Source: Nibricoccus sp. (GTDB lineage: Bacteria > Verrucomicrobiota > Verrucomicrobiia > Opitutales > Opitutaceae). From it: a stretch of 64,000 bases of DNA. This document shows positions 1 through 64,000 of this stretch, one piece after another. The notes below the pieces were generated by a model, which saw only the letters and a program-made list of their open reading frames with translations, had not been told where the DNA came from and did not search any database. The stretch spans positions 1,056,001 through 1,120,000 of the forward strand of contig JASGHG010000001.1 in assembly GCA_047602425.1 (NCBI GenBank). The letters run 5' to 3'. A program made the position numbers and the translations under genes. Position 1 is the first letter of the stretch; each line of letters begins with the position of its first letter.

Positions 1-748
1 TTTGTTTTTCGACGAACGAGACCGGAATCGTGTAACCCAGTTTCGCTGCGGCCTCGATCACTTCGGTCATCAAGGCACGCACTTCGTTTTCGAGTTCGGG
101 CTGCGCGAGAATTTTGTCCGTCGTGATGCCGCCCGCCGCGATGGCGAGGCCGTTGAAGGGCACATTCCACACAAGTTTTTTCCATCGCAGTTCGGCGAGG
201 TTGTCGCCCGAGGAGCATTTCACGCCCGCGCGTTCGAACATCGCCTGGACGGCGCGCAAGCGATCGCCGATCGGCCGGCCGAATTCTCCAAACGCGACCG
301 CGCCTGGTTCGATGCAAAGAATTTCGCCCGGCGCGGTTCGGTTCACGCAAATAAAACAGAGTCCGCCCAGCACACGCTCCGCACCAAAAAGCGCCGCGAG
401 TTGCTCGTCGCTGCCGAGACCGTTTTGCAGTGTCAGAATCGCCGTGTCCGCCTTGAGCAGCGGTCGTATCAGGCTCTCGAATACGCCGTTCGCGGTCGTC
501 TTCAGCGCGATGACGACGAGGTCGCACGGGCCAATTTCCCCCGAATAACCGTGCACTTGCGGCGAGTTGACGACGATCTCCTGGCCTTTGGGCAATTGCA
601 CGCGGAGTCGTCCGTTCTTGCGCACGGCTTCCAAGTCGTTGCGCATCAGGAAATGGACATTTTCGTCCGCGGCGGCGAGTCGCGCTCCGTAGTAGCAGCC
701 GATGGCGCCCGGACCGACAATGGCGATTTTTGGCTTGGTAAAAGTCAT
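1..748 (-). CDS. panE: 2-dehydropantoate 2-reductase (ketopantoate reductase), 3' end outside window
   Basis: Manual translation from ATG at 748: MTFTKPKIAIVGPGAIGCYYGARLA..., a Rossmann GxGAIG start typical of ApbA/PanE. Lies downstream of panC-nadB. Not in the ORF track because it runs off the edge. Confidence 0.85.
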   Translation of the reverse strand, partial: MTFTKPKIAIVGPGAIGCYYGARLAAADENVHFLMRNDLEAVRKNGRLRVQLPKGQEIVVNSPQVHGYSGEIGPCDLVVIALKTTANGVFESLIRPLLKADTAILTLQNGLGSDEQLAALFGAERVLGGLCFICVNRTAPGEILCIEPGAVAFGEFGRPIGDRLRAVQAMFERAGVKCSSGDNLAELRWKKLVWNVPFNGLAIAAGGITTDKILAQPELENEVRALMTEVIEAAAKLGYTIPVSFVEKQ

Positions 749-969
749 GGATGAATCGAAGCTTCCCGAGGCGTACCGAGGGAAAAAGGGGCTGATATTC
801 ACAGGTGGAAATCACCTGACTGTCACATTCATTTTAATGCTAATTTTTTGCTAATACACACTTCTCGCCGGTTCCCAGCATCTTGCGTCTTTACATGTTA
901 TCCCTTGCGCAAAGTTAGAGGATCTTAAGGCGAAGTAGCTCACAACTTGTTCACTTACCCCCTCGTGGC

Positions 970-2583
970 TCAGCGGTTGGCCGCCGCCCGGCGCACCGAC
1001 GAATCCCGGGGAGAACGCAATTTTTTCGGGAAATCCGCGATGGCATGAAGGCCCCGGCTCTCTTTTCGTTGCAGCGCGCAAGTCACGACGAGCTCGGCAA
1101 TTTGAATCAGATTGCGCAGCTCAAGCAGGTGCGGATCCACCGAAAAATTCCAATAGTAGTCGTGAATTTCCTTGGTGAGATTCGCGATGCGCGTGCGGGC
1201 GCGTTCAAGGCGTTTCGTCGTGCGCATGATACTGACGTAATCCCACATCGTGCGCCGAAGTTCGTCCCAGTTGTGGGTGACGACCACGCGTTCGTCGACA
1301 TCGCCGCCGCCGAGATCGACCCAATGCGGTATTTTGATTTCGGATACGCTCTTGGCCGACTTGAGAAAGGCGTCAACCGACTCCGCGCCGCGATGCGCCA
1401 TGACCACCGCTTCGAGCAGCGAGTTGCTCGCCAGGCGGTTCGCGCCGTGCAAGCCTGTGCAGGCAACCTCGCCGCAGGCATACAGACCGGGCAGGCTTGT
1501 CTCTGCCGAGAGGTTGGTCGCGACGCCGCCACAGGTGTAATGCGCGGCCGGCACCACGGGAATCATGTCCTTCGCGATGTTGATATCGAGTTTGCGGCAG
1601 GCTTCGTAGATCTGGGGAAAACGCTCACGCAGAAACGCCTCGTTGCGATGCGTGATATCGAGCCAGACGTGCGGCGAACCGGATTTTTTCATCTCGGTGT
1701 CGATGGCACGAGCCACGATGTCGCGCGGCGCCAGGTCGGCCAGCTCGTGATAGCCGCGCATGAAGGCTTCGCCGGCAGCGTTCCGCAAAATCGCACCTTC
1801 GCCGCGTACGGCTTCGCTGATGAGGAAACGTTCGCCTTTCAGCGAATACAGCGCGGTCGGGTGAAACTGAATAAATTCCATGTTTCGCACCTCGACGCCC
1901 GCGCGGTACGCCATCGCAATGCCGTCACCGGTCGCAATACCTGGATTCGTCGTATAAAGATAAACCTGGCCGGCCCCGCCGGTGGAAAGCATCACGACTG
2001 GCGCATGAAACGTCACCACGCGTTTGTCGCGCACATCGAGCGCGTAGAGACCGACAATGCGGTTCGTGCCGCTGGGGCGTTTGCGATGCGCGAGCTTGTC
2101 GGTCGTGATCACGTCGATCGCAAAAAAATGTTCGAACAACGCGATGCGCGGTTCCTGCGACACGGCCCGCAAGAGCGCCTCCTCAATCGCTTTTCCCGTC
2201 ATATCCTTGACGTGGAGAATGCGGCGTTTGCTGTGGCCGCCTTCACGCCCGAGATCGTAGGCGCCGGACTGCGTGCGGGAAAATTTCAGGCCGATATCGA
2301 CCAGTTCCTTCACCCGCTCCGGACCGTCGCGCACGATTTCGCGAACAACCTTTTCGTTGCAAAGTCCGTCGCCCGCGACGAGCGTATCCCGCACATGGGA
2401 GGGAAAATCGTCGGTCTTCGAGGTCACGACGGCAATTCCTCCTTGCGCATAGTTCGTGTTCGACTCAGCGCGGGTCTTTTTGGTGAGGATCGCGACCGTG
2501 TGGCCCTGCTGCGCGACTTTCAGCGCGAAGCTCAGGCCCGCGATGCCGCTGCCGATGACGAGAACGTCGAAGGTACGTGTCAT
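970..2583 (-). CDS. nadB: L-aspartate oxidase
   Basis: VIGSGIAGL FAD motif, SNTNYAQGGIA, REGGHSKRRILH, QFHPT, HYTCGG, GLHGANRLASNSLLE, RKESRGLH. Confidence 0.97.
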   Translation of the reverse strand: MTRTFDVLVIGSGIAGLSFALKVAQQGHTVAILTKKTRAESNTNYAQGGIAVVTSKTDDFPSHVRDTLVAGDGLCNEKVVREIVRDGPERVKELVDIGLKFSRTQSGAYDLGREGGHSKRRILHVKDMTGKAIEEALLRAVSQEPRIALFEHFFAIDVITTDKLAHRKRPSGTNRIVGLYALDVRDKRVVTFHAPVVMLSTGGAGQVYLYTTNPGIATGDGIAMAYRAGVEVRNMEFIQFHPTALYSLKGERFLISEAVRGEGAILRNAAGEAFMRGYHELADLAPRDIVARAIDTEMKKSGSPHVWLDITHRNEAFLRERFPQIYEACRKLDINIAKDMIPVVPAAHYTCGGVATNLSAETSLPGLYACGEVACTGLHGANRLASNSLLEAVVMAHRGAESVDAFLKSAKSVSEIKIPHWVDLGGGDVDERVVVTHNWDELRRTMWDYVSIMRTTKRLERARTRIANLTKEIHDYYWNFSVDPHLLELRNLIQIAELVVTCALQRKESRGLHAIADFPKKLRSPRDSSVRRAAANR

Positions 2584-2630
2584 GGGAAAATCGATACGTT
2601 GAGCCCGCTGGTCGTAAAAAGCGACGCTGC

Positions 2631-3473
2631 TCAGAGCATCATATTATCGATCAGTCGCACTTCGTCGACCCAGGCCGCGATGGCGATCAACGACACACCG
2701 GGCACGACATCGCGCATGGCTTCCATGGTGTTGCGATTCACGACGGCGATGTAAATGATGCGGACGCGACGTTTCTGACCGAGGATGTGCGTCGCCTCGG
2801 CGATGAGGCGGTCGGAGCGCAGTTCGCCCTTTTCGACCATGCCCTTGGCATAACGGAGCGCCTCGCTGATCGCGAGCGCCTCTGACCTCTGGTTGTTGGT
2901 TAGGTAACGGTTGCGGGAACTCTTCGCGAGTCCGTCCTCGTCGCGGATCGTCGGCGCCACCACAATGTCGACGGAGAACTGGAGGTCCTGCACCATCTTG
3001 CGGATGACTGCGACCTGCTGCGCATCCTTCTGGCCGAAGACGGCGAGGTCGGGACGAACAATATTAAAGAGTAGCGCCACGACGGTCGTCACACCGCGGA
3101 AATGCGCCGGCCGCGAAACCCCTTCGAGCGGTTTGCCGACGAACTCCTCGGTGATATAGGTCGAGTAACCCTTCGGATAAATTTCATCCACTGGTGGCGC
3201 AAAAACGATATCGGCCCCGGCCTCTTCGCAACGTTTCAAGTCCGCCTCCAACTCGCGCGGGTATTTCGCAAAATCTTCGTTGGGACCGAACTGTGTCGGA
3301 TTAACGAAGATCGACACCACCACCTTGTCGGCTTGTTCCGCCGCCTGACGAATCAGGCTCAGGTGCCCATCGTGCAAGGCGCCCATGGTGGGCACGAGGC
3401 CGATGATCTGACCTTTTGAGCGCAACTCTTCAGTGAGAGTTCGCATTTCAGTGACGGAGTTAACTTTTTGCAT
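2631..3473 (-). CDS. panC: pantoate--beta-alanine ligase
   Basis: [49 protein letters not shown]. Confidence 0.97.
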
Positions 3474-3585
3474 AACGAAACAGTGGCGCTTGAAAAAGAG
3501 GCTGGCGTGCCGGGGAAAATCACACCGTAGGCTTGAACTAATGCGAGTGGCCGCACTTATTCAAGTTTTTCGCCTCCGTATTACC

Positions 3586-4809
3586 ATGATTCGCATCAAC
3601 GAAAACTACACCAAGCTCAAGGCCTCCTATCTGTTCTCCGACATCGCCAAGCGAGTCACCGCGTACACGCAGGCAAATCCGCAGAAACCCGTCATTCGCC
3701 TCGGCATCGGCGATGTCACCGAACCACTTCCTCCAGTCTGCGTCGAGGCGCTACATTCCGGCGCCGATGAAATGAGCAAGCGCGCCACCTTCAAGGGCTA
3801 CGGTCCCGAACAAGGCTATGCGTTTCTCCGGGAAGCCATTGCGCAAAATGACTACCATGCCCGCGGAGCCAAAATCGATGCCGACGAAATCTTCGTCAGC
3901 GACGGCTCCAAGTGCGACTGCGGCAACATCCAGGAAATTTTCGCCAACGACGTCCGCCTCGCCATTCCCGATCCCGTGTATCCGGTTTATGTCGACACCA
4001 ACGTCATGGCCGGCCGCACGGGCGCTAATGTCGATGGTCGCTATCAAGGCATCACTTATCTCGATTCAAACGCCGGCAACGGCTATGTCCCCGCCATCCC
4101 CGGCGTCGCGACGGATCTGATTTATCTTTGTTTCCCTAATAATCCGACGGGCGCCGTCGCCACAAAGGCCCAGCTCGAAGCCTGGGTCGCCTACGCCAAG
4201 AAAAACAAGGCGATCATCCTCTTCGATTCCGCCTACGAAGCCTACATTCGCGATCCGCAAATTCCTCACAGCATCTACGAAATCGAAGGCGCGCGCGATG
4301 TCGCCATCGAGTTCCGCAGCTTCTCAAAGACCGCCGGCTTCACCGGCACCCGTTGTGCCTACACCGTGGTTCCGAAGTCGCTCGTCGCCTGGGACGCCGC
4401 CGGCAACTCCCACCCGTTGCACGCGCTCTGGAACCGTCGTCACACCACCAAATTCAATGGCGTCTCCTACCCTGTGCAAAAGGCCGCCGCCTCGATCTTC
4501 ACGCCCGAGGGCAAGAAGCAGGTCAAAGAAATGACCGACTTCTACCTCGGCAACGCCGCGCTCATTCGCGAGGCGATGAACAAGCTCGGCTTCAGCTGCG
4601 TCGGCGGCGTCAACGCCCCGTACATCTGGATCAACGTCGGCCGCGACTCGTGGGAATTCTTCGACCTGCTCCTCAACAAGGCCCAGGTCGTCTGCACGCC
4701 CGGCGCCGGCTTTGGTCGCTGTGGTGAAGGCCACGTCCGCATCAGCGCTTTCAACAGCCGCGAAAACGTCGTCACCGCCCTCGAACGTATCGCTGCCGCG
4801 CTGAAATAA
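3586..4809 (+). CDS. dapL: LL-diaminopimelate aminotransferase
   Basis: [52 protein letters not shown]. Start moved to the ATG at 3586 (MIRINENY). Confidence 0.95.
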
Positions 4810-4830
4810 GCTCCGGCCGGGCGTCTTCAC

Positions 4831-5058
4831 ATGATCAAACGAATCCTTGGCCTTGTCCTCATTTTTGCCGGTGTCTGGCTGTTCGCTGCAGGCTGGTCGC
4901 GCAAGGACTCGCTCATGGGATCGCTCGCTGAAACCGGCACGAGCATCGCCAACAAGTTCGATGGCGGTGCCCGTACGCCGAAGCACATGATCTATCTGGG
5001 CGGTGGCGTGCTGGTGGCGGTCAGCGGTGCCATCCTCGTCTTTTCGCGACAAAATTGA
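4831..5058 (+). CDS. small two-helix membrane protein (DUF3185-like)
   Basis: 75 aa with two hydrophobic segments flanking a short polar loop; directly follows dapL. Confidence 0.7.
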   Translation: MIKRILGLVLIFAGVWLFAAGWSRKDSLMGSLAETGTSIANKFDGGARTPKHMIYLGGGVLVAVSGAILVFSRQN

Positions 5059-5096
5059 TTTCCATCTCGCGGAGGGTTTCGGCTCCGGACGCTCAG

Positions 5097-5125
5097 CAGC
5101 CACCGGGTCTGACACCCGGCGGCTG
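5097..5125. terminator. GC-rich hairpin between convergent genes
   Basis: cagccaccggg-tctgaca-cccggcggctg inverted repeat; no strong U tract. Confidence 0.45.
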
Positions 5126-5169
5126 CCCACAACCCGATCAAATACGACTTCAGTAAAACCAGCTCGTTT

Positions 5170-6813
5170 TTAGGGCCGGTATATTTCGTACACTGCACCA
5201 GCGGAACTGGAGACAACGAAGAGATTGCCATTGGGGCCGGTCTGGATGTCGGTGCCGACCCCAAAGCCAGAACCAAACATCAGCGATTCGCTCTCGGTTG
5301 CGTTGAACTTTGCCGTGTTGTCCGCCACGAGATCGGCCAGCCGGGGATCCGTCCACGCCAGACGCTGGCGATTTTCCGTGAGTTTAAAGCGGAAGAGATA
5401 GCCGGCCGCGAGCACCGGAGTCGAAGCGCCGACAAAGAGATCGCCTTCATAAGCAGAGCCGAGCGATCTGTCGGTCATGAAGCCGATCGCCGCCGGAGCC
5501 GTGGCGTATTTCCAGCTGAACTGCGGATCGCCGTAATGCGAACCAGGGATGTCGACCATTCTCGAACGAGCGACAATCGGAGAATCCGCGATGTTCGCGG
5601 GCGGCCAGCGAAGTTGTTGAAGCGCGCCGGGCGGTGTTGGGAAAGTTGTCTCGATCGCCTTGAAATCGGTCACGCGCATCAACGGCCCCATCGCCTGAAT
5701 CCAGCCGCCGTTGTGGCCGGGCTCGATGCGATTGATCTCGTCGAAGGAGTCGTCGCCATTTTCCGATTCCCAGAGTTCTCCCGTTTTGGGATCCACCGCG
5801 AGGCCGAAGCTGTTGCGCACGCCATAGGCGAAAATGCGTTGGAAGTTCGCGCCTTCCTCGCCGCCGACGGTCGCACCGTATTCAAAAAATGGATTGTCGC
5901 GCGGCGTCGATCCGTCGTCGTTGAGCCGAAGAACCACGCCCGTCAAATGGGCATTATCCGGTTCTGGTCCGCCAAACTGGTCGTCCGGCACGCCTGGGCC
6001 GTTTGCCCCTTGTAACAGGTTTTGCAACATGCCCCGCCGGCCGTTGTCGCCGATGATCACAAAAAGTTTCTCACGCCGATCCTTTCGCCACCACCAGCTC
6101 CGGCTATGATCGTCGGTGGTTTCAAAACGAATCAGGCCTCCGTTGTGATTACCCCGCAGCGGTTGACCCGGGTCGGCCTGATAAGCGTGCAGCATGATGA
6201 TGTTGCGGTCGAAACGAAGTTTCTGCGCCCGGCGATCCCAGACGAAGCGGTCGACACGGTTGCCAAAAGGTTGGGGCGTACCAGGTGGATAGGGAGAGTT
6301 TGGATTTCCCACCTCGGCCAGTACGTTGCTGTCCATGCCCGTGCTGCTTTCGGTCCAATAGAGATAAACCCATTTGTTGCGCTCAAAATCCGGATGCAAC
6401 GCGAGACCGAGCAAACCGCGTTCCGACGCAAAGTTAACCGGAAGATCGAGCACCGTGGCGACAACCACGCCGTTGACCACACGCTTCACCTGACCGGTTG
6501 ATTTCTCGGTCACGAAAAAGTCGTTGGCCTTGAGAAAGCCCATATTGATTGGCTGCGTCAGCCCGCTTACAACCGTGCGCACCGCAAGTTTGGGATCGGT
6601 AACTGTGGGCTGCGAGTGAACGTGAAGGGGAACCGCTGCCAGCAAAAGCCCGGTTAGAATCGATAAAATCCGCCCACGCCTTATGCGTTTTCTTGAGTGA
6701 TCTTCACTTCCGGAAATGCCACTGAAAGAAGAATCGAAGTTTGAAAACGTCGGAGTGCCATGAAAGGCGCCAACGTGAGAGGCACGCGGTATATAAAACT
6801 TTTCCGGATTCAT
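5170..6813 (-). CDS. PQQ-dependent sugar dehydrogenase (glucose/sorbosone dehydrogenase family), secreted
   Basis: SERGLLGLALHPDF, HNGG, AYGVRNSFG, ENGDDSFDEIN motifs. Signal-like segment at residues ~45-67, so the true start may lie downstream of 6813. Confidence 0.85.
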   Translation of the reverse strand: MNPEKFYIPRASHVGAFHGTPTFSNFDSSFSGISGSEDHSRKRIRRGRILSILTGLLLAAVPLHVHSQPTVTDPKLAVRTVVSGLTQPINMGFLKANDFFVTEKSTGQVKRVVNGVVVATVLDLPVNFASERGLLGLALHPDFERNKWVYLYWTESSTGMDSNVLAEVGNPNSPYPPGTPQPFGNRVDRFVWDRRAQKLRFDRNIIMLHAYQADPGQPLRGNHNGGLIRFETTDDHSRSWWWRKDRREKLFVIIGDNGRRGMLQNLLQGANGPGVPDDQFGGPEPDNAHLTGVVLRLNDDGSTPRDNPFFEYGATVGGEEGANFQRIFAYGVRNSFGLAVDPKTGELWESENGDDSFDEINRIEPGHNGGWIQAMGPLMRVTDFKAIETTFPTPPGALQQLRWPPANIADSPIVARSRMVDIPGSHYGDPQFSWKYATAPAAIGFMTDRSLGSAYEGDLFVGASTPVLAAGYLFRFKLTENRQRLAWTDPRLADLVADNTAKFNATESESLMFGSGFGVGTDIQTGPNGNLFVVSSSAGAVYEIYRP

Positions 6814-7068
6814 AAGCTACAGGGATTGAGGGTTACCTTCCATGAAGCCGGAATCTGCAATCTCCCGTATGACTGACTCCCTTGTCCGCAAACGATTCGA
6901 AAATAGTAACAGTTCTGTTAGGAAATCGAGGCAAAGGCCTACCTACGCGCGGCTCGGAAAAACCGTGGACACAATCCCTCTGCTGCGCGCGCTGCTTTGG
7001 CGCAGTCAACTGATTCGGGAATCGTCTTGGAGTCTGACGAAAACCGCCAGATTTCTCACTAATCTTGC

Positions 7069-7100
7069 AAGTCGCACCCGGTTAACCCGGGGTGCGACTT
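7069..7100 (-). terminator. hairpin downstream of cysN
   Basis: aagtcgcacc...ggtgcgactt inverted repeat 30 nt past the cysN stop. Confidence 0.55.
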
Positions 7101-7130
7101 CAAACGATATAATCGCCTAAAGCTTTTCCC

Positions 7131-8465
7131 TTACAGACCGCCCATTTCAACAAACTGCGTTGCCGGCCGACCTTCGCGTTCGTCGGGCCAGAGAATCATG
7201 CCGGCTCCCACGGTATTATTGGTGTGTTCGTCGATGAGAATGAAGCTACCCGTGTTGCGATTGCGACGATAGCCGTCGAAGAACAGGGGGACCGCGGTGC
7301 GAATATGCACGCGACCAATGTCATTCATCGCAATCTCAGGATTGCCCTCGATTTTATGAAGCGTGTTGATGTCGACTTTGTAGCGAACGGTCTTCAGCAC
7401 GCACTTCGCCTCTTTTGTCGTGTGGCGAAGGATGTATTTTCCATTCGGCTGAAGTTTCTTGTCCGAGAACCAGCAGATCATCGCTTCCACGTCCTGGCTG
7501 ATGTGCGGCTGGTTGTTGGACTTCACGATCATGTCGCCCCGGGAAATATCGATTTCGTCTTCGAGCGTGATCACGGCCGACATCGGGGAAAACACTTCCT
7601 TGGCATCGCCGTCGGAGCTGTGCACCGATTTGATGCGCGAAGTAAAACCTGACGGCAGGGCCAAAACCTCGTCGCCCACCTTGAACACGCCACCGGCCAC
7701 GCGCCCGGCGAAGCCACGGAAATCGTGATGCTCCGTCGAGTTTGGACGGATCACGGTTTGCACGGGAAAACGCGCGTCGACATGGTTGGCATCGCTGCCG
7801 ATATAGACAGTTTCGAGCGTGTAAAGCAGCGAAGGACCTTTGTACCAAGGCGTACGTTCGGATTTGTCCACCACGTTGTCGCCATGCAGCGCGCTGATCG
7901 GGATGAACTTCACGTCGTTGATCTCAAGGCGCGAGGCAAACTCGGTGTATTTCGCGACGATGTTGTCGAACACCTCCTGCTTAAAGTCGACGAGGTCCAT
8001 TTTGTTCACGCAAACGACGAGATGCGGGATGCGCAGCAGCGAGGCGATGAACGAGTGGCGGCAGGTTTGTTCGATCACGCCTTTGCGGGCATCGATCAGG
8101 ATAATGGCGAGGTTCGCAGTCGAGGCGCCCGTCACCATGTTGCGTGTGTACTGGATGTGGCCGGGCGTGTCCGCGATGATGAATTTGCGCTTCGGCGTGG
8201 CAAAATAACGGTAGGCCACGTCGATCGTGATGCCTTGTTCGCGTTCGGCGCGAAGCCCGTCGGTGAGAAGCGAAAGATTGAGGTGCTCTTCACCGCGTTG
8301 TTCGGTCGCGCGCTCGATCGCGTCGAGTTGGTCCTCGAAAATCGCCTTCGAATCATAGAGAAGGCGGCCGATCAGCGTGGATTTGCCGTCGTCGACACTG
8401 CCCGCCGTGGTGAAGCGGAGCAGGTCCATGGAAAGATAATGGGTATCGATAGCAGAGTCAGACAT
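7131..8465 (-). CDS. cysN: sulfate adenylyltransferase subunit 1 (GTPase)
   Basis: TAGSVDDGKSTLIGRLL, EREQGITIDVAYRYF, DTPGHIQYTRNM, NKMD. Confidence 0.97.
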   Translation of the reverse strand: MSDSAIDTHYLSMDLLRFTTAGSVDDGKSTLIGRLLYDSKAIFEDQLDAIERATEQRGEEHLNLSLLTDGLRAEREQGITIDVAYRYFATPKRKFIIADTPGHIQYTRNMVTGASTANLAIILIDARKGVIEQTCRHSFIASLLRIPHLVVCVNKMDLVDFKQEVFDNIVAKYTEFASRLEINDVKFIPISALHGDNVVDKSERTPWYKGPSLLYTLETVYIGSDANHVDARFPVQTVIRPNSTEHHDFRGFAGRVAGGVFKVGDEVLALPSGFTSRIKSVHSSDGDAKEVFSPMSAVITLEDEIDISRGDMIVKSNNQPHISQDVEAMICWFSDKKLQPNGKYILRHTTKEAKCVLKTVRYKVDINTLHKIEGNPEIAMNDIGRVHIRTAVPLFFDGYRRNRNTGSFILIDEHTNNTVGAGMILWPDEREGRPATQFVEMGGL

Positions 8466-8474
8466 TTTGTACGG

Positions 8475-8617
8475 GAAATCCCAAGGACCAAAGGATCAAA
8501 CGCCAAACAAATGGCGCGGCCTGCGGCGCAGGGATTATTTAGATTAAATTATTAGTTCGGTTTTCCTTTGGCCATTCCGCTGATTTTTGGAATTTGGCGT
8601 CTGGGATTTGAGATTTC
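8475..8617. repeat. heptad-repeat inverted element filling the cysD-cysN spacer
   Basis: Left arm gaaatc-ccaagga-ccaaagga-tcaaacg-ccaaaca; right arm read as reverse complement gaaatc-tcaaatc-ccagacg-ccaaatt-ccaaaaa; AT-rich core. Confidence 0.7.
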
Positions 8618-8618
8618 T

Positions 8619-9524
8619 TTAGAAATACCCCGCCTTCTTGCGGTCTTCCATGGCGGTTTCGGAGCGTTTGTCGTCCGCGCGCGTACCGCGCTCGGTCTGA
8701 CGCGCGGTGGCGACTTCCTGAATGATATCGCCCAGAGTCGACGCCGTTGACTCGACCGCGCCGGTGCAAGTTGCGTCGCCGACGGTGCGGAAGCGAATGA
8801 TGCGCTTCTCCAGTTTTTCGCCGGGCATCACCGTGATGAACGGTGTGTTCGCCAGCAGCGTGCCGTTGCGGTTAACGACTTCGCGTTCGTGCGAGAAATA
8901 AAGCGAAGGCAGCGGGATTTTTTCCCGGGCGATGTATTGCCAGACATCCATTTCCGTCCAATTGGACAGAGGGAAAACGCGAAAGTGTTCGCCGTGGTTT
9001 TTGCGGCCGTTGAAAAGATTCCAAAGCTCCGGACGCTGGTTCTTCGGGTCCCATTGGCCGAATTCGTCGCGGTGCGAAAAGAAACGTTCCTTCGCGCGGG
9101 CTTTTTCCTCGTCACGGCGAGCACCGCCGAGACAGGCGTCAAATTTCAGTTCCTCGATCGAGTCGAGCAGCGTGACGGTTTGCAGGCCATTGCGGGAAGG
9201 ATTCGGGCCTTTTTCTTCGACGGCGCGGCCGGCTTTGATCGAATCCTCGACGTAACGAACGATCAAACGTGCACCAAGATCCTTCGCGAGTCGGTCGCGA
9301 AATTCGATCGCTTCCGGGAAATTATGTCCGGTGTCGATGTGCACGAGCGGAAACGGAATCTTCGCCGGTGCGAAAGCTTTTTGCGCCAGCCGAACCATCA
9401 CAATGGAGTCTTTTCCGCCCGAAAAAAGCAGGGCGGGGCGTTCAAATTGCGCGGCGACTTCCCGCATGACAAAAATCGCCTCGTGTTCAAGCTGGGCGAG
9501 GTGGGTGAGATTATACGAACTCAT
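8619..9524 (-). CDS. cysD: sulfate adenylyltransferase subunit 2
   Basis: LLFSGGKDS, HIDTGHNF, GGARRDEEKARAKERFFS, WDPKNQRPELW, RFRTVGD. Confidence 0.97.
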   Translation of the reverse strand: MSSYNLTHLAQLEHEAIFVMREVAAQFERPALLFSGGKDSIVMVRLAQKAFAPAKIPFPLVHIDTGHNFPEAIEFRDRLAKDLGARLIVRYVEDSIKAGRAVEEKGPNPSRNGLQTVTLLDSIEELKFDACLGGARRDEEKARAKERFFSHRDEFGQWDPKNQRPELWNLFNGRKNHGEHFRVFPLSNWTEMDVWQYIAREKIPLPSLYFSHEREVVNRNGTLLANTPFITVMPGEKLEKRIIRFRTVGDATCTGAVESTASTLGDIIQEVATARQTERGTRADDKRSETAMEDRKKAGYF

Positions 9525-10129
9525 GAAATTTTAATCTTTGGCAAAATATGAGCGTGCAACCGCGCCAGTGAGGCTTCGACGGTTTCAGTTTCGGTATCGA
9601 CGATGAAGACGTCGTCATCGCCGTTCGGCGTTTCAAAGCCGGAATCGCGGCCGGTGAATTGCTTCACCCCACCCGCGCCGGCTTTCGCATAGAGCCCTTT
9701 CGGATCGCGTTGCGCGCAGGTTTCAAAAGATGCCTTCACATAAACTTCGATGAAATCTTCCGCGCCAATAATCTCTCGCGCGCCTGCCCGAAGCGACCGC
9801 CGCGGCGTGATGAACGAGCACAAAGTAACCAGACCGGCATGCGCGAAAAGTTTCGCGACTTCGGCCACGCGGCGAATGTTTTCGGCGCGATCCGCATCGC
9901 TGAAACCGAGCCCGCGATTGAGTCCGGTGCGAACGTTGTCGCCGTCCAAAAGGTGCGTTGTAAAACCTTCGGCATGAAGCCGACGCTCCAATGCGTTGGC
10001 CAAGGTGCTTTTGCCGGAGCCAGATAAACCGTAGAGCCAGATCACCCGCGCGCGCTGCTTAAGCCGCTGCTCTTTTTCCGCGCGACTGAGCACACGGTCG
10101 AAGATCGGATGAAGGTTATCGGTGCTCAT
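9521..10129 (-). CDS. cysC: adenylyl-sulfate kinase
   Basis: GLSGSGKST P-loop, LDGDNVRTGL, RDPKGLYAKA; 4-nt overlap with cysD. Confidence 0.96.
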   Translation of the reverse strand: MSTDNLHPIFDRVLSRAEKEQRLKQRARVIWLYGLSGSGKSTLANALERRLHAEGFTTHLLDGDNVRTGLNRGLGFSDADRAENIRRVAEVAKLFAHAGLVTLCSFITPRRSLRAGAREIIGAEDFIEVYVKASFETCAQRDPKGLYAKAGAGGVKQFTGRDSGFETPNGDDDVFIVDTETETVEASLARLHAHILPKIKIS

Positions 10130-10142
10130 TATCTTTAGTTTG

Positions 10143-10166
10143 TTTACCTAAATGCATAGGATTAAA
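10143..10166 (-). promoter_or_regulatory. candidate operator upstream of cysC
   Basis: Imperfect palindrome ttta-ccta-aatgca-tagg-attaaa in the AT-rich cys promoter region. Confidence 0.35.
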
Positions 10167-10230
10167 TCTCGCTTCAAGTGTTATCTTTCGATTATTTCGT
10201 TAGTTGCTTTAAACCAACGTGTTGAAATAA

Positions 10231-10506
10231 TTAACGAATATTAAAACCGGCAAATTGCGGTTCACGTTTCGCTGGCGTGCGTTCCGTTTTACGGATGTAA
10301 CCGTGCATTCGTTCTTCCACGGCCGTGATAAAGGCTTTCACCGTTTGCGGCTCGCCTTCCGCTTCGAGTTGCACACGCCCGTCCGTGAGATTTTTCACCC
10401 AGCCCGCCACTTCAAACTCCTTCGCAACTTGCAGAGTTGTGTAACGAAAGCCTACGCCTTGAACCCGTCCGGTGAAGTAGACTGTTTCGTGATAAATTTC
10501 AGACAT
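10231..10506 (-). CDS. acyP: acylphosphatase
   Basis: GRVQGVGFR and GWVKNLTDGRV signatures. Confidence 0.95.
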   Translation of the reverse strand: MSEIYHETVYFTGRVQGVGFRYTTLQVAKEFEVAGWVKNLTDGRVQLEAEGEPQTVKAFITAVEERMHGYIRKTERTPAKREPQFAGFNIR

Positions 10507-10645
10507 AGCGTGGAAATAGAAACTTGTGCGAGAGCGCTTCGTTTTTCAATCCGCAAAGCCATTGTGCGCACTGAAGAATGGGCCTTTTGCGTTGCATTCA
10601 GAACAAACCAGCGCACGTTTTAGCCACGTTCCCGTCTGATAACAA

Positions 10646-11350
10646 ATGAGTAACTTCGATCCAAATCCTCCTTCCGAAAACGATTGGGATGAGCGGGGAG
10701 ATCTCGCTTGGAATGAGTTCGACTGGGAGCAATACCTGCGCGAACAAGACGATGTCCTCCATCGTTATCTCGCGTTTTACGAACAACTTCGTGATAGCCC
10801 GGAGCGCATTGACGAAGTCGCCCATTTCATGCGGTGGGACGAAGGCGTTTGGACCACCGACACCGCCCAAAGCGAAACCGAAGACAACATTGGCGACGCG
10901 TCCGAGGAAGAAGAAGTGAACTTCGGAGCCGAACCTTACACTCTGCACAAAAGTCCGGTGTTCGTGGCGACCAAGGCGATCTACTTGAGCATCAAACGCG
11001 CTTGGGAACGCATCGCCATCGATCCGGCGAAAGTGCCCCAACCAATCGCCATCAACTTTCAAACTTCGCTTCACCGCGGCGAAGAACACGCGATGCTCGC
11101 CGTGCAAGCGCTCGACTTCGGCGACTACGCGATGGCCACCAGCCTGCTCAAGCGTGCCCTCGCCGAACTCAATCAAACACTGGCCCTGCTTGAAAGCGGC
11201 ATGCCGCACGCCTCTCGCGCGTTGAAAAATTTTCACGACGACACGCTTCCGCGACTTTTCGACCTGCGGGAAATCTGGTTGCGCGTCATGAACGAATGCC
11301 GCCAGGAGCTCCAACGTCCTATTGAGGGCGACGAAGCTGACGACAACTAA
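10646..11350 (+). CDS. acidic, helical hypothetical protein
   Basis: 234-aa ORF with typical codon usage and an acidic, Trp-rich N-terminus; no family recognised. Confidence 0.75.
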   Translation: MSNFDPNPPSENDWDERGDLAWNEFDWEQYLREQDDVLHRYLAFYEQLRDSPERIDEVAHFMRWDEGVWTTDTAQSETEDNIGDASEEEEVNFGAEPYTLHKSPVFVATKAIYLSIKRAWERIAIDPAKVPQPIAINFQTSLHRGEEHAMLAVQALDFGDYAMATSLLKRALAELNQTLALLESGMPHASRALKNFHDDTLPRLFDLREIWLRVMNECRQELQRPIEGDEADDN

Positions 11351-11622
11351 GAGAGGCCCCGAGCCTGACGGGCGGCGAGCGCGGCAAACGCGGAACTTTG
11401 CGCCTGCCTTCCGCAACGTCTACCATTCGCCACCGCTAAAGAGCAAACATCCTCGGCGGCGTGTTTATTTACCATTGATTTATCCTTAAATCCGAGGTTG
11501 CCATCGGTCGTTTTGGACCTAAGCACTCAACGCCCCGCCCCAATTCTACCCCGCTGCCTGAGTGGTTCTGCTTCTTAACGGAACCTTCACATCCGAGTCC
11601 TGACCATACCTTCACCCCCGCG

Positions 11623-13448
11623 ATGAACCTTCGTTTTTCCATTTTTTTCGTTGTTGGCCTTATCTTCGCCGCGTCCAGCCGCGCGGACGTTGCCGCCAGC
11701 ATTTCGGTCGATACTTCCGCTAACGTCGCGCCGCGATCAGCCCGTATATCTACGGCACCAATCAGGATCTTGCCGGGGTTTCGCCGACCGCCCGCCGCCA
11801 GGGCGGCAACCGCATGACAGGATACAATTGGGAGACCAATGCCTCCAATGCAGGCAACGACTACATTCATAGCAGCGACAACTTCCTGACGTGGGTTATG
11901 GGCATTACTGGTTCGGCGGAGCTGACGCCTGGGATTGTCGCTACGAAATTTCACGATCAGTCGCTCGCCTCCGGTACTCCCTTTACTTTGCTCACGCTGC
12001 CCATGGCCGGGTACGTCGCCGCCGACAAAAACGGCACGGTCACAACCGCCGAGGTCGCGCCGTCCGCACGATGGAAAGCCATCGTAAACAATAAACCCAC
12101 TGCCCTCTCACTCACTCCCAATACTGCGGACGGCAACGTCTATTCGGATGAATTTATCAATTTCCTCGTGAACAAGTATGGCAGCGCCTCCACCGCCACG
12201 GGCATCAAAGGCTACAACCTCGATAACGAACCTGATCTTTGGTCCAGTACGCATCCGCGCCTCCATCCGACTCAACCCACGTGCGTGGAGTTGGTCACGC
12301 GTACGGTGGACCTCGCAAAAACCGTGAAGCGCATCGACCCCGCAGCGGAGGTATTCGGCTTCGTGAGCTACGGATTTAGCGGTTACAATACGTTCCAAAG
12401 CGCAACCGATTGGCCTACGGAAAAAGCCAGGAATTCCAGTTATGCGTGGTTCATCGATTATTTCCTCGATCAGATGAAAACCGCTTCCACGACTGCCGGC
12501 GTGCGCCTGCTCGACGTACTCGATGTTCACAATTACAGCGAAGCTCAAGGTGGCGGCATCCGCGTGAACGATCCGGTTTCCTGGGAAAATGTCGATTGCA
12601 ACAAAGCTCGCATCCAGGCTCCGCGCTCGCTTTGGGATTCGACTTACATCGAGAACAGCTGGATCGGCCAGTGGTTTCCCACTTTCCTGCCTTTCCTTCC
12701 AAAAATCCAATCCTCCATCAACAACTTCTATCCAGGGACAAAATTAGCGATCACCGAGTACAACTTCGGTGGCGAGGGCCATATTTCCGGCGGGCTGGCC
12801 CAAGCGGATACACTCGGCATCTTCGGCCAGCAAGGGGTTTACCTTGGCGCGCTGTGGCAATTGCACAACGAGGTTTCCTATGTCGCCGCCGCCTTCAATC
12901 TCTACCGCAATTACAATGGTGCGGGCGGAAAATTTGGCGCGACAAAAGTTAACGCGACCACCACCGACAATGCCAATTGCTCCGTTTACGCCTCCATCGA
13001 GGATTCCTCCGCCTCCACGCTGCATTTGGTCGTGCTGAACAAAAACTACGATGAAGCGGGCAATTTCACCCTGCAAATCTCTGGTGGCAAGAACTACACC
13101 GGCGCGCGTGTGTATGCCTTCGACTCGACCAGTGCAAACATCACCGAACGCGCCGCCATCTCCAATATCGTCAACAACCAGTTTACCCTGGCGCTGCCCC
13201 GCCTCACCGCGGCTCATCTCGTCCTGCAGTCGGGCGGCTCCTCGTCATCGTCGAGTTCGAGTTCATCGAGCAGTTCAAGCTCCTCAAGCAGTTCGAGTTC
13301 GTCCTCAAGCAGCTCCTCGGGCGCCAGCAATCCTCCACCTTCGGGCGGTGGTGGTGGCGGCGGAGTTCCCGGGCTGGCCTACTTCTCGGCAATCGCTCTT
13401 TTGACCTTGCTGAGAAAAATCGCGCCGGTGTTCTCCCGTCGCGCCTGA
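11623..13448 (+). pseudogene. glycoside hydrolase family 44 (endoglucanase/xyloglucanase), frameshifted near 11724-11736; poly-Ser linker and Gly-rich C-terminal anchor
   Basis: Signal peptide in one frame (MNLRFSIFF...VDTSAN). The GH44 body (AISPYIYGTNQ...RRQGGNRMTGYNWETNASNAG, LDNEPDLWSSTH, AITEY) is in another frame that has TAA at 11721. May be an assembly indel. Confidence 0.85.
13239..13319 (+). repeat. poly-serine linker (about 27 Ser, mixed codons)
   Basis: Run of tcN/agY codons after the GH44 domain. Confidence 0.9.
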
Positions 13449-13461
13449 GCACAACCACATC

Positions 13462-16400
13462 TTAGGTTCCCGTAACCGGGACGCCGACATCGTTCACGAT
13501 ATCGGTCCAGGCGAGTTCCACTCCAGCCAAAGCGGTTTGCACTTCCGCCCAGTCCTCGTCCTTCGCAGCCGTTTCGAGCGCCGCGGCGGCGGTCCGCAAC
13601 GGCTTTGCCCCGAGGTTTGCAGCGCTGCCGACAATGACGTGCGCCAATGCGGAGAGTGGAGCCGCTTCACGCAGCGTCGTGTGATGGGAAAGCTGCTGCA
13701 TGCGCGCGGGCATTTCCTTCATGAAAATCCCGAGTGCCTTGTCCCAGGCCGAACCTCCTGCGCTCGATTTCATCTTCACGAGTTGTTCCCGCCGGGCTGC
13801 ATCGAAGAAGGATTTTTTCGGGTTGGCGGTTTCTACCAGTTTTGGGAGGGCGCCTAGGACATCGTTTGTCGCCGGTATAGTTCGGACCGCGGTCTTTGTC
13901 TTCATGCCTTGCAATAATCCGCAGCGAGAGAGTGCGGCGGTCAGCATCTCGCTCTCGAAGGGTTTTGAAATGTAATCGTCCATTCCCGCATCAATGGCCC
14001 TCAAGCGATCGCCAGGCATCGCATAGGCGGTGAGGGCAATGACTGGAATGCGCGGATTTATACCGGGAATGCGTCCGCTGCGAATGAGGCGAGTGGCTTC
14101 ATAACCATCCAAAACCGGCATTTGGCAATCCATCAAGACTGCGTCGTAGCGGGAGTCGCGGAGCATATCGACCGCCTCCTGGCCATTGCTGGCGATCGCA
14201 ACCGTGTGCCCGAGTTGTTCGATCATCATCTGGGCCACGATTTGATTAGTAGTGTTATCCTCGGCCATGAGGAAGCTGAGCCCGCGTCCGCCGAGCGAGG
14301 GGCGTTTGACAAAAGGCGATGCGGTGTCTCGCGCGCCGTGGATGCGCAAAAGGCTTCGATGCAAAAGCACCTCTCTCACCGGTTTTGTGAGCACGGCTTG
14401 GAAATGCGTGCCATCCATCACACGCGCAGGGTTGTCGGCGGCCGAGGCCAGCACGAGGATTTGAACACCCGAAAACAATGGATCCTGCCGCAAATCGCGG
14501 GCCAGCCGCAGTGCACCTTCATTAGGGAGATTCCAGTCCAGCAACAAAACGGTGTAGGGTTTGGCCAGTTCAACTCCACGTTGCAGGGCTACAAGCGCTT
14601 CGCTCGCACCCGGCGCGGTTTCGACTTCGCAACCAAAGGAAACCAATTGGCGGTTTAGGATAGTTTCGCTCAGCTCATGATCGTCGACCACGAGGACGCG
14701 CGTTCCCGGCGGCAGCAGGGGCAAAGCCTCGCCCGACGGCAGCTCGACATGCGAAAGACTGAGCGTAAACCAAAAATGCGAACCGGACCCTTCGAGGCTT
14801 TCAAAACCGATGCTGCCGCCCATGAGGTTGATCAACTGCCCGGAAATGGCCAGTCCGAGTCCGGTGCCGCCGAATTTCCGGGTCGTGCTGCCGTCGGCCT
14901 GCACAAAGGGTTGAAAAAGGAGCGGCTTGACCGTCTCCGGAATTCCCGTGCCTGTATCCTCAACTTCGATACGGAACTTTATTTTTTCACCCGGCGGCTC
15001 GACCGGCTGGGCGGTGATACGGACTTCGCCGTGTTCGGTGAATTTGATGCTGTTGCCCAGGAGGTTGGTGAGCACCTGTTGCAACCGGCCGCGGTCGCCC
15101 GTCACGCCCGTGGCCAGCGCGGGCGAGATATCGCAGACGAGATCGAGATTTTTTCTGCTCGCCTGCGGCGCAAGCAAGGCGACGGTTTCCTCTATCGCGT
15201 CGCGCAAGTTGAAATCGGTTGAATCGATGCGGAACTTGCCCGCCTCGATTTTGGAAAAGTCGAGAATGTCGTTGATAATGCTCAGGAGACTGCGGGCGCT
15301 GTAGGCGATTACCTCGGCCATCTCGCGTTGTTTGCCCTCCAGCGGAGATTGCATGAGCATGCCCGCCATGCCGATCACGCCATTCATCGGCGTGCGGATT
15401 TCGTGACTCATCGTCGCAAGAAATTCCGATTTCAAGCGAGACGCGGCAAGCGCCTCGTCGCGCGCGCGAGCGAGGCTTTCCTCGAGGTGCTTGCGGGCCG
15501 TGATGTCGGCGCGTATCGCCACATACTGAGTCGGTTTTCCATCCGGCCCGAAGAATGGCACGATGGTGGACTCTTCCCAATAGAGATCGCCATTTTTAGC
15601 TCTGTTGCAAAGTTCCCCCTGCCAAACGGCGCCGCGCCCGATCGTCTCGTACATCTCGCGATAGAAAGTTTCGGAGTGCACGCCGGATTTCAAGATCCGG
15701 TGGGTTTTTCCGAGAAGCTCGTCGCGCGTGTAGCCGCTGATCGCGCAAAATTTATCGTTAACGTAGGTCATTTTTCCCTCGACGTCGGTGACGGCGACGA
15801 TGGCGTGCTGATCGAGCGCGAACTTCTGCCGGGCCAGTTCGTCGACCACGCGCTGAATGCGGGCGTCGGCCTCCTTGCGTGTGGTGAGATCGTGACCGAT
15901 TCCCATATAACCGGTGATCTCGCCTTGTTCATCGCGCAGCGTGGTCACCGATAGCAATACGGGAAACCGCGTGCCATTTTTGCGGATATAAGTCCACTCG
16001 CGTTCGTCGATGCCGACGAGCTTCGCCTTGGCGACGAAAACCTCGAAGCCCGGCTCGACGATCCGCCCCAACTCGCGCGTCAACACTTCCGCCCGACCCA
16101 CGATTTCCGAATGGTCATGAATAATTTCCGGTGTCTGGTTCCCCACCATCTCTTCAGCCCGATACCCCAATAACCGCTCAGCGGCGGCATTAAATGTCAC
16201 GATCACACCTTCGCGGCTCGTCGAGATGATGGTGTAGTTGGTGCTGTCGAGAATTGCTCTTTGCAATTGGTTCGTTCCTCGGAGCGAATTTAAAACGCGG
16301 AGGCGCTCGCCGACCTCGCGTTGTAACAGTCCGTTGGTTGCTTCCAGCTCGGCCGTGCGTTCCCGCACCATCGCTTTGGCGGTTTGGCCTGTGGATTGAA

Positions 16401-18285
16401 GGCTCATGACCAGAAGGGCCAACAACAGGGAAACGAAGGCGGCGCTCACTCCAGCCCAGGCTGCCGCGGAGCGATCGGCGGCCTTGAAACTGACCGCCCG
16501 GTTCCAAGCCAGCGTGAAAATTTGCCCGCCCAATTCGATTTCCGTCGTGGATTCGACTGCCACTGTCGCCACGCTCGCATCCGCGGTATCGAAAAGCAGG
16601 TCGCGAGTTTCAATCGATCGTCCTTCAAAGACGCGCATGCGCAATTCCGGGGCATGACGCCCAAGAACATCCCGCAACATCAGTTCCATGATGATCGGTG
16701 TGTACACCCAGCCCAGGCAGGTGCTACGCCGATCCTCCACCGTATCCAAAACCATTCCTCTGCGATAAAAAGGAGCAAACATCAGGGCGCCGGCGCGCGC
16801 ACGGTCGTCTTGGATCAACTTGATCCGGCGGGTGAGCGAAGGCAGCCCCGTGTCACGCGCTGTGTCGGCCGCCGCTTTACGAATCTCTTCGCTGGCAACA
16901 TCCAACCCGATCGCCTGCGCGTTCACTTCAAAAGGTTCGCAGTAGGTTATGATATACGCCGCTCCGGTGTCAGACGCCGTCTTTGCCGGCGAAGTATCAG
17001 GCACGGTCTTGACTTTGAAATCAGGATTTTTTTGCCGGATTCGACTAACAAAGTTTTCCAGTTGGCCAGGGGGAACCAATGTCACTAGCCCAATACCCAG
17101 CACCCCCGGATAGCGCTCCGCCAGCCGGAAATCTTGTGAGATCGAAGCCCATTCACGACGTTCCACGGTCTCCGAGGCACCGATCAACGCCACTCCGGCC
17201 CGCAATGCGTCCTGATAGCTACTGGCTTGGGCCGCAACTCTATCGGTCGCATCCGCGACCAATTCCTTGAAGTGAGCGCGGTCAATTCGCTCGGCGGCGC
17301 CTACAAGGGACGAGAACATCCATCCGCTCAACGTCCAGCCAACCAACATCACAGTCACCGGCATCCATAAGCTGCCCCGTTTCAGAAACTGCGGCAAAAC
17401 CAGCGCCATCAAAAGCACCACCGCCATGAAAAATTGCAGCCGGAGCAAATCGCTGTTCTGACCGGCGCCGACAAAGGGGCCAAGCCCGTGCATGACGGTT
17501 ACGACGCCCGCCAGCGAGACCACCAGGGCCGTCGCCAGCGAACCCGCCGGACCGAACCACACGGTCGCAAGCAAAAGCAGCGGAAACACCGCGAACAAAA
17601 ATCCGACGCCCCCTTTTCCGGAAAACGACAACCAGCAAACACCCGCAGTAGCAGCGGCCAGAGCCAGCATCTGGGGGTAAGCCAGCGGAGCTGAATGCGA
17701 TTTCGAGCGCCATTCCTGATGCACCGCAAAAATCAGCGGCGCCAGTCCAAGAGCGCCCAATGCATCCCCCACCCACCAGGTGACACCCAACGTCCACGCG
17801 TCCTGGCCAACGAGTTCGCCCGCCAAAACCAATGCACCCACACCAACTCCGGCGCTCACGATCGGCGCAACTAACGCCGCCGTAACAAACGACACCGGAC
17901 AGGGCCCGTTTCTGGACCGGCCGCAAGTTCGCTGCAGCCCAAGCACCAGAACCGCGCCCATCACCGCCTCAAGGGTATTGCCAGCCGCGATCGACAAAGC
18001 GGCCTGCCAGGAAACCGCGGTAAAGTAGTTGGCCACAAAAGCGCCGATCAGAATCCCCAGCCAAAAAGAACGCCCCGCAACCAGCAGAATCCCAATCGCC
18101 ACCCCCGTCGCCGGCCACACGGGGGATACATTATTATGCAAACTCGCCAGCAATAAACCGAGACGCGCGGCAATCCCATACAGCACCGCTACAATCAGAT
18201 ACGCAAAAGCTGTCGTCAGGTAGGAACGCCGGACTGACTGGTGTGGAAGCTGGAGTTTTTCTCCAGAGGAGCCGGAAGCAGGCAT
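13462..18285 (-). CDS. hybrid sensor histidine kinase (MASE1-CHASE-PAS-PAS-HisKA-HATPase-REC-REC-Hpt)
   Basis: VSPVWPATG and WWVGDALG (MASE1), AIGLDVASE (CHASE), two PAS/PAC units, FLATMSHEIRTPMNG, GGTGLGL, LMDCQMP, C-terminal AHVIVGSAANLGA. Confidence 0.93.
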   Translation of the reverse strand: MPASGSSGEKLQLPHQSVRRSYLTTAFAYLIVAVLYGIAARLGLLLASLHNNVSPVWPATGVAIGILLVAGRSFWLGILIGAFVANYFTAVSWQAALSIAAGNTLEAVMGAVLVLGLQRTCGRSRNGPCPVSFVTAALVAPIVSAGVGVGALVLAGELVGQDAWTLGVTWWVGDALGALGLAPLIFAVHQEWRSKSHSAPLAYPQMLALAAATAGVCWLSFSGKGGVGFLFAVFPLLLLATVWFGPAGSLATALVVSLAGVVTVMHGLGPFVGAGQNSDLLRLQFFMAVVLLMALVLPQFLKRGSLWMPVTVMLVGWTLSGWMFSSLVGAAERIDRAHFKELVADATDRVAAQASSYQDALRAGVALIGASETVERREWASISQDFRLAERYPGVLGIGLVTLVPPGQLENFVSRIRQKNPDFKVKTVPDTSPAKTASDTGAAYIITYCEPFEVNAQAIGLDVASEEIRKAAADTARDTGLPSLTRRIKLIQDDRARAGALMFAPFYRRGMVLDTVEDRRSTCLGWVYTPIIMELMLRDVLGRHAPELRMRVFEGRSIETRDLLFDTADASVATVAVESTTEIELGGQIFTLAWNRAVSFKAADRSAAAWAGVSAAFVSLLLALLVMSLQSTGQTAKAMVRERTAELEATNGLLQREVGERLRVLNSLRGTNQLQRAILDSTNYTIISTSREGVIVTFNAAAERLLGYRAEEMVGNQTPEIIHDHSEIVGRAEVLTRELGRIVEPGFEVFVAKAKLVGIDEREWTYIRKNGTRFPVLLSVTTLRDEQGEITGYMGIGHDLTTRKEADARIQRVVDELARQKFALDQHAIVAVTDVEGKMTYVNDKFCAISGYTRDELLGKTHRILKSGVHSETFYREMYETIGRGAVWQGELCNRAKNGDLYWEESTIVPFFGPDGKPTQYVAIRADITARKHLEESLARARDEALAASRLKSEFLATMSHEIRTPMNGVIGMAGMLMQSPLEGKQREMAEVIAYSARSLLSIINDILDFSKIEAGKFRIDSTDFNLRDAIEETVALLAPQASRKNLDLVCDISPALATGVTGDRGRLQQVLTNLLGNSIKFTEHGEVRITAQPVEPPGEKIKFRIEVEDTGTGIPETVKPLLFQPFVQADGSTTRKFGGTGLGLAISGQLINLMGGSIGFESLEGSGSHFWFTLSLSHVELPSGEALPLLPPGTRVLVVDDHELSETILNRQLVSFGCEVETAPGASEALVALQRGVELAKPYTVLLLDWNLPNEGALRLARDLRQDPLFSGVQILVLASAADNPARVMDGTHFQAVLTKPVREVLLHRSLLRIHGARDTASPFVKRPSLGGRGLSFLMAEDNTTNQIVAQMMIEQLGHTVAIASNGQEAVDMLRDSRYDAVLMDCQMPVLDGYEATRLIRSGRIPGINPRIPVIALTAYAMPGDRLRAIDAGMDDYISKPFESEMLTAALSRCGLLQGMKTKTAVRTIPATNDVLGALPKLVETANPKKSFFDAARREQLVKMKSSAGGSAWDKALGIFMKEMPARMQQLSHHTTLREAAPLSALAHVIVGSAANLGAKPLRTAAAALETAAKDEDWAEVQTALAGVELAWTDIVNDVGVPVTGT

Positions 18286-18496
18286 TAATTGAGGCGATCA
18301 GCAGCCGTTATCGGCACAACTAGCTGTTTTCTAAGTATGATCAGCTCTCTTCCTCATTCAGATCTTTGCGCAAATTGGTTAAGAAAACGCCCTCGTTGGC
18401 CGCGTCCCACGCCAGCCCTGCTCCATTCCTAAAAATTCGCCGAGAAAAGTCCTTGCGCTGCACGCAACCGCGAGCTTGCTTTGCAACCCCTGCTCC

Positions 18497-18588
18497 GGAG
18501 AGATGGCTGAGTGGTCGAAAGCGGCGCTTTGCTAAAGCGTTGTAGGTGTAAAAACCTACCGGGGGTTCGAATCCCCCTCTCTCCGCCA
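18497..18588 (+). tRNA. tRNA-Ser(GCT)
   Basis: ggagagatggctgagtggtcgaaagc...; anticodon arm gcgct-tt-GCT-aa-agcgt, long variable arm, ggttcgaatcc, encoded CCA. Confidence 0.97.
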
Positions 18589-18712
18589 GCCTTCGCTCGA
18601 TGAGCTCCGGCTGGCGCGGCCAGCTTCTTACGCAGCAAACAAGGCTGGCAGTTTAAGCAACGCCGCGAAGGTTGGCCTCCGAAACGCCTGAGAAGAAGAT
18701 ACGCCCTCGCGC

Positions 18713-19174
18713 TCAGGTCTTGATCTCGGCCACGACTTGGATCTCCACGGTCGATTCCTTCGGCAAACCGGCCACGGCCACCGCAGCCCGCGCGTGTTTT
18801 CCCGCGTCACCAAATACCGCCACAAAAAGGTCGCTCGCGCCGTTGATCACCGCCGGGCTGTCCGCGAAGCCGCTCACCGCGTTTACATAACCACCGACAA
18901 ACACCAGCCGTTCGACGCGGTCGAGCGATCCCAGCGCCGCCTTGATGTTCGCCAGCGTATTCAGCGCACACACTTTCGCCGATTCGTATCCCGATTGCAC
19001 CGTCTGCTCCTTGCCCACCTGACCTGCATGAGTGATGCGCCCATCGAGTGCGCTGATTGTTCCCGCACAGTAGAGCAGGTTTCCCGTGCGGACGGTCGGC
19101 AAATAGTTACCAGCGGTAACAGGCGCTGCGGGCAGTTTTAAACCAAGTTCGGCGAGACGAGCTTCAGGATTCAT
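18713..19174 (-). CDS. RidA/YjgF family protein
   Basis: MNPEARLAELGLKLP, GNYLP, VINGASDLFVAVFGDAGKHARAAV. Start set to the ATG at 19174. Confidence 0.9.
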   Translation of the reverse strand: MNPEARLAELGLKLPAAPVTAGNYLPTVRTGNLLYCAGTISALDGRITHAGQVGKEQTVQSGYESAKVCALNTLANIKAALGSLDRVERLVFVGGYVNAVSGFADSPAVINGASDLFVAVFGDAGKHARAAVAVAGLPKESTVEIQVVAEIKT

Positions 19175-19295
19175 ATTGGCTGCGAAAATATTCCCCAACC
19201 ATCGGGTCGCAACCCAAGGCTCAAAAAAATTTCCCGGTAAAACCATCAACAGCAGGGTTGCGGTTTAAACATCAACTCACAGCATAACCAGCGAC

Positions 19296-20582
19296 ATGCC
19301 CAAGTCCTCCGCCGCAGTCAGTCTGACCGAATGGCAGAACTTCAGTGCCAAAGATCCGTCGGGAGCTGCCCGCGAGCTCACCCGACGAATCCAATCCCAG
19401 CTGTCCGAGACGCAGCAACGCGCGGTCTTCGCCTGGATACAAACCGAACGTGAACTCACCGCCACGTTCGAACGCTTCGCAGGTACGCTCGCTCCGTTTG
19501 CCGGTGTGCCCTACGCGCTCAAGGATCTTTATCAAGTCTCCAATCTCAACATTCGCGCCGGCTCCGTTTTCCCCCCGGGAATCCTCCCCAAAAAAGATCG
19601 CGACGGCAAATTTCCCCACGTCCTCCGCGGTCTCGGCGCCGTGCTTGCGGTCAAGACGCACATGCATGAATTCGCCGCCGGCCTGACCGGGGAAAACCCG
19701 CATTACGGCGATTGCGAACACCCGCATTTTCCCGACCGCACCTCCGGCGGGTCCAGCAGCGGTTCCGCCGCCGTTGTGGCGGCGGGAATATTCCCTCTTG
19801 CCGCCGGTTCGGACACCGCCGGATCGATCCGCGTGCCCGCGGCGTTCTGTGGAATTTTTGGCCTTCGCACCACCCCCGGGCACCCGTGGATTGAGGACGC
19901 ATTGCCCCTTGCTCCGAGCTTCGATGCCGCGGGTTGGTTTACAGGCAATGCCCAGGATATGCTCATCACGCATCGCTTTTTGCTCGGCGTCGCCAAATCC
20001 GACAAGGAACCCCGCGGCTGCTTCCTCGACTTCGAGGCGCTGGGCATTCCCGCCGATCCCGAGGTTGCCAAGGCCGTTCGCACCGCCGCCGCCAGCTACG
20101 CGCAGCCGGCGGACAAAGCACTCGCGGAACAACTTCGCCAGGGTTTTTCCCGCGCGACCGAAACCTATTTAACCATCCAAAGCACCGAAGCCGCCAGGGT
20201 GCACGCCGTCTGGCTCGATCCGCACAAGGAACTGTACAGCCCGGCCGTCTGGAATCGCATCGATCGCGGGCGCCACGTCGCTCCCGATCTACTCACCACC
20301 GCCAACAACGAACTTGCCGCCATTCGCGAACTTTGGAACGGCTATTTCCTCCAGCACGATTTTTTGATTCTGCCCGCCACACCGTTTCCCGCGCTGCGGA
20401 AAGAGGAGTGCACGCAGGCTAATCGCGAACGCCTGCTCGCGCTCAACACGCCGGCCAGTCTCGGCGGCCTGCCCGTGCTCTCGATTCCCGTCGCCCTCCC
20501 CTCGGGATTAACGACCGGCCTTCAGATCATCGTCAATTCCGTCCAAAGTCCGGTTATTCCGTGGGTGCTGAAGCGCCCTTGA
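19296..20582 (+). CDS. amidase-signature family enzyme
   Basis: YALKD, GGSSSGSAA, GSDTAGSIRVPA (Ser-cisSer-Lys triad motifs). Confidence 0.9.
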   Translation: MPKSSAAVSLTEWQNFSAKDPSGAARELTRRIQSQLSETQQRAVFAWIQTERELTATFERFAGTLAPFAGVPYALKDLYQVSNLNIRAGSVFPPGILPKKDRDGKFPHVLRGLGAVLAVKTHMHEFAAGLTGENPHYGDCEHPHFPDRTSGGSSSGSAAVVAAGIFPLAAGSDTAGSIRVPAAFCGIFGLRTTPGHPWIEDALPLAPSFDAAGWFTGNAQDMLITHRFLLGVAKSDKEPRGCFLDFEALGIPADPEVAKAVRTAAASYAQPADKALAEQLRQGFSRATETYLTIQSTEAARVHAVWLDPHKELYSPAVWNRIDRGRHVAPDLLTTANNELAAIRELWNGYFLQHDFLILPATPFPALRKEECTQANRERLLALNTPASLGGLPVLSIPVALPSGLTTGLQIIVNSVQSPVIPWVLKRP

Positions 20583-21982
20583 CGATCGATGGAAGAAGCG
20601 CGGCGTCTTGCATGCCGTGAATGATTTTTTTGTCAGGCGGACAAAATGTTGCCAAAGCGCCGCTCAACACCGCTTTGCCAGCGAGATTGAAATAATAAGG
20701 GCACAGCCGCAGCCGCCCGTCGACTTCACGCACTTGCTGCTCGGCATCATAAAGCCGGTGCTTTACCCGCACGGGTTTTTTGTATTCCTGCACGACGTGC
20801 AAATTGGTCGGCGCATCGGCCACCGCGATATCGATGCCGCTTTGCCATTCTTCGCGCGAGCAGTCGCTGCCAAGCACCACGCTCCGCGCACCCCAAGCCG
20901 TTTCGTGGAAGCCACTGATCTTGATAATGAGGTCGCGCTCCTTCTGCGAAGCCCCAGCCAACTGACGCCAGTCGGTCAACGCACGGCCGCCGACCCGCGG
21001 CCCATCGAGCACCGCACCCGGCGGCAAGGGCGTCGGATCCATGATCCACGAGGGAGGAATCAGTTGCTTAAGCAATTTGTGCGCACCCTTGCTCAACGTC
21101 TCCGCCCAGAATTCCGCGAGCAAATGATGATGGAATAACGCGAGCGGAAGCTTCTCTTCCTGGAATGCCCGCATCGGCGGCGCAACCGCCAGCTCACCCG
21201 ACTGCCAGGATTCGAAAATGAATTTCGCCGTGCGGATGTTAGCGATGTCGAACAGTTCGAAGAAACGATAAAGCACGTCGATTTTTTCGGGATTCCCGTC
21301 GACGTCGAAACACAACGTGCCTCCCAGCGGAAACAGGTCATCCGGATCGAGACAGAACACGCGCTTGCCCTGAATTTGCAGCTGCTCGGCCAGCCATTGC
21401 ATTTCCGGCCGATAGGTCGCCGCCTCGTCGCTCACCACGAGCGCGATGAGCGGATTACGCAGGTCGGCCCGAAGCGCCGCGAGCGACTCGTAAAAATTTC
21501 TGATCATCGCATCACCCGAACCCACGATCGATGCGTCAGCCTTCTCGCCCTCGCCGCCGTAAAGCCGGTTGAGAAACGCCGTCAGGCCGATTCCGCCCGG
21601 CACCGAATCGAGCTCCGTCATGACAAAACCGTTTTCCGTGAGCAATAAGTCGGGCCTCAACACCGTGGGAAACGCGCCGCGATTTTTCGGATCGCGCGCA
21701 TGACGGATCAGATCGAGCCGGTTTACCGCGATCGAGATAATCGGCGACCCAGGGCGCGAGCAGCGGCTTGTTGCGCAAAAGATTTTTCCCCGCGACCGAC
21801 CGCAGATAAAGCGTTTCCAGCGCTTGGTGATATTCGAGGCACGCCGCGCCAATCGCTTGAAGCTGCGTATGCTGCTCCGCAGTGAGTCCCCACGCCTCCG
21901 GCGACAACTGCCAGGTTTTATCTTCGAACAGCGGCTGCGAAGACAATGAAGCGCGTATCGACGTGTAGGAAATCTCAGGCAT
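20554..21982 (-). pseudogene. circularly permuted ATP-grasp / glutathionylspermidine-synthase-like ligase, frameshifted near 21714-21720
   Basis: N-terminal ORF MPEISY...YLDRGKP joins DLIRHARDP...RPDLLLTENGFVMTELDSVPGGIG...IIKISG...WGARSV...VVQEY in another frame, with one extra base. May be an assembly indel. Confidence 0.7.
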
Positions 21983-22080
21983 GACGAAAGAAAGCCCCTA
22001 GCACACACCAAACCCCGCCCGGCGCAACCCCCGGCTTCAGGATTGCACTCACTCCTCGCCGCCGGCTGCAGGACGCAGGA

Positions 22081-22107
22081 AGTTTGTCACGTAATACCTG
22101 ACCAACT
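22081..22107. repeat. copy of the TTGTCACGTAwTACGTGACAA palindrome
   Basis: agtttgtcacgtaatacctgaccaact; 19/21 match to the core of the perfect copy at 39959. Confidence 0.7.
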
Positions 22108-22150
22108 TTTCCAAGCATCTCTCAGGAATAGGCTAACAAATCCAAAAATC

Positions 22151-23311
22151 TCACTCAATTTTCAGGATATACCCGCGGAGATACTCGCTCTCTGGCATGG
22201 TGATAAGTACGGGGTGATCCGGAGGTTGATGGCAAAATTCCAGAATATGCACGCGGCGTTTCGCGTCGGCGGCGGCATCGGCAAGCACTTGGCGCAATTC
22301 TGCGTCCTGCATGTGATGCGAGCAGGTGTACGTCGCGAGGATGCCGCCGGGCGTAAGCGATTTGAGCGCGCGAAGATTGATTTCCTTGTAACCGCGCAGC
22401 GCTCCCTCAAGCGCGCTCTTCGATTTCGCGAAGGGCGGCGGATCGAGTACGATCAGATCCCATTTTTCCGTCGCCCGCTCGGGCGCGTTGAAGAAATCGA
22501 AAACATTCGCCACTTGGAAGTCCGCCTTCACGCCGTTGCGCTCGGCATTCCGTTTCGCCTGGGCAATGGCGTCTTCCGCGCTATCGAGACCGAGTACACT
22601 GGCCGCTCCCGCCCGCGCCGCGTGGAGCGCGAACGAACCTTGGTTACAAAACGCGTCGAGTACATGGCGGCCCTTGGCGTACTTTGCGACGAGCGCGTGT
22701 TGTGCGCATTGATCGAGGTAGAAGCCGGTTTTTTGTCCGCCCAAGAGATCGGTCCAGTAATCGAAGCCCGCAACATTCAGCCAGCGTGGCTCCCATGGTT
22801 TTCCCGATAAAGTCGATACCTCTAAAGGCAGGCCTTCGAGGCGGCGGATATGCGCGTCGTTGCGAAAAACGATCTCGGTTGCCTGCGTCGCTTCCTTGAG
22901 CAAACGAGCGACCACGTCGCGGCGCTTCTCCATGGCAAGGGTCTGGATTTGCAACACAACCGTATCGCCAAACTGGTCGGCCACCACGCCGGGAAGATCG
23001 TCCGATTCAGACCAGACCACGCGATGTGTATTTGGCATTCCACTACGGCGGGCAACGGCACGTTCGATGGCGCCACGCAGGTAGATTTCGTCGAGTTCCA
23101 CGCGGTCACGACTGAAACGGCGCCAGCAGATCTGCGATTTGCTGTTATAAATACCACTGCCAATAAAGCGCCCGGTGCGATCGCGGCATTCGACGACTTC
23201 GCCATCGTGCTCAGCCGGGAGGAGCGATTCCACTTCGTTGGCAAAGACCCACGGGTGTCCCGCGAGCGCACGTGCTTTGGCGTTAGGCTTGAGTTTTAGA
23301 GATGCCGGCAT
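22151..23311 (-). CDS. class I SAM-dependent rRNA methyltransferase (RlmI-like, PUA domain)
   Basis: GHPWVFANE, SESDDLPG, GQKTGFYLDQ, VLDAFCNQGSF, VLDPPPFAK, EYLRG. Confidence 0.92.
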   Translation of the reverse strand: MPASLKLKPNAKARALAGHPWVFANEVESLLPAEHDGEVVECRDRTGRFIGSGIYNSKSQICWRRFSRDRVELDEIYLRGAIERAVARRSGMPNTHRVVWSESDDLPGVVADQFGDTVVLQIQTLAMEKRRDVVARLLKEATQATEIVFRNDAHIRRLEGLPLEVSTLSGKPWEPRWLNVAGFDYWTDLLGGQKTGFYLDQCAQHALVAKYAKGRHVLDAFCNQGSFALHAARAGAASVLGLDSAEDAIAQAKRNAERNGVKADFQVANVFDFFNAPERATEKWDLIVLDPPPFAKSKSALEGALRGYKEINLRALKSLTPGGILATYTCSHHMQDAELRQVLADAAADAKRRVHILEFCHQPPDHPVLITMPESEYLRGYILKIE

Positions 23312-23358
23312 CCGCGCATCATCGCGCGCCAGCTCAGCGGTTGAAGCCTAAAAACTAA

Positions 23359-23493
23359 TTACTGCTGAGTAATCACCAGATAGAGCATGCCGTCCTCGTC
23401 TTCAAACCAGACGTTGTTCGAACAAATTTCAGAGACGAGGATGATGGCTCCTGTCAGGTAAATCGAAGCTATGAAAGCTATCGTGAGTGCCAT
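23359..23493 (-). CDS. putative 44-aa membrane peptide
   Basis: Manual translation MALTIAFIASIYLTGAIILVSEICSNNVWFEDEDGMLYLVITQQ*; one hydrophobic helix and an acidic tail; co-oriented 47 nt upstream of the methyltransferase. Confidence 0.5.
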   Translation of the reverse strand: MALTIAFIASIYLTGAIILVSEICSNNVWFEDEDGMLYLVITQQ

Positions 23494-23769
23494 GGGGGTG
23501 AGGGGGCGAAAAAATGGTTAGCAGATGTGTACCGAAAAATCTACGGAAGATTTCAGACAAACTTGAATAAAATCGCGGATATTTCTCCCACAGTAAGATT
23601 TTAGACCCCCAAAACTTACGTTATTGTAAGTCATTTTCTTTTACATTTAAAAACCGGCCCTGTTTGGGCGCCAAAATTTGAAAAAAATAGTACCACGTTC
23701 CGTGCCAGCCACCTCCTGAAAATTTGTGTCGTACGCGCCCCGGGCCTCCGTAGCGTGGACCCTTTTCAC

Positions 23770-25476
23770 ATGTCGCCAGCCGCCGAAATCGCACGCCGTC
23801 GCACCTTCGCGATCATCTCGCATCCTGACGCGGGTAAAACCACGCTCACGGAAAAATTCCTGCTGTACGGCAACGCCATTCACCTCGCCGGTTCTGTAAC
23901 CGCCCGCAAGAACCAACGCGCCACCGCCTCCGACTGGATGGAGCTCGAAAAACAACGCGGCATTTCGATCAGTTCCACCGTCCTCCAATTCGACTACTCG
24001 GGCTACGCGGTCAACCTGCTCGATACCCCCGGTCACAAGGACTTTTCCGAAGACACCTACCGCGTGCTCACCGCTGTCGACGCGGCATTGATGGTGATCG
24101 ATGCCGCCAAGGGCGTGGAAACACAAACGCGCAAGCTCTTCGAGGTCTGCCGCCGTCGTGGCGTGCCGATTTTCACGTTCATGAACAAGTGCGACCGCCC
24201 CACGCTCAACGCACTCGCGCTTCTCGACGAACTGGAAAACGTCCTTGGCCTGCAATGCTCGCCCGTCATCTGGCCGCTCGGCAATGGCCCGTCTTTCCGC
24301 GGTGTGTATGACCGCCGCACGAAACAGGTTCACCTTTTCGAACGCGTTCCCGGCGGCGCGTACGAGGCCCCTGTGCAGGTCACGTCGCTCGAGGACCCAA
24401 TCGTCCGCGACAAGCTCGACGACTACACTTACAACGAAGTCAAGGAGCAGTTGGAGATGTTGGATGGTGCGGGTCATCCGTTCGATCTCGCGGCCGTGCG
24501 CGCCGGCAAGCAGACGCCCGTTTACTTCGGCAGCGCGGTCAACAACTTCGGCATCCAGCTTTTGCTCGATGGGTTCCTCAAGGATTCAATTGCGCCACAG
24601 CCGCGGCGTAACGCCGGCAAATCGTCGAAGGGCCAAGTAACAAGTAACAAGGTCCAAGAAGACAGCGGCAGCGCAGACGCCCCCGCACTTGGCACTTGCC
24701 ACTTGCCACTTGATACTTCGTTCGTGCCCATCGCGCACGAACGCTTCTCCGGCTTTGTTTTCAAGATCCAGGCCAACATGGATCCGAAGCACCGCGACCG
24801 CATCGCCTTCCTGCGCGTGTGCTCCGGCAAGTTCGAGCGCGACATGATGGTCACCCACCAGCGCACCGGCAAAACCATGCGCCTCTCGTCCTCGCACAAA
24901 CTGTTCGGCCAGGAACGTGAGACGGTTGACGAGGCTTGGCCAGGTGACGTCATCGGCCTTGTCGGTCACAGTGAGTTCGGCATCGGCGACACGTTAACGG
25001 AAGACAAGAGCATTGTTTTCGACGAAATTCCGCGGTTTCCACCGGAAGTTTACACGTACATTTCGAATCCGAATCCGGCCGACGCCAAAAAATTTCGTGC
25101 CGGCCTAGAGCAGCTCTTGCAAGAAGGCGTCGTGCAATCCTTCACCGCCCGCAATGCTCCGCCGGGTTACACGTTGCTCGCCGCAGTCGGCCCGCTGCAA
25201 TTCGAAGTCGTTCAATATCGCCTGCAGAGCGAATACAACGCCGAGTCCAAACTCGACGCCACGCCCTGGACGCTCCTCAAGTGGCTCGAACCGCACCCGT
25301 CGCTTAAGAATCTCTCGTCGCTCATCGTTGCCAGCGGTGTCGGTTTCGGCACGGACAAATTCGATCAACCCGTGGCGCTCTTCCCCAACGACTGGACGAT
25401 GCGCTATTTCCTTGAGAAAAACCCCGAGTTGAAACTCCACGACCTGCCGCTGGAGCAAACACGCAAGACCACTTAA
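23770..25476 (+). CDS. prfC: peptide chain release factor 3, with an in-frame repeat insertion
   Basis: RRRTFAIISHPDAGKTTLTEK, SDWMELEKQRGISI, DTPGHKDFSEDTYR, FVFKIQANMDPKHRDR, AVGPLQFEV. Confidence 0.97.
   Translation: MSPAAEIARRRTFAIISHPDAGKTTLTEKFLLYGNAIHLAGSVTARKNQRATASDWMELEKQRGISISSTVLQFDYSGYAVNLLDTPGHKDFSEDTYRVLTAVDAALMVIDAAKGVETQTRKLFEVCRRRGVPIFTFMNKCDRPTLNALALLDELENVLGLQCSPVIWPLGNGPSFRGVYDRRTKQVHLFERVPGGAYEAPVQVTSLEDPIVRDKLDDYTYNEVKEQLEMLDGAGHPFDLAAVRAGKQTPVYFGSAVNNFGIQLLLDGFLKDSIAPQPRRNAGKSSKGQVTSNKVQEDSGSADAPALGTCHLPLDTSFVPIAHERFSGFVFKIQANMDPKHRDRIAFLRVCSGKFERDMMVTHQRTGKTMRLSSSHKLFGQERETVDEAWPGDVIGLVGHSEFGIGDTLTEDKSIVFDEIPRFPPEVYTYISNPNPADAKKFRAGLEQLLQEGVVQSFTARNAPPGYTLLAAVGPLQFEVVQYRLQSEYNAESKLDATPWTLLKWLEPHPSLKNLSSLIVASGVGFGTDKFDQPVALFPNDWTMRYFLEKNPELKLHDLPLEQTRKTT
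24626..24720. repeat. heptad-repeat inverted element inserted in frame in prfC
   Basis: cgaag-ggccaag-taacaag-taacaag-gtccaag ... cttggca-cttgcca-cttgcca-cttgata-cttcg. Confidence 0.85.
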
Positions 25477-25572
25477 ACGCCCGCGCGTTCCCCGTCGTCT
25501 TACTTGGGTAAAATTTTGCATGTTTTCTCTCGCACCACCGAGGGAAAATGCGCTCTGTTCGATCACGCTCCG

Positions 25573-26793
25573 ATGAATCGTTTCTGCACCTTCCTCTGCC
25601 TCGTCATCGCAACCGCGTTCGTGCTCCCCGTATACGCCGCACGCGCCAAGCCCACCCGCCCAAAAGCGGCTTCGGATACACCCATCTGCAAATACAAAGG
25701 TTACATCGTACTCGATGCGGCAACCGGCAATGTGCTTCTCGAAGAGAATGCCGACGTCATCACCCCGCCCGCCAGCATGACCAAGCTCATGACGTTCGCG
25801 GTCATCTCCGATAAACTCCAGCGTGGGGAAATCGCTCTCGACACTCCCGTTAGGGTCGACGCCTCCGATGCCGGCATGGGTGGCACGCAAGTCTACCTCG
25901 ACCCCCGCGAAATTTTTTCCGTCGAGGACCTCATCTACGCCCTCATGATCCAGTCCGCAAATGACGCCTCTCACGCGCTGGCGCGCTCTTCCGCCGGTGC
26001 CGTGCCGATTTTCGTCGAACAGATGAACGCCAAGGCGAAGGAAATCGGCATGACCCGCACCACCTTCCGCACGCCGCACGGCCTCACGTCGAAAAACCAA
26101 AAACTTTCTGAAGGAGATCTCACCACGCCGCGCGACTTTGCCATTCTCAGTCGCTACCTCGTCCTGAAAACCGATGTGCTCAAGTACTCCTCGGTGCGCG
26201 ATCGCGATTTCGCCCCGAACCGACCCAAAGGTCCTATTCACATGGAGAACCACAATCGGCTCATCGGTCGTGTCATCGGCGTCGATGGACTTAAAACCGG
26301 CTACACCGAAAATGCCGGTTACTGCCTGAGCGCCACCGCCGAGCGCAACGGCCGCCGTGTCATCGCCGTCATCATGGGCTGCTTCGGCCCCAACGGCGAA
26401 AAAGATTTCGGCCGCACGCGCGACCAGAAAATGATCGAGCTCCTCGAACGCGGTTTTGCGGCTCTCAATGCCGGCCCGGCGCCCGCTGCACCCGCCGCCA
26501 CTTCCCTGGCGAAACCCACTCCACCCGCGGCAAAACCAAGTACAGCCGCCACCGCCAAACCCGCGCCCAAGCCCGCACCGGCCACTAAATCCGCTCCGCC
26601 TTCCGCGCCGACTGTCACCCCGAAACCCGAACCTGTCGCGCAACCCGAGCCTGTCTCGCCTGTGTCTCCTGTGAGCCCCTCAGATTCCCCCGTGCAGTCC
26701 GGCTCCGGCAGCCCAATCTCGCCTGTTACGGAAAACACGTCGAATGCCGACGCTCCCGCGGTGAAATTCGAGCTGCCCAAGAAGAATAAGTAA
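25573..26793 (+). CDS. D-alanyl-D-alanine carboxypeptidase (peptidase S11) with a Pro/Ala-rich tail
   Basis: PPASMTK (SxxK), SANDA (SxN), DGLKTGYT (KTG), signal peptide. Confidence 0.93.
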   Translation: MNRFCTFLCLVIATAFVLPVYAARAKPTRPKAASDTPICKYKGYIVLDAATGNVLLEENADVITPPASMTKLMTFAVISDKLQRGEIALDTPVRVDASDAGMGGTQVYLDPREIFSVEDLIYALMIQSANDASHALARSSAGAVPIFVEQMNAKAKEIGMTRTTFRTPHGLTSKNQKLSEGDLTTPRDFAILSRYLVLKTDVLKYSSVRDRDFAPNRPKGPIHMENHNRLIGRVIGVDGLKTGYTENAGYCLSATAERNGRRVIAVIMGCFGPNGEKDFGRTRDQKMIELLERGFAALNAGPAPAAPAATSLAKPTPPAAKPSTAATAKPAPKPAPATKSAPPSAPTVTPKPEPVAQPEPVSPVSPVSPSDSPVQSGSGSPISPVTENTSNADAPAVKFELPKKNK

Positions 26794-26834
26794 GCGGGGC
26801 TGCGCCAAGTCACCGCCAGAACGCCCGCACGCGC

Positions 26835-27512
26835 ATGAACCGATTCCACTCCGCGTTCCTGCCGTTGCTACTGCTGGTTCTCGCCGGTTGCACCACGAGC
26901 AAACAGAAAAGCGCCGAAGTGCATCAGGGGAAAGTCGGGGCCACCGAAATCACGAGTTTTAGTCCCATTCCCGCCGGAGCGACCGTGGAGCCCATCATCC
27001 CGGCAGAAGTGCAGAAGCTCAACAAAACGCAGGTTGAGCCCGCAGTTGCTGCGCCCGACGCGTATTCGCTGCAACACCGCGTTTTTCCCGACTTGTTGTT
27101 CAAGACCGAAGGACAATTTTTCGCTTCGCTTCACGGCGGCGAATTTGAACGGCTTCGCGAAATCATCGCCGAAAACTATGGCGCTGCCTACTCCAAGGCC
27201 ATGCGGATGAAATCGGTTAGTCAGCCGGACATCGTCTTCATCACTTTTCCCGAACCCGCCCGGGCTCCGCTTTGCTATCACGTTGCTTTGATAAAAAAGG
27301 ACACGACCTTCACCTATCTCGCCCTCGAAAAATCCGACGACCTCCTCGGCACCGGCATAAAATCGGCCTTCTGCGGCTGGACTGCCGACGGCAGTCACGT
27401 CAACTACGGCGACCGCACCTATACCTCACTTACCGATTTCGAGGAAGAAGTGAGAGCCTTTCTCGCCAGACAAGGTAGCCCACAACCATCCGCCAGCACC
27501 ACGCCAAGGTGA
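26835..27512 (+). CDS. hypothetical lipoprotein
   Basis: Lipobox LAGC; C-terminal GWTADGSHVNYG. Confidence 0.75.
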   Translation: MNRFHSAFLPLLLLVLAGCTTSKQKSAEVHQGKVGATEITSFSPIPAGATVEPIIPAEVQKLNKTQVEPAVAAPDAYSLQHRVFPDLLFKTEGQFFASLHGGEFERLREIIAENYGAAYSKAMRMKSVSQPDIVFITFPEPARAPLCYHVALIKKDTTFTYLALEKSDDLLGTGIKSAFCGWTADGSHVNYGDRTYTSLTDFEEEVRAFLARQGSPQPSASTTPR

Positions 27513-27529
27513 GAAATGCGCAAATCGCC

Positions 27530-29461
27530 ATGAAAAACGTGGTCTTGAACGATGCGCCCCTGCCCGCCAGATCTCGCCGCGACTGCATCGCTTGGTTCCT
27601 GATTTTTGCGTGCTGCGTGCTCGTTTATTTTCCCGCGCTCAATGGCACGTGGCTCTGGGACGACGATGGCCACGTCTGCAAGCAGTCCCTGCGCTCACTG
27701 CACGGCTTGTTCCGCATTTGGACCGATCTCGGCGCCACTCAGCAATACTATCCCATTCTGCACACGGCCTTCTGGGTCGAGTGGTTTTTATGGGGCGAAT
27801 CTTTGCTCGGTTATCACTTAACCAACGTCCTGCTCCACGCCACCGCGGCCTGCCTCGTCATTGCCATTGTGCGGCGGCTCGCGTTGCCCGGCGCTTGGCT
27901 GGCGGGCCTGCTTTTCGCGCTTCACCCCGTCTGCGTCGAATCCGTCGCGTGGATCAGTGAGCAAAAAAATACGTTGTCCACCGTTTTTGTTCTCGGCGCC
28001 GTGCTGCTCTATTTGCGCTTCGACGAAAACCGAACCAAACGTCATTACACCTTCGCCTGTCTTCTTTTCGCCTGCGCTCTTTTAACCAAATCCGTCACCG
28101 CCATGGTGCCCATCGCTCTCGTCATCACTTTCTGGTGGAAACGCGGACGCTTGGGCTGGCGTGAAGATATTTTACCGCTCTTGCCCTGGGTCGTTGCCGG
28201 CGCGAGCGCCGGACTCTTTACCGCCTGGGTTGAACGCACCTACATCGGCGCCCAAGGCTCCGACTACCTGCTCTCACCGGCCCAACGTCTTCTCCTCGCG
28301 GGACGCATCCCCTGGTTTTACCTCTCAAAATTGGTTTGGCCAACTGATCTGATTTTCATTTATCCGCGCTGGTCACCTGACGCCACCGTGATCTGGCAAT
28401 GGTTTTTCCCTGCCGCCCTCGCCACAGTTATCGCGGGACTTTGGTTGCTTCAAACCCGTTACCGCGGCCCCCTCGCTGCGCTGCTGGCTTACCTGGCGCT
28501 GCTTTTCCCGGTGCTGGGTTTCGTGAACATTTACCCGTTCGCCTTTTCCTTCGTCGCCGATCACTTTCAATACCTTGCCAGCCTTGCGATCATCATCCCC
28601 GTGGCATCGATGCTGGCTCGGATGGCGCAGCGTTTCTTCCCAGAAAAACCGCGTTGGCTCGCATCGCTCCCTGCGGCAGCACTGCTGGCGATACTCGGAT
28701 TGCTAACCTGGCGTCAGAGCCATCTGTACCGCGACAACGAAGTGCTCTACAAAAGCACCCTGGCTCTCAATCCCCGCTGCTGGCTGGCCTACAATAACCT
28801 CGGCAGCATCATTAACGCGACGCCCGGCCGCTCCGCCGAGGCGATCGCATGTTACAAAGCCGCGCTTGCCATCAAGCCCAATCATCCGGAGGCAAATTTC
28901 AATATCGCGAATATCCTCGGAAAAAATCCGGCCACCGCGGCCGAAGCCATCGGCTACTACGAAGCTGCTTTGCAGGCGCAACCGACCTACACCGAGGCGC
29001 ACAACAATCTCGGTTCGCTTCTCGCAAATGACCCGAACTACTTGCTAGAAGCCATATCTCATTTCGAGGAAGCCATCCGACTCCAGCCCGACTTCACCGC
29101 AGCCCACAATAATCTTGGCACCGCCCTCGCCCGCGCTGGCCGACCGTCCGAAGCGATCCGATACTACCGGATTGCCGCTAAGTTGGATCCAAGTTTGGCG
29201 GAAACTCACTTCAATCTCGGCAACGCCCTCGCCAAAAACCCCTCGTCCCACGTCGAGGCGATTGCCTGCTACGAGGAGGCCATTCGCCTGCAACCGCGTT
29301 ATGCGGAAGCCCACGTCAACCTCGGCGTGCTGCTCTCGCAAATTCCGGAACGTCGAGCCGATGCCATCGCACATTATGAAGCTGCTTTACGCGAGCGACC
29401 TGATTTAGAGGCCGTCAAACGCGCGCTGGACCGGCTGAAATCGGTTTCGCCGTCACCGTAG
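27530..29461 (+). CDS. multi-TM protein with C-terminal TPR repeats (TMTC/GT-C-like)
   Basis: WLWDDD loop, YYPILHT, YHLTNVLLH, LFALHPVCVESVAWISE, ADHFQYLA, then repeated A(Y/H)NNLG TPR units. Confidence 0.85.
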   Translation: MKNVVLNDAPLPARSRRDCIAWFLIFACCVLVYFPALNGTWLWDDDGHVCKQSLRSLHGLFRIWTDLGATQQYYPILHTAFWVEWFLWGESLLGYHLTNVLLHATAACLVIAIVRRLALPGAWLAGLLFALHPVCVESVAWISEQKNTLSTVFVLGAVLLYLRFDENRTKRHYTFACLLFACALLTKSVTAMVPIALVITFWWKRGRLGWREDILPLLPWVVAGASAGLFTAWVERTYIGAQGSDYLLSPAQRLLLAGRIPWFYLSKLVWPTDLIFIYPRWSPDATVIWQWFFPAALATVIAGLWLLQTRYRGPLAALLAYLALLFPVLGFVNIYPFAFSFVADHFQYLASLAIIIPVASMLARMAQRFFPEKPRWLASLPAAALLAILGLLTWRQSHLYRDNEVLYKSTLALNPRCWLAYNNLGSIINATPGRSAEAIACYKAALAIKPNHPEANFNIANILGKNPATAAEAIGYYEAALQAQPTYTEAHNNLGSLLANDPNYLLEAISHFEEAIRLQPDFTAAHNNLGTALARAGRPSEAIRYYRIAAKLDPSLAETHFNLGNALAKNPSSHVEAIACYEEAIRLQPRYAEAHVNLGVLLSQIPERRADAIAHYEAALRERPDLEAVKRALDRLKSVSPSP

Positions 29462-29468
29462 CGGCTAT

Positions 29469-29711
29469 CTACTTTTTGGCAGCGGCCTCGGCGCGCTTCT
29501 GCCGTTCCTGATCCTCTTTCCGCTGGGCGTTTTCAATCCAATCGTGATCGTCCGCCATCCGTTGCGCCTCCGCCATATCGGCGGCAGCACCGCTTTTTTT
29601 CAATTGCTCGGGGCGAGTCGCGAAATTGGAAGTACTCCACTTAAACGACTTGCAACCTCCAAAAGAGGAAATGACTGCGAGCGAAAACAATAGGATCTGG
29701 AATATTTTCAT
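29469..29711 (-). CDS. small putative lipoprotein
   Basis: MKIFQILLFSLAVISSFGGC lipobox-like start; 22 nt downstream of the 464-aa gene. Confidence 0.6.
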   Translation of the reverse strand: MKIFQILLFSLAVISSFGGCKSFKWSTSNFATRPEQLKKSGAAADMAEAQRMADDHDWIENAQRKEDQERQKRAEAAAKK

Positions 29712-29733
29712 TGGGCAATATTCCCTCTCAACG

Positions 29734-31128
29734 TCATTGCAGCTTGTAGGGACGCCTGAGAATACGCGCGTAAAGTTCGTCGAAGGCCGCGCCTGTGCGC
29801 TGATCCGCGATATTTTCGCCGGTGCGAATGGTTTTTGTCGGTAGAAAATTGTTCACGAGCACGCAGTAGTCGCGATTGACCATGATGCCGAGGAGTTCGC
29901 CGGTCTTACTCAGCACGAGATCGCCGGCCGAGGTCGAAAAATCGCCAAACAGGCGTTTCATGAGCCGATTGTCCATACGCACGTAACTGGGTTCCTCCGG
30001 ATCGAGCTTGAACGCAACCTCGCCGTAACCCGTGCCGCCATTGCTGATCAGCACGGCTTCCGGAAATTTAAAAGGCTCCAGCGCCGTTTGGTATATCTTT
30101 ACTCCGATCGCCTTGGCCTGCGCCGGATCGACTGGAATCGCGATGATGCGCGGATCGCACGAAAGGAAACGGATGTCGGGCGCGCCGCCCTTGTAAGCGC
30201 CTTTGGCAAACGTCACGGTCAGCTTGTCGAGATCGAGCGAATTCTCCCGCAGCACAAACGGCGTGTCGTCCACATGCACCAATGCGTAGACTTGCTTGCC
30301 GTCCGCGACGAAGACCGTTTTTGCCTCTTTCGTCTTGTTTCCCGGACCGAAGAGAGAAGCGCGGGCGGCGTTGAAGGTCGTGCTAACGCGGTTCGCGAGA
30401 AAATCGTTGAAAAGCGTATTGGCGTTGATCGGGCGGTTTTCGCGGATTTCGGTCGTGAGCTGGTTCGATTGTTGTGCGAGTTGGCCCACGCCTTGGGCCA
30501 GCTGTACGGTGGTTTCCTGTACTTTCTGGCGCTCTGTGCGCTCAGCTTCGACCTGCGTCTTGAGCGATTCGGCGCTTTCCTTGAGCAGAAGTTTTTCCTG
30601 CTCGGCGACTTTCACCGCCACGCTGAGATTTTCGATCTTGGAGCGTGCCTCGGCTTGCGCGGCTTCCATTTGCGCGAGTTGTTGTTTCTGGCGCTCGGCT
30701 TCGGCCTGGCGTTGCTCAAGGTCGCGCTGCAATTGCGCCAGACGCTCCTTCGACATCGCCGCTTCCTGTGTGACGGTTTCGACGCGACGGCTGAGCTCCT
30801 GCGCATTGCGTTGGGTTTCCGTGAGCGTGTTGGCGAGGCGCGATTTTTCAGACTCCAGTGAATTCAGGTTTTTCTCGCGGTCCTGTAAATTGGTTTGGGT
30901 CGTCTGAAGCTCCTGCGCGAGTTGCTGGCGCTGGGCACGTTCGTCTTCGAGGGAAAGCTTCATCATGTCTACCATGTCGGTCTTGGTCGTGGCCTGATTA
31001 CCCCCGCTGGCCATCGCGGGCACGGGCGCTTGTTGCGGGCGTGCAGGCTCTGACTTTTCCCAATTGGTCAACGCAAGGATGTTGAGCAAAAGGAAATCGC
31101 AGATAACAAGGAGGAGAGTCTTGTTCAT
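29734..31128 (-). CDS. membrane-anchored coiled-coil protein with an ExbD/MotB-like Asp helix and a trypsin-like C-terminal domain
   Basis: N-terminal LLLVICDFLLLNILAL; Q/E-rich coiled coil of about 180 aa; ...YALVHV...DPRIIAI...STSAGDLVLSKTGELLGIMV. Confidence 0.7.
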   Translation of the reverse strand: MNKTLLLVICDFLLLNILALTNWEKSEPARPQQAPVPAMASGGNQATTKTDMVDMMKLSLEDERAQRQQLAQELQTTQTNLQDREKNLNSLESEKSRLANTLTETQRNAQELSRRVETVTQEAAMSKERLAQLQRDLEQRQAEAERQKQQLAQMEAAQAEARSKIENLSVAVKVAEQEKLLLKESAESLKTQVEAERTERQKVQETTVQLAQGVGQLAQQSNQLTTEIRENRPINANTLFNDFLANRVSTTFNAARASLFGPGNKTKEAKTVFVADGKQVYALVHVDDTPFVLRENSLDLDKLTVTFAKGAYKGGAPDIRFLSCDPRIIAIPVDPAQAKAIGVKIYQTALEPFKFPEAVLISNGGTGYGEVAFKLDPEEPSYVRMDNRLMKRLFGDFSTSAGDLVLSKTGELLGIMVNRDYCVLVNNFLPTKTIRTGENIADQRTGAAFDELYARILRRPYKLQ

Positions 31129-31137
31129 GACGCTTGG

Positions 31138-32925
31138 TTAGGCAGTCTTCGAAGCAGGGGGCGGCGGAGGTGGCGTGGCGGCGGAAGGCGCGGCGGGGGT
31201 CGGGACTTTGGCGGGGGCTATCTGGGCGAGCGGTGTGGGTTTCGCCGCGGGCACGGAGGCCACCAATGCGGCGGGCATGGCTGGCGCGGGCGCCTGGCTG
31301 TCGAGAATCAACTGGCGCTTGTAGGGACGCACGTGGCGAATTTTCACGAGCGCTACACAGGTGATGCCAAAAAGATTCGACGAGTAGGCCGCGAGCAGGT
31401 TGGCGGGCACGATGCCCAGAACCTGCAGGACCAGCGACATCGCCGTACCGCCAATGCCGATATAGAGGCCGCCGTCGAAAAGGTTCTCCTCGTTTTCCAT
31501 GAGGCGCAGCTTGACCAGCGGCGAGACGGACGAGCGCGAGATCTCGCGGATTTTTCGCAGGCAGAACAGATACATCGCGACCTGCAGCGCGGCGAAGAAG
31601 ATGATCGAAGCTATCGTTTTTGTTTCCATGGTGACAGGGGGAGAAGGCGGCGTTTGAGGTTGAACATCAGAGGTGTTGGCAAGAACAGGAATGGTGATCT
31701 TAAAGCGAAATTCCGAAGGGGGAGCAGCCTTCAATAAAAATGGTTCGGTCGCCACCACGAGCAGACCAGCCGTCAGGATGGCCAGCACGCTACTCTGCAT
31801 GCGCAACGGAGACCCGTGACCGACATGCGATTCGACGAACTCCCTTTGCAAACCGGCAAATAGGCAAAAAGCGCCGAGGAGAAATCCTACATATTTCAAA
31901 ACAAGAGTGATTCGCGGATACAGTAATGCCACTTCCGCAATCCAACCCAACGCGGGCCCGGCCTTCCGGTTGATTGGCACTTGGTAGAGCATCAATTGCT
32001 GCACGGCGCCCTGGCCGTACGAGAGTGAAAGCTTCAGGTCCTCAAGCCCCGTTTTGCCGTATTGGATCAAATAGGAAGCAACACGATCCGCAGAATTGGA
32101 GAAAAGCGCGGCCGTATAAATCAGCGGCAGATTCTCGGTCGCGAGACGCGAAAGGTGCGCGTACTCCCCCACCGTTTTGGCATTGTTGGTCGTGCGAAGA
32201 AGCTCGCATAACTGCACCCAATCGAGACGTTTGCCGAGGGAAAGCAGGTCGATATAAAACGTTTCCAACTCGCCCATTTCCTTCTGCGTCACGGAGGCCT
32301 CAGCCATTCCGCGCAACTCGCGTTGAAGCGAGCCCGAGAGGTGATCGCCCTGATAGAGCAGCGCCGTGAGCAAAATCACGGCATCGAGCGCCTGGCCGCC
32401 CGCGCGTTTTGCCGGTACAAACTGGGTCGTCTTTTCGATCTCGCGGGTTTGCAACACCGCCTGCACACCCAGCGAACGTGAGTTATTAAGGTACGTCAGC
32501 AGGTTCTGGCGGGCTTTGGTCGTGATAAAGAAAGTGAGGACGGGCGTGCTCTCCTTGCGGCCCGTGTTTTCCTTCAGATTAAAAAGCGGATCGAGAAAAG
32601 GATCCCAACCACCCCATGCCACCCATTCGGGACGTCGTGTAGCCACATCACGGATACCGCGATCGAGCGCGGAAGACTTTGGATCCTCCACCAAACGCGC
32701 CGCCGCCAGCACCAATTCCGCAGGGCCAAGCTTTTCGGAATCAAGGATCTGTTTGCCAAACGTCGCCACCGAAGGCGACTCGAGGCCGGCTTGCTTGAGT
32801 ACGGCGGGCGTCACCGACTTCAGATTCACCGGCACCATCCAGGCAACCAGCAACAAGACAATGCCGGCGCAGAGCCATGCCAGCGCCGCAGGCAGATTCT
32901 TGCCGTTGCCTGATGAAGTTGTCAT
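31138..32925 (-). CDS. polytopic membrane protein with a MotA/TolQ/ExbB-like C-terminal channel region
   Basis: N-terminal TM, large soluble domain, several TMs; LYIGIGGTAMSL...NLLAAYSSNLFGI; Pro/Ala tail. Confidence 0.7.
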   Translation of the reverse strand: MTTSSGNGKNLPAALAWLCAGIVLLLVAWMVPVNLKSVTPAVLKQAGLESPSVATFGKQILDSEKLGPAELVLAAARLVEDPKSSALDRGIRDVATRRPEWVAWGGWDPFLDPLFNLKENTGRKESTPVLTFFITTKARQNLLTYLNNSRSLGVQAVLQTREIEKTTQFVPAKRAGGQALDAVILLTALLYQGDHLSGSLQRELRGMAEASVTQKEMGELETFYIDLLSLGKRLDWVQLCELLRTTNNAKTVGEYAHLSRLATENLPLIYTAALFSNSADRVASYLIQYGKTGLEDLKLSLSYGQGAVQQLMLYQVPINRKAGPALGWIAEVALLYPRITLVLKYVGFLLGAFCLFAGLQREFVESHVGHGSPLRMQSSVLAILTAGLLVVATEPFLLKAAPPSEFRFKITIPVLANTSDVQPQTPPSPPVTMETKTIASIIFFAALQVAMYLFCLRKIREISRSSVSPLVKLRLMENEENLFDGGLYIGIGGTAMSLVLQVLGIVPANLLAAYSSNLFGITCVALVKIRHVRPYKRQLILDSQAPAPAMPAALVASVPAAKPTPLAQIAPAKVPTPAAPSAATPPPPPPASKTA

Positions 32926-32992
32926 GCTAGTGATCTGGAATATTTATTTGCGAGCTGCCGATTGCAAACCCACGATTCACCAAAATCGACCC

Positions 32993-33568
32993 ATGTCGTT
33001 GCCAATTGTTCACTACAACTCGCCTGTCCTCCGTAAGAAAGGTGCAAAAATCACCGTATTCGACACCGCTTTGCGCAAGCTGGCGGACGACATGATTGCC
33101 AGCATGCACGAAGCGCGCGGCATCGGGCTTGCCGCTCAACAAATCGGCCAGGCGATCCAACTTTGCGTGGTCGATCTGCGCGAAGCCGAGGCCGATTTTA
33201 CGTGGGAACTCGACGGCGCCCATCCGCCCTTGGAGCTGTTCATGCCGATGGTGATCGTCAATCCCGAGCTCACGCTCCTCCCCTCGCCCAAAGAATCCTA
33301 CGAGGAAGGCTGCCTTTCGTTTCCCGACATTCGTGGCGATATCGACCGGCCCGACGCGATTTCGGTCAAATTTCAGGACGCCGACGGCACGCCGCATCAG
33401 ATGACGTGCAATGGACTCTTCGCGCGCTGCATCCAACACGAGGTCGACCATCTCAATGGTGTTCTCTTTATCGACCGCATGTCGAAAAAAGTCCGCAGCC
33501 CCCTCGAAAAAGCCATCAAGCAGCTCGCGCAGGAAACGAAGGAAGCGAGCAAGGCGGAAAACAAATAA
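32993..33568 (+). CDS. def: peptide deformylase
   Basis: GIGLAAQQIG, EEGCLS, QHEVDHLNG. Start at ATG 32993. Confidence 0.96.
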   Translation: MSLPIVHYNSPVLRKKGAKITVFDTALRKLADDMIASMHEARGIGLAAQQIGQAIQLCVVDLREAEADFTWELDGAHPPLELFMPMVIVNPELTLLPSPKESYEEGCLSFPDIRGDIDRPDAISVKFQDADGTPHQMTCNGLFARCIQHEVDHLNGVLFIDRMSKKVRSPLEKAIKQLAQETKEASKAENK

Positions 33569-33636
33569 CGCGAGGCAACCACTGACGAGGTCCAAGGCCG
33601 CGTGCATTCACACGACCTTGAAAAACGCCGTTCAGT

Positions 33637-35178
33637 TTACAACAAATCAGCCGCGAGTTCGGCGAGCTTCGAGCGCTCGCCTTTCGTCAACGTGATGTGC
33701 GCCGCGATGGACTGGCCTTTCATGCGGTTGTGGCAGAAAACCAAACCGTTGCTACGCGAATCGACGTAGGGATTGTCGATTTGGGCTGGGTCGCCAATGA
33801 GCACGATCTTCGATCCCTCGGAAATGCGCGTGATCACCGTTTTTACCTCGTGAGGCGTCAACTGCTGCGCTTCATCGAGAATAAAAAAGCGGCGGGCAAT
33901 CGAGCGTCCGCGGATGAAGCAAAGCGCTTCGACTTCGACCAATCCGCTCTTGATCAGCCGCTCGTACGGCTTGATGACCGGACCGTTGTTGTGACTGTGG
34001 CCGTTGCCGCTCACGTGTGCAGGCTGCGGCGTATTCATCGCCATCACCATGTCGTCGTGCTTCTTCTTTTTCTTTTTGGAAACCTTCTTCGACGCAAACT
34101 GCGGCTCCTTTGGCGGTTTTGACGGGATAAGCACTTCAAGCGCGTCGAAATACGGCTGCAACCAAGGCTTCATTTTTTCGTCGAGCGTACCGGGCAGAAA
34201 ACCGATGTCCTTGCCAAGCGAAATCACCGGGCGCGAGATCGAAACGCCGTCGTATTTCGAATTTTCGTCCTGCGTCTGGTAAAGCGCGCAAGCGGTCGAA
34301 ATCAGGGTCTTGCCCGTGCCGGCTTTGCCGAAACACGTGATAAGACCAACCGAATCGTCGAGCAGCGCGTCCATGAAAAACTGCTGTTCAAGATTGCGGG
34401 CGCGAATGGGAATGCCGCCGGGCGCTTTGACGAATTCCGGAATCTTCAGGCGGCGCACGATGTTGTCGCCATAATAGCGCGCGGGCATCGTCTTGCCTTC
34501 GTGTGAACGCAGGAGGACGTACTCGTTGAGATGAAGTTTTTTCGCCTCGGCTTCCTCAAGTTCGAACTCGCCTTCGGAACAAAAGCGTTGGAGCTCGTAA
34601 ATGGTTACGGGGATTTCCGGGTAAGCGACTTCCTCAACCAATTCCGGAACCTTGTCATTGAGGTAATCTTCCGATTCCAGTCCGACCGCGCGCGCCTTGA
34701 GCTGCACATTGACGTCTTTCGTCACCAGAATCGTCGGTGGCGGAAAACGTTCCTGCACGAAGAGCGCACAGGCGATGATGCGGTTGTCCTTTTTACCGAG
34801 GTCCGGCAGCACCGCGCGAAAACGCTGCATGGCCGGGCTAGTGAAATTCTGGTCCACGAGGTAGCGGTTGATCACGACGGACAGCGTGCCGCCGTTTTCG
34901 AGCTGTACACCTTCGAGCATGGTGCGCGAATCGGGAAGCAGTTCCTGCAGGATGCGGTGCACGCGGCGTGCGTTGCGCCCCCGCTCGGTCGACTGCTCGG
35001 TTTTAATGGCGTCCAGCTCCTCCAAAACCTCGACGGGAATTACGAGGTTATTGTCCTGAAACTTGTAGATCGACTGTGGATCGTGAAGCAGGACGTTGGT
35101 GTCCAGGACAAAGGTTTTAACCTTTGCTGAGACCTTGAGCTGCGGTTGAGGTTCGCTGACCTTGCTCAGGTGTTCCAT
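33637..35178 (-). CDS. PIN-PhoH fusion (PhoH2 family ATPase/RNase)
   Basis: FVLDTNVLLHDP (PIN), VTKDVNVQLKA, GKAGTGKT, DIGFLPG, FIRGRSI, DEAQQLT, GDPAQID. Start at ATG 35178. Confidence 0.93.
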   Translation of the reverse strand: MEHLSKVSEPQPQLKVSAKVKTFVLDTNVLLHDPQSIYKFQDNNLVIPVEVLEELDAIKTEQSTERGRNARRVHRILQELLPDSRTMLEGVQLENGGTLSVVINRYLVDQNFTSPAMQRFRAVLPDLGKKDNRIIACALFVQERFPPPTILVTKDVNVQLKARAVGLESEDYLNDKVPELVEEVAYPEIPVTIYELQRFCSEGEFELEEAEAKKLHLNEYVLLRSHEGKTMPARYYGDNIVRRLKIPEFVKAPGGIPIRARNLEQQFFMDALLDDSVGLITCFGKAGTGKTLISTACALYQTQDENSKYDGVSISRPVISLGKDIGFLPGTLDEKMKPWLQPYFDALEVLIPSKPPKEPQFASKKVSKKKKKKHDDMVMAMNTPQPAHVSGNGHSHNNGPVIKPYERLIKSGLVEVEALCFIRGRSIARRFFILDEAQQLTPHEVKTVITRISEGSKIVLIGDPAQIDNPYVDSRSNGLVFCHNRMKGQSIAAHITLTKGERSKLAELAADLL

Positions 35179-35198
35179 TGTGGATAACTTGTGGATAA
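35179..35198 (-). promoter_or_regulatory. two tandem consensus DnaA boxes
   Basis: Minus strand TTATCCACA-ag-TTATCCACA-ATG. Confidence 0.75.
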
Positions 35199-35321
35199 CC
35201 GTGCATGTGGTTTGCAGTTTGTCGAGCACGTCCGCGAGAAACTGAAAAAATAAATTTTCTGTGAGAGAATTTTCCCGCGCGCGGAGCTGTGTATCGGAAT
35301 TTCCCCGACGGCCCTCTTCGG

Positions 35322-35363
35322 AAAAAAAAGTGGGCGGATCGCCTACCCCTAAGCGATCCGCCC
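35322..35363 (-). terminator. intrinsic terminator
   Basis: gggcggatcgc / gcgatccgccc stem followed by 8 T on the minus strand. Confidence 0.85.
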
Positions 35364-35422
35364 TTAACTTTCTTTGTTACCCCAATAATACTCCGCTAAG
35401 CGGAGGCTATTGTACGAACATA
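35322..35422 (-). ncRNA. candidate small RNA (about 100 nt)
   Basis: Sits between a TGAAAC-N16-CGTC promoter motif and an 11-bp GC terminator with a U8 tail; internal hairpin ctccgc-tta-gcggag. Confidence 0.5.
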
Positions 35423-35428
35423 GAGTAG

Positions 35429-35454
35429 GACGCAGCAGCCTCGAAAATGTTTCA
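35429..35454 (-). promoter_or_regulatory. ECF-sigma-type promoter motif
   Basis: TGAAAC-attttcgaggctgctg-CGTC (16-nt spacer). Confidence 0.55.
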
Positions 35455-35505
35455 AAAATCTTCGGCCTAATTTCCGCCAAACAATTCTTCCAGTCCGATA
35501 ACGAA

Positions 35506-35541
35506 AACGCGCCCGCCGGAATTCCTCCGGCACGGGCGCGC
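35506..35541 (-). terminator. terminator-like hairpin after the receiver genes
   Basis: gcgcccgccgga-attcc-tccggcacgggcgc with an adjacent T run on the minus strand. Confidence 0.6.
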
Positions 35542-35562
35542 GAAATGTGAAGCGAACAACCG

Positions 35563-35946
35563 TTATTTCTTAAGCAAAGCCGTTACCCGGGCAAACAAGT
35601 CACGAATGCTAAAGGGCTTGGCGAGGAAATCGACGTTATCGCTCTCGAAGACCCCATGGACCACGACGTCATCTGCGTAACCCGACATGACGAGCACGCG
35701 GATATTGGGACGTTTTTTCAAAATTTTTCCGGCAAGCTCCATGCCGTCGACGTCGGGCATGACCAGATCGATGATGACGAGGTCGATGTTTTCGCCTTTT
35801 TTCGATTCGAGAATCGGCATCGCCTCGGCGCCTTTGCTCGTGACGGTCACTTGGTAGCCGCGGCTGGTGAGCGCCTCTTCCACCAGCGTCAACGCTTGTT
35901 CGTTGTCATCGACCACTAAAATGGAGTGCTGCTCTTTGGCTTTCAC
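35563..35946 (-). CDS. single-domain response regulator
   Basis: ILVVDD, DLVIIDLVMPDVDG, MSGY, LAKPF. Confidence 0.92.
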   Translation of the reverse strand: MKAKEQHSILVVDDNEQALTLVEEALTSRGYQVTVTSKGAEAMPILESKKGENIDLVIIDLVMPDVDGMELAGKILKKRPNIRVLVMSGYADDVVVHGVFESDNVDFLAKPFSIRDLFARVTALLKK

Positions 35947-36509
35947 GTTTTTTGGATGTAGGTACTAGTTGGGTGGAGGCTCTGAAAAACTTGGAAACGG
36001 GCAAGTGCTTGTCTGATTCCGCGGATGATATCGACAGGATCTTGCGTTTTTTCAACAAAACTACACGGCTCCAGCCACTTTACGTCCTCCAAGAAAGCGG
36101 GATTGGGCAAACTGGAGATAAAAAGTACGGGAACGCTCTTCGAAAACCGGCGGACCGAACCAGCCAGCTTCAGCCCGTCCTGCTCCTGCATCCGCATATC
36201 CATAACCACCAGGTCGGGTGACGTGCGAATAATGCCATCAAGGGCGCTGGCCTCGTCGTGGCCAACCCCGCAAACCGCCAGATCGGCCTGAATGTTAATG
36301 AGCGACGTCAGGGCAAACGAAAAAAACCGGTGGTCGTCCACAATGAACACACGCGAAAGCCACGGCTGACTTGTGCCGGCGAGGGACTTGGGTTCAGTGG
36401 GTTTGCCTCTCTCGTCCATGGGGATGCTGACAGGGTTTTCAGTAGTTGGTTTTATCAAATCCGAAAAATACACGTAACGTTTTTGATAAAAGTCGGAATT
36501 GGTTGTCAC
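35943..36509 (-). CDS. NarL-like receiver protein lacking a DNA-binding domain (start uncertain)
   Basis: VFIVDDH, PDLVVMDMRM, FVEK; no HTH follows; overlaps the next gene by 4 nt. Confidence 0.8.
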   Translation of the reverse strand: MTTNSDFYQKRYVYFSDLIKPTTENPVSIPMDERGKPTEPKSLAGTSQPWLSRVFIVDDHRFFSFALTSLINIQADLAVCGVGHDEASALDGIIRTSPDLVVMDMRMQEQDGLKLAGSVRRFSKSVPVLFISSLPNPAFLEDVKWLEPCSFVEKTQDPVDIIRGIRQALARFQVFQSLHPTSTYIQKT

Positions 36510-36684
36510 AAGCCATGTGCGATATGATGTTGCTGTCCCTCAAAATTGGTCACCTCATCACCCAGTCAAGGATGGACCCCCTTGCGCTTGTTCTTTAATG
36601 GAAACCACTACGGATGCCCAAGCGATTCCCCTTAGTTTCCTCGAAAAACCAGCAAATTTAGAGTTAAAACTGCCCGCATAAAAC

Positions 36685-37800
36685 ATGAGTCTCGCTTCGA
36701 ACATCCGTCCACAAAAGTCCAAAAAAAATATCGCACGGACGGGCGTGGCCAAGGTTCGAACTTCCATGAGTCACCTGCTGCGTTCGCAAACGCCCTCGGG
36801 CAAAACGGCACCCAACTGGGCGCAAGAGGCAATTTTCAATCATGCCGGCGTCATCGTCTGGGAAGGAATGACCGAACCTCTCAGCGCCACTAAACTATTT
36901 CCCTCGGACAGCCCCCTCCTGAACCGGCTTCAAATAGTTCGAAAAGCGGGTGTAGTGCAATGGATGGAATCGATTCATCCGCTGGACAAAGACCGCGTCA
37001 GCCGTGCCTTCCGCTCGTTGGCCGCTGCGCCGTTCAGCATCGATTACCGGATGGTTTCGTCCGACGACGAATTCGTCTGGGTGCGTCACTCGATCGTCAG
37101 CGTCGAACAGAACATCGCTCCCCTTTTCGCCCAAGGTTTTGTGCGCGACATCCAGACCGAGAAAGAGCTGGAGTTGGAAAGCCTCCGCATCAGCGAACGC
37201 GAGCAAAACCGCATCGGTCAGGATCTGCACGATGACCTTTGCCAAGTGCTTGCCGGCGTGAGTTGCCTGATGCGCGTCGCCGAAGGCCGGCTCTCTGCCA
37301 AAGTGCCCGAGGAGGTTCCGGCTATCGCCGAACTCAATCAGCAGATCATCGAAGCGATGCATCGCACACGCGCCCTGACCCATGGTCTTTTCCCGGGCAA
37401 AGTTCAAATTTCCGATGTTCGCGGTGCCTTGCTGGAGCTTATTCAGCAAGTCCAAGCGCGGTTTCAAGTGGATGTGAAGCCGCAATTTTCCGGACGCTTT
37501 CCCCGCCACACGACGGACCAGATCATCCAAATTTATCGCCTGACTCAGGAAGCTATCAGCAACGCTATCAAGCATGGGCACGCAACTTGCATAGAAGTGC
37601 GTCTTGAAGCCCAAGATGCAAACATGTCTCTTTCCATCACCGACAACGGATCAGGCTTGAGTCAAAATGAACCTGGTGGAAATGGTGTTGGTCACCACAT
37701 CATGCAATATCGGACCCGCACCCTCGGAGGCGAACTTAGCATTCGCAACGCCCCGGACCGCGGAGTCGTTGTGCGTCTCACCTATCCCTTCCTGCATTGA
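36685..37800 (+). CDS. PAS-containing sensor histidine kinase (HisKA_3, NarX/UhpB type)
   Basis: IHPLDK PAS, EQNRIGQDLHDDLCQ, QEAISNAIKHG, DNGSG. Confidence 0.92.
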   Translation: MSLASNIRPQKSKKNIARTGVAKVRTSMSHLLRSQTPSGKTAPNWAQEAIFNHAGVIVWEGMTEPLSATKLFPSDSPLLNRLQIVRKAGVVQWMESIHPLDKDRVSRAFRSLAAAPFSIDYRMVSSDDEFVWVRHSIVSVEQNIAPLFAQGFVRDIQTEKELELESLRISEREQNRIGQDLHDDLCQVLAGVSCLMRVAEGRLSAKVPEEVPAIAELNQQIIEAMHRTRALTHGLFPGKVQISDVRGALLELIQQVQARFQVDVKPQFSGRFPRHTTDQIIQIYRLTQEAISNAIKHGHATCIEVRLEAQDANMSLSITDNGSGLSQNEPGGNGVGHHIMQYRTRTLGGELSIRNAPDRGVVVRLTYPFLH

Positions 37801-37809
37801 TTTTGCCTC

Positions 37810-38472
37810 ATGGTCCCAAAAACAACCATTTTCATCGTCGATGATCACCCGCTGCTCCGCCGTGGACTTGCCGAATTGATCAACCGCGAACCGGATATGG
37901 TATTTTGCGGCGAGGCCGAAGACTCACCTTCGGCCATGAAACAAATTATCCAAGTCAAACCTGACCTGGTGATTGTCGATATTTCCCTCAAAGGCTACAA
38001 CGGCATCGAGCTGATCAAAAACATCAAAGCCTTCGATCAAAAGATCCAGGTTCTCGTCCTCTCCATGCATGACGAGTCGATCTATGCCATGCGCGTCCTC
38101 AAAGCCGGCGCCAAGGCCTACGTGATGAAGCAGGAAGTGACCGAAAAAGTCATGGACGCTGTCCGCCGCATTCGTGCAGGCAAAGTATTTGTTAGCGAAC
38201 GTGTTGCCAGCCGGATGCTCGATCAAGTGGTCGTCGGCGGCGATCCGACGTCCGATTCGCCCGTCGACATCTTGAGCGACCGCGAACTGGAAATCGTTAA
38301 TATGATCGGCAACGGCCTGCCCACCCGCGAAATCGCCGGCAAGCTTCACATTAGCATCAAGACCGTGGAGTCCCACCGCGCCCGCATCAAAGAAAAGCTC
38401 AACTTGGAAAACGCCATTCAGCTTGTGCAGTTTTGCGTGCGGTGGGTTGAAGAAGGCTCAAAAAATACCTGA
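37810..38472 (+). CDS. NarL/LuxR family response regulator
   Basis: IVDDHPL, VDISL, LSDRELEI...IAGKLHISIKTVESHR HTH. Confidence 0.95.
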   Translation: MVPKTTIFIVDDHPLLRRGLAELINREPDMVFCGEAEDSPSAMKQIIQVKPDLVIVDISLKGYNGIELIKNIKAFDQKIQVLVLSMHDESIYAMRVLKAGAKAYVMKQEVTEKVMDAVRRIRAGKVFVSERVASRMLDQVVVGGDPTSDSPVDILSDRELEIVNMIGNGLPTREIAGKLHISIKTVESHRARIKEKLNLENAIQLVQFCVRWVEEGSKNT

Positions 38473-38550
38473 CCGCGAAAATTTCGCCACGGTTGCTCCC
38501 TGAAGCGTTAACCGCGCCGTGGGCAACCGGCTCTCAGAGCCAGTAAATTC

Positions 38551-38862
38551 TCAGAAAGGCGGTGGTTCGGCAGGGCGTTTTTTGGGCCGGGGCGCGACCC
38601 ATAACCGCAGAAAATGCTCCGACAGGTTGCGCATGCTGATGCGGCGCAAGCCCTCGCGCTCCACCATGCTCTTCAAGGCCGGCACCACACCTGCCCGCTC
38701 CACGTAATAACGCCAAAGTTCTGCCTCGATCGCCGAGGCGGCCTGCGACAAATCGACAAACTTCGACGCAAAGTCGCGAACTTTATACTCCCAGAAGTGT
38801 CTCTCGTCGCGATTTGTCTCAATGTAATCGAAAATCTGTTGCTCGCTGCGGTTAAGGCTCAC
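38551..38862 (-). CDS. hypothetical protein
   Basis: GTG start preceded by GGAGG; MSLNRSEQQIFDYI...SMRNLSEHFLRLW. Confidence 0.7.
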   Translation of the reverse strand: MSLNRSEQQIFDYIETNRDERHFWEYKVRDFASKFVDLSQAASAIEAELWRYYVERAGVVPALKSMVEREGLRRISMRNLSEHFLRLWVAPRPKKRPAEPPPF

Positions 38863-38986
38863 GCCTCCAAATTGCGACGCCGATCCATTCCAACACAACT
38901 GCAAACACACACCCACGTTCACCATGGCATTGCAATTCGCGCCAAAACCAGTACTCCCTCCCCAATCCCCCCAAACCCATACACCC

Positions 38987-39796
38987 ATGTGGCATAAGCT
39001 CAAGGAACAGATCCCAGGAATCGCTCTCACCGTAGTTGTGCTTCTGATCGCAGGCACCCTTTTCTTCGTAAAGGTGTCGCGGGAAAACGCACGGCAGCAG
39101 GCCGCGATGGAGGCGCTCAGCAAACAGAATGACGATCTGCGCACCGCATCTGAAGAGAACCGCCGTCAGACCGAGGCCCTCAATGCCATGCTCAAGGACG
39201 CCATTGCCAAACGCGCCGCTGATGCACTCATGACCGACGACGAATATGCCAAGGTCAATGCCGAGAAAATCGACCGGCTTGCCGACGCGATCGCGACGAA
39301 AATCCAGCCTTTCAATCCGCTCCCCAAAACCCCCGAGGAAGCCGAACGCCTCCAAAACGAACAGGTTGACAAGGTGTCTTCCCGTATGACGGAGAAGATT
39401 CAGCCCATCCTCGCCGAAATGGCCAACGATCAGCATCTCACGCGCGACTCCATTAACGCTTACAGCCAACGCATCTCCGACCAGATCGGCGTGGTGCTCA
39501 CGGCCGAACTCGCGAAAAACCAGCAGCTAAACAATAACCTGCTCGCCTCGCAGGCCGTGGCCCAGGATTCGATCAAGCTGACCCACGAAGTCACCGCCCT
39601 CTATCTTAGCTCAATGAAGGATCAAGGCGTGATCACCCGCCTCCTCACGCTGCCTGCCAATGTCGTCAAAGACGTCGCCACCCTCAGCTTCGTGAGCAGC
39701 AAGGACCGTCGCAATATGGAAGCCCGTCTCGTCGGCGAAATGAACACCCTCGAGACCCGCCTCGCCGAAATCCAGAGCAAGATGCCCAAAAAGTAA
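38987..39796 (+). CDS. membrane-anchored coiled-coil hypothetical protein
   Basis: Single N-terminal TM followed by long helical Q/E/K-rich sequence; alternative start at 38924. Confidence 0.8.
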   Translation: MWHKLKEQIPGIALTVVVLLIAGTLFFVKVSRENARQQAAMEALSKQNDDLRTASEENRRQTEALNAMLKDAIAKRAADALMTDDEYAKVNAEKIDRLADAIATKIQPFNPLPKTPEEAERLQNEQVDKVSSRMTEKIQPILAEMANDQHLTRDSINAYSQRISDQIGVVLTAELAKNQQLNNNLLASQAVAQDSIKLTHEVTALYLSSMKDQGVITRLLTLPANVVKDVATLSFVSSKDRRNMEARLVGEMNTLETRLAEIQSKMPKK

Positions 39797-39822
39797 ACCA
39801 GCCAAAACCACTTATCATCGTC

Positions 39823-39851
39823 AAAAGCCACGCTTTCACGCGTGGCTTTTT
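39823..39851. terminator. bidirectional intrinsic terminator
   Basis: aaaagccacgc-tttcac-gcgtggcttttt. Confidence 0.85.
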
Positions 39852-39958
39852 CGTGCTCCGACTCAAATACCCAACTCATACCAACCATGCAGTCTGTTAC
39901 GTATTATCTGATAAATAACATCCCATACTAACCATCTTATCGCGACGGTAAAACCTCT

Positions 39959-39985
39959 AACTTGTCACGTATTACGTGACAAGTT
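39959..39985. repeat. perfect 13-1-13 palindrome
   Basis: aacttgtcacgta-t-tacgtgacaagtt; degenerate copies at 39895-39914 and 22081-22107. Confidence 0.85.
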
Positions 39986-40051
39986 GCACGGTTCTGGCTC
40001 ACCAGGATTTCTTAAAAAACGTTTGTCCGTGCAAAGAGGTAGCCGCGCGTG

Positions 40052-40849
40052 CTAGGGCTTTCGCGTTTCAGCCACCAAGCGGACGGCTTCGCCTGCGGCC
40101 GCCAGGCCGAATGCGCCCGTGACGAAAACCGCCGTGCCAAAGCCACTCTCGCAGTCGAGTTTCAAATTGGTTCCCGGCTCCGGTTCGGTTGAACACGTGC
40201 CATCCGCCCAGGGGTAGAGCGGCTTTTCCGCCGAATACACGCAACGCACGCCGTAAAGCTGGCCTTCGCCTTTGGCCCAGCCGTGATCGCGACGAAGCTT
40301 CCGCCGAACCATTCGCAAGAGATCATCGCCCGTCGATTCGCCCAGATCGCAGGCACGAATTTTCGTCGCATCGCCTTTTCCGCCCGCTCCACCCACCGTC
40401 ACGCAAGGCAGCGCCCGCCGCACGCAAGCGTCGATCAGCAGAGCCTTGTTGGTCATTCCGTCGATCGCGTCCACCACGCAATCGAAACGCGGTGCCAACA
40501 ACCGCTCTGCATTCGCCGCCGTAAAAAACTCCGCCACCGCTTCCACGCGGCACGCCGGGTTGATCGAGCGCACACGTTCCGCCATGACGGTGACCTTGGG
40601 ACGTCCAATCTGCCCATCGATCGCTGGCAGCTGGCGGTTCACGTTCGTAATGCATACATCGTCGAGGTCGATCAGCGTGATTGCCCCGATGCCACTGCGG
40701 GCCAGCCCTTCAACGACCCACGAGCCAACCCCTCCGATCCCCACGACCGCGATATGCGCCCGGCGGACTCGTTCGAGCCCCGCGCGGCCCAGTAGGCGGC
40801 CTACGCCACCAAAGCGATCATTGTAGTCGGAGGAGATTGTGTCGGACAT
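40052..40849 (-). CDS. tcdA: tRNA threonylcarbamoyladenosine dehydratase
   Basis: RFGGVGRL, VGIGGVGSW, DLDDVCITNVNRQ, VVDAID, LDCESGFGTAVFVTGAFG. Confidence 0.93.
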   Translation of the reverse strand: MSDTISSDYNDRFGGVGRLLGRAGLERVRRAHIAVVGIGGVGSWVVEGLARSGIGAITLIDLDDVCITNVNRQLPAIDGQIGRPKVTVMAERVRSINPACRVEAVAEFFTAANAERLLAPRFDCVVDAIDGMTNKALLIDACVRRALPCVTVGGAGGKGDATKIRACDLGESTGDDLLRMVRRKLRRDHGWAKGEGQLYGVRCVYSAEKPLYPWADGTCSTEPEPGTNLKLDCESGFGTAVFVTGAFGLAAAGEAVRLVAETRKP

Positions 40850-41019
40850 GTGCGGCCCAAAGCGAAAACTTCCTACCCCGCCCAGGCAAACAATCTCCTC
40901 GTCCGAACACGCGACCACCGGACTGTCATTAAAATAAAATATCGCCACCCTTCCGGCCCCGCTCCTTAACTCGACGCCTACCCCTTTTCGAATCCTGCCC
41001 CGGGAGTCGGTTAACCCCT

Positions 41020-41046
41020 TTGCACGTTTCATTCCGAAACGTTCAA
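41020..41046. promoter_or_regulatory. candidate operator upstream of the pectate lyase
   Basis: ttgcacgtttc-attcc-gaaacgttcaa inverted repeat with 1 mismatch. Confidence 0.45.
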
Positions 41047-41075
41047 TATACACAAAAATAAACGCTAGTGATCCT

Positions 41076-42161
41076 ATGAAAACACGCATTACCCCTGCGC
41101 TGTCATTGTTCGTCGCGGCTGCCGCCGCTTTGCTCTCCACCCCGCTCGCCCACGCTGTCGCCTTCTCTGGCGCTCAAGGTTATGGCGCCAACGCCACCGG
41201 AGGTTCGACCGTCGTCCACGTCACGAATCTTAACGATTCCGGCGCTGGCTCACTCCGCGACGCGCTCAGCGCCAGCGGACGCCGCGTGGTCTTCGATGTC
41301 GCCGGCACGATTAAAATCACGTCCGCCCTCGTCGTCCCGACCAACACCACGATCGATGGCACCACTGCGCCCAGCCCGGGCATCACCGTAACCGGCTACA
41401 ACACGTCTTGCAGCGACCGGAACAACATCATCGTTCGCAACATTCGCTTCCGCGAGGATCTCACCGGCCCGTCCGGCAAGTGCTCCTTCCAGGGAACCAA
41501 TTGCTATAACATAATTCTCGATCATTGTTCGCTCGAGTGGGGACGTTGGGACACGCTCTCGTTCACCAGCAATTCGCACGATATCACCGTCCAATATTGC
41601 ATCATCGGCGAAAGCATCGATCCACAATATTTCGGCAATCTCATCGATGCCTGCGACCGCATTTCTCTTCACCACAATCTCTACATCGACAACCAGAGCC
41701 GCAATCCAAAGCTCAAGTGCAACGGTCAGTATATTAACAATGTCGTTTACAACTGGGGCAGCGGCGGCCTGATCGGCGGCCATTCCTCGGCCGTCTGGAA
41801 AAGCGATGTGATCAACAATTACTTCATCGCCGGGCCCAGCACCGTGAACCTCGACAATTGGGTCGCCGACTGCACCGCAACCGACACGTGGTATCAGTCC
41901 GGCAACTACAACGACCTCAATCGCAACGGCACGCGCAATGGCACGCTCATCCCCGCCTCCGCTTACACCGCCAAAACGATTACGCTCGTCTCCGCCAAGC
42001 AGCACAATCCTTCGCCGGCGGTCACCGTTCATAGTGTTACCTACACCTGCGACCTCGCCCTCGCGGGTTCGCTCGGTTGCCAGCCCAACGACTCGGTCGA
42101 CCAACGCCTCATCGGCTATCTGCGCTCCTACGGCACCCAAGGCCGTATCGGCAAACCCTGA
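41076..42161 (+). CDS. secreted pectate lyase-like protein (PL1)
   Basis: AFSGAQGYGANATGG, VTNLNDSGAGSLR, ILDHCS, SRNPK, NNVVYNWG. Confidence 0.88.
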   Translation: MKTRITPALSLFVAAAAALLSTPLAHAVAFSGAQGYGANATGGSTVVHVTNLNDSGAGSLRDALSASGRRVVFDVAGTIKITSALVVPTNTTIDGTTAPSPGITVTGYNTSCSDRNNIIVRNIRFREDLTGPSGKCSFQGTNCYNIILDHCSLEWGRWDTLSFTSNSHDITVQYCIIGESIDPQYFGNLIDACDRISLHHNLYIDNQSRNPKLKCNGQYINNVVYNWGSGGLIGGHSSAVWKSDVINNYFIAGPSTVNLDNWVADCTATDTWYQSGNYNDLNRNGTRNGTLIPASAYTAKTITLVSAKQHNPSPAVTVHSVTYTCDLALAGSLGCQPNDSVDQRLIGYLRSYGTQGRIGKP

Positions 42162-42189
42162 GCCGCGCTGAAAACGCTCCTCATTTCCC

Positions 42190-42222
42190 ACGGGGTGAAA
42201 CGACAGTTTCACCCCGTTTACT
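42190..42222 (+). terminator. intrinsic terminator
   Basis: acggggtgaaac-gaca-gtttcaccccgt followed by a T-rich tail. Confidence 0.8.
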
Positions 42223-42337
42223 TTCTAAAGCGAAATCTTAACGCGGTCCTCTGTTGTCTTTTCTCCGAGCACTCGGTTCGCCTCTATTTGGGCCAAGACC
42301 GATCCAGCCATGATCTCCTATTGGTTCGATCGTGGGT

Positions 42338-42796
42338 TCACATTCGAACGTTGAGCAAAGTCCATTGAGCAACTGGTCGCGCAGAGGGCAGAAAATTGTA
42401 ATCGTAGGGCATGACGCCCACGCTTGTGACGGGCGAGATGGCCTTTCCGACTCCGTTCGATAAGCTCGGTTTGCCAGCTTCGAACAGCTCTCGTGTATGA
42501 TCCAATTGCCGAACCAAGTAGGGATTGACCTTCTTCTCACTCACGAGGAGCGGTTCAAGCCTGATAACGTCGTCCTCCAGCAAGCCTTCCTCCTCCGCTT
42601 TCTTTCGGATGGAGGGATCGTACTTGAAAGTCTGTTTGAGGACCTCGCGCACGCCAGCCTGGCAAGGCAGGGGTTGCGATGCCGCTTTATCTTTAGCTGA
42701 TGGTTCCCCTTGCAAAGAAACGATCCCGGGCAGAATGATCATCATGGGCATCATGACGGCCCGCGCCGGACACAGTGCTCTTCGAAAGAATGACAA
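42338..42796 (-). CDS. small secreted hypothetical protein (start uncertain)
   Basis: Hydrophobic N-terminus, EDDVIRLEPLLV motif; upstream GGAAC-N16-CGTC motif. Confidence 0.5.
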   Translation of the reverse strand: MSFFRRALCPARAVMMPMMIILPGIVSLQGEPSAKDKAASQPLPCQAGVREVLKQTFKYDPSIRKKAEEEGLLEDDVIRLEPLLVSEKKVNPYLVRQLDHTRELFEAGKPSLSNGVGKAISPVTSVGVMPYDYNFLPSARPVAQWTLLNVRM

Positions 42797-42881
42797 AGCA
42801 GGGTTAATCCATTTTACGACGGTTCGTTCTTAAAGATGTTCCATCCGATGGCCACAACTGTAGCCTGCCCATTCCGAGCGC

Positions 42882-43643
42882 CTAGAGGTGCCTCGGTTCG
42901 CGCGATGCCTCCTCGCGCAGCGCCCGTCGTCGCCAGAGTAGCATGAGAAGGAATCCGACGAGCGCTCCGCCCAAGTGGGCGAAATGAGCAACACCGCCAC
43001 CGAACAGCGAAAAACCAGTGACCCCCGACAAAAGGTCCAATCCTAGCAACAATGGGATGAAGAATTTCGCCGCGATCGGTACTGGCGCGAATATCAATGC
43101 GAGTTTTGCATTGGGGTAAAGCAGGCCAAATGCGACGAGAACGCCGTAAATTCCGCCTGATGCTCCGATCATCGGCACGGCGTAAACCCGGTAGAGCGCA
43201 TTCAGCGTATCCCTAATTCCCGCCCCCTGCGGAATCGCACCGTGGCCGGCGGTGAACAATGCGCGGATTGCATCGGGCGCCACTCCCTGCGCAGCCAACC
43301 GCTCTTGAAGCACGCCGTAGCGATAGACGTTGACGCCGTTGTGGACAAGCGCCGCACCCATTCCACAGAGGATAAAGAATACAAGAAATCGACCCGTGCC
43401 CCATTGCCGCTCTAGCAGTCCACCAAAGGAAAGCAGAGCGAACATGTTGAATAAAACATGCCCCAGTCCGCCATGGAGAAACATGTACGTCACCACCTGC
43501 CACGGGGCGAAGTGCGGATTCTTCGTGAACCAGAATGCTCCGTGCTCGATCAACCATTGTCGCGCTTCTGGGGCAAGGCCCACCACAAAAAGCGTGGCAT
43601 TTGCGATCAATAGACCCAGCACAGCAGGAGGAAGTCGATTCAT
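42882..43643 (-). CDS. rhomboid family intramembrane serine protease
   Basis: WQVVTYMFLHGG, HVLFNM, GASG, AHFAHLGG. Confidence 0.93.
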   Translation of the reverse strand: MNRLPPAVLGLLIANATLFVVGLAPEARQWLIEHGAFWFTKNPHFAPWQVVTYMFLHGGLGHVLFNMFALLSFGGLLERQWGTGRFLVFFILCGMGAALVHNGVNVYRYGVLQERLAAQGVAPDAIRALFTAGHGAIPQGAGIRDTLNALYRVYAVPMIGASGGIYGVLVAFGLLYPNAKLALIFAPVPIAAKFFIPLLLGLDLLSGVTGFSLFGGGVAHFAHLGGALVGFLLMLLWRRRALREEASREPRHL

Positions 43644-43962
43644 GTCCTGAGGTTGGCCTGCTTCGCGTTTGCCGCAACTCCGGTCCAACGCCGATTGAAC
43701 GAGTCGCTCGCGGTGACCGCGCCGTCGGCGATAACCACAGGCAATCGCATTACGGTTAACGCTGGGACTATTCGGTAGTGCGAACTCGGAGTACCTCCTA
43801 TCGCACGTCGAAATAGTTCTAGTAACGTATGTTCTCACAACAGCAGTTCCACCTGATCGAACTCAATACCTCACTCCACCGTATGCTTCCGTTGCCACTG
43901 AATAGAACCACACGGGAGCAGAAATGATCGACAAAACAAAAACCAATCAACCCATCCATCCC

Positions 43963-44091
43963 ATGTTAACTCTCGCCGCTATTGTGCTTCCCATCGCCGC
44001 TGCCGGTTACTCGCTGCTTTATCTTCTTTTCGGCGGCGGTCTCGGTGGCGCTATCCTGATCTTCATCATCGCGAAAGCCCTCGGTAAATAA
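43963..44091 (+). CDS. 42-aa hydrophobic peptide
   Basis: MLTLAAIVLPIAAAGYSLLYLLFGGGLGGAILIFIIAKALGK*; typical codon usage; in-frame upstream ATG at 43924. Confidence 0.65.
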   Translation: MLTLAAIVLPIAAAGYSLLYLLFGGGLGGAILIFIIAKALGK

Positions 44092-44178
44092 GGCCTGTCG
44101 CTTTTGTCTCCGAGCTGGTGGCAGTTGAAGACCAGCCCCTTCCCCGTAGTAACACGAACCAATCCTTAGATCTTTTTT

Positions 44179-45156
44179 ATGATTTCAACTCCTCCTCCTT
44201 TTGCGTCCACGTCGACAGCTGAACTACTGTCGACTCAGAGCACTTATAGAGTGCAACTTCACCGCTCCGTTTCCTGGGGCGCGATCATGGCCGGTATTAC
44301 TGCAGCGCTGGCCATGCAGGTTTTATTCATGTTGCTTGGCGCAGGACTCGGATTCGCCATTTACACTCCGCTCACGGACGAAAATCCGATCGCCAACCTT
44401 GGAGCGGGCGCCTTGATCGTTCAGGGCATCAGCGCTGTCTTCTCCCTCTGGTTCGGTGGTTGGGTGGCAGGACGCTTCACTCCTACCGGAACGCGTGCGA
44501 CCGGCTGGCTGCATGGTTTCAGCGTCTGGTGTGCCGCCACGGTCGCTGGCGTGCTTTTTGTTTCTGCCGGCGCGGGCTGGATTTTGGGCGACTTGTCGAA
44601 GCTCGTGGGCGGGGGTCTTTCGCTCGCAGGCAAACCCGCTGCGGCATTGGCCGGCGGAGCGGCGGACATGGCCAAGGATGCGGTCAAAAAGTCCGGCGAC
44701 ACACTCGCCAGCTTTACCGACGAAGCCTTGGGCAACCGCCCCGCCGATTCGGCGGGAATTAACAATGCCCGTGCAAAACGTGAAATTGGAATGGCTCTCA
44801 CCCGTCTTTTCACGCCCGGCCAGCAAACCAATGCGGCAGACAACCGCGCCGCCTTGGTCAAGGCATTGGTTGACCACGCGGGAATGAGCGAAGCGGATGC
44901 GAACCGAACCGTCACCGAGTGGACAAACACCTATGATCGGCTCAAAGCGGATTTGACCGCGGCGAAAAACGAGGCCGAAACCAAAGCGCGGGTGGCCGCC
45001 GAAGAGGCATCCAAGGCGTTGGCCATCTTTTCGCTCTGCGCCTTCGTGGCTTTCGCCATGGGCGGTCTCGCCGCCAGTTGGGGCGGCCATCAGGGGGCAA
45101 AGCATGCCCTCAGATGCGAGCAGACCGAGAGGGCTTTGGCCGCCAGCGAAAGTTAA
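44179..45156 (+). CDS. membrane protein (VSWGAIxAG family)
   Basis: SVSWGAIMAG, GGWVAGR, GWLHGFSVW TMs, helical soluble region, C-terminal TM. Confidence 0.8.
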   Translation: MISTPPPFASTSTAELLSTQSTYRVQLHRSVSWGAIMAGITAALAMQVLFMLLGAGLGFAIYTPLTDENPIANLGAGALIVQGISAVFSLWFGGWVAGRFTPTGTRATGWLHGFSVWCAATVAGVLFVSAGAGWILGDLSKLVGGGLSLAGKPAAALAGGAADMAKDAVKKSGDTLASFTDEALGNRPADSAGINNARAKREIGMALTRLFTPGQQTNAADNRAALVKALVDHAGMSEADANRTVTEWTNTYDRLKADLTAAKNEAETKARVAAEEASKALAIFSLCAFVAFAMGGLAASWGGHQGAKHALRCEQTERALAASES

Positions 45157-45358
45157 ACGCTTGTCTTCACCTCAAAGGACCGAGTGACATTCGCCCTCCG
45201 CCCAAACCATATCAGTGGTCCAATTGCACAGGCCGTCTTCGTCCCCTGATCGCAGGAGCGAAGGCGGCCTTGTCTTTTTGTTTTTTTGAAAAACTATTTT
45301 CTATTTTTGCGGTAAGCAATCGGACCACGGTCCAGCACGATCCACGGAGTGTGACGTT

Positions 45359-46060
45359 ATGAAAAATGTAATTTTTCACCCGTTCAATAAGGCCAAGATC
45401 GTGGCCGGGCTGGCGCTTTTCACGGTATTCGCGGGTTGCGCGAGCGAGTCATCCAGCGGATATCGGGGCTATTCCCGAGCCGACACTGATTTTCAGGACG
45501 ACTACGATTACTTTCCGGAATATGAGACTTACTACAGTTATCGTCGGCGCGAATTCGTGTATCTCGACGGAGGCGTTTGGGTCCGGCGCCCGGCTCCACC
45601 CCATGGAACCCCGGTAAATGTGATTCTGGCCGCACCCTCTGTGCGGCTTGATTTCCATGACGCGCCCGAGCGGCATCACAATACCGTCGTCCGCTCTTAT
45701 CCGAGAACTTGGCGAGGACCGGATAAAGATCATCCCGTAAATCAAGAACGCTCGGCCCCACCGACCCCGCCGCCAGAACGCCGCGACGTCAGACCAGAGC
45801 CACCGCCGGAGCACCAAAACCGTCATCACGAGGGCAGGAACGACGAGCATCGCGAATCCAGGCCAGAACATCCCGTCGCACCGCCAACTCCCCCACAAAA
45901 TCGCCCCGAACATCCGGATGGCCGACCCAAACCACCGAACCAAAAGAAAGTCGAACCCCGTGAAGAGCGTCCGCAAAACCAATCGGAACAACAGGACGAC
46001 GATCATAAACGCGACCGGAAAGACGATAAGCCAGATGATGACAGGCGTCCGAATCGGTAA
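45359..46060 (+). CDS. lipoprotein with a disordered Pro/Arg/Asp/His-rich tail
   Basis: FAGC lipobox, YDYFPEYETYY...VYLDGGVW core, low-complexity C-terminus. Confidence 0.75.
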   Translation: MKNVIFHPFNKAKIVAGLALFTVFAGCASESSSGYRGYSRADTDFQDDYDYFPEYETYYSYRRREFVYLDGGVWVRRPAPPHGTPVNVILAAPSVRLDFHDAPERHHNTVVRSYPRTWRGPDKDHPVNQERSAPPTPPPERRDVRPEPPPEHQNRHHEGRNDEHRESRPEHPVAPPTPPQNRPEHPDGRPKPPNQKKVEPREERPQNQSEQQDDDHKRDRKDDKPDDDRRPNR

Positions 46061-46303
46061 CCTTCACATTGGCGGAAACGGATACGACAACTGCCGTGGC
46101 TGAATCGCTGATTTGGCTCAGCTAAAACCAAGCCGGCCGCCTAAAATCGCCGGATAGGCCTAAGGGACCGATCGAACTCGGAAGGCTTGCCATCCGCAGA
46201 TGGTGGAACCACGGGATGCGGTGCAAAATTTCAAAGGCGGAACTGGCGCGTTTCGATTTTCTGGTTAGCGTCCACGTTTCCCAAAACACCCGTGAAAAAA
46301 TCC

Positions 46304-47191
46304 ATGCCCAAAATATCCTTCGGCGCGCTGCGTCGTTTGTTCGTTGTCTTCTCGTTGTTAACCTCCCCCTGCAGTTATGCGCAGCAGGAAATCCCGGTCT
46401 GGAAGGACGGTGCTCCAGGCTTGAAGCATGAGCGAGCCGAAGCTTCCGAGGACAGACATGAGACAGGGCGGATGGATCGCTATATCAGCTACGTCAGCAA
46501 TCCTACGCTGACGATTTATCCAGCGGACCCGGCCAAGGCCACGGGCGCAGCCGTGCTCGTTGTTCCTGGCGGAGGGTTTCGGTACGTGTGTCTCGACAAG
46601 GAAGGCATCGAGCCGGCGCAGTGGTTGAACTCAATCGGCGTCACCGCGGTCGTTTTGAAGTATCGCACCCTCGATCCGGAGAAAGAGCGTAGTGCGAAAA
46701 CGATTGAACCTTTGTTCGCAGAAACCGAACGGGCGATGCGCGTGGTTCGCGCCCACGCGGCCGAGTGGAAAATCGATCCAAAGAAGATCGGCATCATGGG
46801 TTTTTCCGCCGGCGCCATCATGGCGGTGCGCTTGGTCGTCGACGCGGATGCCGGTGATGCGGCTGCGGCCGACCCTGTCGAAAAAGCCGGCAGCCGTCCC
46901 GACTTTGTCGTGTTTGTCTATGGTGCAGTGCCTCCTGGCAAACAACCCAAAATCGACAAAACCGCGCCTCCGTTTTTTCTCGTGCATGCGGCGGATGATC
47001 CCAAGGCGCCGGTCAGCGGTGCGCTCAAGGTTTTCCAATTCCTCAATGAAGGCGGAGCTTCGGCCGAGTTGCATGTTTATCACCGCGGCGATCATGGCTT
47101 TGGCATGACGCCCAAGCTCGGCACGGTCCGCGATTGGACCAGTTCGTGCGCGTCGTGGATGCGCGACCTCGGCATTATTCCCGCGCAATAA
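46304..47191 (+). CDS. secreted alpha/beta hydrolase (carbohydrate esterase-like)
   Basis: VPGGGF oxyanion motif, GFSAG nucleophile, HAADD, GDHGFG. Confidence 0.9.
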   Translation: MPKISFGALRRLFVVFSLLTSPCSYAQQEIPVWKDGAPGLKHERAEASEDRHETGRMDRYISYVSNPTLTIYPADPAKATGAAVLVVPGGGFRYVCLDKEGIEPAQWLNSIGVTAVVLKYRTLDPEKERSAKTIEPLFAETERAMRVVRAHAAEWKIDPKKIGIMGFSAGAIMAVRLVVDADAGDAAAADPVEKAGSRPDFVVFVYGAVPPGKQPKIDKTAPPFFLVHAADDPKAPVSGALKVFQFLNEGGASAELHVYHRGDHGFGMTPKLGTVRDWTSSCASWMRDLGIIPAQ

Positions 47192-47255
47192 ATTGGCAGC
47201 CCAGCCCGCTGCAGATTTGCCAGCGGGCTTCGATGCGGGTGAAAAAGAACCTGCC

Positions 47256-47969
47256 ATGAACCGAGGTGAAACCGCCGCCCACCGTGAGTTGAAGAAACTC
47301 GCTTTCGAGTGGGCGCGCGATCACGGGTTTCCCATCGCGGCATGTGAGGTTCGCATCCCGGCAAGCGGTTATCGCGCAGACGTCGCGGCTTGTTCTCTGG
47401 CGCAAAAAGACGGCGAACGTGCGGTCGCGTTGTTCGAGTGCAAACAATGCCGCTCCGATCTCTTGCGCGACAAAGCGGACGAAGCGAAGGTCCGCGCGCA
47501 GACCGTGGAAATTTCGCAACGACTCTCGGCGTTGCGCACGCTGGTCGCGGAACACCGGCCCGATCTGCGCCGGGGCGAATCGCTTTTCCCCGAATACGAC
47601 GACTATGATTTTCGCGGGTTGCGCCACGAAGCGTTGCATGGCCTTGAGAAGGAAATGGAAACCTTGCAGAAAAAAATTCTCAACAGCGTGAAGTTTTCGC
47701 GACTGCGGCGCTACGAGGCGGCAACGCATCTTTACCTCGTGACGGAGGGCGATATCCTCGCCGAGTACGAGGTGCCGCTGGGCTGGGGTTGGCTCGCGCG
47801 AAGAGGCGAAACGCTCGAGTGTCTGTTGAAACCGACGCGCCTTTCTCCCACCTCCAAGCAAACCGAACGCTGGCTGGAAGCCATCGCTTTGGCGGGTACA
47901 CGTGTTTCGGCAAAGGCGTTCGGCATCGAGCGACAAGCGGACGAACCTCCGAACGAACGCACACCATGA
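47256..47969 (+). CDS. PD-(D/E)XK nuclease-like protein (MmcB-like)
   Basis: AHRELK...ACEV...YRADVAA...FECKQCRSDLLRD; HLYLV...EVPLGWGWL. Confidence 0.65.
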   Translation: MNRGETAAHRELKKLAFEWARDHGFPIAACEVRIPASGYRADVAACSLAQKDGERAVALFECKQCRSDLLRDKADEAKVRAQTVEISQRLSALRTLVAEHRPDLRRGESLFPEYDDYDFRGLRHEALHGLEKEMETLQKKILNSVKFSRLRRYEAATHLYLVTEGDILAEYEVPLGWGWLARRGETLECLLKPTRLSPTSKQTERWLEAIALAGTRVSAKAFGIERQADEPPNERTP

Positions 47970-48033
47970 GGCAAAACCAAGAAGTTGCCGCGCCAAACTT
48001 CGCAGCGCGGCAACGTTGTTTCAGTTAGTCCGT

Positions 48034-49875
48034 TTACTGCGCGAACGGCCCCCCACCGGCACCCGCGTTGGCCATGACGGATGATTTGGCACTTGCCGCG
48101 CTTTCCAGCGAGTAGCTGTACGGAACAGCAAACACGCTGTCCGTGCCGGGCAGCATGACGCGTTGCGTGCCGTCGGAGTTGGTGACGTTGCCAGTCCACG
48201 TCACGCCGTTGTTCGTGCTATTGAGGCTCACGTTGTTGCCCGAGGCGTACAACTTGCCCTGCGTGCCGCTGCCCGTGATGTATTGCTCCCAGGGATTACG
48301 CACGTTTTCGAAGAAGTTATTTTCCACTCGAACCTCGGCCTGAACACGAGTACGCGCGCAGTAGTTATTGCCTGGCGCATTGTAATAGTTATTGAAAAGA
48401 TGCACCCGGCCAAACCGGACCGAAGGCATGCGCTCGACGCAGCCCGTGCTCCACCAGTTGTGATGGTAAGTCACGTGATATTGACTGCCGTTGTCTGAAT
48501 CGCTTGAGCCGATGAGGCTGACGAAATTATGGCCATCATTGATCGTATAGAAGAACTCGCACCACGAGATGGTGATGTAGTCGGAGGCCTGCGTGATATC
48601 GATGTTGCCATCGGTGGAGTTGACCAGTGTGCAGTGATCGATCCAAACGTGATCTGAGTAATGCAGGCCGATGTTATCCTCGGTCGAACTTGTGATGGTG
48701 AGATTGCGAATGATCACGTTTTTCGAGCGGTAAAGATAGAGGCCGCCGCCAGAGAGAATGACGTTGCCCTGTCCAATCACGGTTTTGTTCGAACGGATGT
48801 GCGTGGCCATGCCGGTCAGTGGAAACGATTTGGCGATATAAATCGTATAGGGTGCGTCGACGTCCGAGTACTGCTGCAGCTCGGCTTCGCTCGAAACATA
48901 AACGGTCGGGCCAGCCGCACCGCCCGTGATCGTACCACCGTCGTTGCAGAAACCGATCGGGTCGAACGAACCACCCGAACTCGTGCTGCCGCTCGATGAT
49001 GAGGACGAACTACTGCTACTCGACGAACTGGAAGAGCTCGACGAGGAACTGCTCGACGAAGAGGAAGACGAAGAACTCGAAGAAGAGCTGGAAGACGACG
49101 AAGAGGATGAGCTGCTTGATGACGAACTAGAAGATGAACCACCGCTCGCCGGTAAAAGCACAACCGAAGACTGCGCGAGCTGGCCTGAGGCCGAAGCGGT
49201 CCAACTCGTGGTCACGGTGCCTGCGGTGGACAGCGTCTTCGTCGACGACGCACTGCCCGAGCCCGATGAGGAGCGGTCATAGCGTTCCGTTTGTCCGGAA
49301 CCAGCTGTGAAGCTCACGCTCGATGCGCCGCTCCCAACGACGTCGACCAACAAACCGCCAATAGTCGAGCCGCCGAGCGACGTGGAAATGGCAGTACCTG
49401 ACGCCGACGTATTGGCGGCCGACGAGGCCGGCGCCGCCTGCACCGCGCCGGACACCGAGGTCGAACCAGCTATGGCACTGGAGACTGTACCGGCGAATCG
49501 CACACGCACTTGATAATTGCCCGATGCCGGGAGGTTAGCGTTGAGCAAATAGAATAATTGCGTGCGATTGATCGTGCTGCCTCCGATACTCGCTTGGGAA
49601 CCGCTCACCGGCGTGAGCGCCTTCCCATTGTAGGCCACATCCACGATCGCCAGATCGGCGGCGCTGCTGTCTTCGGCAGAAACGCCGACCACCAGCAAAC
49701 GGTTGCCGCCCGCGCCGATGGTGTGATTCCAACTCAGTTGTGTCACACTCGAGCCGCCGACAGACCCGGAACGGTCAAAGACGACATCAGCCAGGGACGA
49801 ACTAGCTCCAACAAACAAACAAGCAAGCCACATAAATGCGGCCGCGAAACAATGCGGGGTGTTTTTGATTTTCAT
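48034..49875 (-). CDS. modular pectate lyase (PL1): signal peptide, N-terminal beta domain, poly-Ser linker, catalytic domain
   Basis: SNKTVIG, NVIIRNL, VWIDHC, DGNIDI, VTYHHN, RMPSVRFG. Confidence 0.92.
   Translation of the reverse strand: MKIKNTPHCFAAAFMWLACLFVGASSSLADVVFDRSGSVGGSSVTQLSWNHTIGAGGNRLLVVGVSAEDSSAADLAIVDVAYNGKALTPVSGSQASIGGSTINRTQLFYLLNANLPASGNYQVRVRFAGTVSSAIAGSTSVSGAVQAAPASSAANTSASGTAISTSLGGSTIGGLLVDVVGSGASSVSFTAGSGQTERYDRSSSGSGSASSTKTLSTAGTVTTSWTASASGQLAQSSVVLLPASGGSSSSSSSSSSSSSSSSSSSSSSSSSSSSSSSSSSSSSSSSSSSSSSSSSGSTSSGGSFDPIGFCNDGGTITGGAAGPTVYVSSEAELQQYSDVDAPYTIYIAKSFPLTGMATHIRSNKTVIGQGNVILSGGGLYLYRSKNVIIRNLTITSSTEDNIGLHYSDHVWIDHCTLVNSTDGNIDITQASDYITISWCEFFYTINDGHNFVSLIGSSDSDNGSQYHVTYHHNWWSTGCVERMPSVRFGRVHLFNNYYNAPGNNYCARTRVQAEVRVENNFFENVRNPWEQYITGSGTQGKLYASGNNVSLNSTNNGVTWTGNVTNSDGTQRVMLPGTDSVFAVPYSYSLESAASAKSSVMANAGAGGGPFAQ
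48991..49137 (-). repeat. poly-serine linker (about 49 Ser, mixed codons)
   Basis: Uninterrupted Ser run between the two domains. Confidence 0.9.
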
Positions 49876-50110
49876 GGGGTATCGTTTTTTGGGTTTTTGC
49901 CGTTGCTGGCAAAAGGGTATAAAACCAAAAGTAAGAGACAACGCGCCATCCGCGGCACATAAAAGCTGTCAGCGCGTGGCTGCGCGCAGTCATGCCGGTA
50001 TAAAAAGTTGGCATCAATGGGGTCATGCTCGGGGTGCCTCTCCCACTCGTGGGGCTGCGAAGATCCCCGGCAAACGCCGTGATGTCAAACGACGTGTTCG
50101 ATCAGCCGCG

Positions 50111-50998
50111 TCATCCGTGCCGGCCTTTGAACGTCAATTCTGCCACCCCGCTTTTGTCGATGGCACCGAGACCAACGGCGACCATGCGATCATATTGCAA
50201 TTTCGTCGCGGCAGCGAGCGGGAGCTGAAGGCCAGCCTCGCAACCAAGCGTCCAGGCGATCGTGCTGTCTTTCGCGGCGTGAGCGGCGGAAAAATAACAA
50301 TCGTGAGCGCGAGCCTGCATGTCTTCGCCATCGGTCTTGAGCACTTGCGAGGCCGCACCGGTCTGCGCAAAGACCTCGCGCAACATCGTGAGGTCGAGCC
50401 CGAGCGCCGCACCGAGACCAAGACCTTCGGCCAGCGCCGCCGTGTTCATATTCATGACCATGTTAACAAGTGCCTTCACCTGTGCGGCGCGTCCGGCCGG
50501 GCCGATGTAGCGCAAGGCGGAACTGAGTTTTTCCAAAACAGGTTTGGTGCGTTCAAAAACGTTCGGTTCTCCGCCGCACATGAGATAGAGTGTGCCGGCG
50601 CGAGCTTGCGGGATCGACGAAGCCATGCATGCCTCAAGCGCCTCGGCACCGACGGCGCGAGCGCGCCGCTCAATCTCGACGTGAGTCTTCGGCGTGATGG
50701 TTGCACAATTGACGAACCGTTTTCCCTTGGCGCCCACGAGCAGCGAATCACCCGTTTCTGAAAAAAGTCCAAGCTGCGCCGCATCATCCGTGACGACGGT
50801 AAAAACGATATCGGCGGAGGCGGTGACGGCCGCGAGCGTAGCGACACTGACCGCGCCAAGTTCCTGCGCAAGGGCGGTCGCGGCTGGTGCGTGGACATCA
50901 TAAACCGCGGCGATCGAATAGCCGCAGTCTTTTAAGCGACGAGCCATGTTGGCTCCCATGCGACCGAGTCCAACAAAGGCAATTTTTTCGAGCGTCAT
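50111..50998 (-). CDS. NAD(P)-dependent beta-hydroxyacid dehydrogenase (3-hydroxyisobutyrate dehydrogenase family)
   Basis: IAFVGLGRMGANMA, GTLYLMCGG, KALVN. Confidence 0.9.
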   Translation of the reverse strand: MTLEKIAFVGLGRMGANMARRLKDCGYSIAAVYDVHAPAATALAQELGAVSVATLAAVTASADIVFTVVTDDAAQLGLFSETGDSLLVGAKGKRFVNCATITPKTHVEIERRARAVGAEALEACMASSIPQARAGTLYLMCGGEPNVFERTKPVLEKLSSALRYIGPAGRAAQVKALVNMVMNMNTAALAEGLGLGAALGLDLTMLREVFAQTGAASQVLKTDGEDMQARAHDCYFSAAHAAKDSTIAWTLGCEAGLQLPLAAATKLQYDRMVAVGLGAIDKSGVAELTFKGRHG

Positions 50999-51228
50999 AA
51001 AATAGATTGGCGATGAGCGAGCGTGCTCAGAATTGCCTCCATCGCCAGTCGTGTGACGATTTTTAGTGACCGTCGGGCGACGCAACCTCTTCGCCTCTGC
51101 GAAAAGTGTGGACAGGCGACTTTCACGTCGCCCGTTTTTCTATCGAAGGTCCAGCGGATCGACAGGAGAATCGAACCACTATATCGCCATGGCCGATGGT
51201 TCGTTTTCTCCTACGAAAATGGTCCTGC

Positions 51229-52032
51229 CTATTTCATCCCGGCAACAAACGCCTCCATCGCTTCGCGAGTGATCGCGTGTCGGGCGGCACATCGGGGACA
51301 CCGAATTTCTATTTTTTCGTCGGAACCGAAAAGGCCGTCGGGGTCCTCCTTCATCGCCGGGGCAAGCACTTCCATCATGCGCTGCTGGTTGCAACCGCAG
51401 TGCCACCGATAAACACGGCGTTCCATCAGCGCGAGTGTTTCGGATTGATCCAACGCGGCGGCTTTTTCCGCGGTGAGTTCGGCAAACCATTTGGTGTCGC
51501 AATCGGGATGCTCCGATAACAAAACAAAATCCTCCTCGCCGATCTGGAAATAGCGCGCGGGACGTTGTTCGCTGCGAGTGAAAAACATTTCAGCGGCAGC
51601 CAACGGATCGCCACCGACAAAATCGATTGCGCTGCGGCGTTTCGGCTCCTTGCCTCGAACGACATCGGCGTAGAAAAAATTGGTCCCCATTTCGCGTACG
51701 TTTTCCGTGAATACGCGACCAATGACCGCGCCCGTGCTGTTGTCGCCGGTAAGGAAGATGTTCAGCGAGGGTTCCTGAAAATGCAGCGTCCAAGCCACCA
51801 TCTCGTTCCACGGACGCGACGCGCAATGCAGCACGAACCCGGCGAGAGCCCGCTTGAAAAGCGCATCGTGCTCCGGCTCGACTTTCAGTTTCTGATCGCC
51901 GAGGTGCAGGTAGTAATCGACGAAGAGCTCGCTGAACGAAGCGCGTGCGAGCAGAGCATTGCGATTGCGCACAAAATAAGTGCGGACTTCGAAACCGGAA
52001 TCGGCGGGATTTATGGGAGAAGACTCGGACAT
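51229..52032 (-). CDS. hslO: Hsp33 redox-regulated chaperone
   Basis: FFTRSEQRP; C-terminal CGC...CPRC zinc motif. Confidence 0.85.
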   Translation of the reverse strand: MSESSPINPADSGFEVRTYFVRNRNALLARASFSELFVDYYLHLGDQKLKVEPEHDALFKRALAGFVLHCASRPWNEMVAWTLHFQEPSLNIFLTGDNSTGAVIGRVFTENVREMGTNFFYADVVRGKEPKRRSAIDFVGGDPLAAAEMFFTRSEQRPARYFQIGEEDFVLLSEHPDCDTKWFAELTAEKAAALDQSETLALMERRVYRWHCGCNQQRMMEVLAPAMKEDPDGLFGSDEKIEIRCPRCAARHAITREAMEAFVAGMK

Positions 52033-52264
52033 TCCCTTGAAGGAGCGCAGTCCGCGCCGAAGCTCAAGTCCGCAGAATGAAATCCAGCGTTATACGAAGA
52101 AAGACAGTCCACGGAGAATAGTCACCATTGCCAACAAGGCCAGACTGCAAAGCAACGTTCCGACGTCAAAACGACCACCACTGAAATTTGGCGGTTTAAA
52201 ACGATTCGTTTATTCCGTCGTTCATTTCCCCATCTGGGCGTGATTAAGCCAAATCTACGTCCGT

Positions 52265-52867
52265 TCACTCCTTCCATTCGGAGCTTTTGAGCGTTTTCTG
52301 CGCCTTGCTGACTTTCGGTTTAACCACGAACTGACAATAACCCTGACCCGGATTTTTTCTAAAATAGTCCTGATGGTAGTCCTCAGCCGGATAAAATTCC
52401 TTCAGTGGTACCAGTTCGGTTACGATTTTTTCGGAAAGTTTTTTCTGCTCCGCGGCGATGGCCTTTTCAGCGGCAATTTTTTGTGCGTCGGTCGTGTAGA
52501 GGATAATCGAGCGATACTGAGTGCCGTGGTCGTTGCCTTGATAGTTGAGCGTCGTCGGATCGTGCACCGTCCAAAAAAAGCCCAATAGTTTTTCGAGCGA
52601 AACCTGGGCCGGATCGTAGACGATTTTCACGACCTCCGCATGGCCGGTCGCGCCGGAACAAACATCGCGGTAAGTCGGGTTGGGTACCGAGCCGCCGGCG
52701 TAACCGCTTACGACGTCTTTTACGCCGGGCACGAGGCGGTAGGTGGCGTCGAGGCACCAGAAACACCCGCCGCCGACGACTAGGGTTTCAGTTTTGGTTT
52801 CAGCTGTGGTTGTCATGGGAAAAGCGAGGGCGCAGAGCAGTAGGATCGGAAAAAGGAACGTTTTCAT
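52265..52867 (-). CDS. msrA: peptide-methionine (S)-S-oxide reductase with a signal peptide
   Basis: GGGCFWC, SGYAGG, TGHAEVV, HDPTTLN, GTQYRS, AEDYHQDY. Confidence 0.96.
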   Translation of the reverse strand: MKTFLFPILLLCALAFPMTTTAETKTETLVVGGGCFWCLDATYRLVPGVKDVVSGYAGGSVPNPTYRDVCSGATGHAEVVKIVYDPAQVSLEKLLGFFWTVHDPTTLNYQGNDHGTQYRSIILYTTDAQKIAAEKAIAAEQKKLSEKIVTELVPLKEFYPAEDYHQDYFRKNPGQGYCQFVVKPKVSKAQKTLKSSEWKE

Positions 52868-53012
52868 GGAGCACAAAAGGAACGTGTTGAAGAATCAGCG
52901 GTTGGCAAAAATAGGAGGCATTATGCCCATGATTTATTCCCGAGGTTGCGCAACCCGCCTCGGCTCAGCAAGGTGAGCAGGCGCATCTGGGGTGTATTAC
53001 GGACACGTGTCG

Positions 53013-53026
53013 TGCCAACGTTGACA
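53013..53026. promoter_or_regulatory. LacI-type operator-like palindrome overlapping a TTGACA -35 box
   Basis: TGCCAACGTTGACA, 40 nt upstream of the GH105 start. Confidence 0.5.
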
Positions 53027-53065
53027 GACTGTGGGCTTCAGCGTTTTTATGTCCGCCCCTTCCCC

Positions 53066-54487
53066 ATGAAAATTGAAAAACTTTCCCGTTGGGCATGCAC
53101 GAGTGTTGCGCTGGGCGCCTTCGCCCTGACCGCACAAGCCCAGTATCGCAACCGCGACAATCATAACCTCGGCGATAGCGGCGAGGGCGTCTACACCGCG
53201 CCTTACCAGCTGCCTACCGTAAACGAGGTCACGGAAATCATCGAACGCGTCCATGCGTTCGTGGAAAAAGCCAGCCCCACACGCGTGATCGACGAAAACA
53301 CGGGCAAGGAGATCACCGATTTTGCCACTCCCCAACCAAATGCCATCGCTGATCGCGGCGATGAAGGCGCGTATAATCCCTGGCAATATACCATGGGCGT
53401 CACCCACGCCGCGATGCTTCACGCCACTGCCGTCACTGGCGACCCGCGTTATGCCGCTTTCACGAAACGGCACATGCAGTTCATTCACGATCGCCTCCCC
53501 TACTTCAGCAAACAGGCCGAACTCGTCAAAATAACCCCGGGACACGAATACCGCGGCGTCGAGGCACGCGATCAGCCGCGTCCGAACAGCTTCCGCGCCG
53601 CGATCCAACCCGAGAGCCTTGACGATTCAGGCGCGATCGGCGCCGCCCTGGTCAAGGCCCGCCTCGCCAAAGTCGGTCCCGATCAAATCGACCTCATCAA
53701 CAAGCTCGCCGATTTTGTCGCTAACAAACAGTTTCGCCTCGCCGACGGCTGCTGGGCCCGCAAACGCCCCCAGCCCGTCTCTCTCTGGGCCGACGACTAC
53801 TATATGAGCATTCCGCTCATGGCGCAGATGACTCGCCTCACTGGCGATCCGAAATACGTCAACGACGCCGCCCGTCACTTCGTCAAAGCCGCGCCCCGCC
53901 TTTTCAATCCCCGAACCCAGCTCTATACCCACGGCTGGAATGAAAACCAGCCCTATAATCCCCAATTCTACTGGGGCCGCGCCAATGGCTGGGTCACGAT
54001 GGCCGCCTGCGAACTGCTCGATGTCCTTCCTGCCAACCACCCCGATCGCCCGCGGATCCTCGAACTTTTCCAAATGCACATCCAGGCGCTCGCCTCGCTC
54101 CAAGCGCCGAGCGGCATGTGGCGCAACCTCCTCGACAAAACCGATTCCTATGAAGAGTCATCCTGCACCGCGATGTTCGTCTACGCGATCGCTCATGCGA
54201 TCAACGAAGGCTGGATCAGCGCCGCAAGCTATGGCTCGGTCGTGCAGGCAGGCTGGAATGGCCTGAGCACCCGCGTCAACGCCCGCGGTCAGGTCCTAGA
54301 CACCTGCGTCGGCACCACCTTCGCGAGCGACAACGTGTATTACTACCACCGTCCGACCAGCACCGATGCAACCCATGGCGTGGGCCCCGCGATCATGGCT
54401 GGCGCCGAGATGATCCGACTGTTGAAGAACGAAAAAGTGATCATTCGCAAGCAGTGGCGAACCTATCATTATATACCAAAAGAATAA
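53066..54487 (+). CDS. glycoside hydrolase family 105/88 (unsaturated uronyl hydrolase), secreted
   Basis: WQYTMGV, SLDDSG, LWADDYYM, YWGRANGW, YEESSCTAMF, CVGT. Confidence 0.9.
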   Translation: MKIEKLSRWACTSVALGAFALTAQAQYRNRDNHNLGDSGEGVYTAPYQLPTVNEVTEIIERVHAFVEKASPTRVIDENTGKEITDFATPQPNAIADRGDEGAYNPWQYTMGVTHAAMLHATAVTGDPRYAAFTKRHMQFIHDRLPYFSKQAELVKITPGHEYRGVEARDQPRPNSFRAAIQPESLDDSGAIGAALVKARLAKVGPDQIDLINKLADFVANKQFRLADGCWARKRPQPVSLWADDYYMSIPLMAQMTRLTGDPKYVNDAARHFVKAAPRLFNPRTQLYTHGWNENQPYNPQFYWGRANGWVTMAACELLDVLPANHPDRPRILELFQMHIQALASLQAPSGMWRNLLDKTDSYEESSCTAMFVYAIAHAINEGWISAASYGSVVQAGWNGLSTRVNARGQVLDTCVGTTFASDNVYYYHRPTSTDATHGVGPAIMAGAEMIRLLKNEKVIIRKQWRTYHYIPKE

Positions 54488-54517
54488 CCCTGGCCGCCAA
54501 ATACGACCGCCTTGTTT

Positions 54518-54549
54518 AAAAGCCCCGCAAACCGCGGGGCTTTTTATTT
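54518..54549. terminator. bidirectional intrinsic terminator
   Basis: aaaagccccgc-aaacc-gcggggctttttattt. Confidence 0.88.
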
Positions 54550-54635
54550 CAAAGTTCAGACAAAACTTTTTTAAAGGTCCAAATCATGCCGTGCGTCGAA
54601 AGCGAAGCCGCACCAACCGTCGCGAAGATTCTCGT

Positions 54636-55205
54636 TCAGCTACCGGGCTTTTCGATCGGAATCCTGGCCAGTTCTGCCGGCACTTGATCGGCCGGATAGG
54701 TTGGGAAACTCAGTTCCAACAGCGAAACCGCCGGAATATCGAAACGCATCGTACCCGCGCTGCGGTCCACGAGCATCGCCACCGCCACCGGCACCCCGCC
54801 GCCCTTGCGAACAATGTCGATGCACTCGATCACGCGGCCGCCACGGGTCACCACATCCTCGGCGATCAATACAGGTTCGCCCGGCTCAAATTTAAAACCA
54901 CGCCGCAGAACCAAAATATTGTTTTCCTTCTCGGCGAAAACGAAGCGCGACTTTGTCTGGCGGGCGATTTCCTGGCCGATCACCAGTCCACCCATGGCCG
55001 GCGCCAACACGGTGCGGAACGACAGCGACTTCAATTTCGCGCACAACAACTCCGAAAGACGCGTCACCGCCGTCATATCCTGGCACACCTGCGCACATTG
55101 GAAGTAATGCCCGCTGTGCAACCCCGAACGGAGTACAAAATGCCCCTGCAGCAGCGCCTTGGTGCGTTTGAAGATATCGAGAATTTCCTGTTGTTGCGTA
55201 TCCAT
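54636..55205 (-). CDS. pyrE: orotate phosphoribosyltransferase
   Basis: GHFVLRSGLHS, PAMGG, VLIAEDVVTRGG PRPP motif, PIEKPGS. Confidence 0.95.
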   Translation of the reverse strand: MDTQQQEILDIFKRTKALLQGHFVLRSGLHSGHYFQCAQVCQDMTAVTRLSELLCAKLKSLSFRTVLAPAMGGLVIGQEIARQTKSRFVFAEKENNILVLRRGFKFEPGEPVLIAEDVVTRGGRVIECIDIVRKGGGVPVAVAMLVDRSAGTMRFDIPAVSLLELSFPTYPADQVPAELARIPIEKPGS

Positions 55206-55332
55206 GCCACCGACGCTGGCGCCGGCCCGGCAAACCGCAAAAACTTTTTCGCTTCTTCTCGTTGCCCAATGACTGCGGTTCCGCGAGCGGCGCCAGCCTT
55301 GCCAATTCTTGGAGCATATATAAAAAGGCCTC

Positions 55333-56178
55333 GTGGTAATCGAACACGCACCGCTCGAAGACGAATTCGGCGACATCCTCGACAAGGCCATGCGCCATAC
55401 AGGCATGACCGAGCATGTCCTTGCCGAGCGTTCGGGCGTAGCGCTTGAAAAAATTCACGACGCCATCGACTACCGCTACGATCTCAATGCGGACGAAATT
55501 CGCCGGTTGGCCGCCGCGCTGGAGCTTAATGAGGCCGGCTTGCTCGCCATCGCGGAAGAACGCTATCCGCTGCCCGAAATCGCCGGCCTGCCCTTTTGCC
55601 TCTATCCCCTCCGCTTCCCACATGGTATCGGCGTGGCCAACGCCTACATCGTTGCCGATTGCGGCCAATCGACCGGTTTGCTTTTCGATACCGGCACCGA
55701 CTACACGCTTCTCCGCCGTCTATGGCCAAGAAGCGTGAAAAAGCCGGAGGCCATTTTTGTCACCCACGGCGAAACCGAGCACATCGGCGACCTCCGGGAA
55801 CTGGTCGCCAACGAAAACAATATTCCGGTTTTCTGCCCGGAAGGGAAATGTATCGCTGGCGCGGTGGCGCTCGGAGAAGGAGCGAAACTCACATTCGGGC
55901 GTCTCGAAGTACAATCGTTAAAGACACCCGGACATTGCGAGGCGCACAATTGCTACATTGTGGCGGCCCCCGCGGCACCCTCTGCCGCGCCGCTGCTCGT
56001 CTCAGGCGACACTCTGTTTGCTGGTTCGACTGGAGGTGCCTTCTATTGTCGCCAGAAGCTCGCTACCACCCTCCGCCGCCTTCTCGACAATTTGCCTGAA
56101 AACACCGTGGTCGCCCCTGGCCATGGTCCGCTCACGACAATAAAAAACGAACGGCGTTTTAATCCGTTCGTCCGTTGA
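55333..56178 (+). CDS. MBL-fold hydrolase with an N-terminal HTH-like domain and a variant metal motif
   Basis: FDTG, THGETEH, TPGH, GDTLFAGS, PGHGPLTT...NPF. Confidence 0.85.
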   Translation: MVIEHAPLEDEFGDILDKAMRHTGMTEHVLAERSGVALEKIHDAIDYRYDLNADEIRRLAAALELNEAGLLAIAEERYPLPEIAGLPFCLYPLRFPHGIGVANAYIVADCGQSTGLLFDTGTDYTLLRRLWPRSVKKPEAIFVTHGETEHIGDLRELVANENNIPVFCPEGKCIAGAVALGEGAKLTFGRLEVQSLKTPGHCEAHNCYIVAAPAAPSAAPLLVSGDTLFAGSTGGAFYCRQKLATTLRRLLDNLPENTVVAPGHGPLTTIKNERRFNPFVR

Positions 56179-56206
56179 GCCCACAAGGGCCGACAAATTC
56201 TCGCAA

Positions 56207-56283
<77 letters not shown>

Positions 56284-56365
56284 ATTTTTTTGCGTTCTTT
56301 CTAAAAGAAAGAGCCGCCGAGACAAGGTCACCCGAGCCCCAGCGGCAAACAAAATCTTTGAAAGA

Positions 56366-56905
56366 TTACTTGGCGGGATTTTCCGCTGTCGCCACGACAG
56401 GCGCTTTGGCCATCGCGCTTTCATTCGCGCGAGTCGTCAGCATTTCCGTGTAGCGCTGCACTTCGAGCTCAGCGGCACGACGGGCCTTCTTGGTGATTTC
56501 CACCTTCTTGGCCAGTTCGAGAACCGCACGATTTTCCTGGTCACGAGTGGCGCGCTTGGCGGCGAGATCTTTTTCCAAAGAAGCAGCAAGCTTGTTGTTG
56601 AGCTCAACGCCGTCGGTGTACTTCTTGGCGTCGTCCTTCAACTTCTGGATCTTGGCGGCGAATTCGTCCTGCTTCTTTTTCTTCTGTGCCTCTTCAGCGG
56701 CGATGCGCTCGGCATTGCGCTTGTCCGAGTCAATCTTGGCCTTCGCTTCGAGCTGCCTCTTCTCTTCGAGTTTCTTCTGCTCAGCTGCGGCTTTTTCTTC
56801 AGCGATAGCCTTGACGCGAAGATCGGCTTCCTTGGAAGCGCCGCGTTCGAAGAACACGAAAACAGCCATGAACACGATCGGGATAATAAGGTAGTAGCGA
56901 TTCAT
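56366..56905 (-). CDS. N-terminal TM + charged coiled-coil protein (paralog 2)
   Basis: MNRYYLIIPIVFMAVFVFF followed by K/E/A-rich helix; last gene of the TonB operon. Confidence 0.8.
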   Translation of the reverse strand: MNRYYLIIPIVFMAVFVFFERGASKEADLRVKAIAEEKAAAEQKKLEEKRQLEAKAKIDSDKRNAERIAAEEAQKKKKQDEFAAKIQKLKDDAKKYTDGVELNNKLAASLEKDLAAKRATRDQENRAVLELAKKVEITKKARRAAELEVQRYTEMLTTRANESAMAKAPVVATAENPAK

Positions 56906-56932
56906 ATCGGCAAAGTCTCTGGGTTGAAGTGA

Positions 56933-57469
56933 TCAGGATTTGGCTTTCTTAGCGCTTTGGGCCGCAGCGAGGGCCGCAGCTTCATCGGCCTTCTGGATCT
57001 TTTTAAGAACCTCTTCGAGGCCCTTTTGATTGGCTTCGGCAGCTTTGACGTACTTCTGAAGGAATTCGTCTTCGTTCGCCAATGTCGCCTTCTCAGCGGC
57101 GAGCTTTTTGATGCCGGCGTCTTCGACTGCGATTTCGTTCTTTAAGCGGTCGACGGTACGGAGCACGCGATCGAGTTCGTCACGAGCCTTGTCGCTGGCG
57201 TCCTTGAGGTCGATCTGGAGCTGCTTTTCTTCGGCTTCACGCTTTTCGCGTTCGGCCTTCTCGATCTTGCGCTTCTCCTGAAGTTGAATGGCTTCCTCGA
57301 CCGCTTTCTTTTTAATTTCGAAGTCGGCCCGAGCTTTGGCCTCACGATCGGCCTTTTTTTGGTCTTCAATCTTCTGTTTTTCCTCTGCGAAGTTCGCATT
57401 GAATTGCCAATAGAAGACGGCGAAGATGATGACACCGATGAGAGGGAAGAGTATGTAAAACTTCTTCAT
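56933..57469 (-). CDS. N-terminal TM + charged coiled-coil protein (paralog 1)
   Basis: MKKFYILFPLIGVIIFAVFY followed by K/E/A-rich helix. Confidence 0.8.
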   Translation of the reverse strand: MKKFYILFPLIGVIIFAVFYWQFNANFAEEKQKIEDQKKADREAKARADFEIKKKAVEEAIQLQEKRKIEKAEREKREAEEKQLQIDLKDASDKARDELDRVLRTVDRLKNEIAVEDAGIKKLAAEKATLANEDEFLQKYVKAAEANQKGLEEVLKKIQKADEAAALAAAQSAKKAKS

Positions 57470-57492
57470 GTTTTAAGGGGGGAAGGTAAGGG

Positions 57493-58875
57493 TTATTTTT
57501 TGGGCTGGGCGGTGGCTGTGCCTTTAAACTTTTCGCGTTCGTCGATGGACTCCTTGATGAGCTTCAACAGGCTGGTGGCTTCCTTGGATTTTGGATCGGC
57601 CTTCACGGCTTGTTCGGCAGCCGCCAGAGCTTCGTCGAGACGTTTGAGCTCAAGAGCCAGATAAGAAACGAGTACAAGCGTGGGGGCGGGTTTATCGAGA
57701 CCCTTGTTCACCGCGGCTTGGAAATGCTTCAAGGCCTGCTCGGGCTTGTCAGCGTTGTAATAAATCTGGGCAATCAACTGCTCCAAGTTGCCGGCTTTCG
57801 GGAAGAGCTTGATCGCTTCGAGGAAGACTTCAATCGCGCGGGCTTCTTTGCCCATCTGCTGGTAGCAGTTCGCGAGCAATTCCCAGTTGCGCTGTTCCGA
57901 GTCGATTTTTCCGTTGCGCAGGCCTGTTTCCAACAACTCAGCGGCATATTGATGCTGCTGCATGTTGTAATAGAGACCGGCGAGCTGGTAATTATCGCGG
58001 TTGCTCACCATCTGGCCAACGGCTTGTGCGCGTTCCAGCGTGATGACTGCACCGAGTTCGGCATCCTTGTCGTTCGCCGCTTGGAGAGCGAGGTAGGTTT
58101 GGAACAGCATCGGCCAGAAACTCTTGTTGTTCGGGAATTTCTTGACCATGAGCTCGAGCAATTCCGAGCAGGCGGCGTTGTCGCCCAGCTGCTGGAGAGC
58201 AGCAAGGTAGAGCGTGTAATGTTCGTCCTTGGGAGAAATTGTCAGGCGAAGCACTTTGGCTGCTTCTTGCGCCGTCTCTTTCATGCGGTTCAAATCCACT
58301 TCACTGCCAAAGGTCGCTTCGCTGTAAAGAATACGCGCCCACATATACTGCGCTTCGGCAGTCACCTTGGGACCGGAGACCATGCGCTTGCCGTAAGCAT
58401 GCGCCTTCGACATGGCAGCCTGCTGTGCTTCCTTCGTCTTTCCTGGAGCTGCGGCTTCCGCCATGTACAACTGAGAAAGGGTGGAAAGTGTTTCGTTCTC
58501 ATTGATCGGCAGAACGCGGGCCCAACGGAAGAGTCCCTTTTCGTCACCGATCTTCAGCATCGTTTCAAGCGGCTCAATCGCGGCGGCCGGTTCACCTTTG
58601 GTGAAGACGAGCTGCGCTTTGTAGCCGGAAAGAAACGCGCGGTCATAAGAAGACGGTTCGGATTTGGCCAAAAGGCCGTCGATGGTCTTGATCGCTTCGT
58701 CCCACTTTTTGGCTTCGTACATCGCAGCCAAGGGGGCGATGCCAGCGGAAACCTTTTCTGAAAGTTCCGGGGCGTTTTCGACTCGTTGAGCGGAGGCGAT
58801 TGTCGCACCAAAAAGGAGCGACGCTGCCACCGCCATGGCGCCTAAACGAGGGAGGGTTTTGAAAGATGTAAGCAT
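57493..58875 (-). CDS. secreted TPR protein
   Basis: Signal peptide (..ASAQ) and helical TPR-like repeats; follows tonB. Confidence 0.85.
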   Translation of the reverse strand: MLTSFKTLPRLGAMAVAASLLFGATIASAQRVENAPELSEKVSAGIAPLAAMYEAKKWDEAIKTIDGLLAKSEPSSYDRAFLSGYKAQLVFTKGEPAAAIEPLETMLKIGDEKGLFRWARVLPINENETLSTLSQLYMAEAAAPGKTKEAQQAAMSKAHAYGKRMVSGPKVTAEAQYMWARILYSEATFGSEVDLNRMKETAQEAAKVLRLTISPKDEHYTLYLAALQQLGDNAACSELLELMVKKFPNNKSFWPMLFQTYLALQAANDKDAELGAVITLERAQAVGQMVSNRDNYQLAGLYYNMQQHQYAAELLETGLRNGKIDSEQRNWELLANCYQQMGKEARAIEVFLEAIKLFPKAGNLEQLIAQIYYNADKPEQALKHFQAAVNKGLDKPAPTLVLVSYLALELKRLDEALAAAEQAVKADPKSKEATSLLKLIKESIDEREKFKGTATAQPKK

Positions 58876-58887
58876 GGCGGGCGAAGA

Positions 58888-59538
58888 TTATTCCTCGGTG
58901 ATGGCGAAGGAGAAGGGCTGCTGCATTTTGGCGGCAACGGCACGGCCGCCTTTTTTGCCAGCGCGGAATTTCCACTTGTAGATAGCGTCGATGGCAGCGG
59001 AGTCGAAGGCGTGATTATCGGACTTCACCACACGGGCGTCGCGAACGTTGCCGTCGCTGTCGCAGATGAATTCCACCAGCACTTCAGCGCTGATGCCCTG
59101 ACGCTTCATTTCGAAAGGATAAACCGGCTGCACGCGGTTACGCGGCACGGGTTGTTGATCGAGGTTCTTCAGATCGAAAACCTGCGAGATCGCACCCGAA
59201 ATCGGACCCTGCGACTTCGGCACGGTCATGGTGATACCGGCTTTGGGCGGAGGAGGTGGTTGGACCGGCTGAACGAAAGAGTCGATGTTCACCACGCCAG
59301 GGACGTCGGCGACGCTCGGCGGAGCGATGCTGGCGGTCTCGGCGGAAGCTTCGGAGCTATCGGTCGGCTCTGGCGGCTCCGGTTCCATTTCGGGCATGAC
59401 AAGCTTGATGACTTGATCGTCAGTCTTCTTGACCACCTTCTTTTTCTTGAGCCAATCGAAGCTGATCTCGCTGCTTCCCGCCAAACCGGCGTGAATGAGG
59501 ACCGAACAAAGAATGGCAATGATTAAATCGCGGCGCAT
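58888..59538 (-). CDS. tonB: energy transducer TonB
   Basis: TM with SVLIH (SxxxH), Pro-rich linker, PVYP...GISAEVLVEF...WKFRAG. Confidence 0.93.
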   Translation of the reverse strand: MRRDLIIAILCSVLIHAGLAGSSEISFDWLKKKKVVKKTDDQVIKLVMPEMEPEPPEPTDSSEASAETASIAPPSVADVPGVVNIDSFVQPVQPPPPPKAGITMTVPKSQGPISGAISQVFDLKNLDQQPVPRNRVQPVYPFEMKRQGISAEVLVEFICDSDGNVRDARVVKSDNHAFDSAAIDAIYKWKFRAGKKGGRAVAAKMQQPFSFAITEE

Positions 59539-59556
59539 GTTGCAGAGGGGTCGAGG

Positions 59557-59991
59557 TTATTTGCCCGTGGCGCGGTAGACGGTCTCAATCGAGACCTGAG
59601 TGATGCCCACTTTGCGAACTTCATCTAGGGCTGCAACGGTCGGGCCGTATTTGGCGCGATCGTCACCAGCCAGCAGGATGCGTGGATTTTTCGCATTCTG
59701 TTTGTATTGAAAAAGGCGCGGTGCGAGCTCGCGATCCGTAATCAGATCCCTATCCCAGTAGATACCGGCATCGGTTACCTGCAAAATGACTGGAGGGTCG
59801 GGATTGACCTGGGTCGAGGTAGGTGGAGCAGCAACCGGCAGTTCCACCGGAATGGAGAAAATCTTGTTCAACGTCAGGGTGTACAAGACGAAGGTTGCCA
59901 AGAGGAAGAAGACGACGTCGATCAGAGGAATGATCTGAATGTTCGCTCTCTTTCTACCTGAGGATGTTTGTGCTGCGCCGCCACCGGCCAT
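59557..59991 (-). CDS. exbD: biopolymer transporter ExbD
   Basis: IQIIPLIDVVFFLLATF, LAGDD. Confidence 0.93.
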   Translation of the reverse strand: MAGGGAAQTSSGRKRANIQIIPLIDVVFFLLATFVLYTLTLNKIFSIPVELPVAAPPTSTQVNPDPPVILQVTDAGIYWDRDLITDRELAPRLFQYKQNAKNPRILLAGDDRAKYGPTVAALDEVRKVGITQVSIETVYRATGK

Positions 59992-60052
59992 GGTAAGAAT
60001 GGGTTAAGATTAAAGGTGCTTTAGTGACTATAACGCGCGAAGCGGATATTTA

Positions 60053-60490
60053 TTACTGTCCGGCCGGGCGAATACGGGTTTCGAGGTAAACTTTATCAAA
60101 GCCGATCATGCGGGCTTGGTCGAAGACGTAGCGGACCTGACTGAAGTACGCGTTCTCGTCACCGTTGATAAAAATTCTGGCCGATTTGCCTTCGCGGGCG
60201 AAGTAATCACGCATGCGGTCGAGGAAAACTTCCAAGCTGATGCGCTCCTTGTTCCAACCCAAGGAGCCGTCAACTTCAACCGTCACTGTAACGGTATTAC
60301 TCGGATCGCGGCCCTCGCCGGAGACCGCACCCGGCAGCGTGACCGTCAATCCCTCGCTCTTATTGAGCGTGAGTGTAAAGAGAACGAAGGTTGCCAGCAG
60401 AAAGAAAACAACGTCGATCAAAGGAATGATCTGGATGTTCGCTTTCTTAGGACCACCTGGTTTGCCACCACCTGAAGAGCCACCGGCCAT
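60053..60490 (-). CDS. exbD: biopolymer transporter ExbD
   Basis: IQIIPLIDVVFFLLATF, INGDE. Confidence 0.93.
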   Translation of the reverse strand: MAGGSSGGGKPGGPKKANIQIIPLIDVVFFLLATFVLFTLTLNKSEGLTVTLPGAVSGEGRDPSNTVTVTVEVDGSLGWNKERISLEVFLDRMRDYFAREGKSARIFINGDENAYFSQVRYVFDQARMIGFDKVYLETRIRPAGQ

Positions 60491-60577
60491 GGTTGGAAAG
60501 TATTAAATGTGAAAAGGGGCGAGTGTTTCGGCCGATGCGAGAAGCATCAGCCGACCGAAGCGTACCGAATCCAGTGA

Positions 60578-61243
60578 TTAGGAGGTATGAGTTTCGTTCT
60601 TCTTGAGGATGAGCTCAAGAGCGTTCGAAACGTCGGAAATCTCGTGTTTAGCCTGCTCCGCACGGGAGTTGAGGATGTTGAAGGGGAGCAAACCGAGAAT
60701 GGCGATGAAGATACCGCAAGCGGTGGCGATGAGCGCTTCAGCGATACCGCTCATCATGCTGTTGGCAGCTTGAGCGAGGTCACCGGTCAATTCACCGAAG
60801 GTGCGCATCATGCCGGTCACGGTACCAAGAAGACCAAGGAGAGGAGCGGCGGTAATGACGGTGTCGAGAACGGCCACACCCTGCTGGAAGCGTTGGAGCT
60901 CCTGATTGGAAGCGCGGATGAAAGCGTTGGAGAGGGATTGATCGCGGTGCGTGAGAGCATAGCAGAGAATGCGAGCGAGGTAATCCTTGCTCTTCTTGCC
61001 AAGGGCGATGGCGCTTTCGAAGTCGCTTTGCTCAACATGCTCGAGCATCTTCTCAACAACTTCCGGCTCACGGCTGGAAGCTTCGCGCCAAATGAAGATG
61101 GCACGCTCAATGGCGACAGTGACGCCGAGGAAAGAGATAATCAGAATGGGCCACATGATGATGCCACCTTCGTGGAAAAGCTCCATCGGAGTCCGGTGCA
61201 TCAAAAGCTCGAAACGGGCGAGAGGCAGAATACTGGTGATCAT
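60578..61243 (-). CDS. exbB: MotA/TolQ/ExbB proton channel protein
   Basis: GGIIMWPI, APLLGLLGTVTGM, GIAEALIATACG. Confidence 0.94.
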   Translation of the reverse strand: MITSILPLARFELLMHRTPMELFHEGGIIMWPILIISFLGVTVAIERAIFIWREASSREPEVVEKMLEHVEQSDFESAIALGKKSKDYLARILCYALTHRDQSLSNAFIRASNQELQRFQQGVAVLDTVITAAPLLGLLGTVTGMMRTFGELTGDLAQAANSMMSGIAEALIATACGIFIAILGLLPFNILNSRAEQAKHEISDVSNALELILKKNETHTS

Positions 61244-61571
61244 GTTGGATTACGTATTTTTTGGGAGTTAACAGTGAGATATGTTGGTGAGAAAAACTGG
61301 AAGGGGGCGAAAGCGCGGGGCGGCGGGTAGCTCAGCAGGGTCACAGCCAAAGAAAATTAAAAAAACTAAACGGCCGGGATATATAAGCTGAGCGGTTGGC
61401 GGGTATTCGCAATTATAGAAATTGGGTATTTTTTGAAGGGTTACAGGGGAACTAACTGAACGAAGCGGAAGAGGCAAATACGAGGCAGAAAGGACACGAG
61501 TAGTCCTTTCATGAAATTGGTCTGTCAATGCTCTTCTTTAACTTTCTTACGTCAGATTACAGAAGTCGCGT

Positions 61572-61645
61572 TGGCTGCCCGACTAGGACTCGAACCTAGA
61601 CAAAACGAGTCAGAGTCGTTTGTGCTACCATTACACCATCGGGCA
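61572..61645 (-). tRNA. tRNA-Gln(CTG)
   Basis: tgcccgatggtgtaatggtagcac-aacga-ct-CTG-ac-tcgtt...ggttcgagtcc...CCA. Confidence 0.97.
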
Positions 61646-61684
61646 GTAAGAAAAGGAGTAACTCACTCTGACGTAAGAGAAAGC

Positions 61685-61759
61685 TGGAGCCGGCGATGGG
61701 ATTCGAACCCGCAACCGCCTGTTTACAAAACAGGTGCTCTACCATTGAGCTACGCCGGC
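61685..61759 (-). tRNA. tRNA-Thr(TGT)
   Basis: gccggcgtagctcaatggtagagc-cctgt-tt-TGT-aa-acagg...CCA. Confidence 0.97.
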
Positions 61760-61855
61760 AAAGCTTGAAGGGCGGACTCAGCACCGAGGTGCCAGGATTT
61801 TTCCTTTCTTAAGTCTGTAAAAGAACATCCGGCATCTTTGTGGCCACCGGAAATT

Positions 61856-61930
<75 letters not shown>

Positions 61931-62148
61931 AAAAAACGAACCGTGAAAAACTCAGATTTCGCCCCCAGGTGTCAAATCCTTTTGCGGCGAAAATGACTTC
62001 GGACAGTCCGGCGAAGCTCGCCGTCGAAACACGCCCCTCCCCCGCTTTCGAATGCAGCGCCGGCTGTAGTTCCCGCGTCACTACAGCAGCCGTCGATATC
62101 GAAGCCCGGAAGCCGGTCGTCCGGTGGCAGTTACGCCGAAGGCAAATT

Positions 62149-63219
62149 TTAGTCCGCCTCCGCGAGTTTCTGCGCTGTGAAAAGAACCGGCACGCTCATG
62201 CGGACTTCCACCGCCCGACCGTCTTTTTGCGGGGGTTGAAAAACCCATTGAGAAACCGCAACCGTCGCCGCCCAGCCAAAATCCTCGTGGGTCGACGAAA
62301 CGATGCGCGGGAAAAGCACTTTCCCTTCCTTGGTGACGATAAACTCGATTTCCGCCTGACCGGTCAGCCCGTCGTCTTTGAGCGCACGGGGATAAGTAGG
62401 CGAAACCTGGCGGATAAGTTTAGGGCGTTCGGAGAGTTCGGTCGCCGCGAGAATCGACGGCGCGGGTTTGCGCAGCTCCGCCAGCACCCGGCGCGATTCG
62501 GGATCCAGCGAGAGTTCCCCGTCGAATTGATAATGTTCCTTGGCCATGCTCATCACACGCAGGGCTCCCTTCCGGGCGGGTTGATATTCACTGGCCTCGA
62601 CCATGGCGACAACCGCCTTGGCGAAGCTCTTGTTGCTGGCCGCAGAGGAATTTGCAAAAAGAGGCCGTCCCACGTAATCGACCACAAAACTGGCATCCGC
62701 CCAAGCAGGCTGTCCGGCCATAACCACTTCATAGGGGTACACGACCGGCGCTTTGCGTTTTGCCACGGGCACGGAGTTGGAGGGGGTTTCGAGCTGCGGC
62801 GTTTTTTGCGGAGCCGGGTCGCTGCGGACGGCCTTCTCCTCGTTTTGGGTCAAAAACTCCACGGACGCGCGCAGGCGGAAGGTGGAGGGCTGCCCGTCGC
62901 GGGTGCCAGGTTCAAACTTCCAACCATTGACCGCTTTGACCGCGTAGGGATTGAGCTGCTTTTGTGGCGAACTCGTCACCACCGGATCGCGCACGGTGCC
63001 GTCCTGCGTCACAGTAAAGGTGACAATGACGGTGCCTCCCGCTCCCGAACGGAGCAACGAGGTGGGAAAAAGCGGCGCCGGTCGCGAAATGACCTTGGGG
63101 AGCACCTTCGTAGCCCCTCCCCCCTCATCTACGTCTTCAATAATGGCGTCAGCCGCCCTCCCCAGGTTTATTGCAAACAATATACTCAACAGTGCGACGG
63201 CAGATACTAAACTTTTCAT
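62149..63219 (-). CDS. secreted protein with three tandem TonB C-terminal domains
   Basis: Signal peptide; PAPLFP..GTV..WKFEP, APVVYP (degenerate), SPTYP..GQAEIEF..WVFQP. Confidence 0.85.
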   Translation of the reverse strand: MKSLVSAVALLSILFAINLGRAADAIIEDVDEGGGATKVLPKVISRPAPLFPTSLLRSGAGGTVIVTFTVTQDGTVRDPVVTSSPQKQLNPYAVKAVNGWKFEPGTRDGQPSTFRLRASVEFLTQNEEKAVRSDPAPQKTPQLETPSNSVPVAKRKAPVVYPYEVVMAGQPAWADASFVVDYVGRPLFANSSAASNKSFAKAVVAMVEASEYQPARKGALRVMSMAKEHYQFDGELSLDPESRRVLAELRKPAPSILAATELSERPKLIRQVSPTYPRALKDDGLTGQAEIEFIVTKEGKVLFPRIVSSTHEDFGWAATVAVSQWVFQPPQKDGRAVEVRMSVPVLFTAQKLAEAD

Positions 63220-63642
63220 ATATCCAATGTGTTGACGGTTTCGGTTGGATGCAGGTGGACTGACCCGTCCCGTACGGGTTTGTTCACCCTTGGCCCTCCG
63301 GTTTGTATACTAACAGATTGTCGGCCGCCGTCATCGGGTGCGCATGACATTGACGAAGTTTTAGCAGAGGGAAAACCCTCGTCCAACAGGTACAAAACCC
63401 CATGACTGCCATCAATTTTTAAGCCCACAATAATTGTATTAACATATAATATAGCGAAGCCTGATTGTAATGCCTTTATAAAAAAGCCAAACACTATTGT
63501 ATTACCTAAATAGTAAGTGACAGCAGGACGAAAGAAGGTAGCGTCAACCCATCAGTTTGACCGAGGCGGGAGGGAACGCATGGGCGTCATTTGAGGCCGG
63601 GAGGCCGTCGTACCCGCGGAGGACAGGCTGATCTACAAACAT

Positions 63643-64000
63643 ATGAATACGTCGTCCATCCGTACCAGCTGTATATTATTACTTGCCGCGGTCGCACCGA
63701 TCGCGTTTTCCACTCCGGGGATTGCCGCAACCGAAACGAAACCCGCACAACCGGCCGCGGCAACCGCACCGGCCAAGCCGGCCCCCGCACCAGCGGCGGC
63801 TCCGGCAACTAAACCATCTGAACCCGCCAAGTCCGCCGCGGTTCAGGCTCCCGCTCCGGCTGCGAAACCCGCCCCGGCCCCCGCGGCGGCTCAAAAACCA
63901 GCCGAGACACCTAAGCCTCTTCCGCCGGAAACATCGCCCACCGCCGCCGCAGGCGACGAGGTCCTCGTGATGGACACCGTTTACGCGTTTGGCCGGTTCA
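63643..64000 (+). CDS. secreted Pro/Ala-rich protein, possibly a TonB-dependent receptor N-terminus (runs off the window)
   Basis: MNTSSIRTSCILLLAAVAPIAFSTPGIA signal, PA-rich linker, DEVLVMDTVYAFG TonB-box-like segment. Confidence 0.65.
   Translation, partial: MNTSSIRTSCILLLAAVAPIAFSTPGIAATETKPAQPAAATAPAKPAPAPAAAPATKPSEPAKSAAVQAPAPAAKPAPAPAAAQKPAETPKPLPPETSPTAAAGDEVLVMDTVYAFGRF

Follow-up and report, generated by a model that had tools for sequence, protein, structure and literature searches.

A conserved A-B gene pair of Verrucomicrobiota: a candidate divergent ion motor with a predicted trypsin-fold pseudoprotease on a coiled coil

Three open reading frames, here called A, B and C, lie on the minus strand of the window, the 64,000-nucleotide stretch of Nibricoccus sp. 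DNA that was analyzed (Table 1), and B starts 9 nt past the stop codon of A. A sequence-only reading of the same DNA had proposed an ion-motor operon in which A resembles MotA or ExbB, B is a MotB/ExbD-like partner ending in a trypsin-like head, and C is a small lipoprotein. The genes are where it placed them, and the motifs it quoted were verified: G490-x-x-G493-T494 and A513-Y-S-S-N-L-F-G520 in A, Asp11 in the N-terminal helix of B, and YALVH, DPR and SAGDLVLSKTGELLGI in the B head. A genuine ExbB gene and two ExbD genes are also present in the window, as quoted. Pfam and NCBIfam searches with A, B and C returned coiled-coil models only, no family in either collection matched A, and a Pfam search with 113 B heads and 85 B N termini gave nothing meaningful.

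Table 1. Features of the A-B locus in window coordinates
Feature	Position	Strand	Description
Gene A	31138-32925	minus	595 aa, six predicted TM helices; candidate MotA/ExbB/ZorA-like ring subunit
A residues 34-335	31921..32826	minus	All-helical, predicted periplasmic domain; long-form members only
A core, residues 432-545	31291..31632	minus	TM1, short cytoplasmic helices, TM2, TM3
A TM2 motif G490-x-x-G493-T494	31444..31458	minus	Aligns with ExbB/TolQ GLLGT (hhalign register)
A TM3 motif A513-Y-S-S516-[T/N]517-x-x-G520	31366..31389	minus	Aligns with ExbB/TolQ/MotA ALxTTxxG
Gene B	29734-31128	minus	464 aa; one TM helix, then a linker, a coiled coil and a predicted trypsin-fold head; candidate axle subunit
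B TM helix, residues 4-22	31063..31119	minus	Asp11 at 31096-31098; all faces conserved
B coiled coil, residues 52-232	30433..30975	minus	~27 nm, at the coiled-coil rise of 0.15 nm per residue
B head, residues 233-464	29737..30432	minus	Predicted trypsin/HtrA-fold pseudoprotease
ORF C	29469-29711	minus	80 aa, lipoprotein-like signal; outside the conserved module

A and B are a real, conserved, single-copy pair of membrane proteins. The core of A was found in 114 of 301 sampled Verrucomicrobiota genomes, one copy each, and B directly follows A in 154 of 156 loci, the two misses being contig ends (L110, L111 and L130, weak chance matches without an A core, were left out of the 156-locus counts). 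The pair spans three Verrucomicrobiota classes, its carriers including Opitutales, Lentisphaeria and Kiritimatiellia, and its distribution is vertical, near universal in some families (46/47 and 23/26). Losses were seen in 3 of 26 Opitutaceae and in 10 of 23 genomes of one other family. At E≤0.001 the A family comprises 516 representatives among 1.84 billion, with no spillover into the far larger MotA/ExbB family. No conserved third gene was found beside A-B, and no TonB/TolA-like gene is conserved nearby. C had been thought part of the system, but tblastn found no match to it below an E value of 0.13 in the 156 loci, and no lipoprotein-like ORF follows B in the 139 loci with enough downstream DNA; thus, we set C aside. 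Full-text searches of the accessible articles returned no description of the pair.

A-B could defend against phage from the membrane, as Zorya and Kiwa do. ZorA chains are the only stator-family chains among the fold matches listed for A, and one PADLOC KwaA model matches 13 of 92 core sequences (best E value, 6.8e-7). Only one protein gives a strong KwaA signal, however, and comparison of the core profile with the phylum's KwaA-like gene gave 1% probability over 21 columns; we rejected the similarity as probably compositional. Moreover, KwaA is described as a tetramer with a soluble partner (bioRxiv 2023.02.26.530102). That partner is a DUF4868 protein, whereas B is a transmembrane protein. 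ZorAB shares with A-B a three-TM A core, the polar pair of TM2 and TM3 and the B Asp, but B has no OmpA-like peptidoglycan-binding domain, A has no long cytoplasmic ZorA tail, ZorC/D/E neighbors are absent, and PADLOC gave no ZorA match. Finally, a vertically inherited, single-copy pair that is near universal in some families sits among housekeeping genes without an effector and was not found in viral contigs. A role in phage defense is very improbable.

The motifs of A are conserved beyond chance within its own family. L122 and L140 were left out of the core alignment because automatic trimming had mis-cut them. In a 242-sequence alignment, G490, G520 and Q448 are each found in 242/242, G493 and A513 each in 240/242 and S516 in 238/242, and position 494 is Thr in 234 sequences and Ser in 8. 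Position 517, the equivalent of ExbB Thr181, is Thr in 178 and Asn in 64 of the 242, and Nibricoccus A has Asn. Polar Thr/Ser is conserved on both of the last TM helices, inside Gly-containing motifs. In the AF2 model of residues 8 to 545 (mean pLDDT, 90.9), the cytoplasmic part is condensed and the first pore helix is preceded by a break, as in ExbB/TolQ. The A proteins of Lentisphaeria and Kiritimatiellia are just ~180 aa long, with four predicted TM helices, and consist almost entirely of the core. Thus, the large periplasmic domain is optional; among the genomes searched for it, it was detected in 3 of the 4 with long-form A and in none of the 42 with short-form A. The large soluble domain and the additional TM helices that had been singled out as unusual are present here but belong to the long form only. 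Foldseek searches with the A model gave no match at E≤0.001 in the PDB or among viral models, an ESM Atlas search with the core gave no named match, and the N-terminal part matched hypothetical Verrucomicrobiota clusters only.

B carries Asp11 in all 154 starts found among the 156 loci, the two exceptions being contig ends; 146 starts were found with a pattern that requires Asp and 8 more with one that does not, and a residue other than Asp at position 11 was seen in no locus. Conservation of this Asp and of A-B adjacency had been proposed as checks, and both were borne out. The B helix has a conservation of 0.85 and a 100-degree moment of 0.013, that is, it is conserved all round. Residues 52 to 232 contain no Pro and have a strong 3.5-residue hydrophobic period (amplitude of 21.4, versus ≤9.2 at other tested periods), which upholds the proposed coiled coil of about 180 residues, and linker and stalk together range from ~190 to 400 residues across the family. 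Such a protein might serve a non-motor envelope sensor, in which the head would reach across the periplasm to bind an unfolded outer-membrane protein, a peptide or a glycan, the coiled coil would signal to A as a gated channel or transducer, and Asp11 would be a gating or assembly residue. The cytoplasmic part of B, however, is only 3 to 4 residues long, A has no recognizable signaling domain, and a kinase was missing beside B at all 16 short-form loci from other families and is not a recurrent neighbor in Opitutales. Moreover, Thr/Gly pore motifs together with an Asp are the known motor signature. We regard a sensor as unlikely.

The head of B is confidently predicted to adopt the chymotrypsin-like double beta-barrel of the trypsin/HtrA fold, as had been suggested, but its proposed catalytic residues fared otherwise. 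In 113 B sequences, the catalytic Ser position is Arg in 61, Val in 15, Pro in 10, Ala in 8, Ser in 3 and Cys in none; Nibricoccus B has Ala401 there, and its relatives mostly have Arg. When the head is aligned with the three HtrA proteins of this genome, Arg327, at least 90% conserved, falls at the catalytic Asp position, and Asp325, the Asp that had been nominated, corresponds to the noncatalytic turn Asp before it. Because Ser holds its position in so few sequences and Arg replaces the Asp, the head, judged from its residues, appears to be a catalytically dead pseudoprotease with a predicted trypsin fold. B might yet be an active, membrane-tethered serine protease energized by A, as the fold itself, the retention of His285 in 50/53 Opitutaceae and 14/20 other Opitutales, and a Ser at residue 400, beside the nucleophile position, in 40/53 Opitutaceae would suggest. 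In the 36 short-form sequences, however, His is outside the four commonest residues at 285, and the nucleophile and Asp are replaced as described; we consider proteolysis extremely improbable. A PDB sequence search with the B-head profile gave no relevant match. HtrA, DegP and DegS, like the S1C pseudoprotease domain of RsgI9, share the double beta-barrel with the B head, but the head differs from the HtrA/DegP/DegS proteins in having no PDZ domain, in its replaced Asp and Ser, and in its attachment, through a long coiled coil, to a TM helix with an Asp.

The likeness of A to ExbB and MotA was not established above chance. PF01618 (MotA_ExbB) did not match Nibricoccus A, matched 2 of 92 family members (best E value, 0.0018), and at E≤0.5 in five short-form genomes did not have the A genes among its matches; with the A profile, the PF01618 proteins encoded in the Nibricoccus genome came only 28th, 163rd and 264th. 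The A-core profile found no PDB sequence at E≤10, and two short-form proteins found no relevant one. By hhalign, A matched ExbB/MotA-type profiles with 4 to 5% probability (E, ~0.01), and ExbB scored 21.2, compared with 20.2 for the best of 19 decoy membrane families and a mean of 23.1 for block-shuffled ExbB alignments. With a MotA+ExbB PSSM, short-form A came within the top 7% of a background of 363 membrane proteins, and Opitutales A scored no better than that background; in the stator PSSM test the B helix was in the top 15%, with 18 of 85 in register. The fold matches of A are generic three-helix bundles, among which ribosome recycling factor, designed bundles, spectrin and CorA/Mrs2 rank at least as high as ZorA, and the 50 matches listed for each of two VIA searches include no ExbB, TolQ or MotA chain. 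The TM2-TM3 loop is ~10 residues shorter than in ExbB/MotA. A predicted complex of four A cores and two B helices, which scored 0.16 against a mark of 0.32 with controls not folded, counts neither for nor against a motor. The seven secondary A-profile matches in the 301 genomes are all unrelated membrane proteins; six sit at what we take to be the RnfG position of Rnf-type operons and one in a presumed Tad-type operon, and we rejected them as stators from that context.

The proposed MotA/ExbB-type motor is plausible: the motifs of A line up with those of ExbB/TolQ in register, but significance was reached in no profile, PSSM or fold comparison, and shuffled decoys score equally. The nonsignificant tests, and a closed family of single-copy, vertical genes, would suit a structural envelope or division scaffold, in which a protein with one TM helix and a coiled coil would be bound to a polytopic partner, the stator likeness being coincidence among Gly/Thr-rich helices. 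A scaffold leaves unexplained, however, an invariant mid-helix charge on a helix conserved on every face and two invariant polar positions on the last two helices of A, and we think it decidedly unlikely. Weak signals agree with a motor: the in-register Thr/Gly motifs, the invariant Asp, the all-face conservation of the B helix and the ZorA fold match.

ExbB-ExbD and TolQ-TolR, described as generic ion transporters or GIT (PMC12505986), share with A-B the gene order, three core TM helices, a single-TM Asp partner, and Gly-x-x-Gly-Thr and Ala-x-x-x-Thr-x-x-Gly motifs in register, but PF01618 and other profiles miss A, and the ExbD/TolR domain is replaced in B by a coiled coil and a trypsin fold. 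We rejected A-B as a replacement for ExbBD/TolQR, as ExbB/TolQ genes are still present in the genomes checked. Short-form A has four predicted TM helices like MotA, its TM3 resembles MotA AALTGTFLG, and B Asp-Phe resembles MotB ADF; unlike MotAB/PomAB, A has no large cytoplasmic torque domain and B has neither plug nor OmpA domain, and MotB_plug matched none of 85 B N termini. A flagellar role was likewise rejected: B lacks that OmpA domain, and only 16 of 67 A-positive genomes searched have flagellin (51 gave no match). The Nibricoccus genome has a separate motAB. In the TPH-vWA systems, a tolQ-like gene lies beside a gene fusing an Asp-bearing trans-pore helix to an effector, without tolR/exbD; they are reported in Verrucomicrobia, and direct drive has been proposed (PMC12204202). 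Like B, these proteins fuse the Asp helix directly to an effector domain, but they pair, mostly heterologously, with a recognizable TolQ homolog and carry a vWA head, whereas A is unrecognizable by profile and B has its far-reaching stalk and pseudoprotease. GldLM/PorLM, the type IX secretion motor, is also a two-gene operon whose inner subunit continues as a long shaft; GldM is an 18-nm periplasm-spanning dimer, and GldLM is without obvious sequence homology to MotAB and reported only in Bacteroidetes (PMC9389320). The B shaft differs in being a coiled coil, and A in having MotA/ExbB-type motifs.

We favor, with moderate confidence, a reading of A-B as a divergent ion motor of 5:2 stoichiometry in which the B dimer itself forms the shaft across the periplasm, and as neither a flagellar stator nor an ExbBD/TolQR replacement. 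A ring of A subunits is predicted to surround two B helices, and Asp11 would carry an ion past Thr494 and Ser516/Thr517 of A. Ion passage would turn or tense the coiled-coil shaft and its dead trypsin-fold head, and the head, at a C terminus that would lie in the periplasm, would act against an outer-envelope partner, perhaps by binding peptide or glycan. In long-form A, we speculate, the periplasmic domain could keep the ring stationary. Because B lacks an OmpA/ExbD domain and its surroundings lack a conserved TonB/TolA-like gene, the simplest mechanism would be direct drive, which has been proposed for both GldM and the TPH-vWA proteins. More tentatively, A-B may be a separate, ancient 5:2 motor family missed by all current profiles, its axle a rigid shaft of 27 to 50 nm with a pseudoprotease gripper, combining GldM-style drive with a MotA/ExbB-type pore to power an envelope process of Opitutales, Lentisphaeria and Kiritimatiellia; this we hold to be possible though doubtful.

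Known 5:2 motors each power a major envelope process, whether motility, nutrient import, outer-membrane stabilization, type IX secretion or phage defense. If A-B is a motor, it would be a new branch of the MotAB/ExbBD/TolQR family and would illustrate how much divergence the motor core tolerates, and short-form A, at ~180 aa, would form one of the smallest motor rings and invite structural work. Should A-B not be a motor, it is still a conserved complex that lacks annotation and whose pseudoprotease spans the periplasm. Ultimately, a motor here would mean an unrecognized energized process in Verrucomicrobiota, which are abundant in the environment and the gut.

Genes A and B form a conserved pair that lacks annotation. 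The sequence-only reading had proposed an ion-motor operon of an A subunit, a B subunit and a small lipoprotein gene (ORF C), and all three ORFs were present on the minus strand where it had placed them. No Pfam or NCBIfam family was found for A, B or C, and B matched generic coiled-coil models only. Homologs of A (1495 proteins) and of B (1633 proteins; both E<=0.001) were no better described: the source names shown either read hypothetical protein or were mistaken coiled-coil labels, with Verrucomicrobia/Opitutaceae as the organisms given. The family is closed: of 1.84 billion proteins, 516 representatives matched at E<=0.001, and none was found in viral contigs.

Coordinates of the features discussed; L numbers denote individual DNA loci
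Feature	Position	Strand	Description
Gene A	window 31138-32925	-	595-aa ORF
A tail	window 31138-31290	-	~50 residues, Pro/Ala-rich, cytoplasmic
A residue 517	window ~31375-31377		Asn
Gene B	window 29734-31128	-	464-aa ORF; start 9 nt past A stop
B residue 16	window ~31081-31083		Asn
ORF C	window 29469-29711	-	80 aa
Deformylase-like gene	window 32993-33568	+	divergent from A; ~70 nt between starts
PIN-PhoH (PhoH2-like) gene	window 33637-35229	-	
Unannotated protein	window 38924-39796	+	290 aa; single TM, mainly helical
True exbB, then two tandem exbD paralogs	window ~59550-61240 (L161:420-2106)	-	
Ser/Thr kinase-FGE-sulfatase gene	L141:7957-10548; L197:1477-4083		after B
MotA/ZorA-like protein	L111:4651-5661	+	LGLIGT motif, then own C-terminal coiled coil
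KwaA-like gene, then 290-aa gene	L194:605-2019	-	adjoins type I restriction specificity-like gene

B followed A in 77 of 79 named genome loci, almost all from Opitutaceae or Verrucomicrobia MAGs, and the remaining 2 stop at a contig edge. A profile of the A core (residues 432-545) picked out a single strong copy per genome in 114 of 301 phylum genomes, including 23/26 in the window's family and 46/47 and 13/23 in two families from other classes; it found none in two further families (0/23 and 0/15). Among all loci with the core (n=156), 154 had a start of B whose Asp occupies the equivalent position (146 picked by a pattern requiring Asp, 8 by one that did not) and contig edges end the other 2, although such counts measure conservation rather than independent events because the genomes are kin. 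The transmembrane Asp and the gene order on which the proposed motor turned were both kept. The lipoprotein gene was not part of it: ORF C had no homolog in the 156 loci, no lipoprotein-like ORF followed B in the 139 with sufficient DNA, and ORF C is outside the A-B module.

No third gene conserved across classes was found beside A-B. Upstream of A, 74 of the 79 loci have a gene that we take, from its motifs, to be peptide-deformylase-like, contig ends cutting the others; because the divergent arrangement is kept, this gene and A may have a promoter region in common. A Ser/Thr kinase gene follows B in 23/27 loci of one short-form family and in 0/16 of other families; in the former, kinase-FGE-sulfatase and ABC-F genes appear translationally coupled after B, as they do not elsewhere. 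In roughly half of the Opitutaceae loci, the PIN-PhoH gene sits 2 to 5 kb upstream of A, and the 290-aa protein, for which no family scored above cut-off, is conserved nearby in 16 Opitutaceae loci. The window also holds a true exbB with tandem exbD paralogs, and the MotA/ZorA-like protein, from a genome of another class, is another unusual stator-like gene unrelated to A-B.

By averaged hydropathy, A has six transmembrane segments. In a model of residues 8 to 545 (pLDDT 90.9), the first segment leads to an all-helical domain, two more segments and a disordered linker, followed by TM1, a pair of short helices, TM2 and, beyond a brief loop, TM3. Outside Opitutales, most A proteins are short (about 170 to 230 aa), with one N-terminal segment plus the core; near relatives carry the source names Victivallaceae, Lentisphaeria, Kiritimatiellales and Pontiella. 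The predicted periplasmic domain of the long form occurred in 3/4 long-form versus 0/42 short-form genomes and is therefore optional, such that the extra soluble domain first ascribed to A holds for the long form but not the short. The tail of A is unconserved and longer than in most relatives.

In 242 core sequences, Gln448, Leu487, Tyr488, Gly490 and Gly520 were invariant, Asp484, Gly493 and Ala513 were each kept in 240, and Ser516 in 238; position 494 was always Thr or Ser, and position 517 was Thr (178) or Asn (64). B16 and A517 are often Asn in Opitutaceae, and elsewhere mostly Ser/Ala/Thr and Thr, respectively; they could be a compensating pore pair or merely reflect shared ancestry. Across Opitutales (83 A and 76 B sequences), conservation was highest in A TM3 (0.86), the B helix (0.85, with hardly any one-sidedness) and A TM2 (0.78). 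TM1 scored lower (0.67, with the strongest one-sidedness), and the anchor TM0 had the lowest value (0.47). Such a pattern would be expected of an axle helix enclosed by a ring with TM2/TM3 as its lining, which is the architecture of ZorAB (PMC11946911).

A-B is not a flagellar stator: among 79 selected genomes, flagellin was found in 16/67 with A and 2/12 without, and the Nibricoccus genome has its own motAB. Nor is A-B a Ton/Tol stand-in: that genome carries five PF01618 genes, and five short-form genomes have 4 to 9 matches each. A defense role is unlikely. The KwaA model matched 13/92 sequences (best, 6.8e-7), but the signal depends on one protein and was not reproduced when A was compared with a KwaA-like protein, and the neighbors are housekeeping genes. 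Separately, the L194 locus, from a Verrucomicrobiota genome, probably does encode a true Kiwa system.

How A-B might work we infer in assembly, stoichiometry, ion, rotation and target. The most likely reading, favored moderately on weak but consistent evidence, is a motor in which five A subunits would encircle two B helices, and ions passing via Asp11 of B and the Thr494/Ser516-Thr517 ring of A would drive relative rotation. Because B has neither a wall-anchoring domain nor a linked TonB/TolA-type transducer, the B dimer would itself be the shaft, and force would reach a partner held by the pseudoprotease head, in which the catalytic Ser is mostly replaced. The 18-nm shaft of GldM (PMC9389320) is one precedent for such transmission, and the TPH-vWA proteins, with an effector domain fused directly to an Asp-bearing trans-pore helix (PMC12204202), are another; RsgI9 (PMC12203970) illustrates that a head of this type can bind ligand. 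Two stator diversity surveys (PMC12505986 and PMC12905483) describe A subunits outside the flagellar stators that bear additional domains, as well as a variety of B subunits; the passages covered make no mention of a coiled-coil/trypsin B subunit, and full-text searches of the articles available found no paper on the pair. We conclude that A-B is a real, conserved two-gene machine without annotation, and that it probably represents a novel form of 5:2 ion motor.
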